This document shows positions 1 to 64,000 of a stretch of DNA of 64,000 nucleotides, one piece after another. Numbering within the stretch: the stretch's first letter is position 1; every line of letters begins with the position of its first letter. Below the pieces are notes generated by a model. That model did no database searches. It had not been told where the DNA came from and saw nothing but the letters and a program-made list of their open reading frames with translations. Position numbers and translations under genes: made by a program. The stretch is from a virus: positions 70,418 through 134,417 of IMG/VR virus record IMGVR_UViG_3300044716_001642; one strand, given 5' to 3'.

Positions 1-70
1 CACTTCCAGAAATTGAAAGGAGAGCCCTGCCTTGAATTTTGGTATTTCCTTGTAGTTTAATGTTTGCCAT
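1..70 (-). CDS. Partial CDS (5' end only; runs off left edge), MANIKLQGNTKIQGRALLSISGS..., hypothetical
   Basis: Read manually: ATG at 70, open to position 1; TAGTGTA motif upstream at 110-116. Confidence 0.6.
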   Translation of the reverse strand, partial: MANIKLQGNTKIQGRALLSISGS

Positions 71-146
71 AATATTTTAAAAATTGTTTAGTTGTTTGTG
101 TACTTTATCTACACTATTACTTGTTTTTAGGAAGTTTTTTTTGAGA

Positions 147-539
147 TTACTTTATAAATTCCGCAAAATAAACGTCTCTATCTTCTAGTCTAACCCTAAC
201 TGCTTCTTTTGCGATCTGTAGAGGGTTGTCTTTGAATGCGCGAACTCTATAACTGCCCCAAAAATCATATGTCCATAATTGATTTTTTCCTTTTGGGTAC
301 ATATATGCAACTATTGCATGACCCTTTGGTTTCTTGGTTTTTGCGTCAATCCAGTGATATACAACTACTTCAGACCAAACATCATATTTTTGCAAGCCTT
401 CTCGAAAGGCAATTGCTGTGGGAAGACAGGCATTTTTTTTCGTTTCCATCCAAGATTCTGAGTTTGTTGGAGTTGTAGAGCAAGACATTAAACAAGCTCC
501 GATTAGTGCTAACAGTGTGTTTTTTATTTTCATATTCAT
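147..539 (-). CDS. Putative lipoprotein with transglutaminase/papain-like Cys-His-Asp motif
   Basis: Hydrophobic N-terminus with lipobox LMSC (C20); NAC38LPTAI...GH74AIV...WTYD92 spacing resembles transglutaminase-like cysteine proteases. Confidence 0.5.
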   Translation of the reverse strand: MNMKIKNTLLALIGACLMSCSTTPTNSESWMETKKNACLPTAIAFREGLQKYDVWSEVVVYHWIDAKTKKPKGHAIVAYMYPKGKNQLWTYDFWGSYRVRAFKDNPLQIAKEAVRVRLEDRDVYFAEFIK

Positions 540-543
540 AAAT

Positions 544-753
544 TTATCTTGGCAGGTATATTGCTTTTATTGCGGCTGGATCTTCTTTCTGGCAAATTTG
601 ATAATCACCATAATACCATTCAGAAACTTGCTCGCGTACAATTGTTTCTACTGCTTCTTGAGGAGTATCGTAATCTCCTTCGTAGCCATCTACAAGCACA
701 AGCGTTTCCGGATCTAGTTTTTGTAATACTTCAATTAGCTCTTTGACTTTCAT
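544..753 (-). CDS. Hypothetical protein (69 aa)
   Basis: Fits the gene-dense minus-strand run; MKVKELIEVLQKLDP N-terminus is typical of small phage proteins. Confidence 0.7.
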   Translation of the reverse strand: MKVKELIEVLQKLDPETLVLVDGYEGDYDTPQEAVETIVREQVSEWYYGDYQICQKEDPAAIKAIYLPR

Positions 754-1828
754 AATTTTGATTTATAAGTTTCGCCCACTGTTCTTTCGTTATTTCTTTA
801 TTATCTAAGACGCAAAATACAAGCGCCGAATTTTCCTTAAAGTTTTTTTTGATCATTAAAGCTTGTTCTTTTCTGGTTTCGACCATTCTTATATCATGTA
901 CCACCTCTAGAATATGGTCAATGTATTTTCTTGCCTTTTCTCCTGCTTCGCAAATTTTTTCAATTTCACTTTTTAACTGAACCGCAATCTCATAGTCGAA
1001 TTCAGTTTCAATTGTTTTATAGAATTCTTGATGCGCTGGCATTTCTTTATCGATATAAAGTTCAATTAAATTCTTAGTAGAGTTTAATTCTGATTTAACA
1101 GTGTGAACTAGTCGATACCAATCTGATTTCAGTTTTATTCTATTTTGCCCGTTGTTGTAGGAAATTACTACCCCCTCTTCGCCTTTCCATTTTTGAATAT
1201 GTTCGTATATTTTTGATAAGTCTCTTGCGTCGTTAAAATTATATGTCTTAGGCGTTGGGACAGTCCCAATTTTTCTCCAGATTTCAGTCAACTCCGGAGA
1301 TGGAACTACAGTCAAATCATCTTTGTTTATTGCGCCAAGAAGATAAAATTCAACTTCTTTTGGTCTAATAACTATAACATTGTTTGGCGTAACAATTTCA
1401 AACAAAATAGTGAGATGAGAATTTTGTTTTAAAAACTCTACTACATTTGGATATTTTTCAGGAAGTATTTCAAAATCTTTTGCATTGGCTAGGGTTGTAT
1501 AAGAAACGGTTCCTCTAGTTCTCATGGAAAATTGACCGTTCACATAGTCACAAATTACCAATGAGCCGTCTTTTTTTTCTTCATACTTCCAGTCACTAAA
1601 ATGTTCCGCATTTGGATAACAGTCTGGCTTTTCGCCATAATTAAAGAACTTTGGCCAGCCTGAAGATAGAACATTTGCCTGATTGTCAGTAATGAGGGAA
1701 CGATAAAATAAATTGCTACTATTCCATTTTGCATCCCTTTCTGGCGTTATCAAATAACAATCCAGACCACAAAATTTATTTGGAACAATATTAAAATACC
1801 CCTCTTCTATAGGAAGATTAACTTTCAT
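731..1828 (-). CDS. rnlA: RNA ligase, T4 Rnl1/RnlA-like
   Basis: Motif I EKKDGSL, upstream WPKFFNYGE, MRTRGT, LFEIV, EGVVI, IKLKSDWY. Confidence 0.85.
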   Translation of the reverse strand: MKVNLPIEEGYFNIVPNKFCGLDCYLITPERDAKWNSSNLFYRSLITDNQANVLSSGWPKFFNYGEKPDCYPNAEHFSDWKYEEKKDGSLVICDYVNGQFSMRTRGTVSYTTLANAKDFEILPEKYPNVVEFLKQNSHLTILFEIVTPNNVIVIRPKEVEFYLLGAINKDDLTVVPSPELTEIWRKIGTVPTPKTYNFNDARDLSKIYEHIQKWKGEEGVVISYNNGQNRIKLKSDWYRLVHTVKSELNSTKNLIELYIDKEMPAHQEFYKTIETEFDYEIAVQLKSEIEKICEAGEKARKYIDHILEVVHDIRMVETRKEQALMIKKNFKENSALVFCVLDNKEITKEQWAKLINQNYESQRAN

Positions 1829-2001
1829 GTTGATTACAATATATTTTTTTTACAAAAAATCAAAACAAATATTAGAACCAATATAAATAACGCTCATCTT
1901 GTATTTTTAAACTAATGCAGTTTTTTTTAAAATATTAAATAAATATAAATAATTCTAATCGTAACTGGATAAAGTTGCTCAGGTCTTGGGACGCGGAAGT
2001 T

Positions 2002-4053
2002 TTAGTTCGGAGTAAATGTCGCAGTAAGCGTTGACGAAGAAGTGTTGCTGTATCCATCTTCGCCATTCCATCCTGGGCACCACGTTCCAAATCCTACGAG
2101 GGACCGTCCGTCTACAACGATGGTCACACTATTTGGATATCCACATGGAGAGCTTTCCAAATCCGATGAGGCTTCGTGACCGCCGCCAGATAATGCTATG
2201 TAATAAAACCCGTCCTGTTCGCCAAGTTGATAGGAGATACTGCCAGAAATATAATAATCAACGGTATATGGATCGCTGCCTTCATAAGTATACGTCGCAT
2301 AAGCCGGACCAGACGCACTGACTGAGCCAGAACATCCAGAGGTTGATCCAGAGCCATTAAACGATCCGGAACCCTCAGAAGTCTTGCCATCAGCCGCCTC
2401 GCTCTCTGCGAAAGTCCCGCTCAACGTCCATGTTCCGCCGTTCTTATAAGCTAGATATTCTGCTTCACTTATCTCGAAAACATTTTTCCCAGAAGGTACT
2501 CCGTTACAAGATTCAATGCCACATTTATAACATTCATAGCAAGGGTAATCTCCCGTTCCGCTAGACGTCAGCACTATCTCCCCCTCTGGACATTGGAGAC
2601 CCGTTTCCACGTCATAAGAAGGATATGAACTTGACCATCCATTTTCAGTATCACACTCACAACATGTCCAGCATGTAATTCCTAGTGAGCTGCCTTCCAC
2701 GAACGTAACGTATGGTATATGATCACCCTCTGAGCACGGCAGGTTTTCTGGATAATATTCGGACCCACTAGGACAAGTGCAGTTTTTAGTCCCATAGACG
2801 TCTACATCATAATCGTCCTTGCATCCATTTGAATCCCTCCAGGTTCCAGGCTCGAAATTAGGGTTTCCCTGCGCGTCAAATGCGCAAATATTCTCTGGAG
2901 ATAATAAACCTCCACTGCTGTCCACAAGTATCCAATCTGGCACGCCATTTGGATCTTTTGCGCATTTGTAGCAGTCTACACTTGTTTTATCGTGATTTGG
3001 AGGACAAGTTTTTGTGAATTTTGTTGAAATTTCGCAATCACCTTCACAAGACGAACTATCAAAAGGTTCTTCGGGATAACCAAAATCAGAGCATGTGCAG
3101 CACAATGGCAAGCAAGAGGTAGTGACGCTATCTACAAAATCAATATGGCAACTCACGCCATTTAAACCTACGATATTTTTACCTCCCCAAACGCTTACAA
3201 CAGTAGTGGCTGACCCGGCTGCTGCGCAACTACCATTATACGTATAATCAATAGTAGTATTTTCTCCAATGGCGCCGCCGAATGAACCTGTCAATGTCTG
3301 ACCATTTGTTGTTACTTTTACAAAGTACGCGTCTCCATCGCAATTTCCGCTGTTTGAACCAATACTTACAGCGATTGCCGCTACATGAGTAACTTGACCT
3401 GTTGAGCCGCCATATTCATTGTGGCAAGTAGCTGTATCAAGAGAACTGGCTGAAACCGAAACGCTACTTGGGTAGGTTGGGTCCTTTGGCTCCGATGGAC
3501 CGGGGCTAGGACCAGGACCAGGACCAGGACCAGGACCCGTTGGTTGCTCTGTACCACCAGGGCCAGGGCCGGGGCCGCCGGGACCGGGGAAGGGACCGGG
3601 ACCTGTTTGTGTTGGTGGTTCTTCTGTTTCTGTTGGTGGTGGTTCTTCTGTTTCTGTTGGTGGTGGTTCTTCTGTGTCCGTTGGTGATGGCTCTTCTGTT
3701 TCTGTTGGTGATGGCTCTTCTGTTTCTGTTGGCGATGGTTCTTCTGTTTCTGTTGAGGTTTCCGTGCCTGACTCGGTTTCAGACTCGGTTTCAGATTCGG
3801 TTTCAGATTCGGTTTCAGATTCGGTTTCAGTAGGGGTTTCGGTTGGAAGTATAATGGATATGCTATTTGTACATGGTCCTGTGATTGATTTTATTACAAT
3901 TTCTTCTGAATCGTCTGAAACGCCAAGGACGAAACCTGCCAAAAGTTCTGCTTTTGTGAATATAACTTCCGTTTCAGATGGATATATGGTCGCGGACAGC
4001 AAGTCTCCAGTGTCCTCGCCAATTCCGCTTTCAGATTTCAAATAAACATCCAT
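2002..4053 (-). CDS. Large low-complexity, Cys-rich protein (683 aa), possibly a virion surface protein
   Basis: ETES x5, TETEEP(S/P)P-type x6, Gly-Pro run, then a Cys-rich region; function is inferred only. Confidence 0.75.
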   Translation of the reverse strand: MDVYLKSESGIGEDTGDLLSATIYPSETEVIFTKAELLAGFVLGVSDDSEEIVIKSITGPCTNSISIILPTETPTETESETESETESETESETESGTETSTETEEPSPTETEEPSPTETEEPSPTDTEEPPPTETEEPPPTETEEPPTQTGPGPFPGPGGPGPGPGGTEQPTGPGPGPGPGPSPGPSEPKDPTYPSSVSVSASSLDTATCHNEYGGSTGQVTHVAAIAVSIGSNSGNCDGDAYFVKVTTNGQTLTGSFGGAIGENTTIDYTYNGSCAAAGSATTVVSVWGGKNIVGLNGVSCHIDFVDSVTTSCLPLCCTCSDFGYPEEPFDSSSCEGDCEISTKFTKTCPPNHDKTSVDCYKCAKDPNGVPDWILVDSSGGLLSPENICAFDAQGNPNFEPGTWRDSNGCKDDYDVDVYGTKNCTCPSGSEYYPENLPCSEGDHIPYVTFVEGSSLGITCWTCCECDTENGWSSSYPSYDVETGLQCPEGEIVLTSSGTGDYPCYECYKCGIESCNGVPSGKNVFEISEAEYLAYKNGGTWTLSGTFAESEAADGKTSEGSGSFNGSGSTSGCSGSVSASGPAYATYTYEGSDPYTVDYYISGSISYQLGEQDGFYYIALSGGGHEASSDLESSPCGYPNSVTIVVDGRSLVGFGTWCPGWNGEDGYSNTSSSTLTATFTPN
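3610..3753 (-). repeat. Six imperfect 24-bp tandem repeats encoding T(E/D)TEEP(S/P)(P/T)
   Basis: Direct inspection of DNA and protein. Confidence 0.9.
3770..3829 (-). repeat. Five 12-bp tandem repeats (ga(c/t)tcggtttca on +) encoding ETES
   Basis: Direct inspection. Confidence 0.9.
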
Positions 4054-4163
4054 ATGTTGAAGTTACACTTGTTTTTTATAAATTAAAAAAAAACTTACTA
4101 TAATGTATTTTTTTTTAAAAAAATAGATAATATATGAATATAATATAATTAAATAATAAAACT

Positions 4164-4850
4164 ATGGAAGAAAAAAAAGAAATATTCGAAAATGCCGATG
4201 AAACATTTAAATCGTTAGTTGATTTAAAAAGTAATTTTGAAAGACCCGTGCTGGGACCTTCTTTGATTAATATTTTTGAATCAGTGTCTAAGTTTAATGA
4301 AGAAAACAAAAACTTTATTACCAATCTTTATAAACCACACGAATCTGTTTACGAAGATGTTATTAGCTCATTTGAAAATCCCAATTGCACTTGTAGAAAA
4401 AGATTTATAGATTTTATAGAAAATAATATAGAAATTTCTAAAAATGTATTTTTTTCATTGTTGGCTTTCTTAAGCAAGAAAGATTGCGAAACTATTCTGG
4501 ATAGATTGAAATCTTTTTACAAGCATTATAAAACATTAAGCGAAGAGCAAAATGCCAAAAAAACGGAAGAGAAAAATTCCGACCTTGGTACTGCGGGCGG
4601 TAGTGAAGCGGGAACCGAGCAATTAGCATACAAAGTATCTCAAGAAAATGTGGAAGCGAAAAAGGGGGCGACTGCTCAGAATAATAATTCTGTTGAAGCT
4701 TCCTCCTATATTGGAAGAAGTTTTATTATAGAAAAAACTCAAGAAGCATACGCTAGTTTTTTTGAAACTTTGCTAAAAGATAAAATTCAATATAATGGCA
4801 TTTCAGTCATGCCGTACAATCTAAATCAGATGATGATAGTTTTTTATTGA
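4164..4850 (+). CDS. Hypothetical protein (228 aa)
   Basis: Long ORF filling the gap, divergent from 2002..4053; AT-rich upstream region. Confidence 0.75.
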   Translation: MEEKKEIFENADETFKSLVDLKSNFERPVLGPSLINIFESVSKFNEENKNFITNLYKPHESVYEDVISSFENPNCTCRKRFIDFIENNIEISKNVFFSLLAFLSKKDCETILDRLKSFYKHYKTLSEEQNAKKTEEKNSDLGTAGGSEAGTEQLAYKVSQENVEAKKGATAQNNNSVEASSYIGRSFIIEKTQEAYASFFETLLKDKIQYNGISVMPYNLNQMMIVFY

Positions 4851-4874
4851 AATTAAATTCAATTTAAAATTGCA

Positions 4875-5594
4875 TCATAAAATGATGTTACCCCAAATTT
4901 CGTTAATGTCCAACAATTTGTGTTTGCATCCATTGATTTCTTCAGTCCAAGAACTATGAAAGTGACCATATAGATGAAGGTATGGTTTGCATAATTTAAA
5001 AATTTCATCCATTATTACTCTTTCGTTACTAAGATCTCCAATAAGATAAGCATCCTCCAATGCCCAACCATAAACCATTTCATTAAACTGTTGCGGAAAA
5101 CACCAAGAAGGAGCAGTGTGAGTTACAAGAATATCAACTTTTTTGCATTTATCTCTGTCTAATTTAACAGCCTCGTCTTCCCAGTATGAAACACCTTCTT
5201 TTCTGGCAGTTCTGTCAATAGAAACAGCGCCGCCAATAAATTGAATTTTTTTACCATTATATTCTGCAACAGTATAATCTTCAATTAGTTCAAAATTACT
5301 TAAAGAAACTCTGTTAGCGCCTTGAAAGTAAGCTGGGTCATCATGATTTCCCCTGGCCGCCATAAAAACGATATTTCTTTCTTTAAACTCTTCATTTAGC
5401 CAATGATTATTTTTTTCTTGATTTTCTTTATTGGTAAAACCAATGCCCGAATCTCCAACGCTAATCAAATAGCAGTCGCTTATTTTTTTAGCATCTACAA
5501 TATCAAGAAGATACGACCATTCGCCATGATGATCTCCTAGAAATAACAGCGGCTTGTTTTTATTTAAAATTTTAGTATTACCATTCATCTCCAT
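4875..5594 (-). CDS. Calcineurin-like metallophosphoesterase
   Basis: GDHHG, VGDSG, RGNHDD, VTHTAP and YGHFH metal-binding motifs. Confidence 0.9.
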   Translation of the reverse strand: MEMNGNTKILNKNKPLLFLGDHHGEWSYLLDIVDAKKISDCYLISVGDSGIGFTNKENQEKNNHWLNEEFKERNIVFMAARGNHDDPAYFQGANRVSLSNFELIEDYTVAEYNGKKIQFIGGAVSIDRTARKEGVSYWEDEAVKLDRDKCKKVDILVTHTAPSWCFPQQFNEMVYGWALEDAYLIGDLSNERVIMDEIFKLCKPYLHLYGHFHSSWTEEINGCKHKLLDINEIWGNIIL

Positions 5595-5862
5595 TATCTT
5601 CCTCTTGAAATTTTTTCTCTTCTTCTATTTTTTCTATCAATATATTTTTTAAACCAACAAGAGCTTCGCCGTAGGAGGCAAATTCTTCTACAATATCTCC
5701 TAGAATATAGCCCCAATGTTGAACATTATACTTTGGAGGTTGACCATAACTCCATTTTATTTCGACATACCAATGACAACATTTGTCCTTGTGGTGGCGA
5801 GGCCCTATTAATAAATACCATTCGTCAGACAATTTTGTAATTTCTTCAATAATGCTTTCCAT
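5578..5862 (-). CDS. Hypothetical protein (94 aa)
   Basis: Tightly packed ORF in the operon. Confidence 0.7.
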   Translation of the reverse strand: MESIIEEITKLSDEWYLLIGPRHHKDKCCHWYVEIKWSYGQPPKYNVQHWGYILGDIVEEFASYGEALVGLKNILIEKIEEEKKFQEEDNGDEW

Positions 5863-5864
5863 AA

Positions 5865-6497
5865 TCAGTCCATTAAATATGGTTCTTCTACGATAACATA
5901 GTAAGTGCCTGCAATTTTTTCTATTTTCGTTTTTCTGCCTTTTGGTAAAGGTTTATTTTTAAATACCTTATCAACTGTCTCCCAAACTAAGTTGAAGTTT
6001 TTACTCTTCATGGCTTCGTCCATTCGATCTTGATACCTAGGCGGAATCATAAATTGTTTTTGTGGCTTCCAATAGCCTTTTTCATCTAAAATTTTTGGAA
6101 TAGGTACTTTAGAACTTTGAAATGGTCCGTCGCCAGAAACGTCACAAATTCTTCTGTATCCATCGTTTCTTTGATAGTGAAGAAACTGCTCAATAGTCTT
6201 TTTAATTTCCCATGCTACGGTGCCGTCTTTCATTTTTTCACAGCCAACGCCATAATAAGAATTACGATTCTCCATCAATTCTTTTTCTTTATGGAAAACG
6301 ATAGTTCTCACCATGCTTTCCAATACCTCGCCATCTTGGTAAGTTAATTCTTTATCCCAAAACGCGGCATCCATAGCAAACTTAATCTGACCAGAGCGCA
6401 AACGAGAGTAGACTTCCAAAGCATTTGCTAGTGTTCCAAGATGCTGTTCGTCAAACTCTATAGATACTTTTTTAGATGGTTTGTTTTTCTTTTTCAT
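5865..6497 (-). CDS. Hypothetical protein (210 aa)
   Basis: Tightly packed ORF in the operon. Confidence 0.75.
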   Translation of the reverse strand: MKKKNKPSKKVSIEFDEQHLGTLANALEVYSRLRSGQIKFAMDAAFWDKELTYQDGEVLESMVRTIVFHKEKELMENRNSYYGVGCEKMKDGTVAWEIKKTIEQFLHYQRNDGYRRICDVSGDGPFQSSKVPIPKILDEKGYWKPQKQFMIPPRYQDRMDEAMKSKNFNLVWETVDKVFKNKPLPKGRKTKIEKIAGTYYVIVEEPYLMD

Positions 6498-6760
6498 TTT
6501 TCGATTGGGCTAAAATAAATTTTAGGATCTCTTCTAATGTAGGATGAATTTGAATCAATGTCAATAGTAACATACCAAGATCTATTGCCGACGGTTGCAA
6601 TTTTCTTATCTAGGTGTTCAGATTTACTAAGAATATTCATGTATTCTTTATGGGCTTTATCTTTTAGCTCGCTTGCTTTTTCATAAGCTTTTTTAGCTTT
6701 AAAAATTTGATTGAATGAAGTGAGCTTTTCTTTTTTGATTTCGGAGTTTTTAGTTTTCAT
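6494..6760 (-). CDS. Hypothetical protein (88 aa)
   Basis: 4-nt overlap with the next gene; sigma70-like promoter upstream. Confidence 0.7.
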   Translation of the reverse strand: MKTKNSEIKKEKLTSFNQIFKAKKAYEKASELKDKAHKEYMNILSKSEHLDKKIATVGNRSWYVTIDIDSNSSYIRRDPKIYFSPIEK

Positions 6761-6777
6761 TTTTAACCTTCAAATTA

Positions 6778-6806
6778 AGAATAATTTGTTTTTTATTAAA
6801 TGTCAA
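6778..6806 (-). promoter_or_regulatory. Sigma70-like promoter TTGACA-N17-TATTCT
   Basis: Perfect -35 hexamer, 17-nt spacer, just upstream of the ATG at 6760. Confidence 0.65.
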
Positions 6807-6821
6807 TATGTTTTAAAAAAA

Positions 6822-7418
6822 TCAAAAGGGGTTTTTGTTGTTTTCTATTATTATTTTTATAAAATTTAAAGTTTCTTCATGGGACATGGTATTTTTTGCG
6901 TAATTTATATTTCTGCTTACAAATTGAATGTTTTCTTTTGTGTAAGGTCTGGAAGAGTCAATTCTATCAACTGACGCCATATTGTAAGAAATGTCCGGAT
7001 TGGGGTTGGAGTTTGTTGGTAATTTTAATTTAATTTTGGTATAAGGGCAAATCCCATTCTGCTTATGCCACACTTCTTTCAGGTCTTCTATAACAAGGAA
7101 AGATTCCTTCCTGTTTGAATTATTATTTATCATTCTAAATAAATATTTGAACTCTCTATTTTCTTTAGAATGAAAATCTCCGCCTTTATTTAAAATTCCG
7201 CTTTCTAAAAGCTTATAGGCTCTAATTTTTGACAATTTATTTAATTCTGGAGTATTTCTTTTACATCCGCATCCCTTTATTCTATTCCTTTTCAAATCTT
7301 GAAAATTGCATTCTTTTGTTTTTCCGCATTCACATTCGCATTTGACGATTTTATTAGAAATAATTTCTAATATTTTCATGCTATTTATCTTTTGCCCAAT
7401 AAAGCTTTTATTTTTCAT
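6822..7418 (-). CDS. HNH-type homing endonuclease-like protein
   Basis: CECECG...GCGC N-terminal module; C-terminal GICPYT...ASVDRIDSSRPYTKENIQFVSRNINYAKN. Start moved from 7454 to the second Met (7418) because the first ATG lies in the T/A homopolymer run. Confidence 0.75.
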   Translation of the reverse strand: MKNKSFIGQKINSMKILEIISNKIVKCECECGKTKECNFQDLKRNRIKGCGCKRNTPELNKLSKIRAYKLLESGILNKGGDFHSKENREFKYLFRMINNNSNRKESFLVIEDLKEVWHKQNGICPYTKIKLKLPTNSNPNPDISYNMASVDRIDSSRPYTKENIQFVSRNINYAKNTMSHEETLNFIKIIIENNKNPF

Positions 7419-7480
7419 AATAAATATTATTGAGTAAACTCCGCACAACTCCATTTTTTTTTTTTTTAAAAAAAAAATTT

Positions 7481-7894
7481 TGGAGGCGAGAGGGGTCGAA
7501 CCTCTGTCTTTATAATATCATCTAAAAGATGCTACATGCTTTAATATATTCAATTTATAAGGTATCTTGGCATATTAACCAACCTTGATATTTTATAGCT
7601 ATATCATGCTCTGTATTAGTTTTTCTATGATCTCTAACAGTTCATCAAAACCTCTGCAATTCAAAACGGATTTAGAGGATTACCGTTAGGCTTTTAAGCG
7701 GCGAGAGCGCAGGACTCTTCTTCAAAACCGGCGAGAAACTCGTCAGCATTGTTGAATATGTATTCAGCTTCGGCTAAAAGATCAGAAGTATTGTCTTCTG
7801 CATTTAGTTTTTTAATCGATTTTTAAAGAGGCCATCGATTAACCTCTACATGCACTTTTAGATTTCGATTACAAATCGAAACCAGTACGCCCCC
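7481..7894 (-). ncRNA. ssrA: tmRNA (transfer-messenger RNA)
   Basis: 5' GGGGGCGTACTGGTTTCGA pairs with 3' CGCCTCC-A giving a 7-bp acceptor stem with G3-U70; T-arm AGAGG-TTCGACC-CCTCT; internal tag ORF ends ...ALAA-stop; CCA not encoded. Confidence 0.93.
7694..7801 (-). other. tmRNA tag reading frame (A)AEDNTSDLLAEAEYIFNNADEFLAGFEEESCALAA*
   Basis: Resume GCA after AAAACTAAAT; 35 codons then TAA at 7696-7694. The resume codon is inferred by analogy with bacterial tmRNAs. Confidence 0.8.
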
Positions 7895-7897
7895 ATA

Positions 7898-7910
7898 ATT
7901 TCAAAGAACA
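7898..7910 (-). promoter_or_regulatory. boxA-like antitermination element TGTTCTTTGAAAT
   Basis: Resembles the rRNA-operon boxA; ends 3 nt before the tmRNA 5' end. Confidence 0.45.
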
Positions 7911-8010
7911 ATTGCTAGAAAGCTTTTCATTGGCTACCGTGTTTTTAACACGCTGGACGAAATTTACTTTTCAACCCTGCCTAATCGGGTCTAGCATAAG
8001 AATATATACA

Positions 8011-8196
8011 CTAAAATAGAGACTCAAAGTCTTTAATTAATTTATTTGCATCATCCTCTAGCTCACTTAATCCAACGAGCAACTCTTTTGCTCTACCTGA
8101 GTCCTCATAATAATGATCTAATGTTTTATCTTTCATTTCTTTTATTGAGCTAATTATTTCAGAAACTTCAATGATATGTGAATATGCATCTTTCAT
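8011..8196 (-). CDS. Hypothetical protein (61 aa)
   Basis: Start overlaps the stop of the RNA ligase (TAATG). Confidence 0.7.
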   Translation of the reverse strand: MKDAYSHIIEVSEIISSIKEMKDKTLDHYYEDSGRAKELLVGLSELEDDANKLIKDFESLF

Positions 8197-9209
8197 TAAT
8201 CTTTGTAATTTCTATTAATTAATTTAAATCCAAGTGGGCGGCGAGAAGAGTATCCCTTTGGGTAGGATGAGGGTCTTACTACGATTCCTTCTCCTTCTAG
8301 TCCGCTCTGGTATTTTTGTTTATCCGCTAGTTCTTGAAGTTTTTGCAGTGGGTCAACCCAAAGTTTTATGGTGGCATCAAGTCCCAACTTGCATATTAGG
8401 GGGACAACATCGCAATGCAAAGAATTTTCGCAAAAATCTTTCATCTCTTCGTATGTCATGTATTTTTTATTTTCGCTAATTTGAAATACAAAAATTTTAA
8501 CATCTTCTAGTTTAAGCTGATTTTTCTGAATTCCATTGCCCACTAATTCGCCCTGTATAACGCCCGTCCAATTTGCTGGAATACTAAGTTTCCTTGCGGC
8601 TTTCCAGAATGTATTATTTTCTGTTTCTTTTTTAGAAAGATTTCTGGTGCAAACTTGAGAAAGCGCGCCGTCTTCTACAATTAGCGTTATAGAGCTTCCG
8701 TCTAATTTTTGCGTGACCGTGATATGAGAATCGTGATTAAGAACCTTTTCGACTAGATTTGGATCATTCAATCCATTATCCTCATCTGTTTTAGAAATAA
8801 TACTTGTTGGAAAATCTCCAAGCGTTTCACCAGAAAGGTTCGCGGGAATTTCTTTGATGTATTTTGTAACCCCAAGTAATTCGGTTAAATTTTCACCAAC
8901 TACAACTGTTTCTGTAAACTGTTCTGGAAATTCGCTAAGAGGTATTACCAAGCCAGAACTATATTCCCCGCGAAGTTTTATATTCTTGATGCGAATTGGT
9001 TTGTCTGGATTTTTTTGATCAACCAGGAACTCGGACCAATTATAACGAGGGACAATAGTATCGATAGTAATAAAGGCTACCTTATCGCCCTCTTTGTGAA
9101 TCCCTTTTTTAACAATTGTTTGCCAGCCTAAAATTTCAGCAATTTCTAAAGACTCGGCGTTACTATGCTCTCTAATGTTTTTTATGATTTCAATTGAAGC
9201 TAATTTCAT
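8196..9209 (-). CDS. RNA ligase, DRB0094/Rnl5-like family
   Basis: N-terminal OB-like LASIEII...H.NAESLEIAEILGWQTIVKKG; motifs TQKLDGSS, IQGELVG, EGIVVR, GFKLIN. Confidence 0.88.
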   Translation of the reverse strand: MKLASIEIIKNIREHSNAESLEIAEILGWQTIVKKGIHKEGDKVAFITIDTIVPRYNWSEFLVDQKNPDKPIRIKNIKLRGEYSSGLVIPLSEFPEQFTETVVVGENLTELLGVTKYIKEIPANLSGETLGDFPTSIISKTDEDNGLNDPNLVEKVLNHDSHITVTQKLDGSSITLIVEDGALSQVCTRNLSKKETENNTFWKAARKLSIPANWTGVIQGELVGNGIQKNQLKLEDVKIFVFQISENKKYMTYEEMKDFCENSLHCDVVPLICKLGLDATIKLWVDPLQKLQELADKQKYQSGLEGEGIVVRPSSYPKGYSSRRPLGFKLINRNYKD

Positions 9210-9221
9210 AATACTTTCCGA

Positions 9222-9250
9222 AGTATCTGATAAATTTAATGCAATGTCAA
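9222..9250 (-). promoter_or_regulatory. Sigma70-like promoter TTGACA-N17-GATACT
   Basis: Perfect -35, 17-nt spacer, upstream of the ATG at 9209. Confidence 0.55.
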
Positions 9251-9284
9251 TTGTTTTCTTTTATTTAGTCTAGATTGTATTTAG

Positions 9285-9920
9285 TTAGATAAACTTTCCT
9301 TCTCTTATCCAGAAAATGCCAATATATTTAATTCCCTTTGTCACTGGAAGTCCTGCATGTAGACTATTGTACTCAACTTTATTATTTTCATCAACATTTT
9401 TCCAAATAATTAATTTATTCTTTTTTGGAATTGCTCTATAAGGAATTTTTGGAAAATCAGTTTCCCCACCTTCAAAATCTTCATTTAAATAAATTAGCGC
9501 CGAATGGGTTCTTTGACCCCCTCGCTTCATTACGTTTTCAAAATAATCCATATTAGCATGAAAGTAGTCATGATGGACTTTATATTGACCACCAATTTCA
9601 TATTTTACAACATGCAATTGTTCAAAATTTTCTACCGGCACGTTTATAATTTTAGAAATCTTTTCTTTCAGTGCTGCGACAAGTTGATTTTTATTATCAT
9701 ACAGCCATGTGCCCTGCGCAACTCGGTATTCATTATCGGAATTTTCGCCAAGTGTTGTAGTTTTAACAAAATCTTTACTTGCTTCCTCTATAAGCTGACT
9801 CGCTTCGTCGTCCGAAATAAAACTTTCTATATTGTGGATAATAATTTTATCTAAAAGAGCCTGATTAATATCGAGGTTTTCTTTTCCGACTTCGGTGTCT
9901 TCTACAGTATTAGTTTTCAT
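9285..9920 (-). CDS. Prolyl 4-hydroxylase-like 2OG-Fe(II) oxygenase
   Basis: QYKVHHDYF (HxD), GGQRTHSALIYLN..FEGGETDFP, SLHAGLPVTKGIKY (distal His and Lys). Confidence 0.88.
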   Translation of the reverse strand: MKTNTVEDTEVGKENLDINQALLDKIIIHNIESFISDDEASQLIEEASKDFVKTTTLGENSDNEYRVAQGTWLYDNKNQLVAALKEKISKIINVPVENFEQLHVVKYEIGGQYKVHHDYFHANMDYFENVMKRGGQRTHSALIYLNEDFEGGETDFPKIPYRAIPKKNKLIIWKNVDENNKVEYNSLHAGLPVTKGIKYIGIFWIREGKFI

Positions 9921-9966
9921 AATTGTAAATTTTATTATATTGAAATATGATCAGTCAAAAAGAATA

Positions 9967-10560
9967 TTAGCTTCTAACTGTGCTTTTTTCTGAAGTGAAT
10001 CCATTAATCCAAACGGCTTGCCATGGATAGGGCGCGTTTCCAGTTCCAGTTGACAGAGTTCCATATCCTTCACTGTTATTATATTCCCAATTTGATCCGT
10101 TCCACAGTACGGTTTCAGCTCCATATATGTAAGCTGGTCTTCCATTGATCAAAGATGTTGGATTTAACACTCTAAAAGAACTACCGCCAGGACCAACTCC
10201 GTTGATATACCAACCGTCCATTTTTACGCCAGCTTCATTATCCGCAAGACTATTAAGTGGATCTGCGGGATCGTGGTCTGGTAAATTTGTAATCAGTTCC
10301 CAGCAATGAGTGGCGTATGGCAGGGATCCAACTGCGCATGTTATATTTTTATATACATAAAGAGCGCGAGAATTCATATTAGTTTCGAAATTTCTTCCGA
10401 GTGATACAACCGCATCATTGAGACTGTATTGAATTCCAGTAAATTCGCCCCTAAAATTGTAATTTACAACTGGTTCTGGCGCGCTATAGTTTAAAACCTT
10501 GAGTTTACCATCAACTTTAAGTTTTCCGTCCACTTTTAAAATAAAATTTTCTGTTGGCAT
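9967..10560 (-). CDS. Hypothetical protein, possibly virion-associated (197 aa)
   Basis: KVDGKLKVDGKLKV N-terminal repeat, aromatic/Gly/Asn-rich C-terminus; TAGTGTA motif 10 nt upstream. Confidence 0.7.
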   Translation of the reverse strand: MPTENFILKVDGKLKVDGKLKVLNYSAPEPVVNYNFRGEFTGIQYSLNDAVVSLGRNFETNMNSRALYVYKNITCAVGSLPYATHCWELITNLPDHDPADPLNSLADNEAGVKMDGWYINGVGPGGSSFRVLNPTSLINGRPAYIYGAETVLWNGSNWEYNNSEGYGTLSTGTGNAPYPWQAVWINGFTSEKSTVRS

Positions 10561-10597
10561 GATTTATTATACACTAGTTGTTTGTTTTTGTTTTAAT

Positions 10598-11098
10598 TTA
10601 ACTGTTTCTAGGTTTGCACCACGAATCAAAATATCCCTGCCCCCACCAAACTAATATTTCATCGTCTACTTCAATATCCTTTTCAGCTGTAAAAACGACT
10701 AAATTTAAGTTTGGGTATAGTTTGTACGATGCGTTTTTTAAAGAATCCGACTCAGCCGAATTATATATTGAACCATTTCCAAATAAAATCATCCCCGAGT
10801 TGCCATGCGTTTGACAGTCTTTACATTCGCACCCTGCCCAGTAGGCATATTTTAAAATAGATGGATCATTGACATATTTTCTTTTCCAACTCATCGTAAG
10901 GCTGTGGCAATATTCTATTACTTCATTTTTTTTTATTTTTTTGTTTGCAAAAACTCCAAGCCCCTTTCCTGGGGACTCCCTTGCAATTAAGTGTTCGTTA
11001 TTAAAACCTTCGCCCCTTATCTTAGCCCATTTTTTTTGGACTTCTTTTATATCAAGATCCTCACTAATTTTTTTATTAGTCTCTTTATTGTCATTCAT
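10598..11098 (-). CDS. SET-domain protein (atypical active-site motifs)
   Basis: ESPGKGLGVFANKKIKKNEVIE, GSIYNSAES, FTAEKDIEVDDEILVWWG. Confidence 0.8.
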   Translation of the reverse strand: MNDNKETNKKISEDLDIKEVQKKWAKIRGEGFNNEHLIARESPGKGLGVFANKKIKKNEVIEYCHSLTMSWKRKYVNDPSILKYAYWAGCECKDCQTHGNSGMILFGNGSIYNSAESDSLKNASYKLYPNLNLVVFTAEKDIEVDDEILVWWGQGYFDSWCKPRNS

Positions 11099-11110
11099 AT
11101 TTTTATGAAA

Positions 11111-11500
11111 TTATTCCCAACAAAAAACTACATTATCAAAATTTTCAAGTTTTTTAACTAAATTATGATTTATTATTTTTTCCCATATTCTGTATTTGTT
11201 GGCTAGCCCAGCGCCCAATTGAGATATATAAAAAATATTATTTGGTGAATTTCTAATTTTTATTTCTAATTTTTCTAACTCTTCAAAAAATACAAGGGAG
11301 TATTCTTCTGGTTTATAAAACGATTCGTCGCGGTTATCTGGAAATTTTTTCGTAATAAAGCCAATGGCTCTTTTATGAAATCTTAATTTTGCCGCCCCGC
11401 CTGTTCCGCGTCTTTCCAGGTTATCTCCGAATACAAAATACGCGTTAGAATTATCATCTAAAAAGGATTCCGTTACCGTTAATGAATTGTAAATAGCCAT
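11111..11500 (-). CDS. Conserved phage protein, FVFGxN...GGAA family (macro-domain-like)
   Basis: YFVFGDNLERRGTGGAAKL and ISQLGAGLA motifs; the fold is inferred. Confidence 0.55.
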   Translation of the reverse strand: MAIYNSLTVTESFLDDNSNAYFVFGDNLERRGTGGAAKLRFHKRAIGFITKKFPDNRDESFYKPEEYSLVFFEELEKLEIKIRNSPNNIFYISQLGAGLANKYRIWEKIINHNLVKKLENFDNVVFCWE

Positions 11501-11517
11501 TTTAAGAATATGATTAA

Positions 11518-11748
11518 TTATTCTTCGTCACTTTCATTAAAATTTTTTCCGCTTTTTTCTTGCCTCATTTTTTTTCTTTGCTTCTTTTGATCCTCGGAAA
11601 GAATGCCGAGCACTTCTTCACGCCAAGTTCTATTCGCTTCCTTGTTTGAGATTGGCGGCTCGCCTTTTTTTGATTTTTTCTTTAATGCTTGTCTGATCTC
11701 CGCCATCATTGGAGATGATTTTAAGGATGGCCATGTTGCAATATACAT
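11518..11748 (-). CDS. Hypothetical basic protein (76 aa)
   Basis: ORF in the minus-strand run. Confidence 0.6.
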   Translation of the reverse strand: MYIATWPSLKSSPMMAEIRQALKKKSKKGEPPISNKEANRTWREEVLGILSEDQKKQRKKMRQEKSGKNFNESDEE

Positions 11749-11776
11749 ATTTTATTTTATTTTATTTTTTTCGTAT

Positions 11777-12373
11777 TTAAAAACTATTTATGTGCTTTAT
11801 GAATTCTGAAACTTTTTTAAAAGTATTGCAAGTTACCATTTCTTGCTTTTGCCATGTTGTTGCGCTTAGTTGAATTTGTCCGTCGTGGTTTTCAACATTA
11901 TCAATCAAAAGGTCTGCTTCTTCTTTTTTGCTCGCCAATTTGAAATTAATAAACTGTTTTCTTGTATATTCAAAATCTAAGTCATTAAATTCTTTTTTAT
12001 TTTTTAAGTTTTCGTAAGTTTCCGCTGCGTCTCCTGGCAAGAACGCAATTGCTACTTTTTTGAACTCAAAATTTACGCTTGCTTCTAGTAGATTTATTAG
12101 ATTTAACCTACTTGCTTCATTGAGAAATAGTCCATTTAGTAGTATATTTTTACGCTTCTTGTTTTTTGTGAAAATTTTTACGCATCTATTCAGTGTTTCT
12201 TCCATCACCATTTGCTCAACTATTTTATTTTCAACAAGCGCGCTTTTAGAAAGCTTTAATCTAATTGAAGAGGATGAAACCAATTCATAATCGTCATTTT
12301 CTTCAATAAATTTTTCACAAAAAATATCTTTTTCTGCGCAGGTCGGACCATAGCAATATGCCAGTATTTTCAT
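11777..12373 (-). CDS. P-loop kinase-like (AAA_33/Pnk-like) protein with degenerate Walker A
   Basis: YGPTCAEKDIF at the Walker A position, VSSSSIRLKL, ILLNGLFLNEASR. Confidence 0.45.
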   Translation of the reverse strand: MKILAYCYGPTCAEKDIFCEKFIEENDDYELVSSSSIRLKLSKSALVENKIVEQMVMEETLNRCVKIFTKNKKRKNILLNGLFLNEASRLNLINLLEASVNFEFKKVAIAFLPGDAAETYENLKNKKEFNDLDFEYTRKQFINFKLASKKEEADLLIDNVENHDGQIQLSATTWQKQEMVTCNTFKKVSEFIKHINSF

Positions 12374-12378
12374 CTATG

Positions 12379-13188
12379 TTAACTAATTTTCTTTTTAATT
12401 CTTTGAATGAGTGAAAAGATAGTTTTATTTGGAATTTCCGAAATGGAGGTCCAGTTAGAAGCGTCTTCAATTCCTTCTTTTACTAAAGTGTCTTTGATAG
12501 TATCAAACGATATATTAGCCTTTGACATTAAATCTTTCAATACATTAGATGGATGGCTCGCTGAGACTTGAGTTTCAGTTCCCGATTCGGTATGAATTAC
12601 AGTTTGATTCTTAGAATCCCCAAGTTCATCGCTACCCAAAATATTAATTCTCAAAAAATTTCTAACAGATCTGACGAATGCTCTATTTTCAGCAATAGCC
12701 ATTAAGAAATCTTTGGCAAAACTTTTAGTATTATCAAGATGCGCGTCGGCAAGTGATTCAAATTCTACCTCCTGACCACTTGTTTCAAAATTGGGCATCC
12801 AGGTGATTTTGCATGATACCGCAACGTGATTTTGAGTACAATTGAATACATTGTATTGGACTTTTGAATAACCCCTGATATTTGCCAAGTCTTTTATGCC
12901 GCCCAACAAAATTAAAAGTTGCGAATCCTCTAAATCCTGCACGTTTAAATTTTTATTTTCAGTTCCGGACGGAAATTTTGACAAGTTGGGAACAAGGTAT
13001 TTTGTGTCAATCATCCTCCTCCAATTAACAAGACCATCTTCCGTAAATTCGTAAGATTTCCCATCTAGCAAGCCAAGCTCATCTCTTTTAAAAATGGGTT
13101 TATATTTTACGCTGTCGTTAATAACTTGCGATTCATCTAATGTCTTGATCATTTCTGAGTCTTCTTCGTTTTTTTTAATTTTTGGCAT
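12379..13188 (-). CDS. Putative Rad52/Sak-like single-strand annealing protein
   Basis: VAVSCKITW...FESLADAH..NT..FAKDFLMAIAENRAFVRSVRNFLRI resembles the Rad52-family core; short helical C-terminal domain. Confidence 0.55.
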   Translation of the reverse strand: MPKIKKNEEDSEMIKTLDESQVINDSVKYKPIFKRDELGLLDGKSYEFTEDGLVNWRRMIDTKYLVPNLSKFPSGTENKNLNVQDLEDSQLLILLGGIKDLANIRGYSKVQYNVFNCTQNHVAVSCKITWMPNFETSGQEVEFESLADAHLDNTKSFAKDFLMAIAENRAFVRSVRNFLRINILGSDELGDSKNQTVIHTESGTETQVSASHPSNVLKDLMSKANISFDTIKDTLVKEGIEDASNWTSISEIPNKTIFSLIQRIKKKIS

Positions 13189-13192
13189 ATAT

Positions 13193-14437
13193 TTAAGGAT
13201 TATATATGTAGCAATTTTCTAACTCTTTGCCCAGGCTTTCTTTATCATTTATTTCGGAAATTTTTTGCTCGATTGATGAGCATGGTTTATTTTCCAGAAG
13301 GGCAATTTTTGTTAAAAATTTACTACCATTTGAAATAATAATACGAGAACTTTTCATTATTGTCAAGTCATTAATTCTGCCAAATGAATCTTCCGATAAA
13401 TTTTTTGACCATGATGTTTGGTCAAGCATATTTATATTTTTAATATCTAAAAACTTAAATTTTAAATCATTTATTTCTTGCTCTGAAAAATCATTCTTTA
13501 TCAATGCGACTGCTATATTGAATCCATCTTTGATGCCTTTTTCAATAAATTTGATAGCTTCGTCTATTTTTGATAGATGTTTTTTTTCAATATGGAATAT
13601 AAGTGACGATATATTTTGCTTTAAATTCTTCAATTGGTCAAGATCAAATGGCATTGACGTTATAACGCAGCACTTTCTAATTGAAAGATTCATTATTGCG
13701 GAATTTATATTTTCTTGCCTTACCTCGTTAGATTTTAAATAATCAAATCTTATATTAAGGGATGTTTCTTTTAAGTCTGTAATTGCAAGCAACTGATCTG
13801 GAACAAATTCTATTGCTATTTTTGAATAATTTTTTCCAAAAAATAATGATTCAATTTTCAACTCGCTCGAAAGTTTTAGATCGGGCAGGGCGGAATTTAT
13901 TTCTTTAATAATTTGCTCTGGCTTTATCCTGTTTATTACCATTTCAGGATCTTCATTTGAATATTTTGGTTTTTTCCCGTTTAGCGGTGCCATAATTGTA
14001 AATTGTTTTTCATTATTCCAATATGGACCGGCAACTTCAGGCTGGATAACTGAATACAAGCTCACGCACGGGATTCCAAAACTTGAGCAAAAATGCGTTG
14101 AAAAACTATCATTTGTAATAAGCAAACTTGCGTTTTTTAATATAAATGCTGTTTGGTGAATATTTGTTATTCCCTGAAGGTTTGAACAGTTTCCCAATTT
14201 TGGATCGTTTTGGCTCCCGATTTGAATAATTCCATATCCCGCCGCATTTACTTTTTCGAATACAAAGTCAATTACATCTTGATAATATGAATAATTTTTA
14301 GAATTCGTGCCGCTGCTTGCGTGAATTACAATATATTTATCAAATGGCGTTGGATAATATGATGTATAAACATAGGGTTTGCCTAATTTTTTGGGACTTA
14401 TTCCGCAATTTAAGCTGTATTTTTCTATTAAGTGCAT
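13193..14437 (-). CDS. Glycosyltransferase family 9-like (C-terminal Rossmann half plus extension)
   Basis: YIVIHASSG..KNYSYY, ASLLITNDSFSTHFCSSFGIPCVSLYS. Confidence 0.75.
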   Translation of the reverse strand: MHLIEKYSLNCGISPKKLGKPYVYTSYYPTPFDKYIVIHASSGTNSKNYSYYQDVIDFVFEKVNAAGYGIIQIGSQNDPKLGNCSNLQGITNIHQTAFILKNASLLITNDSFSTHFCSSFGIPCVSLYSVIQPEVAGPYWNNEKQFTIMAPLNGKKPKYSNEDPEMVINRIKPEQIIKEINSALPDLKLSSELKIESLFFGKNYSKIAIEFVPDQLLAITDLKETSLNIRFDYLKSNEVRQENINSAIMNLSIRKCCVITSMPFDLDQLKNLKQNISSLIFHIEKKHLSKIDEAIKFIEKGIKDGFNIAVALIKNDFSEQEINDLKFKFLDIKNINMLDQTSWSKNLSEDSFGRINDLTIMKSSRIIISNGSKFLTKIALLENKPCSSIEQKISEINDKESLGKELENCYIYNP

Positions 14438-14441
14438 TTTA

Positions 14442-16454
14442 TTAAAGTAGTAATTTATTTATTCCATTATGGATATAGTTCATTGATCTTTGAGTTGAAA
14501 GATGCGGTGTAAAACATATGTCAAACCATCCCTGATGTTCTCCGATTCCTTCCATTTTCATATGATCTTCCATTTCTTGAGAGTATGGAATCCAAGCAGT
14601 TATATTTTTATTTCCGTCGAATATTGATTTAAATTCTTGACTGGTTGATACGTAAATATCCCAATTTTCTTCTTCGTATACTTCTCTCAAACTTTCCAAC
14701 ACTGCGGTCGATAAAAAGCAATCTTCCATAAAGCCAGGCATAACGTAAAGTATTTTCTTCTTATCGTTTTTTAGGATTAAATCGTTTATTGACGATCGGT
14801 TATTTTTTTGATTTAATTCGTTCAAATCCTTATGAGCAACGTGTCTAAAATAATTTTCAACTTGTTGTCGAGGAGTATTTTTTGCCAATTCGCTCATCCA
14901 GTAAAGTAAGCCTTCATCGTCGTCTTGCACGACGCGATCTAGGATTATCTCGTAAAGTGATTTTACCCATTCTTTATCTTGCAGTTGTCCATTGATTTTG
15001 CCATTTGGATTTGGATTCGACGCAACCGATTGAATAAAATTGCTTTCATCTTCTTCGTTTACATATGGAGAAGAGTCAATGAAATTTTCTATTTTTGCAC
15101 CAATATTTTCAATAGAAAAATTTTGTAAAGCCCATTCTCTAGCACCCTTGCCCCATTTGTCTTTTTCTTTTTTAGACATTTTAAAAAAAACATCTAATTG
15201 CTCGGCTATAGAAACTGGAGAAGTGGATGCTTTTATAAACTCAGTACCGTGTTCAAGATATTTATTCCATTTTAATGGCAAAGAATACGCACCATCTTCA
15301 CAACATTCTTGCCCGCAACTATAATCTGTGACAAGTGTTACCAATTCTGTTAATTTAGCCTCTTGAATTGGTATTTCTTGTCCGCCGCTTGTAAAAGCAT
15401 GGACATAAACATCCATTAAATTATAAACTTCATTGAGTTGCGATTCTGTAACTCCCAGCCCAACTGAGGTACTATTTTGAGAATTTTGCGTTTTGCAAAA
15501 TGGGCATGTTTTGCCCTCTAGTGAGATAGGTTTCTCAATTTTTTGAAAATTTTTATCTAATTTAAAAATCCCTTTGTCATCAACTTCGAATTTTTGATCT
15601 CGGTCATCAAATGATTTCACCTCGTATTCTTTACATTTAGAGCAAATATATGTAATCAATATTTCTTTTGGGTCTATTCCATGCTGGTGAGCTTGTGACC
15701 TAATGTCCCATCCCTCTGAAAGACTGGTATGGAGCAGGAGATATGTGTTTTTAATTTGAGGATTATTATTTTTCCAAATTTTGTAGCCCTCCATTAAGTT
15801 TGGGACAAGCTTTCTTAATTGGTTTCTAAATACAAATCCAATAATAGTGGAATCTTCTGGAATATTGTTTTTAATTCTAATTTGTTTTCTTTCGCTATCG
15901 CTTAACTTATAGAAATGCTTAGATTCAATGGGTCCATGTACCGTTTTTACATGATTATGTCCAATTCTTGCAAACTCTTTTTCAGCAAAATTGCTCCAAA
16001 CCCAATAGTTTTTAATTTCAGAAGCTTTCTTCACTGCGGAAGGAAGCAGTGGTAGTGAATCCAGAGTAGTCCAAATGCAGCTTGTGATTTTATTGAACCA
16101 GTTCTTATCTATTGAGAAATCGACTCCCCAAAAATCTTGAGCGCCAATGTAAACGTCAGGTTTAATTTCTTTTATATAATCGTCTAGGGTTTGTGCGCCG
16201 TAGCCAATTGATCTTGCTATAGATGGATCTCTCGACGCTTCATTTATTTTTTTTTGATCCGAGGTAATCGCCCCATAACTTTTCCATGGGGTTTGTTCTA
16301 GCTCAGTTGAGCCCTGCTGCATGCCGCAACAAATATGGTGTATTTCATATTTATTCGTTTTGTAAAGATGAGACAATGTGGTTTTCATCACTCTTCCAAA
16401 TCCCGTTTTGGCTAGTGAAAAATCTGAGTGGAAAACAATTCTTTTTTTTCTCAT
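14442..16454 (-). CDS. Multidomain GT-B (GT4-like) glycosyltransferase with a CxxC...CxxC insert, a DUF4214-like segment and a GT9-N-like C-terminus
   Basis: HSDFSLAKTGFGRV, FRNQLRKLVPNL, YNLMDVYVHAFTSGGQEIPIQEAKL; CSKC/CPFC; LYEIILDR...GLLYW; DCFLSTAVLESLREVY. Confidence 0.8.
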   Translation of the reverse strand: MRKKRIVFHSDFSLAKTGFGRVMKTTLSHLYKTNKYEIHHICCGMQQGSTELEQTPWKSYGAITSDQKKINEASRDPSIARSIGYGAQTLDDYIKEIKPDVYIGAQDFWGVDFSIDKNWFNKITSCIWTTLDSLPLLPSAVKKASEIKNYWVWSNFAEKEFARIGHNHVKTVHGPIESKHFYKLSDSERKQIRIKNNIPEDSTIIGFVFRNQLRKLVPNLMEGYKIWKNNNPQIKNTYLLLHTSLSEGWDIRSQAHQHGIDPKEILITYICSKCKEYEVKSFDDRDQKFEVDDKGIFKLDKNFQKIEKPISLEGKTCPFCKTQNSQNSTSVGLGVTESQLNEVYNLMDVYVHAFTSGGQEIPIQEAKLTELVTLVTDYSCGQECCEDGAYSLPLKWNKYLEHGTEFIKASTSPVSIAEQLDVFFKMSKKEKDKWGKGAREWALQNFSIENIGAKIENFIDSSPYVNEEDESNFIQSVASNPNPNGKINGQLQDKEWVKSLYEIILDRVVQDDDEGLLYWMSELAKNTPRQQVENYFRHVAHKDLNELNQKNNRSSINDLILKNDKKKILYVMPGFMEDCFLSTAVLESLREVYEEENWDIYVSTSQEFKSIFDGNKNITAWIPYSQEMEDHMKMEGIGEHQGWFDICFTPHLSTQRSMNYIHNGINKLLL

Positions 16455-16462
16455 TTTTTATA

Positions 16463-16939
16463 TTAATCTAAACTCGAAGACGCGGCAACTTTAAATGATT
16501 CTTCTAAACTGAGTTTCAGCCACTCTCTTAATTTGATCGACTCGTCATTTGTAAAACCAACAGAAAAAATATTCTCTTTGTCTTTTGACTCTGATACTCT
16601 TAAACCAAATCCAGCCATTACGTTGTCTTTAATATATGGGGCAAATGAAATAGATACTCCAGAATCATTATTAAACTTGTGAAAGGTGGACCATTTTTCT
16701 TCTTTTTCTATTGCTCTAATAATTCCCGACACTTCGATATCGTTAAATTTTATATTCTTTTTTGCTTTTGGATTGTCTTTGTTACCCTTGAATGATCCGA
16801 TCCTTTTGGCGGCATCCCAACTAAATTGTTTTATAAATGACACGTAAATCCCACTGTCGGCAGGATTAAAAGATACTGAAACTGCGACACCTTTGTTGGA
16901 GGCATTGGGCTTGTAGAATTGAATATTATTAAGATTCAT
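16463..16939 (-). CDS. Hypothetical protein, possibly a Whirly/PC4-like nucleic-acid-binding protein
   Basis: Two repeated beta-beta-beta-helix-like halves; location next to the polymerase. The fold call is weak. Confidence 0.6.
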   Translation of the reverse strand: MNLNNIQFYKPNASNKGVAVSVSFNPADSGIYVSFIKQFSWDAAKRIGSFKGNKDNPKAKKNIKFNDIEVSGIIRAIEKEEKWSTFHKFNNDSGVSISFAPYIKDNVMAGFGLRVSESKDKENIFSVGFTNDESIKLREWLKLSLEESFKVAASSSLD

Positions 16940-16968
16940 AGTTTGTTTTTAAATCTTAATATTATAAT

Positions 16969-18249
16969 TTAGACCACTTCTTCTTCAATTAAATCTTGAT
17001 CTTTTAGATCCCTTAGAGCCATATATATTTTAGCGCTTTGTATTCCTATTTTTTCAGCATAGCAAGCATTACCGTCTTTTTTATTAGCCTTAACTACAAG
17101 CACATCGCCTTCTTCTGGAAGTTTTCCAGCATTGTTCTGTTTCACTTCTTCAAGTTTGTCTCTTTTTTCGCTACTGAAAACAAAACACTCTATCTTGCCG
17201 CCTTCATCAGAGAGTTCATACTTGACATACGGATTTCCATTTTTAGAAGTTCTTTTTATTACGTCTGTTACTATTCCAGCAAAAAACAAAGAACTTTTTT
17301 CTTTTGCATTGTTGCACTCTTCAATGCTTTGAATATTTTCGTTTTTTTGTTGAAAAATTTTACTAAGACTTTGGCTATATGGCATTCCGAGAAGCTCTTT
17401 CTCGTAAAAGAAGTTTGCCAAATTTTCATTTCGACTATTAAGCAAGTAAATCGTTTTAAATCTTTCGTAATCTCTTTTGATTGTTGAGAATCTTGAATCT
17501 TTAATAATCAACTTTCCTTTATCGTCTTTAATTTCTGTATTCAGCGCTTTAACTGCTGTTAATACATCTTCGAACTTCTTTTGCTCAATGAGTTGTTTTA
17601 CTAGGATTTTTTCCTTGTCTTTTAATATGTTCCATGTTTGAGCTTCCAGAACTAATCTGCTGCGAGTTTTAGTATTTAAACTTTCCAGCGCGCCAGCTTG
17701 AATTAGGGCAGAAAGAACGCCAATAGAAATTTTCGCCTGTTTTGCGGCAACAAATAAATCTATTTTAGAATTATAAGTGCCCCTAAAATTTATCATTTTT
17801 TCAATTACCTTTTTGCTGATTCCTTTAATAGCAGACAACCCATATCTAATGTTATTGCCTTCAATTTCGAAATCCTCTTGACTTTTTGCCAAGTCTGGCG
17901 GCAGTAATTTGATTCCGAAATGTTTCATTTCTTGGCTGATAGTGCTGATTTCGCTAAGACTATCTTGCTCGTTCTTAGCCATTCTAAGTAAAGCCAGGAA
18001 AAATTCTTTAGAGTGATTAAATTTAAAATAAATAGTCAAAGCCGCCATTGCTGAATAAGAAAAAGCATGGCTGTTTGACGTAACCATGCCCTCAGCAAAA
18101 AAATTATGAAATCGATTTTTTACTTCAAAATCGATACTTTTTTTTATTCCTATACTTCTGGAACTCCTAATTCCAATAATTTTGACATTAGTATTTCCTT
18201 GAAGCTCCCGTCGTTTATCTCCGTCTCCCACAATTCTATTATTGTCCAT
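16969..18249 (-). CDS. dnaE: Split intein C-fragment plus DNA polymerase III alpha C-terminal part (DnaE-C)
   Basis: ...HNFFAEGMVTSN|SHAFSYS intein/extein junction; IRYGLSAIKGI, LIQAGALES, YEKELLG and a C-terminal OB fold. The start codon is uncertain. Confidence 0.92.
   Translation of the reverse strand: MDNNRIVGDGDKRRELQGNTNVKIIGIRSSRSIGIKKSIDFEVKNRFHNFFAEGMVTSNSHAFSYSAMAALTIYFKFNHSKEFFLALLRMAKNEQDSLSEISTISQEMKHFGIKLLPPDLAKSQEDFEIEGNNIRYGLSAIKGISKKVIEKMINFRGTYNSKIDLFVAAKQAKISIGVLSALIQAGALESLNTKTRSRLVLEAQTWNILKDKEKILVKQLIEQKKFEDVLTAVKALNTEIKDDKGKLIIKDSRFSTIKRDYERFKTIYLLNSRNENLANFFYEKELLGMPYSQSLSKIFQQKNENIQSIEECNNAKEKSSLFFAGIVTDVIKRTSKNGNPYVKYELSDEGGKIECFVFSSEKRDKLEEVKQNNAGKLPEEGDVLVVKANKKDGNACYAEKIGIQSAKIYMALRDLKDQDLIEEEVV
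18073..18249 (-). mobile_element. Split intein C-terminal half (Int-C)
   Basis: KIIGIRSSRSIGIKKSIDFEVKNRFHNFFAEGMVTSN; terminal Asn ends at 18073, followed by Ser+1. Confidence 0.9.
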
Positions 18250-19088
18250 TTTAATTTTTTGAAAAAATTTCTTTTGCTTGTGTCCCTGCTCAGGTTTCTT
18301 TTTTGAATTGGATAGATTGCTCCATCTGGATAAAATCTAGGATCAACATGAAAAAATGTTCCCTGACATTCTATTCCTATTTTACGTTTTTTGTCGCCAA
18401 AGTCAAGTGTAAAGTACTCAATTTGCTCCTGGAATTTAAAATCGTCTAATAAATTAATTTCTTTTAAAAACTCTTCAACTTTAAACTCTATTGAGGTTTT
18501 TCTATTGAAAACACCATTTTTCCATTTTTCAGCCTGTCTTATTTTTAATATTCTCTTTGTTTCTTCAGAGTGTTTTTGAGTATGTCTTGCTTTGATTGGA
18601 CTGTTCGCTCTTGCTTGCTTTAGTTTATTTACATGCTCCGCAGACAGCCTTCTACCTTTCATCTTCGGGTTCTCGTAAGATTTTCCGAGATTCCAGGGTT
18701 TTTTCCCGTGCATTGGGTTCTTGTTGCCAACTCTGTCTCTTGACAACTTTTCACATCCTTTTTTAAAATTTTCACAAGTAGATTTATTCACTCCCCCTCT
18801 TGAATAAATGCTTAGAATTAAGCCTCCGCCTCTACATCTGAATCCCACGTTTGTATTTTTACTTGGGCATTTTGGCCACTTTATATTTAAAAATTTTTCA
18901 CAATATTCAATGATAGAAATATTATGAAATTTTTCGATATACTTGCAAAATTTATCCAAATAGTATGGACCATCTGATCTTTTGCTATATATAGAGATAA
19001 TATCTTTATCTGTTTTATTGTCAATCAGGCAGATTTTAAAATCGCTCTTTGGTATGAGATAGTGTGAATCTAGTTTTAATAAGCTCAT
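18150..19088 (-). mobile_element. Free-standing Vsr/DUF559-like homing endonuclease with NUMOD3-like motifs, between the split intein halves
   Basis: PMHGKKPWNLGK, KHSEETKRIL; FTLDFG...IGIECQGTFFH...RDTSKRNFFKKLKWTIIELWETEI. Confidence 0.85.
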
Positions 19089-19089
19089 T

Positions 19090-20877
19090 CTATTCTATAC
19101 ACAGGATTTTATGATTGTTTGATAAAATTTCTGAAATTTTTCTCATTTTTTTATCCTCACACATGAACTTATGATCCATTGAGCATGTAACTAGCCTTCC
19201 GTCTTCCATCTCAAATTCGAACATTTCCGCTTCTGAGAAAACAATGTCTGATATTTCAGCTTCTTCTACTTTATATGTATCGGGATTAAATGAAAGAATT
19301 TTATCTCCGATTTTCGCATCTATCATTGGGATATATTCACCATCTGTTTTCTGAACAATTGTTTCTGGAGAAAGACACTTGCAAAAAGAATAATTTGCGC
19401 TATCACTAAGAGCGTTCCAGTAAAAATCAGCAATTTCTTTAGAGATTCCAAGCTCTTTCGCCTTGTCGTAAATTTTACTCTCCCATTCTGGCATTTCATC
19501 CGACTTCTTTTTGCCAACTATTTTTCTTAAAACCTCTGCTTCTGAAAGGGTTAAACCAAAAACCTTATGCCCGATAGCCATTAAGCTTTCCTGATACAGC
19601 ACTGCGCCACCTGTTTCCTTTAAAATTGCATCAATTTTCTCCCCATTCTCTGGAAAAACACCGGTTTGGGCATATGTCGCATACTGGTCTACAAATGCCA
19701 GCGCCCCTGGTCTTGCAAGCGCCACAACCGCGCTAAGTTGGTCCAAGTTTTTTGGTTGGACCTTTTTACAAACTTTATAATTGGTATCTGCTTCAATTTG
19801 AAACAAGCCTTTTGGATTTTTCAGTTCCTGAAGGTGAGCGTAAATATTTTCATAACTTTCTAAATCAACACTTTTATAGTCAACTCCAACCAATTTTGAC
19901 ACTTCATGAATAACAGATACGCTTTTCAAGCCAAGCAAATCCAGTTTGATATTGATCTTTGTGGCCCAGTCCATTGTAAAGGATGAAACGGTTTCTTTGT
20001 CCGCTGTTAATTCGGTTGGGGTTGTTTTATTTAAATCCTCATAACTGACAACAATTCCAGAAGCGTGAACCCCTTTATTCCTAATAAGGTCTTTTAGCTT
20101 TAAAGCAGTATCATAAATTAATTTATTTTCATCGCACCAATCTTTGAATTCCTCGCTTGTATCGTACATTTCCTCTGGCTCTGCCACCTTGCCATATTTA
20201 GATGTGAAAAGAGATGTTATCTTATTCATCTCGGTTTCTTCTTTTTCTCCGATAATTTTACCAGCATCTTTAATCAGAGCCTTTCCAGATAAAGTGGAAA
20301 CTGTCAACATTTTAGAAGTTCTATTTGGATATTTTTCTTCTAAGTATTTTACCACTTCCTTGCGTCGATAGTAGCAAATGTCGCTATCAATATCGGCAAT
20401 CATTTTCCCATCCAGATAAGTTATACCGTCAACAATTTGTTTTTTAGCCCTAACCTCGGATACAAATCTTTGAAAGAATAATCCATATTTAACTGGGTCA
20501 ATTCCAGTAACACCAAGAAGATACAGCACAAGGCTTCCTGCCGCACTTCCTCTTCCAAGTCCAGTTGGAATATTGTTTTTGTTGCAAAAATTGAATACGT
20601 CCCATATAATCAATATATAGTCAACGAAATCTAATTTGCGTAGTGTTTCAACTTCAAATTTTACTCGACTCTTGTACTCTTCTATATTTCCTCCTTGCGC
20701 CTTCCAAACGGGGAGCATTTTCTTGAATCCTTGATTACACAGCGTTTGCAAAATCTCGAGATTTGTCGCATCATTTTTAATCCCATACTCTTCCCTGTCT
20801 CTTGGATCAAGGGTTATTGAAGGACACCTTACGCCGTGGAGCGGCAGAGTAATTGTTTTGAATTTTTCTAAAAACAT
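19090..20877 (-). CDS. dnaE: DNA polymerase III alpha N-terminal/palm part (DnaE-N) plus split intein N-fragment
   Basis: GLGRGSAAGSLVLYLLGVT, catalytic ADIDSD, KGVHASG, KLDLLGLK, YQESLM; ends ANYSFCK|CLSPET. Confidence 0.95.
   Translation of the reverse strand: MFLEKFKTITLPLHGVRCPSITLDPRDREEYGIKNDATNLEILQTLCNQGFKKMLPVWKAQGGNIEEYKSRVKFEVETLRKLDFVDYILIIWDVFNFCNKNNIPTGLGRGSAAGSLVLYLLGVTGIDPVKYGLFFQRFVSEVRAKKQIVDGITYLDGKMIADIDSDICYYRRKEVVKYLEEKYPNRTSKMLTVSTLSGKALIKDAGKIIGEKEETEMNKITSLFTSKYGKVAEPEEMYDTSEEFKDWCDENKLIYDTALKLKDLIRNKGVHASGIVVSYEDLNKTTPTELTADKETVSSFTMDWATKINIKLDLLGLKSVSVIHEVSKLVGVDYKSVDLESYENIYAHLQELKNPKGLFQIEADTNYKVCKKVQPKNLDQLSAVVALARPGALAFVDQYATYAQTGVFPENGEKIDAILKETGGAVLYQESLMAIGHKVFGLTLSEAEVLRKIVGKKKSDEMPEWESKIYDKAKELGISKEIADFYWNALSDSANYSFCKCLSPETIVQKTDGEYIPMIDAKIGDKILSFNPDTYKVEEAEISDIVFSEAEMFEFEMEDGRLVTCSMDHKFMCEDKKMRKISEILSNNHKILCIE
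19093..19377 (-). mobile_element. Split intein N-terminal half (Int-N, 95 aa)
   Basis: Block A CLSPETIV starting at Cys1 (19377); block B VTCSMDHKF; stop codon follows. Confidence 0.92.
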
Positions 20878-20880
20878 AAT

Positions 20881-21531
20881 TTAGATATCTACTTGAAACT
20901 TCAATTTATTCCAAACTTGGACATTTAGACCAAGATCGTAAAGTGCATCATGCAGCTTTGATTCATCATAAGCTATATTGAAATTAGACGCAACCTTTGA
21001 TAGTGAGTTTTTTGATCCTTTGATAATTTGATTTAATACCTTGTATTGATAAAACGCAAAGTCATTCCCCTTCTGGTATGGAATATTATTGAAATAACCC
21101 TTAGCCATGGCAAAAGTATCAAATATCGGCTTCTTTGAAAGAATGTCTGGATATGGTCTTCCAAGTTTATTATACATGCATTTAATTAAATAAATATCAA
21201 AACCAAGAATATTGTGCCCAACAACACCATCGCAGCTGTTTAAATTTTCAGCCAATATTTTCAATGCATCTATCGGCTTCAGTCCATCTTTGTCCATTCT
21301 TTCTTGAGAATATGAATATGCCATCGCCTCGGCACCTTTTGAAAACTTAAAATCATCGCCCCAATTAATAAGAATATCCTTGCCGCCATCAACAGGCTCT
21401 CCACCAACGGTATTTATCAAAGCCATTTGCCATGGTAAATTGAATCTATAATTAAGACATAGATTCGCGGTTTCAAAGTCAATAAAAAGAAGTTTAACCT
21501 TCTTGTTGAACCTAATAAGATTTTCTTCCAT
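20881..21531 (-). CDS. DEDDh 3'-5' exonuclease (DnaQ/epsilon-like)
   Basis: FIDFET, VVGHNILGFDI, LHDALYDL. Confidence 0.88.
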   Translation of the reverse strand: MEENLIRFNKKVKLLFIDFETANLCLNYRFNLPWQMALINTVGGEPVDGGKDILINWGDDFKFSKGAEAMAYSYSQERMDKDGLKPIDALKILAENLNSCDGVVGHNILGFDIYLIKCMYNKLGRPYPDILSKKPIFDTFAMAKGYFNNIPYQKGNDFAFYQYKVLNQIIKGSKNSLSKVASNFNIAYDESKLHDALYDLGLNVQVWNKLKFQVDI

Positions 21532-21533
21532 TT

Positions 21534-22292
21534 TTATTCCTCAATTTTTTCAAGATAAGATTCCATGCAGAATTCGTCACTGCACATGTGATCAAGATTT
21601 GGTTTTTGCAATGTGGATTTTTTACCAATGCATCTCATTGTCAGGTAAGCAAGAAAGTCGTCTTTCATTTCATAATAAATGGATTGAGTTCTTAGTAACT
21701 CGCATTCCGAGTAATTTTTATCCATATGCTTGGAAAGCGCAGATTTATAAATTTTATCAAATGGGGTAGAATTATCTTCCCAAAAAAATGTTGGACAGCT
21801 CCAAAAATCAGGGGGGAGGCAGTTGTACATTTTCATATGATTATTAAAAAGAAAACTATCATAAAACGGAACACCAATGTCTAATTGGTCATTCCATTCT
21901 TGCTTCAATGTTTTAAAATCCATCCTTGGTAAGTAATAAAAACCGCGAGATGCTGCTGTCGAGAATATTTTGCTCAAGGCTTCATATCCGCCGGACTCTG
22001 TTAAGAAAATTATATATTTTGATTCAGTTTTTATAGACGATTCGCTTTTGTCGTCTATATCTGCACAAAACGTAAGCCTGAGTCCAAAATTTAATTTTAC
22101 ACCACACTCCTTGGAGTTATAGTAAGCCTCTAAAAAACTACTCATATTATCTTCAATAAGAAAGGAGTTTTCTAAATTATGATCCTTTATCAATTTTAGG
22201 ATTGACCTTGGGCCGGAACTGGCGTGATCTTTCTCTAAAGTGAGTATGCTCTTGTTTAGAGAATAGTGGGATTTGAACGCTGGAATAATCAT
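21534..22292 (-). CDS. Stand-alone PHP domain of DNA polymerase III alpha
   Basis: Probable start MIIPAFKSHYSL at 22292 (the 22388 start overlaps the upstream gene); LIEDNMSSF, LNFGLRL, GFYYLPRMDF match the DnaE PHP region. Confidence 0.8.
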   Translation of the reverse strand: MIIPAFKSHYSLNKSILTLEKDHASSGPRSILKLIKDHNLENSFLIEDNMSSFLEAYYNSKECGVKLNFGLRLTFCADIDDKSESSIKTESKYIIFLTESGGYEALSKIFSTAASRGFYYLPRMDFKTLKQEWNDQLDIGVPFYDSFLFNNHMKMYNCLPPDFWSCPTFFWEDNSTPFDKIYKSALSKHMDKNYSECELLRTQSIYYEMKDDFLAYLTMRCIGKKSTLQKPNLDHMCSDEFCMESYLEKIEE

Positions 22293-22326
22293 CGTATGGT
22301 GACAATATGTTTTTTTTAATACTGTT

Positions 22327-23349
22327 TCAAGGAAAGAATGAGTCGTTGGCTTTAAATGCTGGGCATCCAGCATAATAAGCTTCCTCAATGGTCCAGTTTT
22401 TATTTTTTTTGACTTTTTCTTCTGCGTCTTCTTTTTTGAGATGTGAAGATATTTCAGAATCTTTTCCCTCTTTTGTCGGGTCTTTAATTTTAAAGAATTT
22501 TAATTTGTCCCTATATGGACAAACCCATTTGCCTCTGCCGCAAAGCCAAGACTTCTCCTTATCTTTTGAAGCCATGTTTTCTTTGGCAGTCTCTTCATTT
22601 AGATTTTTAAGAACGTCTGTAATGTATTCCAAATAGTGTTCAAGTCCATCCAGTTCATTTTCTGAAAATTCATTGTGTTGATACGGGTCCTCTGGAAAGC
22701 GCATAAAGAAGAAGCTGGCTTTATACTGGTCGTAATTTTTCCAAATTTTCCTAGCAACTAATGAATAAATCATTGCTTGAATATTAGAGTCTTCATCTTC
22801 TCCTTTGAATTTTTTTGAAGAACTTTTGTAATCTAAAATTTTAAGAGTTTTGCCATTGTCCTCTTCTGAAAGTCTATCAATAAAACCTCTGAGCGCGTAT
22901 TTTGGACTATCATTAACTATGTCAAATTCATATTCTGAATGGATTACTTTTTGATTACTGCTGTCAATAAATTCAAATTTTAGCGTAACCATTACCATTT
23001 CGCATACGCTTTCCCAGTTATTTTTAACTCCGTATTTGACTTTGATTGGTTTTACTTCTTCGGACTTGTTTAGCTTCTCGTATGAGAATTGCCTTTCAAG
23101 AAATCTTTTAATTGTTGGAATTTTTTCTGGACTCCCTGCTAGCCATATTTTTTTAATATAGTGATTGTGCTTTGGCTTGGCAATAAGCTCAAACAAATTA
23201 TGAACAACTGTTCCTCTTGAAGCTCCGCTATTGCCACTTTGGGGGATTTTTAAATTATAAGACGCAAAATACTGCCATGAACATGAAGTGAATGTCTTAA
23301 TTTTTGATGCACTCAGGTAGAGTGGTTTTTCTTTTAGTTGTTCTTCCAT
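22327..23349 (-). CDS. PD-(D/E)xK nuclease, Cas4/RecB-like
   Basis: LSASKIKTFTSC, GTVVH, LRGFIDRL, ILDYKSS, QAMIY, C-terminal CGRGKWVCPY...GCP. Confidence 0.85.
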   Translation of the reverse strand: MEEQLKEKPLYLSASKIKTFTSCSWQYFASYNLKIPQSGNSGASRGTVVHNLFELIAKPKHNHYIKKIWLAGSPEKIPTIKRFLERQFSYEKLNKSEEVKPIKVKYGVKNNWESVCEMVMVTLKFEFIDSSNQKVIHSEYEFDIVNDSPKYALRGFIDRLSEEDNGKTLKILDYKSSSKKFKGEDEDSNIQAMIYSLVARKIWKNYDQYKASFFFMRFPEDPYQHNEFSENELDGLEHYLEYITDVLKNLNEETAKENMASKDKEKSWLCGRGKWVCPYRDKLKFFKIKDPTKEGKDSEISSHLKKEDAEEKVKKNKNWTIEEAYYAGCPAFKANDSFFP

Positions 23350-24257
23350 TTTATTATTTGTTCTTCGGTCATTGATCCAAAATCATTATATTCTGGAAGT
23401 TTAATCATTATCTGATCTTTTGAAAAAAAAGTCTCTAAGTTTTTTTTGAAATTTGTTGCAGCAATATTTCCAGCGCCTGTTTTTTTATTGTCAACAGTAT
23501 CATTGTTGAATGCTATTATGATCTTAGCTGGATCCAGCTTCACTAGAGTATAGCAAATATGTTCTAATGAATTTAGCCCAAAAGAAATAATAAAGTTTTT
23601 AACTCCAGCCTGCCACAAGCTCAGCCCATCTCCTATACTTTCAACAATAATACATTCATTTTCTTTACTGATGTGCTCTTGGGTTAAAAACAATGGATAA
23701 TTCCAGTCGCTCCTTTTGCCTATGAGTTTCCATTTTATATCATTATTTGAATATACCGATCTTCCTGCGAATCCTCTTATTTTTTTATCTTCGTCAAAAA
23801 TAGGAAAAACATATCTGCCTGCCATTTTTCCAGTAGAGCACGATCCTCCCTCAAAAAGATCCAGCGTTTCGTTTTTTACGCCCCTGTCGTTCCAATATTT
23901 ATAATTTTTAATAAGCTTCTTTAGCAGTTCTGGATCGAAAAATTTTATATAGTCCAAATTTATTTCCTCCTTATTTTCCGTTGAGTTTGTAAGTTCTATT
24001 CCGTTCTTTTTTATCCATTTTTTTGCAGCAACAAAACTAATTCCAAGAGTCTTCTCTATAAGTTGCTCAATATTTCCAAATTCGTTTCTTGCGAAATCAA
24101 TCCATTTGCCATCTTTTTTATTAATTTTTAAAGAAGTTTCATTTCCAGAGTCTCTGTAAAGAGGTTTAGATCTCCATTCTCTACCCCTATCATTTAGCTT
24201 GTATCCTAACTGCTCCAGTATTTGCTTTATGTCTTCTTGATTATAAGAGGTCGTCAT
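23334..24257 (-). CDS. dnaG: DNA primase (DnaG-like, Toprim)
   Basis: GRYVFPIFD...GFAGR, CIIVESIGDGLSL, IIAFNND; probable start MTTSYN at 24257. Confidence 0.8.
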   Translation of the reverse strand: MTTSYNQEDIKQILEQLGYKLNDRGREWRSKPLYRDSGNETSLKINKKDGKWIDFARNEFGNIEQLIEKTLGISFVAAKKWIKKNGIELTNSTENKEEINLDYIKFFDPELLKKLIKNYKYWNDRGVKNETLDLFEGGSCSTGKMAGRYVFPIFDEDKKIRGFAGRSVYSNNDIKWKLIGKRSDWNYPLFLTQEHISKENECIIVESIGDGLSLWQAGVKNFIISFGLNSLEHICYTLVKLDPAKIIIAFNNDTVDNKKTGAGNIAATNFKKNLETFFSKDQIMIKLPEYNDFGSMTEEQIIKWKNN

Positions 24258-25743
24258 TTTCGTTTTTGTCAACGGCTTTTCCATTTTTATCAAAGATTTG
24301 ATATTTTAATCCACCCTTCTTCACTAGGGCATCAAGGCTACCCTTTTCTTCGACATTGAAGTTTTTAACATCAAAAGATATATAATTGCTAACAAACTTT
24401 TTTTCTCCATCTATATTTCTTTCAACCAAATCAACGTGACCCGCTGCTTCCTTACCCTGGAAGCGGCTCGCTGTTGTGACCAATTTATGAGTTCCCCAGT
24501 CTTCACCGTCTTCAGCAATTTCTTCAATTGTTTTTCTGCGGAAAATGCCAACATAAGAGGCAAACCACTGTAGTCGATCTGAGAGCGCGATTGCCGAAGA
24601 ATCGTCAGAGAAGCTGCCGGCTTTTTTATTTTGACTTTCTCCGCTCCTGTTCATTTGAGTAGAAGTGAGAACCACGCAATTCAATTCTTCTCCAAGTTTT
24701 TTAAGTTTATCTGTTTTATCGCCAATTACTTGATACTCCTTCCAGGATTCTGAAACGCCTTCTCCAGTCATTTTCAAGTAATCGTAAGTGATAATTGCTT
24801 TTTCGCCCCTTCCGACTTTGGAATAATACCATCTCCTTGCAATAGAGAGTATTTCGCTAGTGTTTTTATTTCCAACTTTAAGATGATGAAATTTAAAATT
24901 TTTAATTTTTACCCACGTCTCTCGTATTTTTTGAGTCATTTCTGGATTTTTTCTCCAGTTACCGGTATCGATATACCAAAACGGTATTCCTGAAATTGAC
25001 GCGATAAGTCTTTTTTGAACATCTAGAGTTTCCATTTCCGTGTCAAGGTATAAACAGGAAACCTGACCGTTGTAAACATTATTGCAAATTTTATAATTCA
25101 AATCGCAAAGCATGGTAGTTTTTCCAGATTTTGGTCTTGCTACAAACGCATATAGATTTTTTGGTCTAAGTCCGCCGTAAAGCCTATTGAAATCAGTAAA
25201 CGGGGTCAAGAATCCAGAATCATCAACTGGATTGTTTCCAATTTCCTCAATTTGGAACTGGGCGTCTTCAAAAATATTGACAGGCTCTTCGAAAAGATCA
25301 TAAGCGCTAATTTTTTCATTATAAATAGCATCAGCGGCAGAAATAATTTGATCTGCGCTCATCTCTTCTTTTGCGGACATTTTGCTTTTAAGTTTTTCCG
25401 CTGTCTCAAAAATTTCCCTACGAATAGTTAGGGTTTTCAGTGTTTTTGCCGATTCAATAAAAGCCTTTTCAGAAAGGTTGATGAGGCTGAGACTTTGCAA
25501 GTATTCAAAGATATTTACAGTATTCTTGAATGTAATGCCTAAATTTTTAATTTTCTCACTTATTAGAACATTATCAACGTCTTCATTTTGACCGATTGAG
25601 GACTTTATAACAGAAAAAATAACAGAATGGACGTCGTGATAAAAATCTTTCTCACTTACGAAGATATCAATCTCAAAAAATTGCTTGGGATATTTTAAGC
25701 AGCCGGCTATAACGTGTTTTTCTACGGGTAGTGAATAAATCAT
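24241..25743 (-). CDS. dnaB: Replicative DnaB-like helicase
   Basis: EKHVIAGCL N-domain, Walker A ARPKSGKT, YLDTEM, ITYDYLK, STQMNR. Confidence 0.9.
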   Translation of the reverse strand: MIYSLPVEKHVIAGCLKYPKQFFEIDIFVSEKDFYHDVHSVIFSVIKSSIGQNEDVDNVLISEKIKNLGITFKNTVNIFEYLQSLSLINLSEKAFIESAKTLKTLTIRREIFETAEKLKSKMSAKEEMSADQIISAADAIYNEKISAYDLFEEPVNIFEDAQFQIEEIGNNPVDDSGFLTPFTDFNRLYGGLRPKNLYAFVARPKSGKTTMLCDLNYKICNNVYNGQVSCLYLDTEMETLDVQKRLIASISGIPFWYIDTGNWRKNPEMTQKIRETWVKIKNFKFHHLKVGNKNTSEILSIARRWYYSKVGRGEKAIITYDYLKMTGEGVSESWKEYQVIGDKTDKLKKLGEELNCVVLTSTQMNRSGESQNKKAGSFSDDSSAIALSDRLQWFASYVGIFRRKTIEEIAEDGEDWGTHKLVTTASRFQGKEAAGHVDLVERNIDGEKKFVSNYISFDVKNFNVEEKGSLDALVKKGGLKYQIFDKNGKAVDKNENDDLL

Positions 25744-25752
25744 TGCTCATGC

Positions 25753-25781
25753 AGAGTATTGTTTTTTTATAAACGTGTCAA
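25753..25781 (-). promoter_or_regulatory. Sigma70-like promoter TTGACA-N17-TACTCT
   Basis: Perfect -35, 17-nt spacer, upstream of the helicase start. Confidence 0.6.
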
Positions 25782-26069
25782 CTACTCTTCCTCATCTTCG
25801 TCTGTGTCGTCATTTTCGTTTTGAATGCCATAAGCATTCCAGATATCGTGTTTGAATTTTTCTTTTCTAACTTCTCTTTCTGCGTCAAGCCAATCAAGTG
25901 CAAATCCTTTTACTTGAGACTCTTGACCAATTCCGTCAAAGCTTTCATATACTGAAGGTCTATTGTTTTCATCTAAAATAAAAATAATATATCCGCCGCC
26001 ACTCATCTCTTCCATTTGAGATAAAATAGATTCTGGAAGTTCAAACATGTGATTATATTTATCGTTCAT
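25782..26069 (-). CDS. Hypothetical acidic protein (95 aa)
   Basis: Overlapping operon packing. Confidence 0.7.
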   Translation of the reverse strand: MNDKYNHMFELPESILSQMEEMSGGGYIIFILDENNRPSVYESFDGIGQESQVKGFALDWLDAEREVRKEKFKHDIWNAYGIQNENDDTDEDEEE

Positions 26070-26479
26070 AATGTAATATCGAATTTTTTTTCTATTTCTT
26101 CTTTATTTAAACCGAGAGTCTCATAATCATAGATCTCCACTAGTTTAATATTATTAATTTCAAGCCATTTGATTTTTTGAAAATCTCTTTTTATTGACTT
26201 TATGAAGCCTATTCTGGTTTTATGAAAAAACTTACTAAAAGATTCGTGCTGTTGTCCGGAAACTTCAACGGCAATCATTTTAGAAAAATTTATCAAATCT
26301 ACTCGAAGTCTACTTCCTGGAATTATAAACTCTTCGCACACGGTATCTCCAAGCCAGAATTCTTTCAAAAATTGCTTTGCCCTGTACTGGGGAACGCTAG
26401 CCCTCTCTTTGTCCCATTCTATTCTGTATTTAGAGGGGGATATTTTTCTTTCTTTCCCTCTTATGTCTAATAGAATCAT
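26066..26479 (-). CDS. Putative PD-(D/E)xK/DUF559-like endonuclease
   Basis: EEFIIPGSRLRVDLINFSKMIAVEVSGQQH...RDFQKIKWLEINNIKLVEI. Confidence 0.65.
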   Translation of the reverse strand: MILLDIRGKERKISPSKYRIEWDKERASVPQYRAKQFLKEFWLGDTVCEEFIIPGSRLRVDLINFSKMIAVEVSGQQHESFSKFFHKTRIGFIKSIKRDFQKIKWLEINNIKLVEIYDYETLGLNKEEIEKKFDITL

Positions 26480-27561
26480 TAACTTATACAGATTTCTTTG
26501 AATTTGTTAAAGAGATACTTTGTGGCTTCTTCGTTATTTGATAAAGCCAGTCTAAGATTGTCGATTCCCTGAATGGTCTCTGGAAACATAATATTATTTG
26601 ATTTTAATTCCTCAATCAATGAAGGCTCAATTTTAATCCAGGCTCCTGCTTTTTTGGCAAATTCCCACATGATCATAAGATCAGCGATTTCGTATTCAAT
26701 CCAAACAGAGTTGCCGCCATTTTGGCTATGCTTAATAGGGTATCTAATTTCTTTTCCATCTTTCTCGTTTGTGGACTTTTTAAATGTAATTTTAGCCCAG
26801 TGTCCAATATTTTCTTCCTTGCCATTGATGGTTGCCGTAATGTAATCAGACTTGTACCTCGGCGAAAATTCAAAAATCCAATCGGAATAGTGAAGCAGCG
26901 CTGATCCGCCAGAAGCATTTGTCAATCGCGGGTCGGTTTTAGCATATTGATTTATTTTAACTTCGCTTCTAACTTGACTAATCATTGCGCATATGTGTCC
27001 GCCAACAGAAAACGGTAATGCCATCTTTTTCAAAAAATGGGAAGAAATCGCCGCGCCTCCACTAACTTTTACAGCATCTTCAAAGGTTTTATCTTTGTCA
27101 CCTTTGGGGATAAGGGCGTCCATGCTATCAATGACAAAAAAGTAAGCCGTTTCCTCCTCGTTATTTTGAACAAGTTTGTGAATTAGGTTGGCGGCAGTTT
27201 CATAAATATTTGTCTTAAATATAAAGCAACTTCCATCTTCCCATTGTTCGGAATCCTCTACGAATTTAATACCAGACCTGTCAACTACATTTTTAGAAAG
27301 TCTTCCTTCAGCTTTGATATATAGGGCTTTCCTACCCTTCGCGGCAGAAAGAAAACTTTTCATAATAGAAAGACTACAACTTGTCTTCCCTCCTCCAGAC
27401 ACGCCACTAAATCTCAAAATGGAAGGATGTAGTCCGCCACCAACCTCAATGTCAAAAATTAAACTCCCTGTGGAGATAAGGTAATCTTTATCTTGAACGT
27501 AATTGTAATGTTCGTCTTTATTGCTTTTGAGATAGCTTGATAATAGTTCTTTTGATTTCAT
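26479..27561 (-). CDS. recA: RecA/UvsX-like recombinase
   Basis: ISTGSLIFDIEVGGG, Walker A GVSGGGKTS, Walker B FVIDSMDAL, ISQVR, ASGGSALLHYS. Confidence 0.88.
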   Translation of the reverse strand: MKSKELLSSYLKSNKDEHYNYVQDKDYLISTGSLIFDIEVGGGLHPSILRFSGVSGGGKTSCSLSIMKSFLSAAKGRKALYIKAEGRLSKNVVDRSGIKFVEDSEQWEDGSCFIFKTNIYETAANLIHKLVQNNEEETAYFFVIDSMDALIPKGDKDKTFEDAVKVSGGAAISSHFLKKMALPFSVGGHICAMISQVRSEVKINQYAKTDPRLTNASGGSALLHYSDWIFEFSPRYKSDYITATINGKEENIGHWAKITFKKSTNEKDGKEIRYPIKHSQNGGNSVWIEYEIADLMIMWEFAKKAGAWIKIEPSLIEELKSNNIMFPETIQGIDNLRLALSNNEEATKYLFNKFKEICIS

Positions 27562-27576
27562 ACTTGTAATACTGTA

Positions 27577-27957
27577 TTATTTTTTTTTAATAAAGTCCAT
27601 GATTGTTTTTATTTTTTTAGGAATATGGACTTGATCTTCCCCTTGTTTTTCCTCTAAGATTTCAAAAATTTGAGGTTGATTTTTAAGTTCCAGCTTGAAC
27701 TTATGATATTTATCATTCAGATATTTTCTGCCGTTTTCTGTTAGAAACCAAGCCAAAGATGGTATTGTAAAATCGGTTCTGGCGTGAAACCAGAAGGAGG
27801 GATCTTCGCACTTTTTAACAAGATCATTCATAATCTTCATTTCCTTGGCCCATGCTATGCTTCTATGTTGGGATTCTGGAACTTGAAGACAAGAAATTAT
27901 AAATTCCGATTTGAAATTTTTTTCGGTGTATTCTTTTTTGTATTTAAATTTAGCCAT
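27577..27957 (-). CDS. Hypothetical protein
   Basis: Probable start MAKFKY at 27957; the ORF-track start at 27978 is a TTG adjoining the predicted -10 box. Confidence 0.7.
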   Translation of the reverse strand: MAKFKYKKEYTEKNFKSEFIISCLQVPESQHRSIAWAKEMKIMNDLVKKCEDPSFWFHARTDFTIPSLAWFLTENGRKYLNDKYHKFKLELKNQPQIFEILEEKQGEDQVHIPKKIKTIMDFIKKK

Positions 27958-27970
27958 GCCTAATGGTGGC

Positions 27971-27999
27971 ATGATCAATTATTTTTAAAAACGGGTCAA
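27971..27999 (-). promoter_or_regulatory. Sigma70-like promoter TTGACC-N17-GATCAT
   Basis: Near-consensus -35 with 17-nt spacer; weak -10. Confidence 0.4.
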
Positions 28000-28000
28000 G

Positions 28001-28177
28001 CTATTTCTGCTCGTACAGGTCGCAACCTTCACAAACTTCTGGCTTGAGATCTACGATATTCCGCTTGTCACATTTATAAACGAGTTTTTTGATTTTTTTG
28101 CACGGGCATCCATCAAATATTTCTATTTGCTCGTCTGGTCTGTGCTTGCATGAATCAAATTTTTCTTGCCCACTCAT
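28001..28177 (-). CDS. Small Cys-rich protein (58 aa, 6 Cys), absent from the ORF track
   Basis: Manual translation MSGQEKFDSCKHRPDEQIEIFDGCPCKKIKKLVYKCDKRNIVDLKPEVCEGCDLYEQK*; fills the gap; AAGTGTA motif 10 nt upstream. Confidence 0.7.
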   Translation of the reverse strand: MSGQEKFDSCKHRPDEQIEIFDGCPCKKIKKLVYKCDKRNIVDLKPEVCEGCDLYEQK

Positions 28178-28192
28178 ACTATATATTACACT

Positions 28193-29314
28193 TTAATTTT
28201 GTAATTTCAAATCATTTTCTACCATTCTTTTCACTAATTCAGAAAATGAGATTTTTGGAGTCCAATTTAATTCTTCTCTTGCTAAGGTTGAATCGCCTAG
28301 TAAAAGTTCTACTTCAGCGGGTCTATAGAATTTTTCATTGATTTGCATTAAAATTATATCTGGCTTATTACTTAATACATATTTCTCATTGATTCCTTCT
28401 CCGACCCATGAGCCATCAATCCCTGCAGATTTAAATGCTTTTTCAACAAATTCTCTTACGGTATGTGTTTCATTTGATGATAAGACGTACTCTTTGGGAG
28501 TCTTTTGATTTAACATGAGCCATATTCCTTCGACAAAGTCCATTGCGTGACTCCAGTCTCTCTTTGCGTCAATGTTTCCCAATTCTAGCGGCGAAAAATA
28601 AGATCCTGATTTTATAGAATGTCTTATTCTGGCAACATTTGTTGTAATTTTTCTTGTTACAAACTCTACCCCGCGCCTTTGACTTTCGTGGTTGAAAAGC
28701 CAACCTTGAATGGCATATAAATTATATGAGTCTCTGTATACTTTTACAAGTTGCCTTGCGGCAGCTTTGCTTGCCCCGTATGGGCTTCTTGGCTTAAGTG
28801 GATGATTTTCGTCTTGCGGAACATATGAAACGTTTCCAAACTCCTCGCTGGATCCAGCTTGATAGAATCTACAAGAGGGTTTGTGTAACCTAATTGCCTC
28901 CAATATATCCAAAACAGAAGTTGAATTAGTCTGCCACGTTTGTCTTGCAAAATCCCAACTACTTGCGACAAAGCTTTGAGCGGCTAAATTTATAAAATAA
29001 TCTGGCTGAAGTTTTTCAACGATTCTTGAAATAGAATGCGAGTCAGTTAAATCAAAATTTAACAATACAAATCTAGGATTATTGATATGATTTATATTAA
29101 TATGATTATAAACGCTCAATCTTCTAACTCCTCCTACTACAAACAAATCCGTATTTTCAAGAAGGTAGTCAACCATGTAGCTTCCGTCTTGACCCGTTAC
29201 CCCGGTTACAATGCAGATTTTTTTACCCAAAAGAATTTTATACGCATCGTCTATATTTAGAATATTTGCATTGTCTATTTTTTTGCCCATATATGTTTCT
29301 TGTATATTGTTCAT
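28193..29314 (-). CDS. gmd: GDP-mannose 4,6-dehydratase
   Basis: ITGVTGQDGSY-type motif (VTGVTGQDGSY), NLAAQSFV, FYQAGSSEEFG, SPYGASK, LFNHES, RDWSHA, RPAEVELLLGD. Confidence 0.96.
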   Translation of the reverse strand: MNNIQETYMGKKIDNANILNIDDAYKILLGKKICIVTGVTGQDGSYMVDYLLENTDLFVVGGVRRLSVYNHININHINNPRFVLLNFDLTDSHSISRIVEKLQPDYFINLAAQSFVASSWDFARQTWQTNSTSVLDILEAIRLHKPSCRFYQAGSSEEFGNVSYVPQDENHPLKPRSPYGASKAAARQLVKVYRDSYNLYAIQGWLFNHESQRRGVEFVTRKITTNVARIRHSIKSGSYFSPLELGNIDAKRDWSHAMDFVEGIWLMLNQKTPKEYVLSSNETHTVREFVEKAFKSAGIDGSWVGEGINEKYVLSNKPDIILMQINEKFYRPAEVELLLGDSTLAREELNWTPKISFSELVKRMVENDLKLQN

Positions 29315-29315
29315 T

Positions 29316-30173
29316 TTAGAAAAGTTTATGTTTTATTATTTTATTGTAAATTGATGCATTTTTTATTATTTTTTCTTTTATTGCTAAAAAATTTTCACCG
29401 TGATTTTTTTCAAACATATGGATAAATGGAATATATTCTTCCATGAATCTGGCTTGTCTTACTTCTGTCATTTTTTTTGTTGGAATGCTGTCTTCTGAAT
29501 TTAAATTAAAGGTCATTATTGGAAATTCCGAAAACTCAACTGGTTGAAATTTGTTCTTGGAAAAAGCGTAAGAAAAACATGGCTCATCTACAGCTCCATT
29601 TTGGTAAAATCTTAACATTCCAAAATTATCATAGTTTAGAAAACACTCTCTTGCGTCGTCAAAAATTCTTTTAAGATTATTTGTTTTTCTAAGAAAAAAA
29701 AGTCCGCCATGTGTTTCTTGCGGCTTTATATCAATTTTGGAACAAATTTCGCCCCAGTATCCCCAATGCCATGAGGGATTATTTTTTGAGCCAAGCATTA
29801 TTAGATCTTGATTTTTATTGATTAAAAAATTCCAAGCTTCATCAGTGCTATAAGAGCATAATATATCTGTATCTAATACCATTGTGTAATCTGTGGTTAG
29901 ATACTTGTATAGCTCTAATCTGGGCAATAGGCAGAATCTTTCAAAATTCGTTTTACAAAAATGAAATAATTCGTGATTTACAATATCAAGAGTATAAACT
30001 TCGTTGAAAATATTGAGATTTTTTGCAAAATTATAATCCTCTGGTAGCGTAATGACATTGACGCTTCTTGAGTCTTCGCATGAGCTTAAGGTGTCAATTA
30101 GGTCAAGACAGTCTGAAATATAAGATTTGCCAAAACATAAAAAGAGATAAGACTCGCTTTTGCTTAATGCCAT
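29316..30173 (-). CDS. GT-A fold glycosyltransferase (GT8-like)
   Basis: DxD motif VLDTDIL, GGLFFL, DEPCFSYAF, FIHMF. Confidence 0.7.
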   Translation of the reverse strand: MALSKSESYLFLCFGKSYISDCLDLIDTLSSCEDSRSVNVITLPEDYNFAKNLNIFNEVYTLDIVNHELFHFCKTNFERFCLLPRLELYKYLTTDYTMVLDTDILCSYSTDEAWNFLINKNQDLIMLGSKNNPSWHWGYWGEICSKIDIKPQETHGGLFFLRKTNNLKRIFDDARECFLNYDNFGMLRFYQNGAVDEPCFSYAFSKNKFQPVEFSEFPIMTFNLNSEDSIPTKKMTEVRQARFMEEYIPFIHMFEKNHGENFLAIKEKIIKNASIYNKIIKHKLF

Positions 30174-30754
30174 AAGTTATATTTAATATGATTTTTATTA
30201 AAATAGCTTATGATTTCGTTTTTCCTGTTGGAATAAGTAAGTTTATCTGCAAAAAAATGATCATGGAATTCTATCCAGATTTCTTTAATGGAGCTAATAG
30301 AGTTGTCATTTATCATTTTTTCTAAAACATCGAATTCTGCTCCCTCGATGTCCATTTTGCAAAAAATTTCGGCTTCCCCAAGTGATTTAACAAATTCTGA
30401 AAAATTAATGCTTTCAATTTCGTATTTAGATTTGAAATTTTGCCTAAGCGAATCGTTCCATGGATTCCAGTCCGATAGGGGAATAATGCTTGAGCCCATT
30501 CCTGTTTCTCCCTCGTTTGGTGGCGTCTCGACGTTTATGATCGTTTTTCCATCCTTTGTTGAAACAGCCTGATTTAAGAACTGAATGTTAAAGATAGAAT
30601 TTTTATAAACATCGGTACCATTAAACATTTTGAATGTTACTGGATTTGCTTCAAATGAATATATGTCCCATGAGTCGTCTATTTTTAATATATTTATGAA
30701 TTGATTTAATCCTTGCCCGAAATGAGTGCCTAGATCTAAGAGTATTTTTTTCAT
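30164..30754 (-). CDS. FkbM-family SAM-dependent methyltransferase
   Basis: LDLGTHFGQG, YSFEANP, KMDIEGAEFDVL, IWIEFH. Confidence 0.88.
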   Translation of the reverse strand: MKKILLDLGTHFGQGLNQFINILKIDDSWDIYSFEANPVTFKMFNGTDVYKNSIFNIQFLNQAVSTKDGKTIINVETPPNEGETGMGSSIIPLSDWNPWNDSLRQNFKSKYEIESINFSEFVKSLGEAEIFCKMDIEGAEFDVLEKMINDNSISSIKEIWIEFHDHFFADKLTYSNRKNEIISYFNKNHIKYNLWH

Positions 30755-31425
30755 ATTTTAAAATTATGTATTAATGTTGCCGAATAGTCTGTTTTGACAA
30801 AGTTTCCGTTCACAACATGAACAGGAATATTTGAAACCTCTTCCCAGTGTCCGAACGACAGTCCGTTCTTTCTTGCTGCTAAGGTTGAAATTAAATCCAT
30901 AAAATAATTTTGAGGAAACTTATCAAACATTTCTTGGAAAAACGAATAATCTTTATCTTTTAATGTTTTGAAATAATTCAAACTAAATATAGTGCCGCCG
31001 CAACCAGTGTGTATTCTGTTCTCGTGAATATTTAAATAATCGTACAAAACGTGTTCATTATGTCCACATGGGTTTGCAGGTCCACTAATATCATATTTTG
31101 GTTCGATTGTAATTTTTCTATTGGTCAAAACATCTGTTTCTAAAAATAACGTGTGAGAAAAGTTTTCATTTAAGCCAAAATTAAAAAGATAATCATAATA
31201 TTGAGGTCCAAAAGAGCCAACTCCGCAAAGAGTTCGTTTGTGCCACAAATTAGGAGCATTGATAAACTCAATATTGGGAATATGTGCCAAATGCTGCTTG
31301 GGGCAGTTTCCACCAGAATTCACTAACTGAATAGGAATATTAGGGTTCCATTTGCTGAAGTTTTCTAATGTGAACTTTGCTCTTGCAAAGTCGTTGCACA
31401 TAAATAGGACTGCTTGAATATTCAT
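30751..31425 (-). CDS. Putative GT-A-like glycosyltransferase
   Basis: Probable start MNIQAVLFM at 31425; LFLETDVL as DxD-like motif; cluster context. Confidence 0.5.
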   Translation of the reverse strand: MNIQAVLFMCNDFARAKFTLENFSKWNPNIPIQLVNSGGNCPKQHLAHIPNIEFINAPNLWHKRTLCGVGSFGPQYYDYLFNFGLNENFSHTLFLETDVLTNRKITIEPKYDISGPANPCGHNEHVLYDYLNIHENRIHTGCGGTIFSLNYFKTLKDKDYSFFQEMFDKFPQNYFMDLISTLAARKNGLSFGHWEEVSNIPVHVVNGNFVKTDYSATLIHNFKI

Positions 31426-32342
31426 AAATAATTTATATATTTTTTTACAATATTTTCCCAGCAAAATTGCTCTGCATACTCTCTGATTTTTTCACGACCA
31501 ATATTTATGCAACTGTTTCGATTATTGCGTATTGATGAAGAAACAATTTCTGGATTATGTATTGAATCTTGGGGTATTATGGTAATAAACGGTAGGGAGT
31601 TGTCTAGATTCTGAGAGGCGGCTTCTGATACAACTAATCCTAGTCCGGCGCTTAATGCCTCAAGACAAACTAATGGTTGAAGTTCTAATTCTGATATCAA
31701 AACTAAATTACAGTAATCCGTTAATTTTTCATACACTTCAGCTCTTGTCCATAGTCCAAGATATTTACTATCTAATGGATTAAATTCTGCAATGGTATTT
31801 TGACCAACGAAAAAAATTCCGCTATCTAATGATTGAAGAAGCGCTTGATTTTTTCTTTTGTCTATTTTTCCCAAGCAAATACTTGAATCTTGATTTTTTG
31901 GTTTTGCTTGAAAATTGAAGGCATTAAAATCTACACCATTGGGAAGCACTTTAATTTTTCGTGGCGAAATCCCTATTCTCAAGAGAAAATCTTGCTCCCA
32001 TGTGGTCAGAATAAAAAACTCGCAATCGTATAAAAAGTTTCTTATAACTGACTCATGAAAATTTTTTGAGGATAAAAAGCTACCATCATGGTTTGTTACA
32101 ATTTTTCTACATTTTACATATGGCATTATGTCATAATGTGCGCCATAATGTAGATGCACCATGTCGGGATTTATTTCGTTAATTTTTTCTAGAGTTAATT
32201 TAGAGTCTGGTTCATTAATAATTGAAACATCATAGCCAATTTTTTTCAAATTAGAATATTGATTCCATACTACTGTTTCTAGGGCGCCCCACCCAGACGG
32301 AGGGACGCTAATTTCACCTGGAGCTATAAAGCATATTTTCAT
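31422..32342 (-). CDS. GT4-family glycosyltransferase
   Basis: Probable start MKICFIAPG at 32342; PPSGWGALE, LPNGVD, CLGKIDKRKNQ, ELQPLVCLEALSAGL. Confidence 0.85.
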   Translation of the reverse strand: MKICFIAPGEISVPPSGWGALETVVWNQYSNLKKIGYDVSIINEPDSKLTLEKINEINPDMVHLHYGAHYDIMPYVKCRKIVTNHDGSFLSSKNFHESVIRNFLYDCEFFILTTWEQDFLLRIGISPRKIKVLPNGVDFNAFNFQAKPKNQDSSICLGKIDKRKNQALLQSLDSGIFFVGQNTIAEFNPLDSKYLGLWTRAEVYEKLTDYCNLVLISELELQPLVCLEALSAGLGLVVSEAASQNLDNSLPFITIIPQDSIHNPEIVSSSIRNNRNSCINIGREKIREYAEQFCWENIVKKYINYL

Positions 32343-32343
32343 A

Positions 32344-33090
32344 TTACTTGTGAATAAAATAAACGTCTTCTCTGTGGGTTTCGTATTTTTTAAAATTACT
32401 AGTAAACGGTTCTCCAATTAGCATTTTTTTATCTGACAGCAAATCTCTAAAAACATATTGACCGGTCCACATGTCGGAATTAAAATCCGTATTACCGAGT
32501 TTAATTCTTGTTTCGCAAAATTTATTTAAAAATAATAAAATATTCTCATAATTTCCGCCAATAACCCCCATATTGATTAATTCAAGTGTTTTTTGAAAAA
32601 TAGAAAACCAAACGTAATTTTCCCATTGTGCTTGTTGATGAATTTGCAAGTATGGAAACTCATTAAGCATAATGCTATCTTTGCACGCAAATAAGTCTAC
32701 TTCTGGATTATCTTTAATAATTTTGCATGGATCTTTAACTACTATTACGTCGGAACCATCGGTTAAAAAAACACAATCAAATTTATTTTCTTCTAAATAA
32801 TTTCTATAACAAAAAAATCTCCAGTCATTATTTGAGTAATCAGATTGTGTAACCTTGATAAATTTTATGTTATCTGTGGTATATTTGTTTAAAAAATCTT
32901 CAGATAGATTGTCATGAAAAACTCTTCCTTCTAGATTTAATTTGTTAACAGAATTATACCAAGGCTCAATGTACCGGAAATCATTTTGTAGAACCCTGCC
33001 ATCATTGCCGCGACCGATAACGCATTTATCATTAGGATCATTGGGGTGTTTTTTAATTGAAAAGTAAGACGTTAAAATAACCGAATTCAT
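32344..33090 (-). CDS. Putative glycosyltransferase-like protein
   Basis: VFLTDGSDVIV, INMGVIGG, FIHK; cluster context. Confidence 0.5.
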   Translation of the reverse strand: MNSVILTSYFSIKKHPNDPNDKCVIGRGNDGRVLQNDFRYIEPWYNSVNKLNLEGRVFHDNLSEDFLNKYTTDNIKFIKVTQSDYSNNDWRFFCYRNYLEENKFDCVFLTDGSDVIVVKDPCKIIKDNPEVDLFACKDSIMLNEFPYLQIHQQAQWENYVWFSIFQKTLELINMGVIGGNYENILLFLNKFCETRIKLGNTDFNSDMWTGQYVFRDLLSDKKMLIGEPFTSNFKKYETHREDVYFIHK

Positions 33091-33110
33091 ATGAAAGGTT
33101 TAAATGCTGC

Positions 33111-33353
33111 TTAGCTGCTATACTCTTCAAAATTAACAAGTAATGGATTAGATTTTCTTGTGGATTTGGAAATTAATTTTTCTTTATACTCTGATTCCGA
33201 CATTATGACGGTATATCCATCTTTTACTGAATTTTCAGAAAAGGTTTGGTCGTCCTTGTCGGCCTTTACTATAAAAGATTTTAATTCAAGCTCTGAAGAT
33301 GCACCTATATTACTTTCATCTACAGAAAAGCTGGAAATTTTTACCTTTATCAT
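33111..33353 (-). CDS. Hypothetical protein (80 aa)
   Basis: Strand consistent with neighbours. Confidence 0.6.
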   Translation of the reverse strand: MIKVKISSFSVDESNIGASSELELKSFIVKADKDDQTFSENSVKDGYTVIMSESEYKEKLISKSTRKSNPLLVNFEEYSS

Positions 33354-33401
33354 AAGGTATTATATTGTCTATGAAATATAAATCAAAATTTATTACATCT
33401 G

Positions 33402-33866
33402 CTATTTGTATGAGGTATTTTTTTCAAATAGATTTTGAATATCGCTAATTGCCATATCGTAAATGTATTGATAATCTTCAGTGCTTGGAAGTGAAAAATT
33501 AGAAATCGCGCTTAAGAAATTCATTTTTTCAGTTTTAAGTTGATTGTTTATTTCTAGCATTTCTTTTTTGGATTGTTTTTTAGTATGATTTAGCCAAGCT
33601 GAAAAAAATATTTTTGCTGTTGAGTTTTTATTCTGATTTAAAAGACTGTTGTCCGCCGTGTCTTCATCTTTATTTTTACATGTTTCATTAAAAACAAAAA
33701 ATACCATGCTTGCCAATAATTCTTGAGTAAATCTGCTTTTTAGATTTTCAAGTAAAATTTCATTACTCTCTTCGAGACTTTTTCTCAATTCTTCTATTGA
33801 GAGGTCGCTGGTAATAAAATTTTTTTCATTTGATTCCATGTTTTCTATATTACACTTTATCCGCAT
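33402..33866 (-). CDS. Hypothetical protein (154 aa)
   Basis: ORF in the minus-strand run. Confidence 0.7.
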   Translation of the reverse strand: MRIKCNIENMESNEKNFITSDLSIEELRKSLEESNEILLENLKSRFTQELLASMVFFVFNETCKNKDEDTADNSLLNQNKNSTAKIFFSAWLNHTKKQSKKEMLEINNQLKTEKMNFLSAISNFSLPSTEDYQYIYDMAISDIQNLFEKNTSYK

Positions 33867-33878
33867 TTGAGATTTTTT

Positions 33879-34304
33879 TTAATTTCCAGAGCTACCATAA
33901 CCAGAAGACCCTCTTTCTGTTTCGTCTAAAAGATTTTCAACAATAAAATTTACATTTTCATATTTTTTAAAAATTATTTGCGCAATTCTATCATTTTTTT
34001 GAATTTTAATTGGCTCATACATATCTGTATTTAAAATAATAACGCCTATGTCGCCTCTGTAAGATGAGTCAACAATTTTACCAAGACAATGCGCGCCTTT
34101 TTTAAAGGCCATTCCGCTTCTGTCTGAGATATGCCCATAATAGCCCGAAGGAATACTCATTGCGACACCGGTTTTAACAAGTTTTCTTTCCATTGGTTTT
34201 ATCAAAATCTCTTCACATGAGTAAAGATCATATCCGGCATCATCAAGGGATGATTTTGATGGAGTTTTTGAATTCGCATTGATGAGTTTAATATTTATAT
34301 TCAT
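33879..34304 (-). CDS. dut: Trimeric dUTPase
   Basis: AGYDL, DRSG, IVDSSYRG, RIAQII, RGSSGYGSSG. Confidence 0.95.
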   Translation of the reverse strand: MNINIKLINANSKTPSKSSLDDAGYDLYSCEEILIKPMERKLVKTGVAMSIPSGYYGHISDRSGMAFKKGAHCLGKIVDSSYRGDIGVIILNTDMYEPIKIQKNDRIAQIIFKKYENVNFIVENLLDETERGSSGYGSSGN

Positions 34305-34319
34305 TTTAATTAAATTTAA

Positions 34320-35987
34320 TTATGACTCACAGCTTTTGCAGGCTAAAATTGAACGAGAAAGCTCTTGACTGGGCGAGCTAGATCTTTGATAATAAAAAGT
34401 TTTAACGCCCATCTTCCAACCGTCAATAAGAAGAGTGCTGACATCTTTTGCTGGCGTACTTGGAGGAACCATAATATTTAATGATTGCGATTGGTCTATA
34501 TATTTTTGTCTAGCAGCTGCTTGAATAACAATTTCTTTTTGAGAAAGTTCGCCAAATGTTTTGAATACATCTTTTTCGTCCTGGGTTAAAAAATCCAAAT
34601 GCTGAACGCTACCTCCTTTAACTAGGATGCTTTTCCAGGTTTCCTCATCATGTTTTCCCTTTTCTTTTAGAAGATTTTTAAGATAAGGGTTTTTGTAGGT
34701 GAATGAACCCTTTGCGAGTTTATTAACAAAATAATTGCTATTCAATGGCTCAATTGATTGGCTGACTTGACCAAGAATGAATGATGAAGATGTTGTTGGG
34801 GCAACGGCTAGTGTTGTTACATTTCTGCGACCATATCCCTTCAGCAACTCTGGTTCACCAAAAATTTTTGAAAGTTCTTCAGTTGCTTTATCTGATTTTT
34901 CTTTAATTGTTTTGAAAATAGAATTATTAAGAAATTTTGCTTCCATTGATTCAAATGCAATCATTTTAGATTGTAAATATGAATGCCAACCAAGAACTCC
35001 AACTCCCAAAGCCCTTTGATTTTTTGCAAATTTATGAGGTGCCTCCATAAATTTTACGCCTTCTGTTTTTCTAATAAATTCTTCGTTTACAGCGTCTAAA
35101 AAGTAAACCATTGTTTCCACTGCATCAGTTTCTTTAATTTCGTCCCAGTGCAGAAGGTTAATGGAGGAAAGAACGCAAACAAACGATTCGCCTGGTGAAT
35201 TACTCAGGGCCACCTCACTACACAAATTTGAATTATTTATTTTTAATTCTTTATCTCTATAAACTTGTGGCGAATTATTATTCATTGTGTCGGCAAACTG
35301 AATATATGGATAGCCTGTTTCAAATCTTTTTTTAATGATTAGTCCCCAAATTTTTCTTTTTAATTTATCACCATCTATCATTTCTTGCATCCATTTGTCC
35401 GTAATGGTAACGCCAATACTCATATTTTGAATAGCGTGACCAACAGAGCGAATTTGCAAAAATTCTTCAATATCAGGATGCTCGACGGGAAGATAAGCGG
35501 CAAATGATCCTCTTCGGGCAGAACCTTGAGAAACGACATCGGCGATAGTGCTAAAAAGCTCCATAAAATGTACAGGCCCACTAGACTCTCCGCCAACGGA
35601 GATTTTTGCGCCTCTTTCGCGCAGGTCGCCGAAATATCCGGAAGTACCACCTCCCATTTTTGACATAGTGCCTACTTCAGCAACTTTACTCAAAATACTC
35701 TCCATCTTATCATCGCAATAAGAACCAAAGCAAGAAACTGGCAGTCCCCTTTTGTTTCCAAAATTTGTCCAAACCGGTGTTGACAACGAGAAAAAGCCCC
35801 TCGAAATATAATTTTCAAACTTATCAGCGAACCCCTTAAGGTTTAAAATATTATCTGCGTTTTCTGCAATTTGTCTAACTCTCTGTTCTGGAGTTACTCC
35901 CTCTTCCAAATATCCGCTTTCTAAAAATTTTCTTGAATCTTTATTCAGCCAATAATACTTCTCTTGATTTTGCGTGTTATTACTCAT
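34320..35987 (-). CDS. nrdA: Ribonucleotide reductase class Ia alpha subunit (short; no obvious ATP cone)
   Basis: PVSCF, GGGTS, NLCSE, APTTSSS, YYQRS, C-terminal CKSC. Confidence 0.95.
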   Translation of the reverse strand: MSNNTQNQEKYYWLNKDSRKFLESGYLEEGVTPEQRVRQIAENADNILNLKGFADKFENYISRGFFSLSTPVWTNFGNKRGLPVSCFGSYCDDKMESILSKVAEVGTMSKMGGGTSGYFGDLRERGAKISVGGESSGPVHFMELFSTIADVVSQGSARRGSFAAYLPVEHPDIEEFLQIRSVGHAIQNMSIGVTITDKWMQEMIDGDKLKRKIWGLIIKKRFETGYPYIQFADTMNNNSPQVYRDKELKINNSNLCSEVALSNSPGESFVCVLSSINLLHWDEIKETDAVETMVYFLDAVNEEFIRKTEGVKFMEAPHKFAKNQRALGVGVLGWHSYLQSKMIAFESMEAKFLNNSIFKTIKEKSDKATEELSKIFGEPELLKGYGRRNVTTLAVAPTTSSSFILGQVSQSIEPLNSNYFVNKLAKGSFTYKNPYLKNLLKEKGKHDEETWKSILVKGGSVQHLDFLTQDEKDVFKTFGELSQKEIVIQAAARQKYIDQSQSLNIMVPPSTPAKDVSTLLIDGWKMGVKTFYYQRSSSPSQELSRSILACKSCES

Positions 35988-36033
35988 GAAATTTGTATAC
36001 TATATCTTACCAGATTATTAAAGAATAGCAAGC

Positions 36034-37029
36034 TTAAAATAGATCGGACTCGTCGAACGATTGGGAGTTTTTGCTGTATTCCACGGGTCGACCTGCAAAA
36101 AAATCTTGTTTTGAATTTGCCAAAAGCTGCTCATCAAACCAAACGGTTTTTTTTAACGCATCTTGATCAATGTCAAAGATTTTTTTAAATCCAATTTCTT
36201 TAAGAGCTTCGTTCATTCTATTCTTAATGAATTCCTTGAGAATTGGGGAGTTCAAATTCTCGTTTTTATAACCGTTTACAATCCATTCGATAATTTTACA
36301 CTCGTGCTCAATCGCTTCTGTTGCTTCTGAAATTATTTTGTTTTCAAGTTGTTCATCGAACAATTCTGGATATTCCTCGCGGATAACATTAACAATTTTC
36401 ATCCCAACCTTAGCGTGAAGATCCTCTTCTCTTGATGTATATTCAACCTGCTTGTTTGTGTCTTTTAAGAGATTTTTAAATTTGCCAAAATAGCCTATTG
36501 TATAAAACTGCGAAAACAAGGCTATATTTTCTACAAATAATGTAAAAAGAATTAACGAGTAAACAAATTGCTTTTTATTATCTTCATGAAATTTGCGAAG
36601 ATGTTTGCGAAGATAATTTACACGCCCCTTGATAATTGGTTCTTCTAAAATTCTATCAAATGAATCTTCAATTCCAAGAACCTCTAAAAGACGGGAATAT
36701 GATTGCCCATGTATAACTTCAACCGAACTCATTACATAACCCAAATCATTCAAGGCTGGATGGGGCAAATTATCACCGAGTTTAGCCCAAAACTTTTTAA
36801 CTGAAATTTCAAGTTGACCAATTGTAGAAAGCGAGCGGATAATAATCTCCCTCTCTTGTTCTGATAATTTTACTCTAAAATCCTGCAAATCGCTTTGAAA
36901 GTTAAACTCCGCATCTGTCCAAAATCCATTATGCATCGCAAGAATGAAGTCTTTTGTCCACGGATAGAAGTTTGGCTTAAGGGGGATAACTTCGTCAAAA
37001 ATTTTTACATCGTTTTTTGTCATATTCAT
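36034..37029 (-). CDS. nrdB: Ribonucleotide reductase class Ia beta subunit
   Basis: FWTDAEF, EVIHGQSYS, LFVENIALFSQF, REEDLH, DFFAGRPVEY. Confidence 0.95.
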   Translation of the reverse strand: MNMTKNDVKIFDEVIPLKPNFYPWTKDFILAMHNGFWTDAEFNFQSDLQDFRVKLSEQEREIIIRSLSTIGQLEISVKKFWAKLGDNLPHPALNDLGYVMSSVEVIHGQSYSRLLEVLGIEDSFDRILEEPIIKGRVNYLRKHLRKFHEDNKKQFVYSLILFTLFVENIALFSQFYTIGYFGKFKNLLKDTNKQVEYTSREEDLHAKVGMKIVNVIREEYPELFDEQLENKIISEATEAIEHECKIIEWIVNGYKNENLNSPILKEFIKNRMNEALKEIGFKKIFDIDQDALKKTVWFDEQLLANSKQDFFAGRPVEYSKNSQSFDESDLF

Positions 37030-37043
37030 TATTAGTGTATATG

Positions 37044-37072
37044 ATAATACAGTATTTTTTCCGCTAGATCAA
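37044..37072 (-). promoter_or_regulatory. Sigma70-like promoter TTGATC-N17-TATTAT (extended TG)
   Basis: Upstream of nrdB. Confidence 0.55.
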
Positions 37073-37131
37073 AGAAAAAATATTAAACTAAAGCAAATAA
37101 AATTTAAGCAAAAAAACAGGTGTATAGAAAA

Positions 37132-37530
37132 CTAATCAGAGAGAGATATGCCAAATTTTTTTAATTTATTATTGGCTTTTTCTAGTTTTTCTGATTTGAT
37201 TTCATTAGAGTGTTTTACACCATTGTCTTTTTGATAAGAGGAGTAAAAATTTTTGAGAACTGGATCGTTGCCAGCGCCACCTCGTTTTTCGCTCAATTCT
37301 TTGCTTTTGTTTATCAAGTCGCCTATTGTCCCCTTTTTGCTTCTTGTTTTTTCCGCAAAGTCTTTAGATGAAAAGGCGTCAAATTGAGAATCAATTGCCA
37401 TATTTGGGGTATAATATACTCTTGTATACTTTAATCCATTTTCGTCAGTATAAACATGATCATCATTCATTGACTGAATAACATCAATAATGTCTCCGGT
37501 ATTTGGATTTTCAAAAGTATATATTGGCAT
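37132..37530 (-). CDS. FmdB-like (zinc-ribbon family) protein lacking Cys ligands
   Basis: MPIYTFENPNTG N-terminus matches the MPxYxYxC..CG pattern without the cysteines. Confidence 0.6.
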   Translation of the reverse strand: MPIYTFENPNTGDIIDVIQSMNDDHVYTDENGLKYTRVYYTPNMAIDSQFDAFSSKDFAEKTRSKKGTIGDLINKSKELSEKRGGAGNDPVLKNFYSSYQKDNGVKHSNEIKSEKLEKANNKLKKFGISLSD

Positions 37531-37531
37531 T

Positions 37532-38626
37532 TTAATTAGATAAAATTTCTAATAGTCTATTTGCAGTCTTTTCCCATGTGAAGATTTTAGATAATTCTTC
37601 GCCAGCGTCATTATTTTTATTTTTTTCGAACCTTTTTTCGGCTTCTTCACATGCAGAAATAAATTCATCGTCATTCCAGTCGAAATAATTTCCTTGATTG
37701 AAATCCATTCCCTCTTTAAAGAATACTCCGTCGTAACATGGAATTTTTGCAGATGGGTTCACTAGAACTGAATTTTCTTTATTAGCCCAATCCTTATAAG
37801 AGTGAGCATTTAGTACTACAGCATGCTTGCCAAGGCAGAGACTTTGGAACTCTGGGAGCCCCCATCCCTCTCCTGCTGACATTCCTATAATTATGTCGTT
37901 GCTATTGAGGTAATCATTATATAAATAATTTGTTGGCATAAAATCCAAGAAATTAATATTAAAATAACTCTTTCCTTCCAAAACACCATTTATGGCAGAT
38001 GATTGTTGCTCTGGTGTTAAAAATGGATTTTTAATAGCACAATTCAACATATACCTTGGATTGTTGCCATATCTCTTAGCCCAAGCGGAAAGAACCTTGT
38101 GGTGCTGTTTTCTTTTTTCTAGTTTGCCTGCCAAGCCAAAAATAATTTTATCTTGCTTGTTTTTTATTTCTTTTTTAAAGAAGCTGGATGAATCAAAGCC
38201 AAGTGGGCAGTACTCAATGTTATTACAGCCAATTTGATTGAAAATATCTTTGGCATACGTCGAAGAAACGATTACCCTCTTTTGATTGTTGATAATATTC
38301 AACTCTGTTTGAGTTGGACTGTCAAGCTCGTAGAAGGTAAAAAGAAATTGATCTTTTGAATAAGAATTTAAAGAACCATTCAAGTGCCAAAGTTTAAGAA
38401 CTGGATTATCTCTTTTGTGCTTCTTCTGCGAGTTTGAAGCACAAGATTTAAGCCAATCTAAAAATTCCGGAGTCAAGTTTCCCTCAAAAGAAGAAAGATC
38501 TGCCTTTTCTCCAATAAGAAAAATTGTTGGGTTTATTTTTTTATTATAAAGTTCTTTCAGAAGATTGACTGAACAATTTCCAAAAGATAAATTGTTTACC
38601 GGAATTTCTAGACTGATTTCTTGCAT
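37532..38626 (-). CDS. GT4-like glycosyltransferase
   Basis: CPLGFD, GKLEKRK, GMSAGEGWGLPEFQSLCLGK, FTWEKTA. Confidence 0.85.
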   Translation of the reverse strand: MQEISLEIPVNNLSFGNCSVNLLKELYNKKINPTIFLIGEKADLSSFEGNLTPEFLDWLKSCASNSQKKHKRDNPVLKLWHLNGSLNSYSKDQFLFTFYELDSPTQTELNIINNQKRVIVSSTYAKDIFNQIGCNNIEYCPLGFDSSSFFKKEIKNKQDKIIFGLAGKLEKRKQHHKVLSAWAKRYGNNPRYMLNCAIKNPFLTPEQQSSAINGVLEGKSYFNINFLDFMPTNYLYNDYLNSNDIIIGMSAGEGWGLPEFQSLCLGKHAVVLNAHSYKDWANKENSVLVNPSAKIPCYDGVFFKEGMDFNQGNYFDWNDDEFISACEEAEKRFEKNKNNDAGEELSKIFTWEKTANRLLEILSN

Positions 38627-38629
38627 ATA

Positions 38630-38947
38630 TTAAAACGGAATATCGTCTGATTGCAATTCTTGAGTCTCTACATCAGAGTTTTTTGTATTTTTTCCCGATG
38701 GTTGGGCGGATGAAGCTGGAGCCTCAGACAGGTAGATTCGATAATCTGGAGAACTTTCGCCTGGCTTCTTGTAGTTGTTCTTAAAAACTACTACGTTAAT
38801 TTTATTTTTATTTTCGTCAAGAACGTATCCGGACAAAAAATCTGCACCAGCCTTGGACTTCTTAAGCCAAAGAGCGCCCCTTTCGGAATCGCGTGAATTT
38901 TTTGATGCTTGGGTGTTTGTGTTGCTCGTTTGTGTATCTGTGTTCAT
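38630..38947 (-). CDS. Putative ssDNA-binding protein (DUF736-like with SSB-type acidic tip)
   Basis: GALWLKKSKAG.DFLSG, VVVFKN...PDYRIY; disordered linker ending DDIPF. Confidence 0.6.
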   Translation of the reverse strand: MNTDTQTSNTNTQASKNSRDSERGALWLKKSKAGADFLSGYVLDENKNKINVVVFKNNYKKPGESSPDYRIYLSEAPASSAQPSGKNTKNSDVETQELQSDDIPF

Positions 38948-38983
38948 TTTTATATGTGTTAGAATTTTAATATATCTATTTTT

Positions 38984-39604
38984 TTAGTTTAAGTCAAATA
39001 TTATTTTTCTATTCTTGCATTTTTGTTTTATTATTTTAATAAATTTATTATGCCAATTTATAACGGTTTGAACAGTCACATGCATTTTTTCGGCGATTTG
39101 AGTATAGCTTTTATGATTTCCATCTTCTGAAAAATATTTTATTTGAATACATTGTTTGATTTTTTTATCAGAAAGACTAGAAAGTGTTTCTTTTACAATT
39201 TCAAGCACCTCGTTTGATTTTTCAACAGTTTTTTCTTCATTTTTAAATTCCTGGTCTTTTCCCTCTATCAAAGAGTTTAGAGTTTCGGTTTCAAATGGAA
39301 TTAACTTGCCACTTTTATTTATGGCGTTCAAGCAAAAGTATCTTGTTTGATTCGCAAGCCAGGTTGAAAATTTACTTCCTCGGGAAGGATCATAGGTTTT
39401 TGCAGAATTGTAAATAATATAATCTTTGCTTGAAATAATGTCATCGGAAACGAAGCCAGACACGTTTGGCATATTTATATATTTTTTATAAACATCTACG
39501 CATATGCCGCTGTGTTTTTCAATTAGGGTTTTGATTGAATCATCATCCCCATTTTTTGCCATATTGATAATATTGATCTCTTCGAGTTGATTTGAATCTT
39601 GCAT
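38984..39604 (-). CDS. Phage sigma-70-family RNA polymerase sigma factor
   Basis: Region 2 YDPSRGSKFSTWLANQTRY; region 4 HTH SYTQIAEKMHVTVQTVINWH. Confidence 0.85.
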   Translation of the reverse strand: MQDSNQLEEINIINMAKNGDDDSIKTLIEKHSGICVDVYKKYINMPNVSGFVSDDIISSKDYIIYNSAKTYDPSRGSKFSTWLANQTRYFCLNAINKSGKLIPFETETLNSLIEGKDQEFKNEEKTVEKSNEVLEIVKETLSSLSDKKIKQCIQIKYFSEDGNHKSYTQIAEKMHVTVQTVINWHNKFIKIIKQKCKNRKIIFDLN

Positions 39605-39607
39605 ATT

Positions 39608-40291
39608 TTATACAATTTTGGAATAAATAAAATCTAAGCACTGCTTGCTTTGTAGATTCAATTCATTTTTGTTATCGTTGGTATCCCAAGTAAGTTCAAA
39701 GTCTGCTATTCGAGAAATTCTTGGTAAATTTTCAAGTTCTGATTCGTGCGCCGCAGTGTTTAGCATGCCGTTCTCCATAATTCTTGAAATTGTAATTATG
39801 GCATTATTCTCATAAGATCTTATGAAGTCGGTTTCATCGAACTCGTATTCTTTAAACCTTAAATCAGAAATTATAGCTACATTTCCACCCTTTTTAAAAA
39901 AAAGGTCAATTTCGGGTTTTAGCTTATTAAGCCAATAGGTTCCATTAGAGGCGGACCTTTGAACTTGCCCGTAAGAAATTAACATTGGACGAATTTTTGA
40001 TTTCAAGCTAGTCTCTTCACAGAATGCAGAAATACCTATTTTTGATAGGCAAAAATTATCAATGTCGTTTTTCAGCGCGAAAGCGAAAGAAAAAATCTTT
40101 GTGTTTATTTTATTTTCAACAAATGATGATTTCAGTATATTGGCAAGGGTGTCCTTTCCTGACCTGGCATATCCAGAAATTCCTATGACTATTTTTTTGT
40201 TTTCTATATTCAACATAGATTGATGATCTATGTAATCACGTTTTTTACCATATGTCAATACAATTACAGGCTTTGATTTATTAAGGGCCAT
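39608..40291 (-). CDS. Deoxynucleoside monophosphate kinase-like P-loop protein
   Basis: IGISGYARSGKDT, SFAFALK, IISDLRF, HESE. The start may be at 40216 (MLNIENKK). Confidence 0.8.
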   Translation of the reverse strand: MALNKSKPVIVLTYGKKRDYIDHQSMLNIENKKIVIGISGYARSGKDTLANILKSSFVENKINTKIFSFAFALKNDIDNFCLSKIGISAFCEETSLKSKIRPMLISYGQVQRSASNGTYWLNKLKPEIDLFFKKGGNVAIISDLRFKEYEFDETDFIRSYENNAIITISRIMENGMLNTAAHESELENLPRISRIADFELTWDTNDNKNELNLQSKQCLDFIYSKIV

Positions 40292-40473
40292 ACTCGGGCG
40301 TACACTGTGTTTTTACGTTTCCAATTGGCACTTGAGATAAACTTGCATTCGTATTTTTGTTCTACCCAGTCAGAAAACTTAGCATACTAAAAATCCGAGC
40401 TGCGCTTCGCTTGCTAGTTTACTTTTTAAAAATTAATTTTAAATGGTAGCCGTTAGGCACGGGGAATGACGTT

Positions 40474-40502
40474 ATTCTACTTGATTTTGGGGCCAGAGTC
40501 AA
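40474..40502 (-). promoter_or_regulatory. Strong sigma70-like promoter TTGACT-N17-TAGAAT
   Basis: Near-consensus in both boxes; heads the long minus-strand replication/metabolism run. Confidence 0.7.
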
Positions 40503-40553
40503 GATATTTTTTTAATAAATAGAAAATGGGCAGTATAATATTATACAACATAT

Positions 40554-40952
40554 ATGCAAGAATTTTATATTTCACAGTTGTTTTTATCTATATCAATAGG
40601 ATGCGTTGTATTTTTAGTGCAGCAAACAGATTTTGTGTACGAATACTGCTCAATGCTTTTGAGAATTCTAAGATTAAAGAAGATTTCAGCATTTTTAAAA
40701 TTTGACCAATACGAAAATTCGAACAGCTTTGAAAACTACATAATGTTTATTGGCGCGGTTTGTGGTGTCAAAAAAAATATAGTAGGGTTTGCCTCGAGAC
40801 TGGTTACTTGCTTTCTATGCTTAAATTGCTTCTTTTCATTTTTAGCTGGACTATTGATTACAAAAAACATAATGCTTATCATGCCGAGTTTTTTAATTTC
40901 TGTTGTGGTATTTTATATTCTTTTCTTGATTAAGAGGTCGGTTTTTAAATAA
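40554..40952 (+). CDS. Putative membrane protein (132 aa)
   Basis: Hydrophobic segments; LVTCFLCLNCFF. Confidence 0.7.
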   Translation: MQEFYISQLFLSISIGCVVFLVQQTDFVYEYCSMLLRILRLKKISAFLKFDQYENSNSFENYIMFIGAVCGVKKNIVGFASRLVTCFLCLNCFFSFLAGLLITKNIMLIMPSFLISVVVFYILFLIKRSVFK

Positions 40953-40994
40953 AAAGTGTAAATTATTGAAACAAATAAAGAAAAAAGTAAAATC

Positions 40995-41612
40995 ATGCCT
41001 CTTGTAAAACCAAAAAACAAAGAAAAAAAGAGTGAATTTGTATCTCGCTGTATTGGAGATACGCAAAGCAATAAAGATTTTCCTGATCAAAAACAAAGAA
41101 TTGCTGTTTGTTATTCTCAATGGGATAAGGCTAAGAAGGACGCTTCCGCTTCTGTTGAGTTGAACGACGATGAGTTTTTGGTTTTCGCAGAGTCGGAGTG
41201 TCCAGAATGCGACGAGACGGTAACAGCAAATGAGGAAGAGCTTACATTGGAAAATTTATATATTCCAACCGCTGAAGAATATCTTAGTGCTGAAGAAATT
41301 GATCTCGAAAAATCCGAATTTACTGAACTCAATGTAGACGAATATTTTAATATTGAAGTCGCAAACGCCGCAGAATATCAAGGCAGAAAAGTCACACTAA
41401 ATAAACCATTTAGAACCCCAGATGGTCCAAAAAAATCTGCTGTATATGTAAAAAATCAAAGTGGAAAAGTTATCATTGTAAGATTCGGTGATAAAAATAT
41501 GTCTATTAAGAAGAATATTCCAGCAAGAAGAAAAAGTTTTCGCGCCAGACATAAATGCGATCAGGCGAAAGATAAAACAACTCCAAGATATTGGGCCTGC
41601 AAAAGTTGGTAA
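40995..41612 (+). CDS. Conserved phage protein (acidic middle, basic C-terminal ...RRKSFRARHKC...YWAC..W domain)
   Basis: Both terminal segments resemble modules I recognise from uncultured aquatic phages; function unknown. Confidence 0.75.
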   Translation: MPLVKPKNKEKKSEFVSRCIGDTQSNKDFPDQKQRIAVCYSQWDKAKKDASASVELNDDEFLVFAESECPECDETVTANEEELTLENLYIPTAEEYLSAEEIDLEKSEFTELNVDEYFNIEVANAAEYQGRKVTLNKPFRTPDGPKKSAVYVKNQSGKVIIVRFGDKNMSIKKNIPARRKSFRARHKCDQAKDKTTPRYWACKSW

Positions 41613-41632
41613 AATCAAAATATAATAAAATC

Positions 41633-42106
41633 ATGAATAAGAACTTCTCAAAAACAAAAGAAAATGGAATTGACACATTTGTAGTGTCTTTCAATAAAAA
41701 AGAAAATATTGTTAAGTCTTCAGAAGACGAAACTCCAGAACAAGAGCTGATGGATTTGAAAGAGGATTTATCTGAAATGGTGATCGGATCACTTGTAGCG
41801 GTCAAGTCACTTTCTGAAAATATATTAAACAATCTCTCGAATGAATCTGTCATGGAAAACCTGTCAGAACCGTTTTTACAACAAATGGCTTCTCTGGCTG
41901 AGGGCTATGTTACAACTATTCATAATTATTGTATGTTTAGCCAAGAGCCGCCAGAAGAAATGGAAGAGGCTGAAGCTGCAAAAAGAAGGGGTTTATGGGA
42001 CAACATCAGGGATAAAAAGAAAAGAATGGGTAAAAATTACAAGCCCGCAAAACCAGGCTCACCAGACAGACCTTCTCAAGATTCTTGGAAAAAAGCACAA
42101 GGATAA
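41633..42106 (+). CDS. Hypothetical protein (acidic, basic C-terminal GLWDNIRDKKKR module)
   Basis: Probable start MNKNFSK at 41633, after the stop of the upstream gene. Confidence 0.7.
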   Translation: MNKNFSKTKENGIDTFVVSFNKKENIVKSSEDETPEQELMDLKEDLSEMVIGSLVAVKSLSENILNNLSNESVMENLSEPFLQQMASLAEGYVTTIHNYCMFSQEPPEEMEEAEAAKRRGLWDNIRDKKKRMGKNYKPAKPGSPDRPSQDSWKKAQG

Positions 42107-42110
42107 AAAA

Positions 42111-42626
42111 TTACATTTCAAATGTAGCCTTTCCAGCTTGCCCATTTATAACCACGTAAAGTAACGTAATGTCCCTCCATGCCGATTGTCTTATTTGCCA
42201 ACTTGGAGACGAAACTGTACCACTATTCCAAATGTATCCAAGAACATGCGCGAAATTGGTTTGTTTGCCATCTCCATTAAAACTTAATCTAGCAATATAT
42301 TGTAAATCATCTTGATCATTTTTTATTTCTATTTTAGTAATTTCCCCGCTTCCTGGATCGACGGTTCCCCATAAAAATATATATCCCTCTTGCGGCGTTT
42401 TCCATCCAGGATCATTCTGATTATCTGATACTTCAACTAATCCTGATACTGTAATTTTATCAAAATTATAACCGTCATACACATCGCTTTTATATTCTAC
42501 TCCAAATTTTTTCTCATCTGGAGACAAAAATATTTCCCATGGGTGCCTTAGTTCATTTTCCACAGACGCACTTCTTGCAAATCGATTTGTTATACTGGAA
42601 CCGCCACTTGAAAATTTTAAAGACAT
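42111..42626 (-). CDS. Putative tail/structural protein (171 aa)
   Basis: Last gene of the tail operon; beta-rich. Confidence 0.6.
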   Translation of the reverse strand: MSLKFSSGGSSITNRFARSASVENELRHPWEIFLSPDEKKFGVEYKSDVYDGYNFDKITVSGLVEVSDNQNDPGWKTPQEGYIFLWGTVDPGSGEITKIEIKNDQDDLQYIARLSFNGDGKQTNFAHVLGYIWNSGTVSSPSWQIRQSAWRDITLLYVVINGQAGKATFEM

Positions 42627-42630
42627 AAAA

Positions 42631-43752
42631 TTAGTTTGTTAATATTTCTGAAAATAAAAAAGTTTCATCTATTCCGCTAATTGTATATTTTACACTATTA
42701 TAATGAATTCCACTTTTATTATCATATAAAATATCGAATTTGGTTTTAAAAATATCAGAGCCAGAACATCCAGCTCCAGATAAATAACCTGTTCCTACAT
42801 ATGCGGATTTAAGTAGATTGTAGGATATTAAAGATGGCGAATAATTACCATTATCATATCCGCTATTGATTATAAAACTTTCAGCGAAAGTATAATATGG
42901 GTCCCTCCAATTTATCTGTTCAAGCTTAAACTCAAACCTTGTTCCACTACACGCCTGTCTTTTTAGCGAATATGTCCAAAAATTACCAGTTAACAAGTCG
43001 CCAGATGCAATTAAATCAAGATCAATATTGTATTCAGGAGAACTTTTCAAATCAATATAAATAGGCAACGATGCCGTGCCGAAATTTGTCTGCAGCAATA
43101 AATCTCCACTAATTGGTAGAGCCTGCTTGTTTTCATCTATCTTGAAAGCTGAATTACCCCCGAAGCTTAGACTAATCTGACCAGAATTATTCGGTTTTAT
43201 TTTTAATCCTGTCAAATTGGATGATAAAGAATAATCATCACCGTCTGGAAAATTAACATTAGAAGAAAAAATTTTAAAACTCTGATAAGAAGACGCAGAA
43301 TTGTTTTTTAAGAAACCCGTTACATTAGATCCGGTAAGAAATTTATTATTAAAATGAAGAGAATAAGAAGGAACTTGATCACTCCAAATATCTGCAGAAA
43401 AATCTAGCGCCGCGCCAGTTGTTGAAAAAAATAAATTTTCAAAAGAAAAATTAGACGGAGACAAATTAGAGTTTAAAGAAATAGGTTTATTCCTTATATA
43501 ATAACCAAAATTACCACTGCATAAATTTCCAGAAACATTAAAAATTTCATTTGGAGAGTATGAACTTACAAATCTATTTTTACAATCAAATATTTTTCCA
43601 CTATTGAAACTAAACAAATCAAATACGCCAAGCTCTCCCGATACGCCAATTCTTGACCTCCCAGAGGAATTAGAAATGCTAATATCCGAATCGAAAGAAA
43701 AGCAAGATTGCTCTGCAAAACTTTTAAACATTGATCCACTTGTTAAAAACAT
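42631..43752 (-). CDS. Putative tail/structural protein (373 aa)
   Basis: Ser/Gly/Asn/Phe-rich, SG repeats, tail operon context. Confidence 0.6.
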   Translation of the reverse strand: MFLTSGSMFKSFAEQSCFSFDSDISISNSSGRSRIGVSGELGVFDLFSFNSGKIFDCKNRFVSSYSPNEIFNVSGNLCSGNFGYYIRNKPISLNSNLSPSNFSFENLFFSTTGAALDFSADIWSDQVPSYSLHFNNKFLTGSNVTGFLKNNSASSYQSFKIFSSNVNFPDGDDYSLSSNLTGLKIKPNNSGQISLSFGGNSAFKIDENKQALPISGDLLLQTNFGTASLPIYIDLKSSPEYNIDLDLIASGDLLTGNFWTYSLKRQACSGTRFEFKLEQINWRDPYYTFAESFIINSGYDNGNYSPSLISYNLLKSAYVGTGYLSGAGCSGSDIFKTKFDILYDNKSGIHYNSVKYTISGIDETFLFSEILTN

Positions 43753-43754
43753 AA

Positions 43755-46184
43755 TTATCTCGATTGCGTTGCAGGATTTGATGGATTTGAAGAATTCCTT
43801 ATTGTCGAACTGTCTTGCGCAGGGAAAACTGCTGGACGAGTTGAATAAGAATAAGACGCAGAAAAACCAGAATCTGAAATTGACATATCCAAACTTTCAA
43901 GACCAGAACCCACATTCAATGGAAGTGTATCAACAAATCCCGCGCAAGTATATGAAACTTTTTCAATATTATTATTTTGCAAATAACCTTTTCTTGTCGC
44001 TAATTCTTGCGGCGTTGGTTTTTGCTTCGATAGGTTTTCAGCAGTTGTTCTATTTTCGATTATAAGTCTAGTTTCTATAATTTTATCAGACGGAGACGAG
44101 CTTCCATCCGAAGTAAATACTATACTCTCTTGACTTGTGGCATCTGCTATCATATTTACTGAAACGTCATATTGTACCACGCCCCTATGTTGAGCATAAG
44201 AAGACGAAAGAATTTTTACAGATTTTCCATTTATAGAAATATTCGCACCAACACACGGGGTCTTAGCAAGCAATCCAGAAACCGGTTTTTTTTGTTCAAA
44301 TCCTGTTGGTTTTTTAGCCTCTTCTTGTTTTTTTGAAAGCTCCTCTTTCCCAGAAAGGCATTTTTTAGCATTTTGGTCTTCTAGTGAACACTTTGGAGGA
44401 TCTGGATCTTGATTATTTTGTATATCAATATATGTAGTTTCCCTTGCATTCGATCCAGTTGTATAGTTTGCTGAAAATTTTATTTTCGATGTAACTAGCT
44501 CGGTTCTTGGAATTATCAATATTGTATTATATTTTGACAAATCATCACTGTCCACCAGCTGACTTGAAATTAACCCCTTGCCAAATTTAGAATCAAGAAG
44601 TACTGGAATTTGCATCGGGAGTAATTTTTCTAAATTCTTATTATTATCCTCTTTTATTCCAAGTTCCTCTAATGCCTGCATACTTGTAATTTCGGGACCT
44701 GGAGCGCCTCTAGAAAAAACAGGTCTTCCATTGAAATTTCCAGACGAATCATCTTTATTGTCCATATCCTCCATTATAGAACCCTCTGGCTCAAAAGAAA
44801 TAGAAGTATTAACTATCATATTTTTACTACAAAAGACGGAACTCCCAGATCTTGTTGGAGGACATCTGTAAAAATTTCCTATTTTAGATGTAAATATATC
44901 CTGCTCCATATTTGTCCACCTATCCTCCAGTCCAGCGTCATAATTACCCATAACGGCAACATAGGAAGTATCCAAATTCTCAATTGTTTGCCCAGAAAAT
45001 TTTATCAAATCACTAACATCATCTTTCATTCCATAACTCGTCATAGACGCGGCAAGTTTATTAACAGCAAGATACTTTAAAGTTTTTCCAGAAAAACCAA
45101 TCTGACTACCCCATGCAGTTATCCAAGAATAATTATATATTTTTCTTAATGATGGTGATACATAACCTAATACCGCACTAGTTATAAATTGATTCCTAGT
45201 CCTACCACCACCATATATAGTAGTTTGATTTTCTACAAGAGACTTATCTATAAAATATTCAAGATTATATGGATTCAAATTATACGTTCCATAGTAGGTT
45301 GACCCAGTATCTGCTGATGCTGTCTTTGGAGAATAAGGTTTTGCAAAATAATTCGATGCAATTTGGTTATATTTACCCTCAGCGGACTTTGAATATTTTT
45401 TAGAAACAATTTTACTATTTGTAACACTTGGAATAGAAAAAACACTTTGTTTAGCATCAAAAAAAACTAGAGAATTACTTGAATAATTCCAATAAAAAGA
45501 ATAACCAAAATCTTGACACCAACTGTTCAAAACGGATCTTAGGGTGCCCTCGTACGTTTGTCTAATTTTATTATCACTTATTGGGCAGGTGCTAAAACCA
45601 GTCACCCCGGTAATACTTTTTAAATCATCAAACGTATAAGAACACGCCGGTAATTCGCAGTTTGTCTCTGGCGGCTCTTCAGAACCAACAATAATAATAT
45701 CACCAGTTTTACCATTAAAGCTCCTTACTTTTCTTTTAACTGTTCCATCAGTATATTTATTTTTAACAATTTTATATCCATCTCCATTATTGGCAATTGT
45801 ATAAAATTCATCTTCTGGATCAAATTTTACATCCAAGTTGGTTGTAGAACTCGATCCAGATTTACCAAATATTCCAGGTCTAAAAACAGTGACATACAAT
45901 TTATCTAAAATTACACTTTTATCTATTAAGGTTACTGTTAAAATATTACCTGAATTTGACTCTTCTATATCGTAAGAATAAACATAGCCGCTAAAATTAA
46001 AATCAGAAAAACTAATAGAAGCGTCGGCTTCTATCGACGGAGCAGTATATGTGCCCGTTTTGTTGACAATTTTATACGTAACTTTTGAAGGCTCTGAAGA
46101 ATAAGATTTCTGAAAATCTATAGAATAAACAAGTCCATTAGAAGAAAATGAAGCAGTAATTTTTGGAATTTTTTCTATAGCCAT
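43755..46184 (-). CDS. Putative tail tip/baseplate hub-like protein (809 aa)
   Basis: Position downstream of the tape measure gene; beta-rich. Confidence 0.55.
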   Translation of the reverse strand: MAIEKIPKITASFSSNGLVYSIDFQKSYSSEPSKVTYKIVNKTGTYTAPSIEADASISFSDFNFSGYVYSYDIEESNSGNILTVTLIDKSVILDKLYVTVFRPGIFGKSGSSSTTNLDVKFDPEDEFYTIANNGDGYKIVKNKYTDGTVKRKVRSFNGKTGDIIIVGSEEPPETNCELPACSYTFDDLKSITGVTGFSTCPISDNKIRQTYEGTLRSVLNSWCQDFGYSFYWNYSSNSLVFFDAKQSVFSIPSVTNSKIVSKKYSKSAEGKYNQIASNYFAKPYSPKTASADTGSTYYGTYNLNPYNLEYFIDKSLVENQTTIYGGGRTRNQFITSAVLGYVSPSLRKIYNYSWITAWGSQIGFSGKTLKYLAVNKLAASMTSYGMKDDVSDLIKFSGQTIENLDTSYVAVMGNYDAGLEDRWTNMEQDIFTSKIGNFYRCPPTRSGSSVFCSKNMIVNTSISFEPEGSIMEDMDNKDDSSGNFNGRPVFSRGAPGPEITSMQALEELGIKEDNNKNLEKLLPMQIPVLLDSKFGKGLISSQLVDSDDLSKYNTILIIPRTELVTSKIKFSANYTTGSNARETTYIDIQNNQDPDPPKCSLEDQNAKKCLSGKEELSKKQEEAKKPTGFEQKKPVSGLLAKTPCVGANISINGKSVKILSSSYAQHRGVVQYDVSVNMIADATSQESIVFTSDGSSSPSDKIIETRLIIENRTTAENLSKQKPTPQELATRKGYLQNNNIEKVSYTCAGFVDTLPLNVGSGLESLDMSISDSGFSASYSYSTRPAVFPAQDSSTIRNSSNPSNPATQSR

Positions 46185-46224
46185 AGTATTATTTTAAAAT
46201 TCAAATATTCAATATCAAATATAA

Positions 46225-48183
46225 TTATATATTCCAAAAATCACTTGAAGAAGAATAAGATAATTGATAATTTAAACTTTCTACAACCGGCGATCCGGTT
46301 AATATTTCAAATTTTGAAACCTCAATATAGTCATAATCTATCAGCTGCCTGAGTCCATTCATATAAAGCTGGGAAGAGTTATTGCAAAAATTTCCGCTAT
46401 TTAATTGAATTAAATTATTAACTCCAGTTATATAAACGCTGTTACTAGATATAAAATAATCATTCACCTTTGTCAATACAGAAGAAGCTGGAATATCAAA
46501 TTTAAATCTTAGACCAGAAAGTGTACTATTATTATAGTCTTCACCACTAAGCAATTTTACCCCATTTACAAAGTATAAATCGGGTTTTATTTGTGTTCCA
46601 AATGAAGTATAAGGAACTCCGCTTCCCCAACCCGTTTGTAAAAAATTAATTGACGGAGTGTAGTTCAAAGAACTATGATCATAAATTAAATTATCAGTAA
46701 TTTCATTATATTCATTTGATCTCACTATATTATTATCTAAAAATATATCCCCAGTTATATTGTACAAAGTTTTATACCCATCCTGATAAGAAGACCAACC
46801 ACTTTCGAATAATAATTGACCATTATTAAAAAACATATTTTGACCAGATCCAGTATCCGACTGCGGTATCTTGTATTCAAAAATCGCAGAATCATAACTT
46901 GGTTCTAAGTTAATATTTTTATAAAAAGATCCAGTATAAAAAAATGCTTCAAAATAATCACCAGAAGAACGATTATTAAAAGAATAAACCCCATTAAAAC
47001 CCAGCGACGAAATAAATCCAGAATCCACGTATAACGAGTCTGGATAATACCCGGTTGATAAAGAACAAACCGAAACATCAATAGGAACAAAAACCTCACC
47101 AGTCAATATGCCTATTAATTCTGTATTTGTATAGTTTGTTGTAATAACTGGATACAATCCGGTATATATTCCAGTTACTCCAGATACATAAATATTTCCC
47201 GTCAGCGGTGATCTAGCATAAACCGGATTTACAAACCCGCAATCATCTCTAACATTTCCTATCAATTTGTTTTCAAATCCAGTTATTCCAGTTCCAACAT
47301 AATAATTATAACCACTGTCAAAATATCCAAATGGTACATTCTGAATAGAATCAGTTTTTTCCGTTACGTATCCAGTAACAAAAGTTCCCAGAATAACCCC
47401 GCTACCACTTAATGTAGAAACATTTTCGCAAATATAATTAATACCACTTACGCCGCCAGAAACCATATTTGAATAAAATCCGCTATATAAACTTGAAAAA
47501 TAATCCTGAGGAACATAACCAGTCAAACAATAAAAGTCATCAATATGTCCGCTAAAATTTCTACCATTCGACCAATTTAAATTACTTCCAGAGGCTATAT
47601 GAAAAAAATCCGAATGCTTATATGTACTTTGATCACAAGAAGTTGACGAAAAATCTAAATAAGACTCAATTGGATCAAAAATTCCCAACTTAAACTCTCC
47701 AAATGATTTATTAAAAAATACTAAATTTTTTGATGATATAACCTTATCATAATTTAAAAAAAACCTTCCCTCTACTGGATTCCAATATTCCATGTATAAT
47801 TTATTGGCATCATTTATACCAACGGTTAATCCAGAGGAAGTTAAAAAATTATTGCCCGCAGCCGAACTCAAAAGCACCTCTTGACCGCTTCTTTGTTTTT
47901 CATAACAAAAAAGAAAAGAAAAATTATCCTCTGGAACTTTTCCCAAAATTGAAACCGAATTTGATCCATTAAAAAAACCACTACCATTATCTTTATAAAA
48001 ATTACCTCTATTTCCGTTGATTATTCCACTGCTAATTTTTCCAGTAATCCAAGAAGGATTATTTAAATACGAATTTACAAAAGCCGAACCAGATACAAAA
48101 TCATACGCAGCAAAAATAGATGAATGACTCATCTCTAAATTTTCCAAATAATACTTAAAACCAGAAGAATTTACTAAAGACAT
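46225..48183 (-). CDS. Putative tail protein with a LamG/concanavalin-like N-terminal domain (652 aa)
   Basis: GSGFFNGSNSVSI...FSFLFCYE...FSGHIDDFYC pattern; TG/SG-rich middle. Confidence 0.6.
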   Translation of the reverse strand: MSLVNSSGFKYYLENLEMSHSSIFAAYDFVSGSAFVNSYLNNPSWITGKISSGIINGNRGNFYKDNGSGFFNGSNSVSILGKVPEDNFSFLFCYEKQRSGQEVLLSSAAGNNFLTSSGLTVGINDANKLYMEYWNPVEGRFFLNYDKVISSKNLVFFNKSFGEFKLGIFDPIESYLDFSSTSCDQSTYKHSDFFHIASGSNLNWSNGRNFSGHIDDFYCLTGYVPQDYFSSLYSGFYSNMVSGGVSGINYICENVSTLSGSGVILGTFVTGYVTEKTDSIQNVPFGYFDSGYNYYVGTGITGFENKLIGNVRDDCGFVNPVYARSPLTGNIYVSGVTGIYTGLYPVITTNYTNTELIGILTGEVFVPIDVSVCSLSTGYYPDSLYVDSGFISSLGFNGVYSFNNRSSGDYFEAFFYTGSFYKNINLEPSYDSAIFEYKIPQSDTGSGQNMFFNNGQLLFESGWSSYQDGYKTLYNITGDIFLDNNIVRSNEYNEITDNLIYDHSSLNYTPSINFLQTGWGSGVPYTSFGTQIKPDLYFVNGVKLLSGEDYNNSTLSGLRFKFDIPASSVLTKVNDYFISSNSVYITGVNNLIQLNSGNFCNNSSQLYMNGLRQLIDYDYIEVSKFEILTGSPVVESLNYQLSYSSSSDFWNI

Positions 48184-48184
48184 A

Positions 48185-49807
48185 TTAAGTTACGATTGTT
48201 CCGTCAAAAGAGTACAAGTAACTAATTGACATTTTTTTATATTTTTCATTCACAGTTTCGCTTTTTTGATCAACAATAAAATTGTTTAATTTTACGTATA
48301 AACTTCTTAACCTAGAAAGCTCAGCAAACACACAATCTTTTAATTGTTGAATTGTCTTATCTGGCTTTGCAGTTGCGCTAATTGATATTGAAACTGAAGC
48401 CCTTGAAGCACATCCAAAATCTTGAACATTATGAACAGCATTGCTGTATAAAGATGGCTGTATCGTATAAGTTTTTAATGAAGGAGTTACTTCAACCTGC
48501 TCGCTTATTGAAGTTAAAATATCAGAATAGGGCATATATTTATCACTCCAAGCAGCTGAATAAGTAATCTTACTATTGAATTCATCATAGTTAATAGATT
48601 CAGTTCTCGGGGTTGAATTAAAACCTTTAGTATATCCTGCTCTTTTATATTCTTTTAAAGCTATGTCATACCCATCAAATCTGGTTTCATAATAATTTTT
48701 TACGGCAGTCCATCTAATTGAAGCATCCCCACGGTCGCATAAAATTTCTGCATCCAACTTAACATCAACTATATTTTTTATTAAATTTTCAGATAAATCA
48801 ACTTTGTAAACACATTTCGCCTGACCTGGCGCAACTGGATTATCGTCATAGCTTAAAGAAAAAGCAATTTCTGAATTATCCCTGTTCTCTGTTATAGTTC
48901 TAGAAAAGGGAGTTGAATTAAGTTTATTTGAACCAGTTGATTTATTGGCATAATCAGCCGCATATTGAAAAAAATTTTCTGCATTTATCTTCGCTCTCAG
49001 CAAAGCCATATCAGCCTCACCGATATTTTTTTTCCCAGCCGCCGAACCATCTATCACAACCTTTGTTATACCATCGTCTATATTTTTTGAAATATCGGCT
49101 GCGTATCTTAAAATCCCGACGCCAGCATTATTAGAACTTAATAAATCCCCCCTATAAACTTCTTCAATTGTGTATTTCCCATTAAATCTATCCACCTGTT
49201 CCGAAAAAGATTCCAAAATAAAATCCGTGGCTGGTAAATTTTTAATTTTCAAAGAATCTATTTTTTTACCAATTCCAGTTTTAGTTGCAGCCCATTTTTT
49301 AACATTCGCAATGGCAGAAATACCAGAGGAATTAAATCCGGCTGCCGAAACAGAATGTCTCAAAGATACTATTCCATCCTCCGACTCAGAATAATCCCAA
49401 GAATCTTGCGGCTCCAAAACTCCATAATTTCCACCGAAAGTCCCGCTATCATAGCAAGAGGCTTTAATATTAAAAGGTAAAACCGCATAATATTTTGATT
49501 GATCAAATGATATAGAATCAATAGAGCAAATATCTGAAAGAAAAATCTGCGACGAATCTTCAGTAATCCTTATTGGCAGGTTGTCTTTTTTAAAATTTAA
49601 TATCAGCTGATTTTTTTTATTTTCAAGATCGTAGAAAGAATTAGGACCAAGCTTCCCAGTAATTTGACCCTCTATAGAAAAATTATATTTAGAACCCCAA
49701 TTCGAGCCATATTCAATATATTCTTTATCAAAATACAAAAAAGGAGTGGGACATATTCCAGAGAATACATCATTTCCACCATATAATATTTTAACATTTC
49801 CTTGCAT
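48185..49807 (-). CDS. Putative tail protein (540 aa), paralog-like to 49844..51487
   Basis: Tail operon context; repeated beta-strand modules. Confidence 0.65.
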   Translation of the reverse strand: MQGNVKILYGGNDVFSGICPTPFLYFDKEYIEYGSNWGSKYNFSIEGQITGKLGPNSFYDLENKKNQLILNFKKDNLPIRITEDSSQIFLSDICSIDSISFDQSKYYAVLPFNIKASCYDSGTFGGNYGVLEPQDSWDYSESEDGIVSLRHSVSAAGFNSSGISAIANVKKWAATKTGIGKKIDSLKIKNLPATDFILESFSEQVDRFNGKYTIEEVYRGDLLSSNNAGVGILRYAADISKNIDDGITKVVIDGSAAGKKNIGEADMALLRAKINAENFFQYAADYANKSTGSNKLNSTPFSRTITENRDNSEIAFSLSYDDNPVAPGQAKCVYKVDLSENLIKNIVDVKLDAEILCDRGDASIRWTAVKNYYETRFDGYDIALKEYKRAGYTKGFNSTPRTESINYDEFNSKITYSAAWSDKYMPYSDILTSISEQVEVTPSLKTYTIQPSLYSNAVHNVQDFGCASRASVSISISATAKPDKTIQQLKDCVFAELSRLRSLYVKLNNFIVDQKSETVNEKYKKMSISYLYSFDGTIVT

Positions 49808-49843
49808 CCTTTTAAACCTCTTACTACCTGTATAAAATTACAC

Positions 49844-51487
49844 TTAACTACTAGATGCAGCTTCAGAATATTTATACTTGGCATTAAAATTAACATTTTG
49901 TTCAATTTCGTCAGACGAAAAAGAAAAAGACTCTAAATACATATCAGTTCCGGTGCCTTTATTATCATTTGCAATACCAGTGCAGCTTGCAAAATAAGCG
50001 TTTCCACTAAACGGAAGAGTAAGGCTAGATATCTCAAGGTTGCCTTTAACGTCTCTTTCCCCCTGCTTTGATTGATTAGCTATTTGAGCAATTGCATAAG
50101 TTGTAACACCACCAGGTATTAAAAAATCATTATGTATTCTAACCGCCTTAGAATCATTTATTTCTATTATTTTTCTTCTAATTTCACTAGACATATCTAG
50201 CGTCAAGTCATCCGTAGTTGACCAACTATATGATACAATCCCGTCGTACGGCTGATACCCCAAATTTCTAGTTATTAATTTTAAGGTTGCGCCAGCAGGC
50301 TTAGGACTTGCTCCAGCATAAAACGCCGTTAATCTAGTCAAAATTCCAGTTTTTTCAGTGTTGTAACCAGCAATTGCTTTATTAAATTTAGCTTCTGAAC
50401 CAATAACATCATTTCCACTAACCGACCCAGCTTCAACAGCTTCCCAAATTCCATCTTCTGATCTAGACAGGTCTAAAGTATACTCAAAATTATAATCCCC
50501 CTTTCTTCTTTTATCATTTGTGAAAGAAACATTATACTCTATCTCTCCAGTAAATTTATTTCTTTTGACCCCTCTTTCCAATTCTTTATTTATGAGATTA
50601 TTTTGTATTCCAAAAGAGGCTTTATAGACATTAAAAACCGCCAAACACCTAGAAAAAACACCAGCAATTTCAGATTGAAACCCAGTTTCAGCAGAGTCAA
50701 ACAGCGTTGGACTCAAACACTCACCCTTAATTGAATTTGATTCAGTTACGTTGGTGATACCATCTTCGCCGAAAGTTAAATTTATTGAGCGTTTTTTTGA
50801 GAAACAACTTGTTGAATTTACAAATGAAAAACTTCTTTTAAAACCACAAGCGCCATTTATTAAATCATAATTTTCAGAATAATAATCTTTTCTTGTTGAC
50901 TCTGGAGGTTTAGAATAAGTTATTTCAGATAATTTTTCAAGAAATGTTTTCGAGAAAAGAACAGAAGCTAAATTTTTCGCAAAAGAAATCTTATCTTCAC
51001 CAGGAAAAAGAGTTGACAATCTAATATCAATAGAATGAGTTCCAGATACAGAATTGTCACTGGAAGAATAATCGCACGAATAAGATTCAGTAAATTCTTC
51101 TAAATACTCTGCTAAAGATTTAATGCTGGATATTATGTTTCCATCAAACTCATCTCCGCTGAAAGAAGCCAAATCTCCCTCTTGAACTATTTCTATTGAA
51201 ACATTATATTCAGTTACTTTTACCCAATTTCCAGAGTCAAAAGAAACATCTGTAATCTTACCCATTCCGTAATTGACACTATTCACAATTATTTCCTGAT
51301 AAGAACCAAGAGAGTCGGACAAACTTTTACAAGCTTGAAAGATATCTTTAACTCCAGAAGTATTTTTTAAATCAAGAATATATCCATTGATTGAGAATGA
51401 AACTGTAGAACCATATTTAAAACCATTATTTCCCCAAAAATTATTTTTGTGGTCATAAGTCAGCAATTTTACATTTTGAAAATCCAT
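49844..51487 (-). CDS. Putative tail protein (547 aa), directly after the tape measure gene
   Basis: Distal-tail position; similar architecture to 48185..49807. Confidence 0.65.
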   Translation of the reverse strand: MDFQNVKLLTYDHKNNFWGNNGFKYGSTVSFSINGYILDLKNTSGVKDIFQACKSLSDSLGSYQEIIVNSVNYGMGKITDVSFDSGNWVKVTEYNVSIEIVQEGDLASFSGDEFDGNIISSIKSLAEYLEEFTESYSCDYSSSDNSVSGTHSIDIRLSTLFPGEDKISFAKNLASVLFSKTFLEKLSEITYSKPPESTRKDYYSENYDLINGACGFKRSFSFVNSTSCFSKKRSINLTFGEDGITNVTESNSIKGECLSPTLFDSAETGFQSEIAGVFSRCLAVFNVYKASFGIQNNLINKELERGVKRNKFTGEIEYNVSFTNDKRRKGDYNFEYTLDLSRSEDGIWEAVEAGSVSGNDVIGSEAKFNKAIAGYNTEKTGILTRLTAFYAGASPKPAGATLKLITRNLGYQPYDGIVSYSWSTTDDLTLDMSSEIRRKIIEINDSKAVRIHNDFLIPGGVTTYAIAQIANQSKQGERDVKGNLEISSLTLPFSGNAYFASCTGIANDNKGTGTDMYLESFSFSSDEIEQNVNFNAKYKYSEAASSS

Positions 51488-51493
51488 AAAACG

Positions 51494-54400
51494 TTATACC
51501 ATTTGTTTTGGAGGTTGCTTGTCACCAGTTGCCTGTTTTGCAATTGTAGTGACTCTCTCAATGAATTCTGCAGAGGATAAAAATGCTGTTAAATCAGTTT
51601 TAATTTTATCAGCCACATTTGTTACCTCGGTTTTATTTTCACCAGCAGTTGAGTTTATTGAAAGGTTTACTGGAGCGCTTACGCTAACTGGTGCATTTCC
51701 ACTGCCGGTTCCAGAAATAGCTCCAGGTTGCGCGCCAGCCGCCTTTTGTTCAAAATCAGTTGCTATTTTTTGCACAACCTGTAGAATATTAGAAATTAAT
51801 TGAGCAGTATTTTCTGGTGTATTTTGCTGTGGAGCGGGCTGAGGTTTTCCATTTTTATTATCGTTTTGGGTAGGCGTAGGAGCAGAAGGTGGTATCGCCG
51901 AAGATGCAGGAAGAGTCTGTTTAGTATTGCTATTTAAATTATCAGAGGCAGCATTTGGAGCGGTAGTACTATCATCGGCTAAAGTATAAGTAGTCTGTAA
52001 TTTTTTTAAAGCCATGTACTTCTTATTAAATTCGTCCTGCTGATCTTGAGATTCAAATCCAGTTCTAGGATCAAATGTTACATTTCCTTCTTTATCAAAT
52101 TTAGTATATTGATCCATGAAACTATTAATTTCATCATTTTTAAATTTTTGAAGTATCTTTGCTTTATTTGCTGAGTCACTGGCTTGAGATATTGCCCTAG
52201 ATGCTGGCGTGGTAGTTGCGGGAGTAGGTTGAGTAGCATCAACAATCGGTTGAATAAGTGTAGCAGCTGGCTGAGTAGCTAAAGGAATACCAGATTTATT
52301 TTTTCCATCAACAGATTTTTCAAATTTTGTTCTCTGCTCTGGAGTAATTTGTTTTGTTATTTTTTGCTTTTCTCCCTCTATTACCCCCCTTTCAGATTCT
52401 AACCTTTTAATTTCATTCTGAATATTTTCAGAACCCTTCTGAGCTTTTTCTCTTCTAGCTAATTCATTAGCGATTAATTTTTTTCTATCATATTCATTTC
52501 CAACATACTCTCTCTGTCTCTCGTCAAATGAACCAGTTTTTCCATATTTATTTTTATATTCAGATTGAGACACCATATACCCACTTGCTTTTAAATTTTT
52601 ATCTATATACTCATCTCTAGTTGCATTAGATGTCTCTGCATATATTTTATTTAAATCTTGTCCAGTTCCCACCGCCTCATCAATCGCCGCAACCGCAGCG
52701 GGATTCGAATATTTACCACCAGGGAAAAAATTTTCAGGACTTGAATCCGCCCCCTGTTGTTTTAATTTTTCTATTTTGGCGTCAATATTGCTGCTTTGTC
52801 CAGCAAGAGATTCTTCTGTATCTAGCAGTTGTCCAATCTTTAAATTTTCTTCTTCGTTTTTAAATTTTTCAATTGCCGCCCCTATAGAAGAACTAATTGA
52901 AGCCCCGATTGATGTAGTAAGACTATCAGATTGACCCAGTATACTTTCATTTATAGTTGATAAAAGATCAGTTTGTTTAGTGCTTTGAGTCAATTGCAAT
53001 ATTCCAAGACCTTTGTCTGGTGCCATTTTTTCATAAGCTGCCTTCATTTCAGCCAAGTTTTGTTTTTCTTGACCAGAAGCGCCTTTTTTAGGCGCGAAAG
53101 CCGCATTAGCATAACTTTCTAATTGTTTTTCTACAATATTGCCCTTTAAAGTTTCAGGAACGCCAAGCTCTTTGTTTACTCTTGACTTCGCGTACACTTC
53201 AGAAGCCCGAACTTTCCCCCTATCTTTTTCTGGAATAATTGAGTTGAACTGACTTATTGCCCTTTCCGCCTCCACATTCTTTTTTTGACCGAATGAAGGT
53301 TTAAATGTTTTATTTTTTACATCCTCTTCGTACCCGAATTCAGCCATCTTTTCATTCATTATTTTTTGATATTCATCCGCAAGTGTCTGAGTTGCAGCCG
53401 AAACCTTTTTATTATCCAGTGCCATAATTGGAGCACCAAATGCTTCATTAGTAGCCTTTGCATTTTGAATAATTTGATTAGAAATGTCAGCATTTGGTTT
53501 TTCCCACTTACCAGGACTTGTTTGGAAAAAATATTCGCCATTTTTACTTTTACTAACATTGCTATTATTTTTAGAAGATTGACCAGCTATGTTCATTGCC
53601 GATTGCGTTTCTCTGATTGTATTTACAACATCAACATTCCCAGTAAGTACATCTTGCGACGAAGCTCCCCCTAAAAAATTTTGAGCCTCAGTCAATTTAA
53701 CTAAAGCCTCTTGATAAGCATTACTTTGAGCCAAAAGAGCCAATTGCTTTTCTTGATCTCTATTGCCCTTTTGCAAATTTTGATCAAGTTTTGAAAATCC
53801 GCTTTTACTAGTATTATCTAGCTTGTCTATTTCTGTTAGAGTAATATTAGATTCCTGAACACCACCCTTCTTAAATTCTGCCGTGATAGATGAAAGAGCA
53901 TCTTGGAATTTTGCGATATCTCCACTTTTATAAAAATCAGTTTGAGCAGCTTGCACATTCCCCTGTAATTGTAATTTTTTACTTTTAAAATCTTGCTCAG
54001 CCTGCGCAAGAGCGTCACCAGCAAGGCCAGAATCATTAAGCTGTAATGCCTGAATAACAGAAGAAAATTCTTCAGCAATATTTTTACCAGACTCAGCTAA
54101 AATATTAGTTCTTTCAATTTGTCCCTGATTTTTAATAGCCGTAATCTCGGCTGCCAACTTTTCAGACTTACCAGCCCTTCCAGCTCCAGCTTGATCAAAA
54201 AAACTCGACCTGAAGTCTCCGCGTTTTTGTTCAAATTCTGCTTTAAATTTTAAACTATCAATGAAGCTATCAATGGCGACCTGAGTTCTATTAGACGCAT
54301 CCTCTAAACCAGATGATAAGTTTAATAATATTTGATTATTTTTATCAAGTAAATCTTTCCTGGCTCTTTCCGCTGCCGCTGCTCTTTTTTGATTTTCCTG

Positions 54401-57400
54401 CAAAGATTTTATTTGCTCGTCCAATCTTCCGCTTTTGATATCATCAATTAATTTAGCCAAAGTTTCTTTAAAATCCTTCGCTTCTCCAGCGAAGCCCTCA
54501 TTATATGCTAATGCTTTAATTTGTGGAATAATTTCTTGCAAACTCTGCTTGCCTTCGGTAGAAATACTGCCCTGCCTCATCGCATCCTCAATTGCGGTTA
54601 TCATAGTTCTATTACTCGTCGCACCAGAGGAAACACTCACATCAATATATCTACCGATATTAGATAAATCCTCTTTATTCAATCCAGAACCCGAAGCAAT
54701 TTGAGCTGCTAAATCCTTGCCAATGCCCTGTATCGACTTTTTGTCTGTTTTACCTTCCGCAAATTGTCCAAGAGCAAAAGCATCATTTTTTGCCTTTTGA
54801 ACAGTACCGAGATCTTTTAAAATTTTAGTATATTCCTCCTGCCCCTTTCCTTGAGCCACAGCAGAAACCAAAGCGGCTCTTTGACTATCGCTTAATTTTA
54901 ACAATAGTTTAGAATACTCGTCCTGAACTTTAATCAATTGGGGCGCGGCACTTGGATCGGTGGAATTTGCTAATTCAGCATACCTCTCCGAAAGATTCAA
55001 AATAGCCTGCCCAGTTTCACCAAATCTATTAAATTCACTAGATGCCGCTTCTGCAGCTTTTGATAGCTCTGGTAATTTAGAGTTATATGCTTTCATTCCT
55101 TGCGTGAATGCGACCGTTGCACCAACAGCAGCACCAATTGCAGTACCATAGACTGGAATAATAGACCCAAGCGAAGCAAAGCTAGCGATAGTGCCCAATC
55201 CAGAGGTAGCGGCAGATATACCTTTCGCAAGACCGCTTTCTTGTCCAGCAAACTGGGCACCAATGTCGCCCGCAGCCTGGGCAGCAAAACCTATAGATAA
55301 AGCATTATTTGATAGAAAATTTTTCGCTTTTCCACCGAAGCCCGTTTCTTTTTTCTTGGTAGAAAGATTTTGATTCGTAACCTCAGATTCTTTAATTTTT
55401 TCAGTTAATAATTCACGATTCTGCTTATTAATATCTAATATAGATTTAATTTCTTTTTTTATAGCTTCAGCCTGCTGATTTCTTATGTCTATTATTTTTT
55501 TATTATTTTCAGCAATTTTAGAATCCATCCCAGCGCTTAGTTGAGGATTTTTTAACTTAGCCTGCTCATATCCCTTATTTTCGTTTTCTAAAGCTTTAGT
55601 CTGTTTGACCGCCTCCGCGTTTCCTGCACCCATCTTTAGATCATTCCTGAGGGTCGCTAATTCCTTCTGCCGACTTTTTATTTCGGCTTTTCTATTTGCT
55701 ATTTCAGAATCTATTTTTTTTAGTTCACCTTGTAAAGAATTTATTTCGGAAGCTTCAGCTTCACTGCGGCCCAAGAAAGCGAAATTTGGCACAAAACCAG
55801 AAGACATTCCGCCGCCATAAGTTTTTGGATTGCGACCCTCCTTCTTTGCCCTTTTAATCCCCTGAATTCCTCCACCCGGCTCATCGCGCCTATTTGCCAC
55901 CATTAAGCCCATTGGGTTATTTTTATTCTTTAAAGAACTATGGCTATCAACATATATTTGACTCTTGGATAATCCAGATGATTGTTCTCTTGCAATTGCG
56001 TCATTAAGAGCGCTTGAGAAATTGGGAATAAAACCTGCCGAATGTTGTGTTTGAAGATCAACCCCAAGACCGCCATATTCATCAGCCTCTACATTGCCAA
56101 AGAAGCTCTGAAGCTTTTTAGGATCTTTTTTTAATTCATTTATTTTAGCATTAACAAAAGAAGAAAACTGATCGCGGGTCATTTTTTCAACAGTCATGCC
56201 CTTATGACCATATACTTCAAACACAGAACTTTTAGCCAAGTCTGCTCTTTTAATTTGCGGATAAAGAGTTTCAGCAGAGACGGGTTCGCCATTTTTTATT
56301 TTTTGCAGCAATCTATTCATCTGGGGGAGCAATTGCCCCTTCATCTTTTTCCCAGCATTTCTTCTTATTGCTTCCTTATAAAGTCCCGAGCCAATTCCCT
56401 TGCCCCGTTCGCCCTTATTAACAGAAAAATCACCAACATCTATTTGCCCTTTTTTATCTTCAGCATAACTAAATGACCCAACTTTTTTACCGCCCATTAT
56501 AGCTTGAATCTCGCTGAAGCCAAATTCATCTTTATCTTTATAAGAATATGAAATACCAGAAGTTTTTGCAAAATTAGGAACAAAACCAGAAGAGGAAGAG
56601 GATGCAAGACCATTAACATCCACCCATTTTTTCAATGCGCTTTTTAAATTATCTGGAGTTCTTGATATTTTAGCTTCGTATTGCCCTGGGGCGTTATGGA
56701 AAAACTTTTTAAGCTCAGGTGTTGGAGCCGGAAAATCTATCCTTTGCGTTTGACTTATCGCTGGAGCATTAAACGCTTTTCTTAAAGCAGTTTCAAAAAC
56801 TGTACCAGCGGCAGACCCAACAGATCCAGCGTTATCCAATGAAGAGGCATCCGTTATTTGCTCTGTTCCACCAAAAGTTTTAATTATATTATTAGTAGCG
56901 CTAACCAATGCGTCACCCACTACTCCCTTAATCCCATATCTTTGCAAATTGGTTCCAGCAGTGTTTAGTCCAGCCGTCGCTATTTTAGCATCAAACAGTT
57001 TATTCCCAGCCTCCAGCGAAACATCAGCCGAACTAAGACCCTGATTTCCACCATGAACCATTGTATACCTATCTGATAAATCGAGTTTTTTTACATCAAG
57101 GTTTTTTTTCTTTGCGGTTTTTTCTTTATCAGTGGCTCGCATTGTTGTACCACCACCATACATAGCCTTAAATTTGCTCCCCATTGATGCAAAATTTGGG
57201 ACAAATCCAGAAGACATAGATTCCTTTATAGCGGAAGCAAAAATCAAATTTGGAGAAACAACATCTCTGCCATTATTTTTAAAAGTTTTTTTGGCAGAAG
57301 AATAAGCTGCACCTCTTAATGCTTTCTCTAGCAATTTTTTCTCTGATATCTTCTTTTGAAGAATCTTTACCTCAGCAAAAATATCTCCCTTTTTAAAATC

Positions 57401-59689
57401 TGGACCAACATAATCTTCTAATTTAGAAAAATCAGGATTATTATAAAAAAAATCTCTTTCGCCAAGCGCCCCCACTATTGGATTTATAGCATTTTCAGAA
57501 AAAGGTTTATCAAAATAATCTTTATTTAATTTTTTTCCGAATCCCCCAGGAATTCTTTTCATTAAATACTTATTTGCTTCATTTATATTTTGACCAGAAT
57601 TATTATAAACCCCTCTGGCTTCTTCAAAAATTGACCTTCCCTCTTGTCTATATTCTTCGTATTTTTTTGGCAGGCTCTGATATTTTAAAATTGCAGAATC
57701 ATCATACATGTCAAAAACCGGACCAGTATCATAAAGACCCCTTAAAGATGATCCAGACTTAAAGACGGATGCTATTCTTTTTTCAGCAAAATTAGGAATG
57801 AATCCATTTGCGGCATATTGAGTATTTTCACCAAATCCATTCGGCGGACGAACTATTGTGGCTTTTTTACCAGCAGCATTAGTAAAGGTCTTTACATCTT
57901 CTTTATTATTAACAAAAGATTTAAAGGACTTTCCATTACCATCGTGAATGGTTGTTTTTTTAGCCTTACCAGCCCTATAGCCATGCTCTCTAGCGCCAGC
58001 ATTTTCCATTGCCTGACCAACCGCCATGTCTGTGGCAAAACTTGGAATATATCCAGATGCCGCAACTTTTGTTTTTTTAACGGGCGCGGTCATTGGTATA
58101 CCAGAAGCCCCAACGGAAACACCCTTCATTGCCAAATTAGCGCCTATAACCTTACTCAATCTTTCCTGTTCTCTTAAAATATTTGATTGCGCGGTCAAAT
58201 AATCCAACATTTGCTTTTCAGCCTGAACAGTTGTCATTTTGCCAGCTAATATTTGACTAGTAAATTGGCTGTTCTTCTGTAAGATGCTCAGTATACTTTG
58301 TTCTATCGCCGCCTGTTGCTGCGCAGCCTTATTTGTTCCAAGCAATTCTTTAGCTGAACCAGCGGCAAACTGCCCAAGCCTAGCAAATAGTTTTACTAAA
58401 ACCGCTGTTGCTAAAACAGCACCCGGCCCACTTATAAAATTACTAACACCTTTGAAAAATCCCTCCATTAATTTTCCACCAGCGCTCTCTGAATCTATAT
58501 TATTAAAAGATTCTAACAAATTATTAAATCCAGACAAAAATCCTTTGGCATTTGGCTCAAAAACAATTGTTCCAATTTTATTTGCCGCTTCTTCTAGACT
58601 TGCTACAGTTTGAGCAGAAAGAGCAGATACAGTTTTATTTAAAAGTTCATTTCTTCTAATAGCCTGATCAGTAGATCCTAAAGAAGTTTGTAAGGCTTGC
58701 CCATATATACTATATTCTTTTCCAAGGTCAGCGAGGGCGGCTTTTAAAATGTTAATTTGAAAAACGCCGCCAACTTGCTCCGCCACAGCGGATTTTTGTG
58801 CAGCTCCCAACGTATCATAAGTAGAAGCCAGTTGTTGAAGCAAACTAACTGCACTTTGCCCCTCGGAAGTATTCACTCCAAGCGATCCAAGCAAGTCCTG
58901 AACTTTTCCACGTTGTAAACGCGTAAAAATCGTTTTAAACGAGTTACCAATAACAGCGCCACCACGGGCGGTTGTTTGTTGCGCAGAAGTAACTAAAGCA
59001 ATTAATTCATCCAATGAAACGCCAGCGTCAACAGCGGTAGAGCCAACTCGACTAATAGCGTTAGCCAAATCAGCTGAGCTAACAGCAAAAGCCGCATCGA
59101 CGTTTGCTAATTTATTAACAACCTCAACCGCATCTAAAGCCGATCCAGAAAACGAATTCAAGGTAGCTGTTAACGCCTCAACGCTAGATTTGGCATCTAA
59201 ACCGCTCAACCTTGTTAAAATAAGAGCGGCATTGGTTCTTTTTAATGTCTCCTCAACTCCCAAGCCTTGACGAGAAAGCTCTGTCGCCGCCGCAGCAACC
59301 TCTGAAAAAGATTGAGCTGTATTTCTAGCTATATCAAAAAGACTACCGCCAAATTTTTCCAAACTAGAAGAGGAAAGATTGAGCAACACGTTAACATCAG
59401 CCAACTGCTTTTGAACATTTATTGTTGAAGAAATTAAAGATGAGAGAGCTTTTTCTACGGCAAAAATCGCACCAGCAGATGCACCGAAAGCCACAACGCG
59501 GGCATTAGACGCTTCTAAACTTTTATTGAATTCAGAAACCTGCCCAGTTATTCTTCCAAGAGCCTGAGAACTTTTCTTCGTATTGATTTGTGAAAGTTCA
59601 ACAGTTTGAAGAGCCTTCAGGATATCTCTCTCCATACCCCTGGTATTTGCTCTTACATCAATAGTTGCCGTAGTTAAATTGTCAGCCAT
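51494..59689 (-). CDS. Tail tape measure protein (2731 aa) with an internal motif-delimited module array
   Basis: TP901-like core (ELSRQGLG...SLDELIALVTSAQQTTARGGAVIGNSFKTIFTRL), long coiled-coil and Gly/Ala hydrophobic segments, position after chaperone-like genes. Confidence 0.9.
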   Translation of the reverse strand: MADNLTTATIDVRANTRGMERDILKALQTVELSQINTKKSSQALGRITGQVSEFNKSLEASNARVVAFGASAGAIFAVEKALSSLISSTINVQKQLADVNVLLNLSSSSLEKFGGSLFDIARNTAQSFSEVAAAATELSRQGLGVEETLKRTNAALILTRLSGLDAKSSVEALTATLNSFSGSALDAVEVVNKLANVDAAFAVSSADLANAISRVGSTAVDAGVSLDELIALVTSAQQTTARGGAVIGNSFKTIFTRLQRGKVQDLLGSLGVNTSEGQSAVSLLQQLASTYDTLGAAQKSAVAEQVGGVFQINILKAALADLGKEYSIYGQALQTSLGSTDQAIRRNELLNKTVSALSAQTVASLEEAANKIGTIVFEPNAKGFLSGFNNLLESFNNIDSESAGGKLMEGFFKGVSNFISGPGAVLATAVLVKLFARLGQFAAGSAKELLGTNKAAQQQAAIEQSILSILQKNSQFTSQILAGKMTTVQAEKQMLDYLTAQSNILREQERLSKVIGANLAMKGVSVGASGIPMTAPVKKTKVAASGYIPSFATDMAVGQAMENAGAREHGYRAGKAKKTTIHDGNGKSFKSFVNNKEDVKTFTNAAGKKATIVRPPNGFGENTQYAANGFIPNFAEKRIASVFKSGSSLRGLYDTGPVFDMYDDSAILKYQSLPKKYEEYRQEGRSIFEEARGVYNNSGQNINEANKYLMKRIPGGFGKKLNKDYFDKPFSENAINPIVGALGERDFFYNNPDFSKLEDYVGPDFKKGDIFAEVKILQKKISEKKLLEKALRGAAYSSAKKTFKNNGRDVVSPNLIFASAIKESMSSGFVPNFASMGSKFKAMYGGGTTMRATDKEKTAKKKNLDVKKLDLSDRYTMVHGGNQGLSSADVSLEAGNKLFDAKIATAGLNTAGTNLQRYGIKGVVGDALVSATNNIIKTFGGTEQITDASSLDNAGSVGSAAGTVFETALRKAFNAPAISQTQRIDFPAPTPELKKFFHNAPGQYEAKISRTPDNLKSALKKWVDVNGLASSSSSGFVPNFAKTSGISYSYKDKDEFGFSEIQAIMGGKKVGSFSYAEDKKGQIDVGDFSVNKGERGKGIGSGLYKEAIRRNAGKKMKGQLLPQMNRLLQKIKNGEPVSAETLYPQIKRADLAKSSVFEVYGHKGMTVEKMTRDQFSSFVNAKINELKKDPKKLQSFFGNVEADEYGGLGVDLQTQHSAGFIPNFSSALNDAIAREQSSGLSKSQIYVDSHSSLKNKNNPMGLMVANRRDEPGGGIQGIKRAKKEGRNPKTYGGGMSSGFVPNFAFLGRSEAEASEINSLQGELKKIDSEIANRKAEIKSRQKELATLRNDLKMGAGNAEAVKQTKALENENKGYEQAKLKNPQLSAGMDSKIAENNKKIIDIRNQQAEAIKKEIKSILDINKQNRELLTEKIKESEVTNQNLSTKKKETGFGGKAKNFLSNNALSIGFAAQAAGDIGAQFAGQESGLAKGISAATSGLGTIASFASLGSIIPVYGTAIGAAVGATVAFTQGMKAYNSKLPELSKAAEAASSEFNRFGETGQAILNLSERYAELANSTDPSAAPQLIKVQDEYSKLLLKLSDSQRAALVSAVAQGKGQEEYTKILKDLGTVQKAKNDAFALGQFAEGKTDKKSIQGIGKDLAAQIASGSGLNKEDLSNIGRYIDVSVSSGATSNRTMITAIEDAMRQGSISTEGKQSLQEIIPQIKALAYNEGFAGEAKDFKETLAKLIDDIKSGRLDEQIKSLQENQKRAAAAERARKDLLDKNNQILLNLSSGLEDASNRTQVAIDSFIDSLKFKAEFEQKRGDFRSSFFDQAGAGRAGKSEKLAAEITAIKNQGQIERTNILAESGKNIAEEFSSVIQALQLNDSGLAGDALAQAEQDFKSKKLQLQGNVQAAQTDFYKSGDIAKFQDALSSITAEFKKGGVQESNITLTEIDKLDNTSKSGFSKLDQNLQKGNRDQEKQLALLAQSNAYQEALVKLTEAQNFLGGASSQDVLTGNVDVVNTIRETQSAMNIAGQSSKNNSNVSKSKNGEYFFQTSPGKWEKPNADISNQIIQNAKATNEAFGAPIMALDNKKVSAATQTLADEYQKIMNEKMAEFGYEEDVKNKTFKPSFGQKKNVEAERAISQFNSIIPEKDRGKVRASEVYAKSRVNKELGVPETLKGNIVEKQLESYANAAFAPKKGASGQEKQNLAEMKAAYEKMAPDKGLGILQLTQSTKQTDLLSTINESILGQSDSLTTSIGASISSSIGAAIEKFKNEEENLKIGQLLDTEESLAGQSSNIDAKIEKLKQQGADSSPENFFPGGKYSNPAAVAAIDEAVGTGQDLNKIYAETSNATRDEYIDKNLKASGYMVSQSEYKNKYGKTGSFDERQREYVGNEYDRKKLIANELARREKAQKGSENIQNEIKRLESERGVIEGEKQKITKQITPEQRTKFEKSVDGKNKSGIPLATQPAATLIQPIVDATQPTPATTTPASRAISQASDSANKAKILQKFKNDEINSFMDQYTKFDKEGNVTFDPRTGFESQDQQDEFNKKYMALKKLQTTYTLADDSTTAPNAASDNLNSNTKQTLPASSAIPPSAPTPTQNDNKNGKPQPAPQQNTPENTAQLISNILQVVQKIATDFEQKAAGAQPGAISGTGSGNAPVSVSAPVNLSINSTAGENKTEVTNVADKIKTDLTAFLSSAEFIERVTTIAKQATGDKQPPKQMV
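55778..58063 (-). repeat. Six dispersed copies of the protein motif xxxG(F/Y)(I/V)P(N/S)F(A/S) within the tape measure protein
   Basis: Copies at 58034-58063, 57785-57814, 57188-57217, 56567-56596, 56015-56044 and 55778-55807. Confidence 0.92.
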
Positions 59690-59753
59690 ATCCTTTTAAT
59701 TCCGAAAAGTTACCTTGTATCAATAATTTTACACATAATCACATATTCATTCT

Positions 59754-60803
59754 CTATTTTATTTTAAGATTATCTGTTTTTCTAACAACTTGATTTATAT
59801 CCATTTCTCCACCAGAATTTTTAGCCTCCGAAAGTAAATCAGAACCCTCAGTTGCAACGCCGCCAATTCCCAATTTTTTATAATCCGAGGCACTTGCCCC
59901 CACAATAGAACTTATTCTGCCGCTTCTTTCTCCCTTGGTTTTATTTTTATTTGGCGTTCTATCCAAAATTTGTTTAGCCCTAGCGGTTGACCCACTTCCA
60001 CCTTCGCACCACTCTATTAAACTTTCTGGATTGCTCAATATGTAGTCTGGTATCTGCTCCGTGGCATTGTTAATAGATCTCCTATAACTAGATGCGTATG
60101 AAAATAAATCTGCTTGATTAACCGTTAAAGAAACAACAGGCTTTCCATAAAAATCAAAAGCCGACATCTCTTTTCCACACAACATCAATAAATTTTGAAA
60201 AAATCCAGTAGCCGCCAGATATTTTATATTTTCTAATTTTAAAAAAGAAATAATATCCAATACGTTACTCCATATATCATTATACGCATCTTCATCTATT
60301 TCAAGAAAGTAATCTGGATTTTCAACAAATGGTTCTAAAAAATCACCATCTTTAAACAGCGAACAATATAAATAAAACTTATTATAATATTTATCGGCAT
60401 ATTCTTCAGCCGTCATTGGAATAATAGTTCTTCTTTCTGCCAAAACTAAATTAAGCTTCTCTTGCTCTTCTATAATTGTTCTAGCAACCTGCTCTTTTTG
60501 AGACGGCAGGATAAGTTTTCCCTTGCTTTTTTTTAAACTTTCAATAAAAGACGACAAGGTTCTAATTTCATCTTCTTTCGACTTAGACCACCAACCCTTA
60601 TCAATATAAAACTCTAGATACTCTTTTTCTGTTTTGATACCGTTATCTCTTGCGACAGATATTCCAAGATTGTACTTATCTTTTAATTTGACTCTATCAA
60701 AATAAAGGTGATGTTTAAAATAGCATTCTTTATTGTCTATAATAAGCCTCTCGTATCCAGCGCATATTTTGGAATAGAGTCGTTGTATTTCATCAAATTC
60801 CAT
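59754..60803 (-). CDS. Putative tail assembly chaperone-like protein (349 aa)
   Basis: Position immediately upstream of the tape measure gene; helical. Confidence 0.55.
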   Translation of the reverse strand: MEFDEIQRLYSKICAGYERLIIDNKECYFKHHLYFDRVKLKDKYNLGISVARDNGIKTEKEYLEFYIDKGWWSKSKEDEIRTLSSFIESLKKSKGKLILPSQKEQVARTIIEEQEKLNLVLAERRTIIPMTAEEYADKYYNKFYLYCSLFKDGDFLEPFVENPDYFLEIDEDAYNDIWSNVLDIISFLKLENIKYLAATGFFQNLLMLCGKEMSAFDFYGKPVVSLTVNQADLFSYASSYRRSINNATEQIPDYILSNPESLIEWCEGGSGSTARAKQILDRTPNKNKTKGERSGRISSIVGASASDYKKLGIGGVATEGSDLLSEAKNSGGEMDINQVVRKTDNLKIK

Positions 60804-60832
60804 AATTCATAGCGCAAGCCGCGCTAAATTAA

Positions 60833-61663
60833 TTACAAACTTGCTTCAGTAAAATTAACAACTTGAATCTCGTCGACAAAAACCGACGAAGGAGCTTCAA
60901 CTTCAACCTTTACATCCTCAACAGCTTCAACTCTATCTTCTAATTTTTCGGGTTCTGCAAGAGCTTCCTGCTCCGATTTGATTCTATTAACATACTCCTC
61001 ATCAAGCGACTTGAAATCCTCAAAAGACGAGGCGCTTCCAAGATACCATACAGTTATAAGATAATTAATTCTAGAAAAAACATCTGTTAAAAACTCATCA
61101 CTCTCAACAATTAATTCGTAATTATCCAGTCTTTCATCAACTGAACCAGCGCCAAGAATAAACATATTCACACCATCTTCCAATTCTTCAGCCGCCAATG
61201 TAGCCGCCCACCAAACAATTGTGCGATTTCTGGCTTTTGCTTCTGCCGTATTCTCAAACGCATTAATTTGAGACATCTCAAGTTCTTGCATTCTTTTTCT
61301 AGCTTCAATAGCTTGACCTTCCAACACCTCTATCTTGAATTGCTCTTGCTCTGTTCTATCTTTTTCCAATTTAACAGAAAGAGAGTTGATCGAATTTCTT
61401 AACTCAGCAAGTTGAATAAACAAGTCGGAGTATTCCTTCTTGTCAGTTTCTGAAATAATGCCGCCGTTGTCTTTGAAAATCTTGTCCCAAACGATCTTTG
61501 GAAGAATTCCAGAAGAAATAAATTGAGAAAGTTTTGAAGCATAATAAAGCTCACCGTCTTCTTTCATCTTTCTTGTAGGCTTTAGAATGCAAAATTTCCT
61601 ATCCTTTCCCTGCGCGTCAGTTGAATTGAATGAATATAAATGTTTACCTTGTTTGTTTGTCAT
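60833..61663 (-). CDS. Putative tail assembly chaperone-like protein (276 aa)
   Basis: Between the tail tube-like and tape measure genes; helical with an acidic tail. Confidence 0.55.
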   Translation of the reverse strand: MTNKQGKHLYSFNSTDAQGKDRKFCILKPTRKMKEDGELYYASKLSQFISSGILPKIVWDKIFKDNGGIISETDKKEYSDLFIQLAELRNSINSLSVKLEKDRTEQEQFKIEVLEGQAIEARKRMQELEMSQINAFENTAEAKARNRTIVWWAATLAAEELEDGVNMFILGAGSVDERLDNYELIVESDEFLTDVFSRINYLITVWYLGSASSFEDFKSLDEEYVNRIKSEQEALAEPEKLEDRVEAVEDVKVEVEAPSSVFVDEIQVVNFTEASL

Positions 61664-61717
61664 AATTTTCCTTTTTACCTTTTCGTGAGTTTTATTTTTA
61701 AATCAATTTTATTATAA

Positions 61718-61951
61718 TTAAACTAATTCTAAATTCGAAAAAATCGAATCAATTTGTTCATTAATATTTCTCAGGGCAGAATTACCTTTATCCAAAATTT
61801 CTTTTCTTTTCGAGTTATATTCATCTTCTGATATAGCGCCCCTATTCATTAATTCTTCCACATACAGCAAGTGAGAAATAAAAACATACTTCACTTCTTT
61901 CTCAACTTTTTGCGAAAGAAATTTATCAAAATAAAATTCAAATTTTTGCAT
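61718..61951 (-). CDS. Hypothetical protein with SHOCT-like motif
   Basis: EELMNRGAISEDEYNSKRKEIL. Confidence 0.6.
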   Translation of the reverse strand: MQKFEFYFDKFLSQKVEKEVKYVFISHLLYVEELMNRGAISEDEYNSKRKEILDKGNSALRNINEQIDSIFSNLELV

Positions 61952-62046
61952 AAAACCAATAACCTTTTAAAACCTTTTAAATTACCATTAACCGACAATT
62001 ACCTACAATCTATTACACCATTATAAAAAATAATAGAACAACATAC

Positions 62047-62077
62047 AAAAAAAGAGCCGATTTTACTCGGCTCTTTT
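62047..62077 (-). terminator. Rho-independent terminator (probably bidirectional)
   Basis: AAAAGAGCCGA-TTTTAC-TCGGCTCTTTT hairpin with a T-run on the minus strand, just after the 62101 stop. Confidence 0.85.
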
Positions 62078-62100
62078 CTTGTATTAATTTAATATGTTAT

Positions 62101-63195
62101 TTACGCTGGATAGCTACCAGAAATAAATACACCCTTTGTTAAGTCTTCTGGACCGCTGATACTTGCTTCGTACTCAAGAGTGACAGAAGCGTTGTCACCG
62201 ATTGAAGTAGAAACGTTTTCAGACAATAATTTAGCCCCCTTGATTTGTGCCAAAATTGCCGGAGCACCAGCCCCAGAACAATCATTCTTCTTAAGAGTAA
62301 TTGCTATATCATAAAATCCAGTTTCGCAAAGAAGATCAGCTAAATTGAAATCACTCAAATCACCCATTTGAGCCTCGACAGAAAGCGAAGCGGTAATAGG
62401 AAAATCAATTTCTCTACTGAATGGAAAACGGCTTCCAAGTTTTTCAATTGGAGTTCTGCCCAAATCAGTTGATAAAGTAAAACTTTGAATTTTTATATCA
62501 CTAGAATCAAAACCTTTAACTTGATTATTTGTCAAAGCAAAAGTAATATCACCAGGTCTAAGAACTGTAACCTGGCTGCTATTGTCATTTTGCGTAGCCA
62601 CTGGAAGTTTAAAATAAGATCCTGTAATCTTGGTTCCACTAGCTGCGTTAATTGACGGAACTGGGCTTATTGCAGTAGCTTGCGAATAAACTGCAAAGTT
62701 GAGAGCCTCGAAGTCGGCGCTAGCAGTCGGGACATCTCCAACTGAAGCTTCTAAAGAATAAGATGTTAAAAAGCAATTACCAACGCCGAAAACGCCAGTT
62801 TTCACATTGCTGTAATTAACAGCATCGCTTCCTTCGTTCGCAACTGTCAAGAAATAATTCTTTTCATCTGTTTCTTTCTTAAGAATACCAGATAATAATG
62901 CGGTTGGCGCAGCACCAGAAGCACACACACTAAGACCAATATATTTTTCATTTGATCCGTCTGTCGGATACCACGAAGTACTCATGTTCACAGTAGGGGC
63001 TTCAACCTCGATACGATCGATAGCAGCAAGTTGACCATACTGGTTAATATCAGTGAAATTTCTTGAAAAATCAGAGTCCCAACTTTGAACTCGCGTAAGT
63101 TGTTTTATTGTGCCGTCACCGGTATGCATTGCGGCAACGCCAGTTTGTCCAGCATAAAGAGCCAGACTTTGATATATGATACGATTTCTTGCCAT
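62101..63195 (-). CDS. Putative major tail (tube) protein (364 aa)
   Basis: Beta-rich; own upstream motif and strong terminator; tube-chaperones-tape measure gene order. Confidence 0.6.
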   Translation of the reverse strand: MARNRIIYQSLALYAGQTGVAAMHTGDGTIKQLTRVQSWDSDFSRNFTDINQYGQLAAIDRIEVEAPTVNMSTSWYPTDGSNEKYIGLSVCASGAAPTALLSGILKKETDEKNYFLTVANEGSDAVNYSNVKTGVFGVGNCFLTSYSLEASVGDVPTASADFEALNFAVYSQATAISPVPSINAASGTKITGSYFKLPVATQNDNSSQVTVLRPGDITFALTNNQVKGFDSSDIKIQSFTLSTDLGRTPIEKLGSRFPFSREIDFPITASLSVEAQMGDLSDFNLADLLCETGFYDIAITLKKNDCSGAGAPAILAQIKGAKLLSENVSTSIGDNASVTLEYEASISGPEDLTKGVFISGSYPA

Positions 63196-63333
63196 AATTT
63201 TATTTTATTAATTGTTTAGTTTGAAAATTAAGATACCTTATATTACATTTCTAACATTATTATGAGAATATTATTTTACTTTATAATAAATAAAGCCGTT
63301 GTCGCTTTGGTTATTAAATTTTAATTAAGCCTA

Positions 63334-64000
63334 TTATGGACGTGAATCTGGATCATTTGGATCAGTACCCTCTATATTTATCTCCACAAAGTCTGAAGTA
63401 CCATCGCTGTCAGTATCTGCAGCATTAGGATTGGTACCATATTGCGCTTCCTGCTCATTTGTTAAACCGTCGCCATCATCATCACCATTTGGATCGGGTG
63501 GAGTAGGCGTTGGGGTAGGCGTTGGGGTAGGCGTTGGGGTAGGCGTTGGGGTAGGCGTTGGGGTTGGCGTTGGGGTTGGCGTTGGGGTAGGCGTTGGGGT
63601 TGGCGTCGGAGTAGGAGTTGGCGTCGGAGTTGGCGTCGGAGTAGGAGTTGGGGTTGGCGTCGGGGTAGGCGTTGGGGTTGGCGTCGGGGTAGGCGTTGGG
63701 GTTGGCGTCGGGGTAGGCGTTGGGGTTGGCGTCGGAGTAGGCGTTGGGGTTGGCGTCGGAGTAGGCGTCGGGGTAGGCGTTGGGGTTGGCGTTGGGGTTG
63801 GCGTTGGGGTAGGCGTTGGAGTTCCCGGACGTGAATCTGGATCATTTGGATCAGTACCCTCTATATTTATCTCCACAAAGTCTGAAGTACCATCGCCGTC
63901 AGTATCTGCAGCATTAGGATTGGTACCATATTGCGCTTCCTGCTCATTTGTTAAACCGTCGCCATCATCATCACCATTTGGATCGGGTGGAGTAGGCGTT
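63334..64000 (-). CDS. Partial CDS (3' part): alternating TSP3-like Ca-binding units and Pro-Thr linkers
   Basis: Frame is open to the window edge (the ORF-track M at 63876 is an internal GTG); [25 protein letters not shown](G/S)DG units; tandem stops TAA TAG. Confidence 0.85.
63338..64000. repeat. Near-perfect direct repeat, 63338-63511 vs 63827-64000 (489-bp period)
   Basis: Copies identical by eye except 63408 T vs 63897 C (Ser/Gly). Confidence 0.9.
63499..63822 (-). repeat. (Thr-Pro)54 linker encoded by mosaic 6/12-bp units
   Basis: 108 codons, counted from the translation. Confidence 0.92.

Follow-up and report, generated by a model that had tools for sequence, protein, structure and literature searches.

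The tape measure protein gene and its repeated peptide

The stretch of DNA analysed here (the window) comprises 64,000 nucleotides of a viral record that is 134,417 bases in length and roughly 70% complete. A single open reading frame on the minus strand, P0001 (window 51494..59689), encodes a protein of 2,731 aa. This protein matched Pfam family PF10145 (PhageMin_Tail, the TP901-type phage tail tape measure protein) across aa 122-308, with an E value of 3.5e-25 and a score of 89.5 bits against a cut-off of 33.2. PHROG families for tail length tape measure proteins were matched with E values down to 9e-41. Judged by these profile matches, P0001 is a real tape measure protein (TMP).

The conserved N-terminal core of the protein spans aa 1-545 (58055..59689, minus strand); its PF10145 part corresponds to window 58766-59326, and a hydrophobic stretch is present at aa 414-444. 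Identity to the cores of the close relatives compared was 80-97%. Alignment of the core with the TMPs of cultured Bacillus, Lactococcus and Mammaliicoccus phages gave 24-31% identity, and TMPs were the sole matches. Later in the chain (55004..55777, minus strand), the translation reads as a charged, heptad-like stretch at aa 1305-1470 followed by a Gly/Ala-rich hydrophobic stretch at aa 1478-1562, with a hydropathy peak at aa 1493-1529. The long helical or coiled-coil body, the two hydrophobic segments and the tail-like gene context are those of a TP901-type TMP. A gene upstream (62101..63195, minus strand) weakly resembles tail tube proteins, its match to Pfam Phage_tube_2 (E 0.0044) falling below the cut-off, and searches of ten neighbouring genes against PHROGs and Pfam gave almost nothing.

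Between the PF10145 core and the coiled-coil/hydrophobic part lies an array of modules fenced by a repeated peptide, placed exactly as the original prediction had it. Six matches to the strict pattern G[FY][IV]P[NS]F[AS] are present on the minus strand, each copy being given here from its Gly residue: GYIPSFA (copy 1, aa 546-552, 58034..58054), GFIPNFA (copy 2, aa 629-635, 57785..57805), GFVPNFA (copy 3, aa 828-834, 57188..57208), GFVPNFA (copy 4, aa 1035-1041, 56567..56587), GFIPNFS (copy 5, aa 1219-1225, 56015..56035) and GFVPNFA (copy 6, aa 1298-1304, 55778..55798). The six ten-residue strings that had been reported for positions 55778-58063 were all recovered as exact matches. In 2,000 shuffles of P0001, no copy of the motif appeared. 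A search of all frames across the 134,417 bases of the record found none outside the TMP. Given that the motif is absent from all other open reading frames, it is not a site common to head-maturation substrates.

The fuller consensus fencing the modules is [A/S][A/S][S/G]-G-[F/Y]-[V/I]-P-N-F-A, and the Gly, Pro and Asn residues are 98-100% invariant among relatives. The motif is short and hydrophobic/aromatic, is surrounded by small residues and lies in linkers that are predicted to be unstructured. When the seven-residue motif is taken as the border, the intervening segments comprise 76, 192, 200, 177 and 72 aa; the lengths given originally (73, 189, 197, 174 and 69) are right for a ten-residue motif. 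BLAST clustering and profile-profile comparison both bore out the claim that the five bracketed segments are mutually unrelated.

The five modules

The first and last modules are conserved "bookends"; the cargo that they enclose is far less conserved. Module 1 (76 aa, cluster c2; 57806..58033, minus strand) belongs to no known family, with neither a Pfam nor a PHROG match. Its mean column identity is 85% over 12 loci (alignment A6), and its cluster supplies the first module in most relatives. Module 5 (72 aa, cluster c1; 55799..56014, minus strand) is the most widespread module of the family, with 113 instances in 120 relatives and a mean column identity of 86% (alignment A5). Prediction of a complex of three module 5 copies with both flanking motifs returned a score of 0.00 and no verdict, the module's own fold being uncertain, and counts neither for nor against an assembly.

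The three longer modules had been described as globular and enzymatic in appearance, a description that suits them unequally. Module 4 (177 aa, cluster c4; 56036..56566, minus strand) is the sole module with database support for an enzyme family and appears to be a GNAT-like acetyltransferase. The match to Pfam Acetyltransf_1 (E 9e-4) scored 20.0 bits, just under the cut-off of 20.7. The profile of the module matched the IAA acetyltransferase of PDB entry 1y9k (E 6.9e-4) over only about 55 residues, and several relatives carry precomputed PF00583 or PF14542 matches. An R-x-x-G-x-G sequence (R-G-K-G-I-G), which is the acetyl-CoA-binding motif A of GNAT enzymes, is invariant in alignment A2.

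Module 3 (200 aa, cluster c3; 56588..57187, minus strand) is predicted to be a compact, globular α/β domain, in line with the first half of that description. The AF2 model had a mean pLDDT of 74.7, with ten-residue block means of 71-92 through most of model residues ~31-200 but only 61 at residues 151-160, and values below 50 for both flanking motifs. The predicted fold had no known match: Foldseek searches against PDB and BFVD returned nothing at E ≤ 0.001, and a wider structure search with VIA gave a best Z of 3.5, with the restriction enzymes Cfr10I (3.0) and Bse634I (2.9) within the noise. Comparison of the module 3 profile with PDB sequences gave nothing, and the protein atlas gave no usable match. 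Residues E142, D161 and K183 are invariant in the 14 sequences of alignment A3, and E171-A-K173 is also shown by the five-sequence alignment A1, so that a conserved E...D...E-x-K pattern is apparent.

Module 2 (192 aa, cluster c13; 57209..57784, minus strand) occupies an exchangeable slot and shows a similar pattern of residues. In alignment A4, E119, D121, D139 and K155 are invariant within a local arrangement of the form G-E-x-D...(P)D...E-x-K (here P-D...E-V-K). The AF2 model of this module was poor (pLDDT 55.7), the protein atlas leads to the PD-(D/E)xK clan were weak (scores of 0.80-0.81), and its profile found nothing useful among PDB sequences. The conserved E...(P)D...(D/E)-x-K residues of the PD-(D/E)xK enzymes are thus present in both modules 2 and 3, and on this residue pattern alone the two are candidate nuclease-like modules; to that extent only does the enzymatic description extend to them.

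Module exchange among relatives

Among 120 relatives, the motif was observed 782 times against 1.35 expected, and delimits 662 modules that fall into 113 families by BLAST clustering, among which profile comparison recognised only three small superfamilies. The 98 long proteins display 91 architectures. The motif count reaches 14 in relatives of ≥1,500 aa, and module length in the 45 largest families ranges from 58 to 514 aa. The profile of module 5 retrieved 939 protein clusters at E ≤ 0.001, from which the family is estimated to comprise at least 939 clusters at 50% identity. A tblastn search of 50,697 phage records with the array region (aa 540-1310) as query found no cultured member.

Comparison of close relatives revealed that whole modules are replaced or inserted between flanks that are 88-100% identical, the outcome anticipated in a test that had been set beforehand. 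In P0008, the core (92%), module 1 (97%), module 3 (100%), module 4 (90%) and module 5 (97%) are retained relative to P0001 and slot 2 is replaced. The same slot is replaced in P0011, in which the core is 97% identical, module 1 is 92% identical, modules 3, 4 and 5 are 88, 94 and 100% identical, respectively, and the 400 aa after the array are 100% identical. Unrelated modules occupy slot 2 in P0008, P0011, P0009, P0010 and P0012. Extra modules are inserted in P0002, P0003 and L012, and motif copy 5 is the site of extra modules in relatives. The notion of swappable modules is upheld by these replacements and insertions. It does not extend to free shuffling, as the order is fixed in 97% of the module pairs that co-occur.

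In five pairwise comparisons, DNA homology broke inside the 21-nt motif. Between the window and relative L002, for example, homology ends at nt 3673 of the gene and resumes from nt 3655, within motif copy 5 (gene nt 3655-3675). The residues that precede the motif core vary with the module upstream, and those that follow it vary with the module downstream. Between lineages, entire modules are gained, lost or exchanged, and the junctions lie within the peptide. Such breakpoints, together with two motifs separated by a single residue in L020 in the manner of a deletion scar, would be expected if the motif were above all a recombination anchor that supplies homology for cassette swaps at the DNA level, the peptide being a passenger. 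However, the third codon positions of 74 motif copies follow the background codon usage of the gene. Pairwise identity of the 21-nt motif averages 81%, and copies of the window share uninterrupted stretches of at most 5-14 nt. Given that synonymous sites vary freely, the motif is kept as a peptide rather than as a DNA signal, and the near-invariance of its Gly, Pro and Asn residues likewise implies selection on the peptide. Moreover, if survival is limited to in-frame joins in which the peptide is kept, junctions in the motif are just as much to be expected. Read as a DNA-homology signal, the proposed recombination anchor does not hold up, and it is very unlikely to be the main role of the motif.

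The array could also serve the ruler only as a spacer or to set length, with modules that lack activity of their own and a peptide that is a structural repeat. Nearly all modules are orphans in Pfam, and in four giant relatives with 12-14 motif copies each, PF10145 alone scored above the Pfam cut-off; these findings, the collinear order of modules and the lack of a fold match for module 3 are consistent with such a role. By contrast, the exchange of unrelated modules of such disparate length between near-identical phages is unlike a periodic structural repeat. The GNAT cofactor motif kept in module 4, the invariant acidic/Lys patterns of modules 2 and 3, and the presence of HExxH and P-loop modules in some relatives also argue against inert spacers, and we regard this explanation as highly improbable.

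Possible roles of the array and its peptide

A literature search found no description of such a fenced module array in a TMP, and the motif strings retrieved no relevant paper. The closest known cases are a TMP-RNA polymerase fusion, gp96 of phage P23-45, and the polyvalent proteins. The Thermus phage protein gp96 is a TMP of 5,002 aa whose N-terminal region constitutes a virion RNA polymerase; this enzyme is carried in the particle and is at work on the entering DNA minutes after infection, and gp96 is full size and uncut in virions (PMC10770324). The likeness to P0001 is one of architecture, since both are giant TMPs and gp96 places an enzyme that acts in the cytoplasm N-terminal of its membrane segments. 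Unlike P0001, gp96 carries one fixed enzyme, has no repeated delimiter and has no reported cassette exchange. Polyvalent proteins of phages and conjugative elements contain 2-15 unrelated, often enzymatic domains in one polypeptide and change architecture fast; their entry into the host alongside the DNA, and their processing by a metallopeptidase built into them, have been proposed (Iyer, Burroughs, Anand, de Souza and Aravind 2017, PMC5512222). P0001 shares with them the stringing of several unrelated domains, five in this case, on one polypeptide; the polyvalent-protein paper differs in that it mentions TMPs 0 times and describes no fixed delimiter peptide (PMC5512222). Polyvalent signature domains (MPTase, ArdC-N, helicase, methylase and LPD families) were not found in P0001, LPD39 alone being returned at E 0.098.

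The observations are best explained, with a probability that we put at roughly 60%, by a TMP that doubles as a carrier of exchangeable cargo, the modules being fenced by the peptide. The cargo would be the row of separately built modules between the N-terminal core and the coiled-coil/hydrophobic part. Given that TMPs leave the tail at infection and that the array lies N-terminal of the post-array hydrophobic stretch, a position like that of the virion RNA polymerase in gp96, the modules probably reach the host early, ahead of or together with the DNA, and would act there before phage gene expression. For this phage, the delivered set would consist of two nuclease-like modules and one GNAT-like module. 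The fit of the folded 200-aa modules of several TMP chains inside a tail tube may present a difficulty for a carrier.

Other known systems resemble single aspects of this arrangement. The TMPs of T5 (pb2), mycobacteriophage TM4 and staphylococcal phage phiIPLA35 reportedly contain embedded cell-wall enzymes and, like P0001, would combine a folded enzyme domain with the ruler function. Those domains differ in attacking peptidoglycan; in relatives of P0001, the muralytic domains GH19 and VanY lie unfenced and far C-terminal of the last motif, and this position implies a compartment separate from the array. In polymorphic toxins, a demarcating motif such as VENN in CdiA (PMC3482391) resembles the peptide of this family, as a short conserved sequence borders a constant part and exchangeable cassettes. 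These proteins have one C-terminal toxin, whereas many cassettes are present here and the variable modules are internal, with no variable C-terminal toxin after a demarcating motif.

Within the carrier interpretation, the peptide is probably a site read by one conserved partner. Its use as a cutting site that frees the modules would be analogous to viral polyproteins and multi-core peptide precursors, in which a repeated site is the point of protease cleavage; the likeness lies in the repeated conserved site alone, here in six copies between units. We consider such cutting the likeliest single role, at somewhat less than even odds. The more specific proposal of a maturation-protease site gained no direct support: a search of the record with an HExxH module from relatives gave no protease candidate, no second motif locus was found there, and gp96 of P23-45 is uncut in virions. 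Among the 120 relatives, 20 carry this HExxH module (for example at L002:11572-12147), with invariant H40, E41 and H44. This module had no Pfam family at E ≤ 0.1 and corresponded to no solved peptidase, its profile finding nothing useful in PDB, and it had no match in the 134-kb, roughly 70%-complete record; in some relatives, it may be a cis protease.

Alternatively, the peptide may be an assembly or docking element that is not cut; it could bind the tube lumen or a tail assembly chaperone, or hold the TMP chains in register where a coiled coil is lacking. The modules would then stay tethered, and any activity they have would be exerted at the opening of the TMP channel. This arrangement is consistent with gp96, which carries an active RNA polymerase yet is full size, with the lack of a protease candidate in the HExxH search of the record, and with a motif private to the TMP. 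A short hydrophobic/aromatic motif with small flanking residues in a predicted unstructured linker is typical of docking motifs, and conservation of about 85% in the two bookend modules is as expected of structural adapters. Searches of the two genes directly upstream of the TMP gene against PHROGs and Pfam gave no recognisable family, however, and docking alone leaves unexplained why every kind of module has the peptide on both sides. A docking role is accordingly held only tentatively, with the odds somewhat against it.

Asparagine-dependent maturation cleavages take place in the capsids of nodaviruses (between Asn and Ala) and tetraviruses (between Asn and Phe), and in the FlhB/YscU export switch. 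By analogy, the peptide might cut itself without a protease, the invariant Asn before Phe cyclising and breaking the chain as the TMP is assembled into, or expelled from, the tail. The chance of this is slight; if it were so, the tail would discharge a programmable protein set into the host just as infection occurs. Two further ideas were dropped as too speculative: that the motif resembles the FtsZ C-terminal peptide or the SSB tail, and that its Asn forms an isopeptide cross-link.

A 2023 survey of phage protein mosaicism confirmed no genuine recent mosaic TMP (PMC10684548); set against that survey, the present family provides clean cases of mosaic TMPs. If the modules are delivered, a large family of uncultured phages (at least 939 clusters) would possess a ruler that doubles as a plug-in carrier, and its cargo proteins would be active before the first phage gene is expressed. 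About a hundred domain families without known relatives would then come into consideration for roles in anti-defence or host take-over. Efforts to load foreign proteins into phage tails could take the fixed border of seven residues as a natural design rule.

Open reading frames among the relatives were examined for natural splits at the motif. The pair P0242 and P0137 proved to be a 2,405-aa protein split inside a module instead. The small open reading frames P0211 and P0215, on contigs of roughly 200 kb, end or start at a motif.

The tape measure gene and its motif array

The window covers the 3' half of an IMG/VR virus record of 134,417 bases with an estimated completeness of ~70%. The tape measure protein (TMP) gene lies on the minus strand at 51494..59689 as a single open reading frame (ORF) of 2,731 aa. 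The product was identified by a match to Pfam PF10145 across aa 122-308 (E = 3.5e-25); PHROG tail-length tape measure families also matched it, down to E = 9e-41, and a gene 2.4 kb upstream weakly resembles tail tube proteins. Between this tube-like gene and the TMP gene, a 77-aa ORF (61718-61951, minus strand) contains a C-terminal SHOCT-like segment (Pfam E = 2.1e-5, slightly below the cut-off). The G+C content is 0.47 at 2001-4000 and about 0.33 elsewhere in the window.

Six copies of the motif G[FY][IV]P[NS]F[AS] were found in the TMP, at aa 546, 629, 828, 1035, 1219 and 1298, in exact agreement with the original prediction. Shuffling the protein 2,000 times never produced a copy, and the motif was absent from every other ORF when all frames of the full 134,417-base record were searched. 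The five segments fenced by the motif (modules 1-5; 76, 192, 200, 177 and 72 aa) are, as predicted, mutually unrelated by both BLAST clustering and profile-profile comparison. The last motif is followed by a charged heptad-like stretch and then a Gly/Ala-rich hydrophobic stretch, which bears out the proposed placement of the array ahead of a coiled-coil/hydrophobic region.

A search with aa 540-1310 recovered 153 giant proteins (1,500-4,600 aa), all metagenomic and nearly all containing PF10145; the searches found no cultured relatives. The source label of one relative is a Bacteroidota bin. Among 120 listed relatives, 782 copies of a slightly relaxed motif were counted against 1.35 expected from shuffles, with the consensus [A/L][A/S][S/G]-G-[F/Y]-[V/I]-P-N-F-A, in which invariance is 100% for Gly and Pro and 98% for Asn. 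The number of copies in proteins of 1,500 aa or longer has a median of 5 and a maximum of 14. Cutting the 120 listed relatives at the motif yielded 662 modules in 113 BLAST clusters (52 singletons), and profile comparison merged only clusters {3,9,23,27,15,30}, {13,20} and {4,10}. A profile of the last module (cluster c1) with both its motifs matched 939 clusters at 50% identity with E <= 0.001 and 674 with E <= 1e-10; lengths of 1,400-5,400 aa predominate among the 150 best matches.

Exchange of modules between relatives

In the TMP encoded by this gene, distinct modules fenced by the motif form an array that is exchangeable in evolution. The typical architecture consists of a core, a first bookend (c2, 76 aa), a variable slot, c3, the GNAT-like c4, optional modules, a last bookend (c1, 70 aa) and a C-terminal body; that of the window's TMP is c2-c13-c3-c4-c1. 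The 98 proteins that reach 2,000 aa or more comprise 91 distinct architectures, and relative order was constant in 97% of co-occurring cluster pairs. Thus, diversity arises mostly by insertion, loss and slot replacement rather than by free shuffling.

Variation between conserved flanks, anticipated by the original prediction, was observed in two close relatives. In P0008, slot 2 is occupied by an unrelated 236-aa module, with identities to the window's TMP of 92% for the core and 97, 100, 90 and 97% for modules 1, 3, 4 and 5, respectively. In P0011, slot 2 holds an unrelated 172-aa module, and the corresponding identities are 97% (core) and 92, 88, 94 and 100%. The relatives P0002 and P0003, 95 and 94% identical to the window's TMP across aa 1-1230, contain two additional modules (one with HExxH and one other) ahead of the common last bookend. 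The TMP body 3' of the last motif (51494-55777; aa 1305-2731) is also mosaic, and identity there differs between close relatives (30% versus 100%). Over the first 400 aa of this body, P0011 is 100% identical to the window's TMP, P0003 58% and P0008 31%; most of the remaining relatives with array modules at 88-100% identity reach only 28-31%.

At the DNA level, homology between the window and the relatives' locus L002 continues as far as gene nt 3673 and starts again from nt 3655, motif 5 being nt 3655-3675. A 1.45-kb insertion in locus L012 is likewise bounded, at motif 4, and homology breaks in the same manner in three further comparisons. Residues -4 to -1 follow the upstream module and residues +6 onward the downstream module, the switch falling within the invariant core. 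In locus L020 (5104-5148), a single residue separates two motif copies, which looks like the deletion scar of a whole module.

A 2023 survey of mosaicism could not confirm genuine mosaic TMPs (PMC10684548). The literature search gave no description of this arrangement: motif strings led to no relevant paper, and the polyvalent-protein paper (PMC5512222) does not mention TMPs at all. Its known kin are polyvalent proteins and those TMPs that have enzymes embedded in them; relative to both, the fixed delimiter and cassette exchange are new.

A peptide signal and its possible role

Third codon positions of the motif match the background usage of the genes (74 copies, 15 genes), the 21-nt motif DNA has a mean pairwise identity of 81%, and the exact runs common to the six copies in the window are only 5-14 nt long. 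Selection therefore acts on the peptide, and the proposal that the motif is a DNA-level recombination anchor was not supported. The junctions are compatible with joining at microhomologies, followed by a filter that lets through only in-frame products in which the peptide is retained. The fence is thus a protein-level signal, situated within a linker that is predicted to be unstructured.

During infection, TMPs exit the tail. The enzyme of the P23-45 TMP gp96 lies N-terminal of the membrane segments, travels in the virion and transcribes incoming DNA (PMC10770324); the similar layout here suggests that the array modules enter the host together with the DNA. The fence peptide would be recognised by a single conserved partner. 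The parallel with polyproteins and polyvalent proteins, the latter having been proposed to undergo processing (PMC5512222), together with the HExxH module of some relatives, favours a cutting site, to which a probability of about 0.4 is assigned. The cutting reading is weakened by three observations: no HExxH module was found in the window's phage (134-kb record, about 70% complete), the motif is confined to the TMP, and virions contain gp96 in uncut form (PMC10770324). The same three observations favour a docking or assembly element, with modules that remain tethered, an alternative rated slightly below cutting.

Modules and additional domains

Of the three long modules predicted to be enzymatic, only module 4 is backed by database hits to an enzyme family: it contains the GNAT motif R-x-x-G-x-G, its Pfam hit falls 0.7 bits below the cut-off, and it matches a PDB acetyltransferase with E = 6.9e-4. 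Module 2 retains the pattern G-E-x-D ... P-D ... E-V-K (E119, D121, D139 and K155 invariant), but its predicted model was poor and protein atlas leads to the PD-(D/E)xK clan were weak. AF2 modelling of module 3 from a 14-sequence alignment gave a mean pLDDT of 74.7 and a compact alpha/beta core, and E142, D161 and K183 are invariant; structure searches gave no fold match (best Z 3.5), two restriction enzymes scoring within noise (Z 3.0 and 2.9). Both flanking motifs have pLDDT <50 and are therefore not part of the module 3 domain. Modules 1 and 5 belong to no known family and are about 85% conserved across loci.

Optional modules include c7 and c5. The fenced, 191-aa c7 occurs in 20 of the 120 listed relatives (L002:11572-12147, and also loci L012, L017, L022, L023 and L005), with an invariant HExxH (H40, E41, H44) and equally invariant D120, E121 and E128. 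Neither Pfam (E <= 0.1) nor the solved peptidases gave a match for this module, a candidate in-built metallopeptidase. The 170-aa c5 (L003:13634-14143; found in 23 relatives) has a P-loop-like segment at its start and resembles STAND and AAA NTPase families weakly (E 0.02-0.1, all below Pfam cut-offs).

Known muralytic domains of some relatives are unfenced and sit a long way C-terminal of the array: GH19 (chitinase/lysozyme-like) at aa 2347-2398 of P0099, VanY peptidase at aa 1632-1714 of P0104, and GH19 or VanY at aa 1018-1070 of P0163. Given this location in the C-terminal body, the family has two separate sites for extra domains.

The c1 bookend and motifs make up two small ORFs, P0211 (172 aa) and P0215 (256 aa), on ENA contigs of 203,576 and 191,020 bases, respectively; P0215 begins M-A-D, followed immediately by a motif. 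Such ORFs could reflect TMPs that are naturally split at the motif or, alternatively, large phages in which a reassigned stop codon has interrupted the gene calls.
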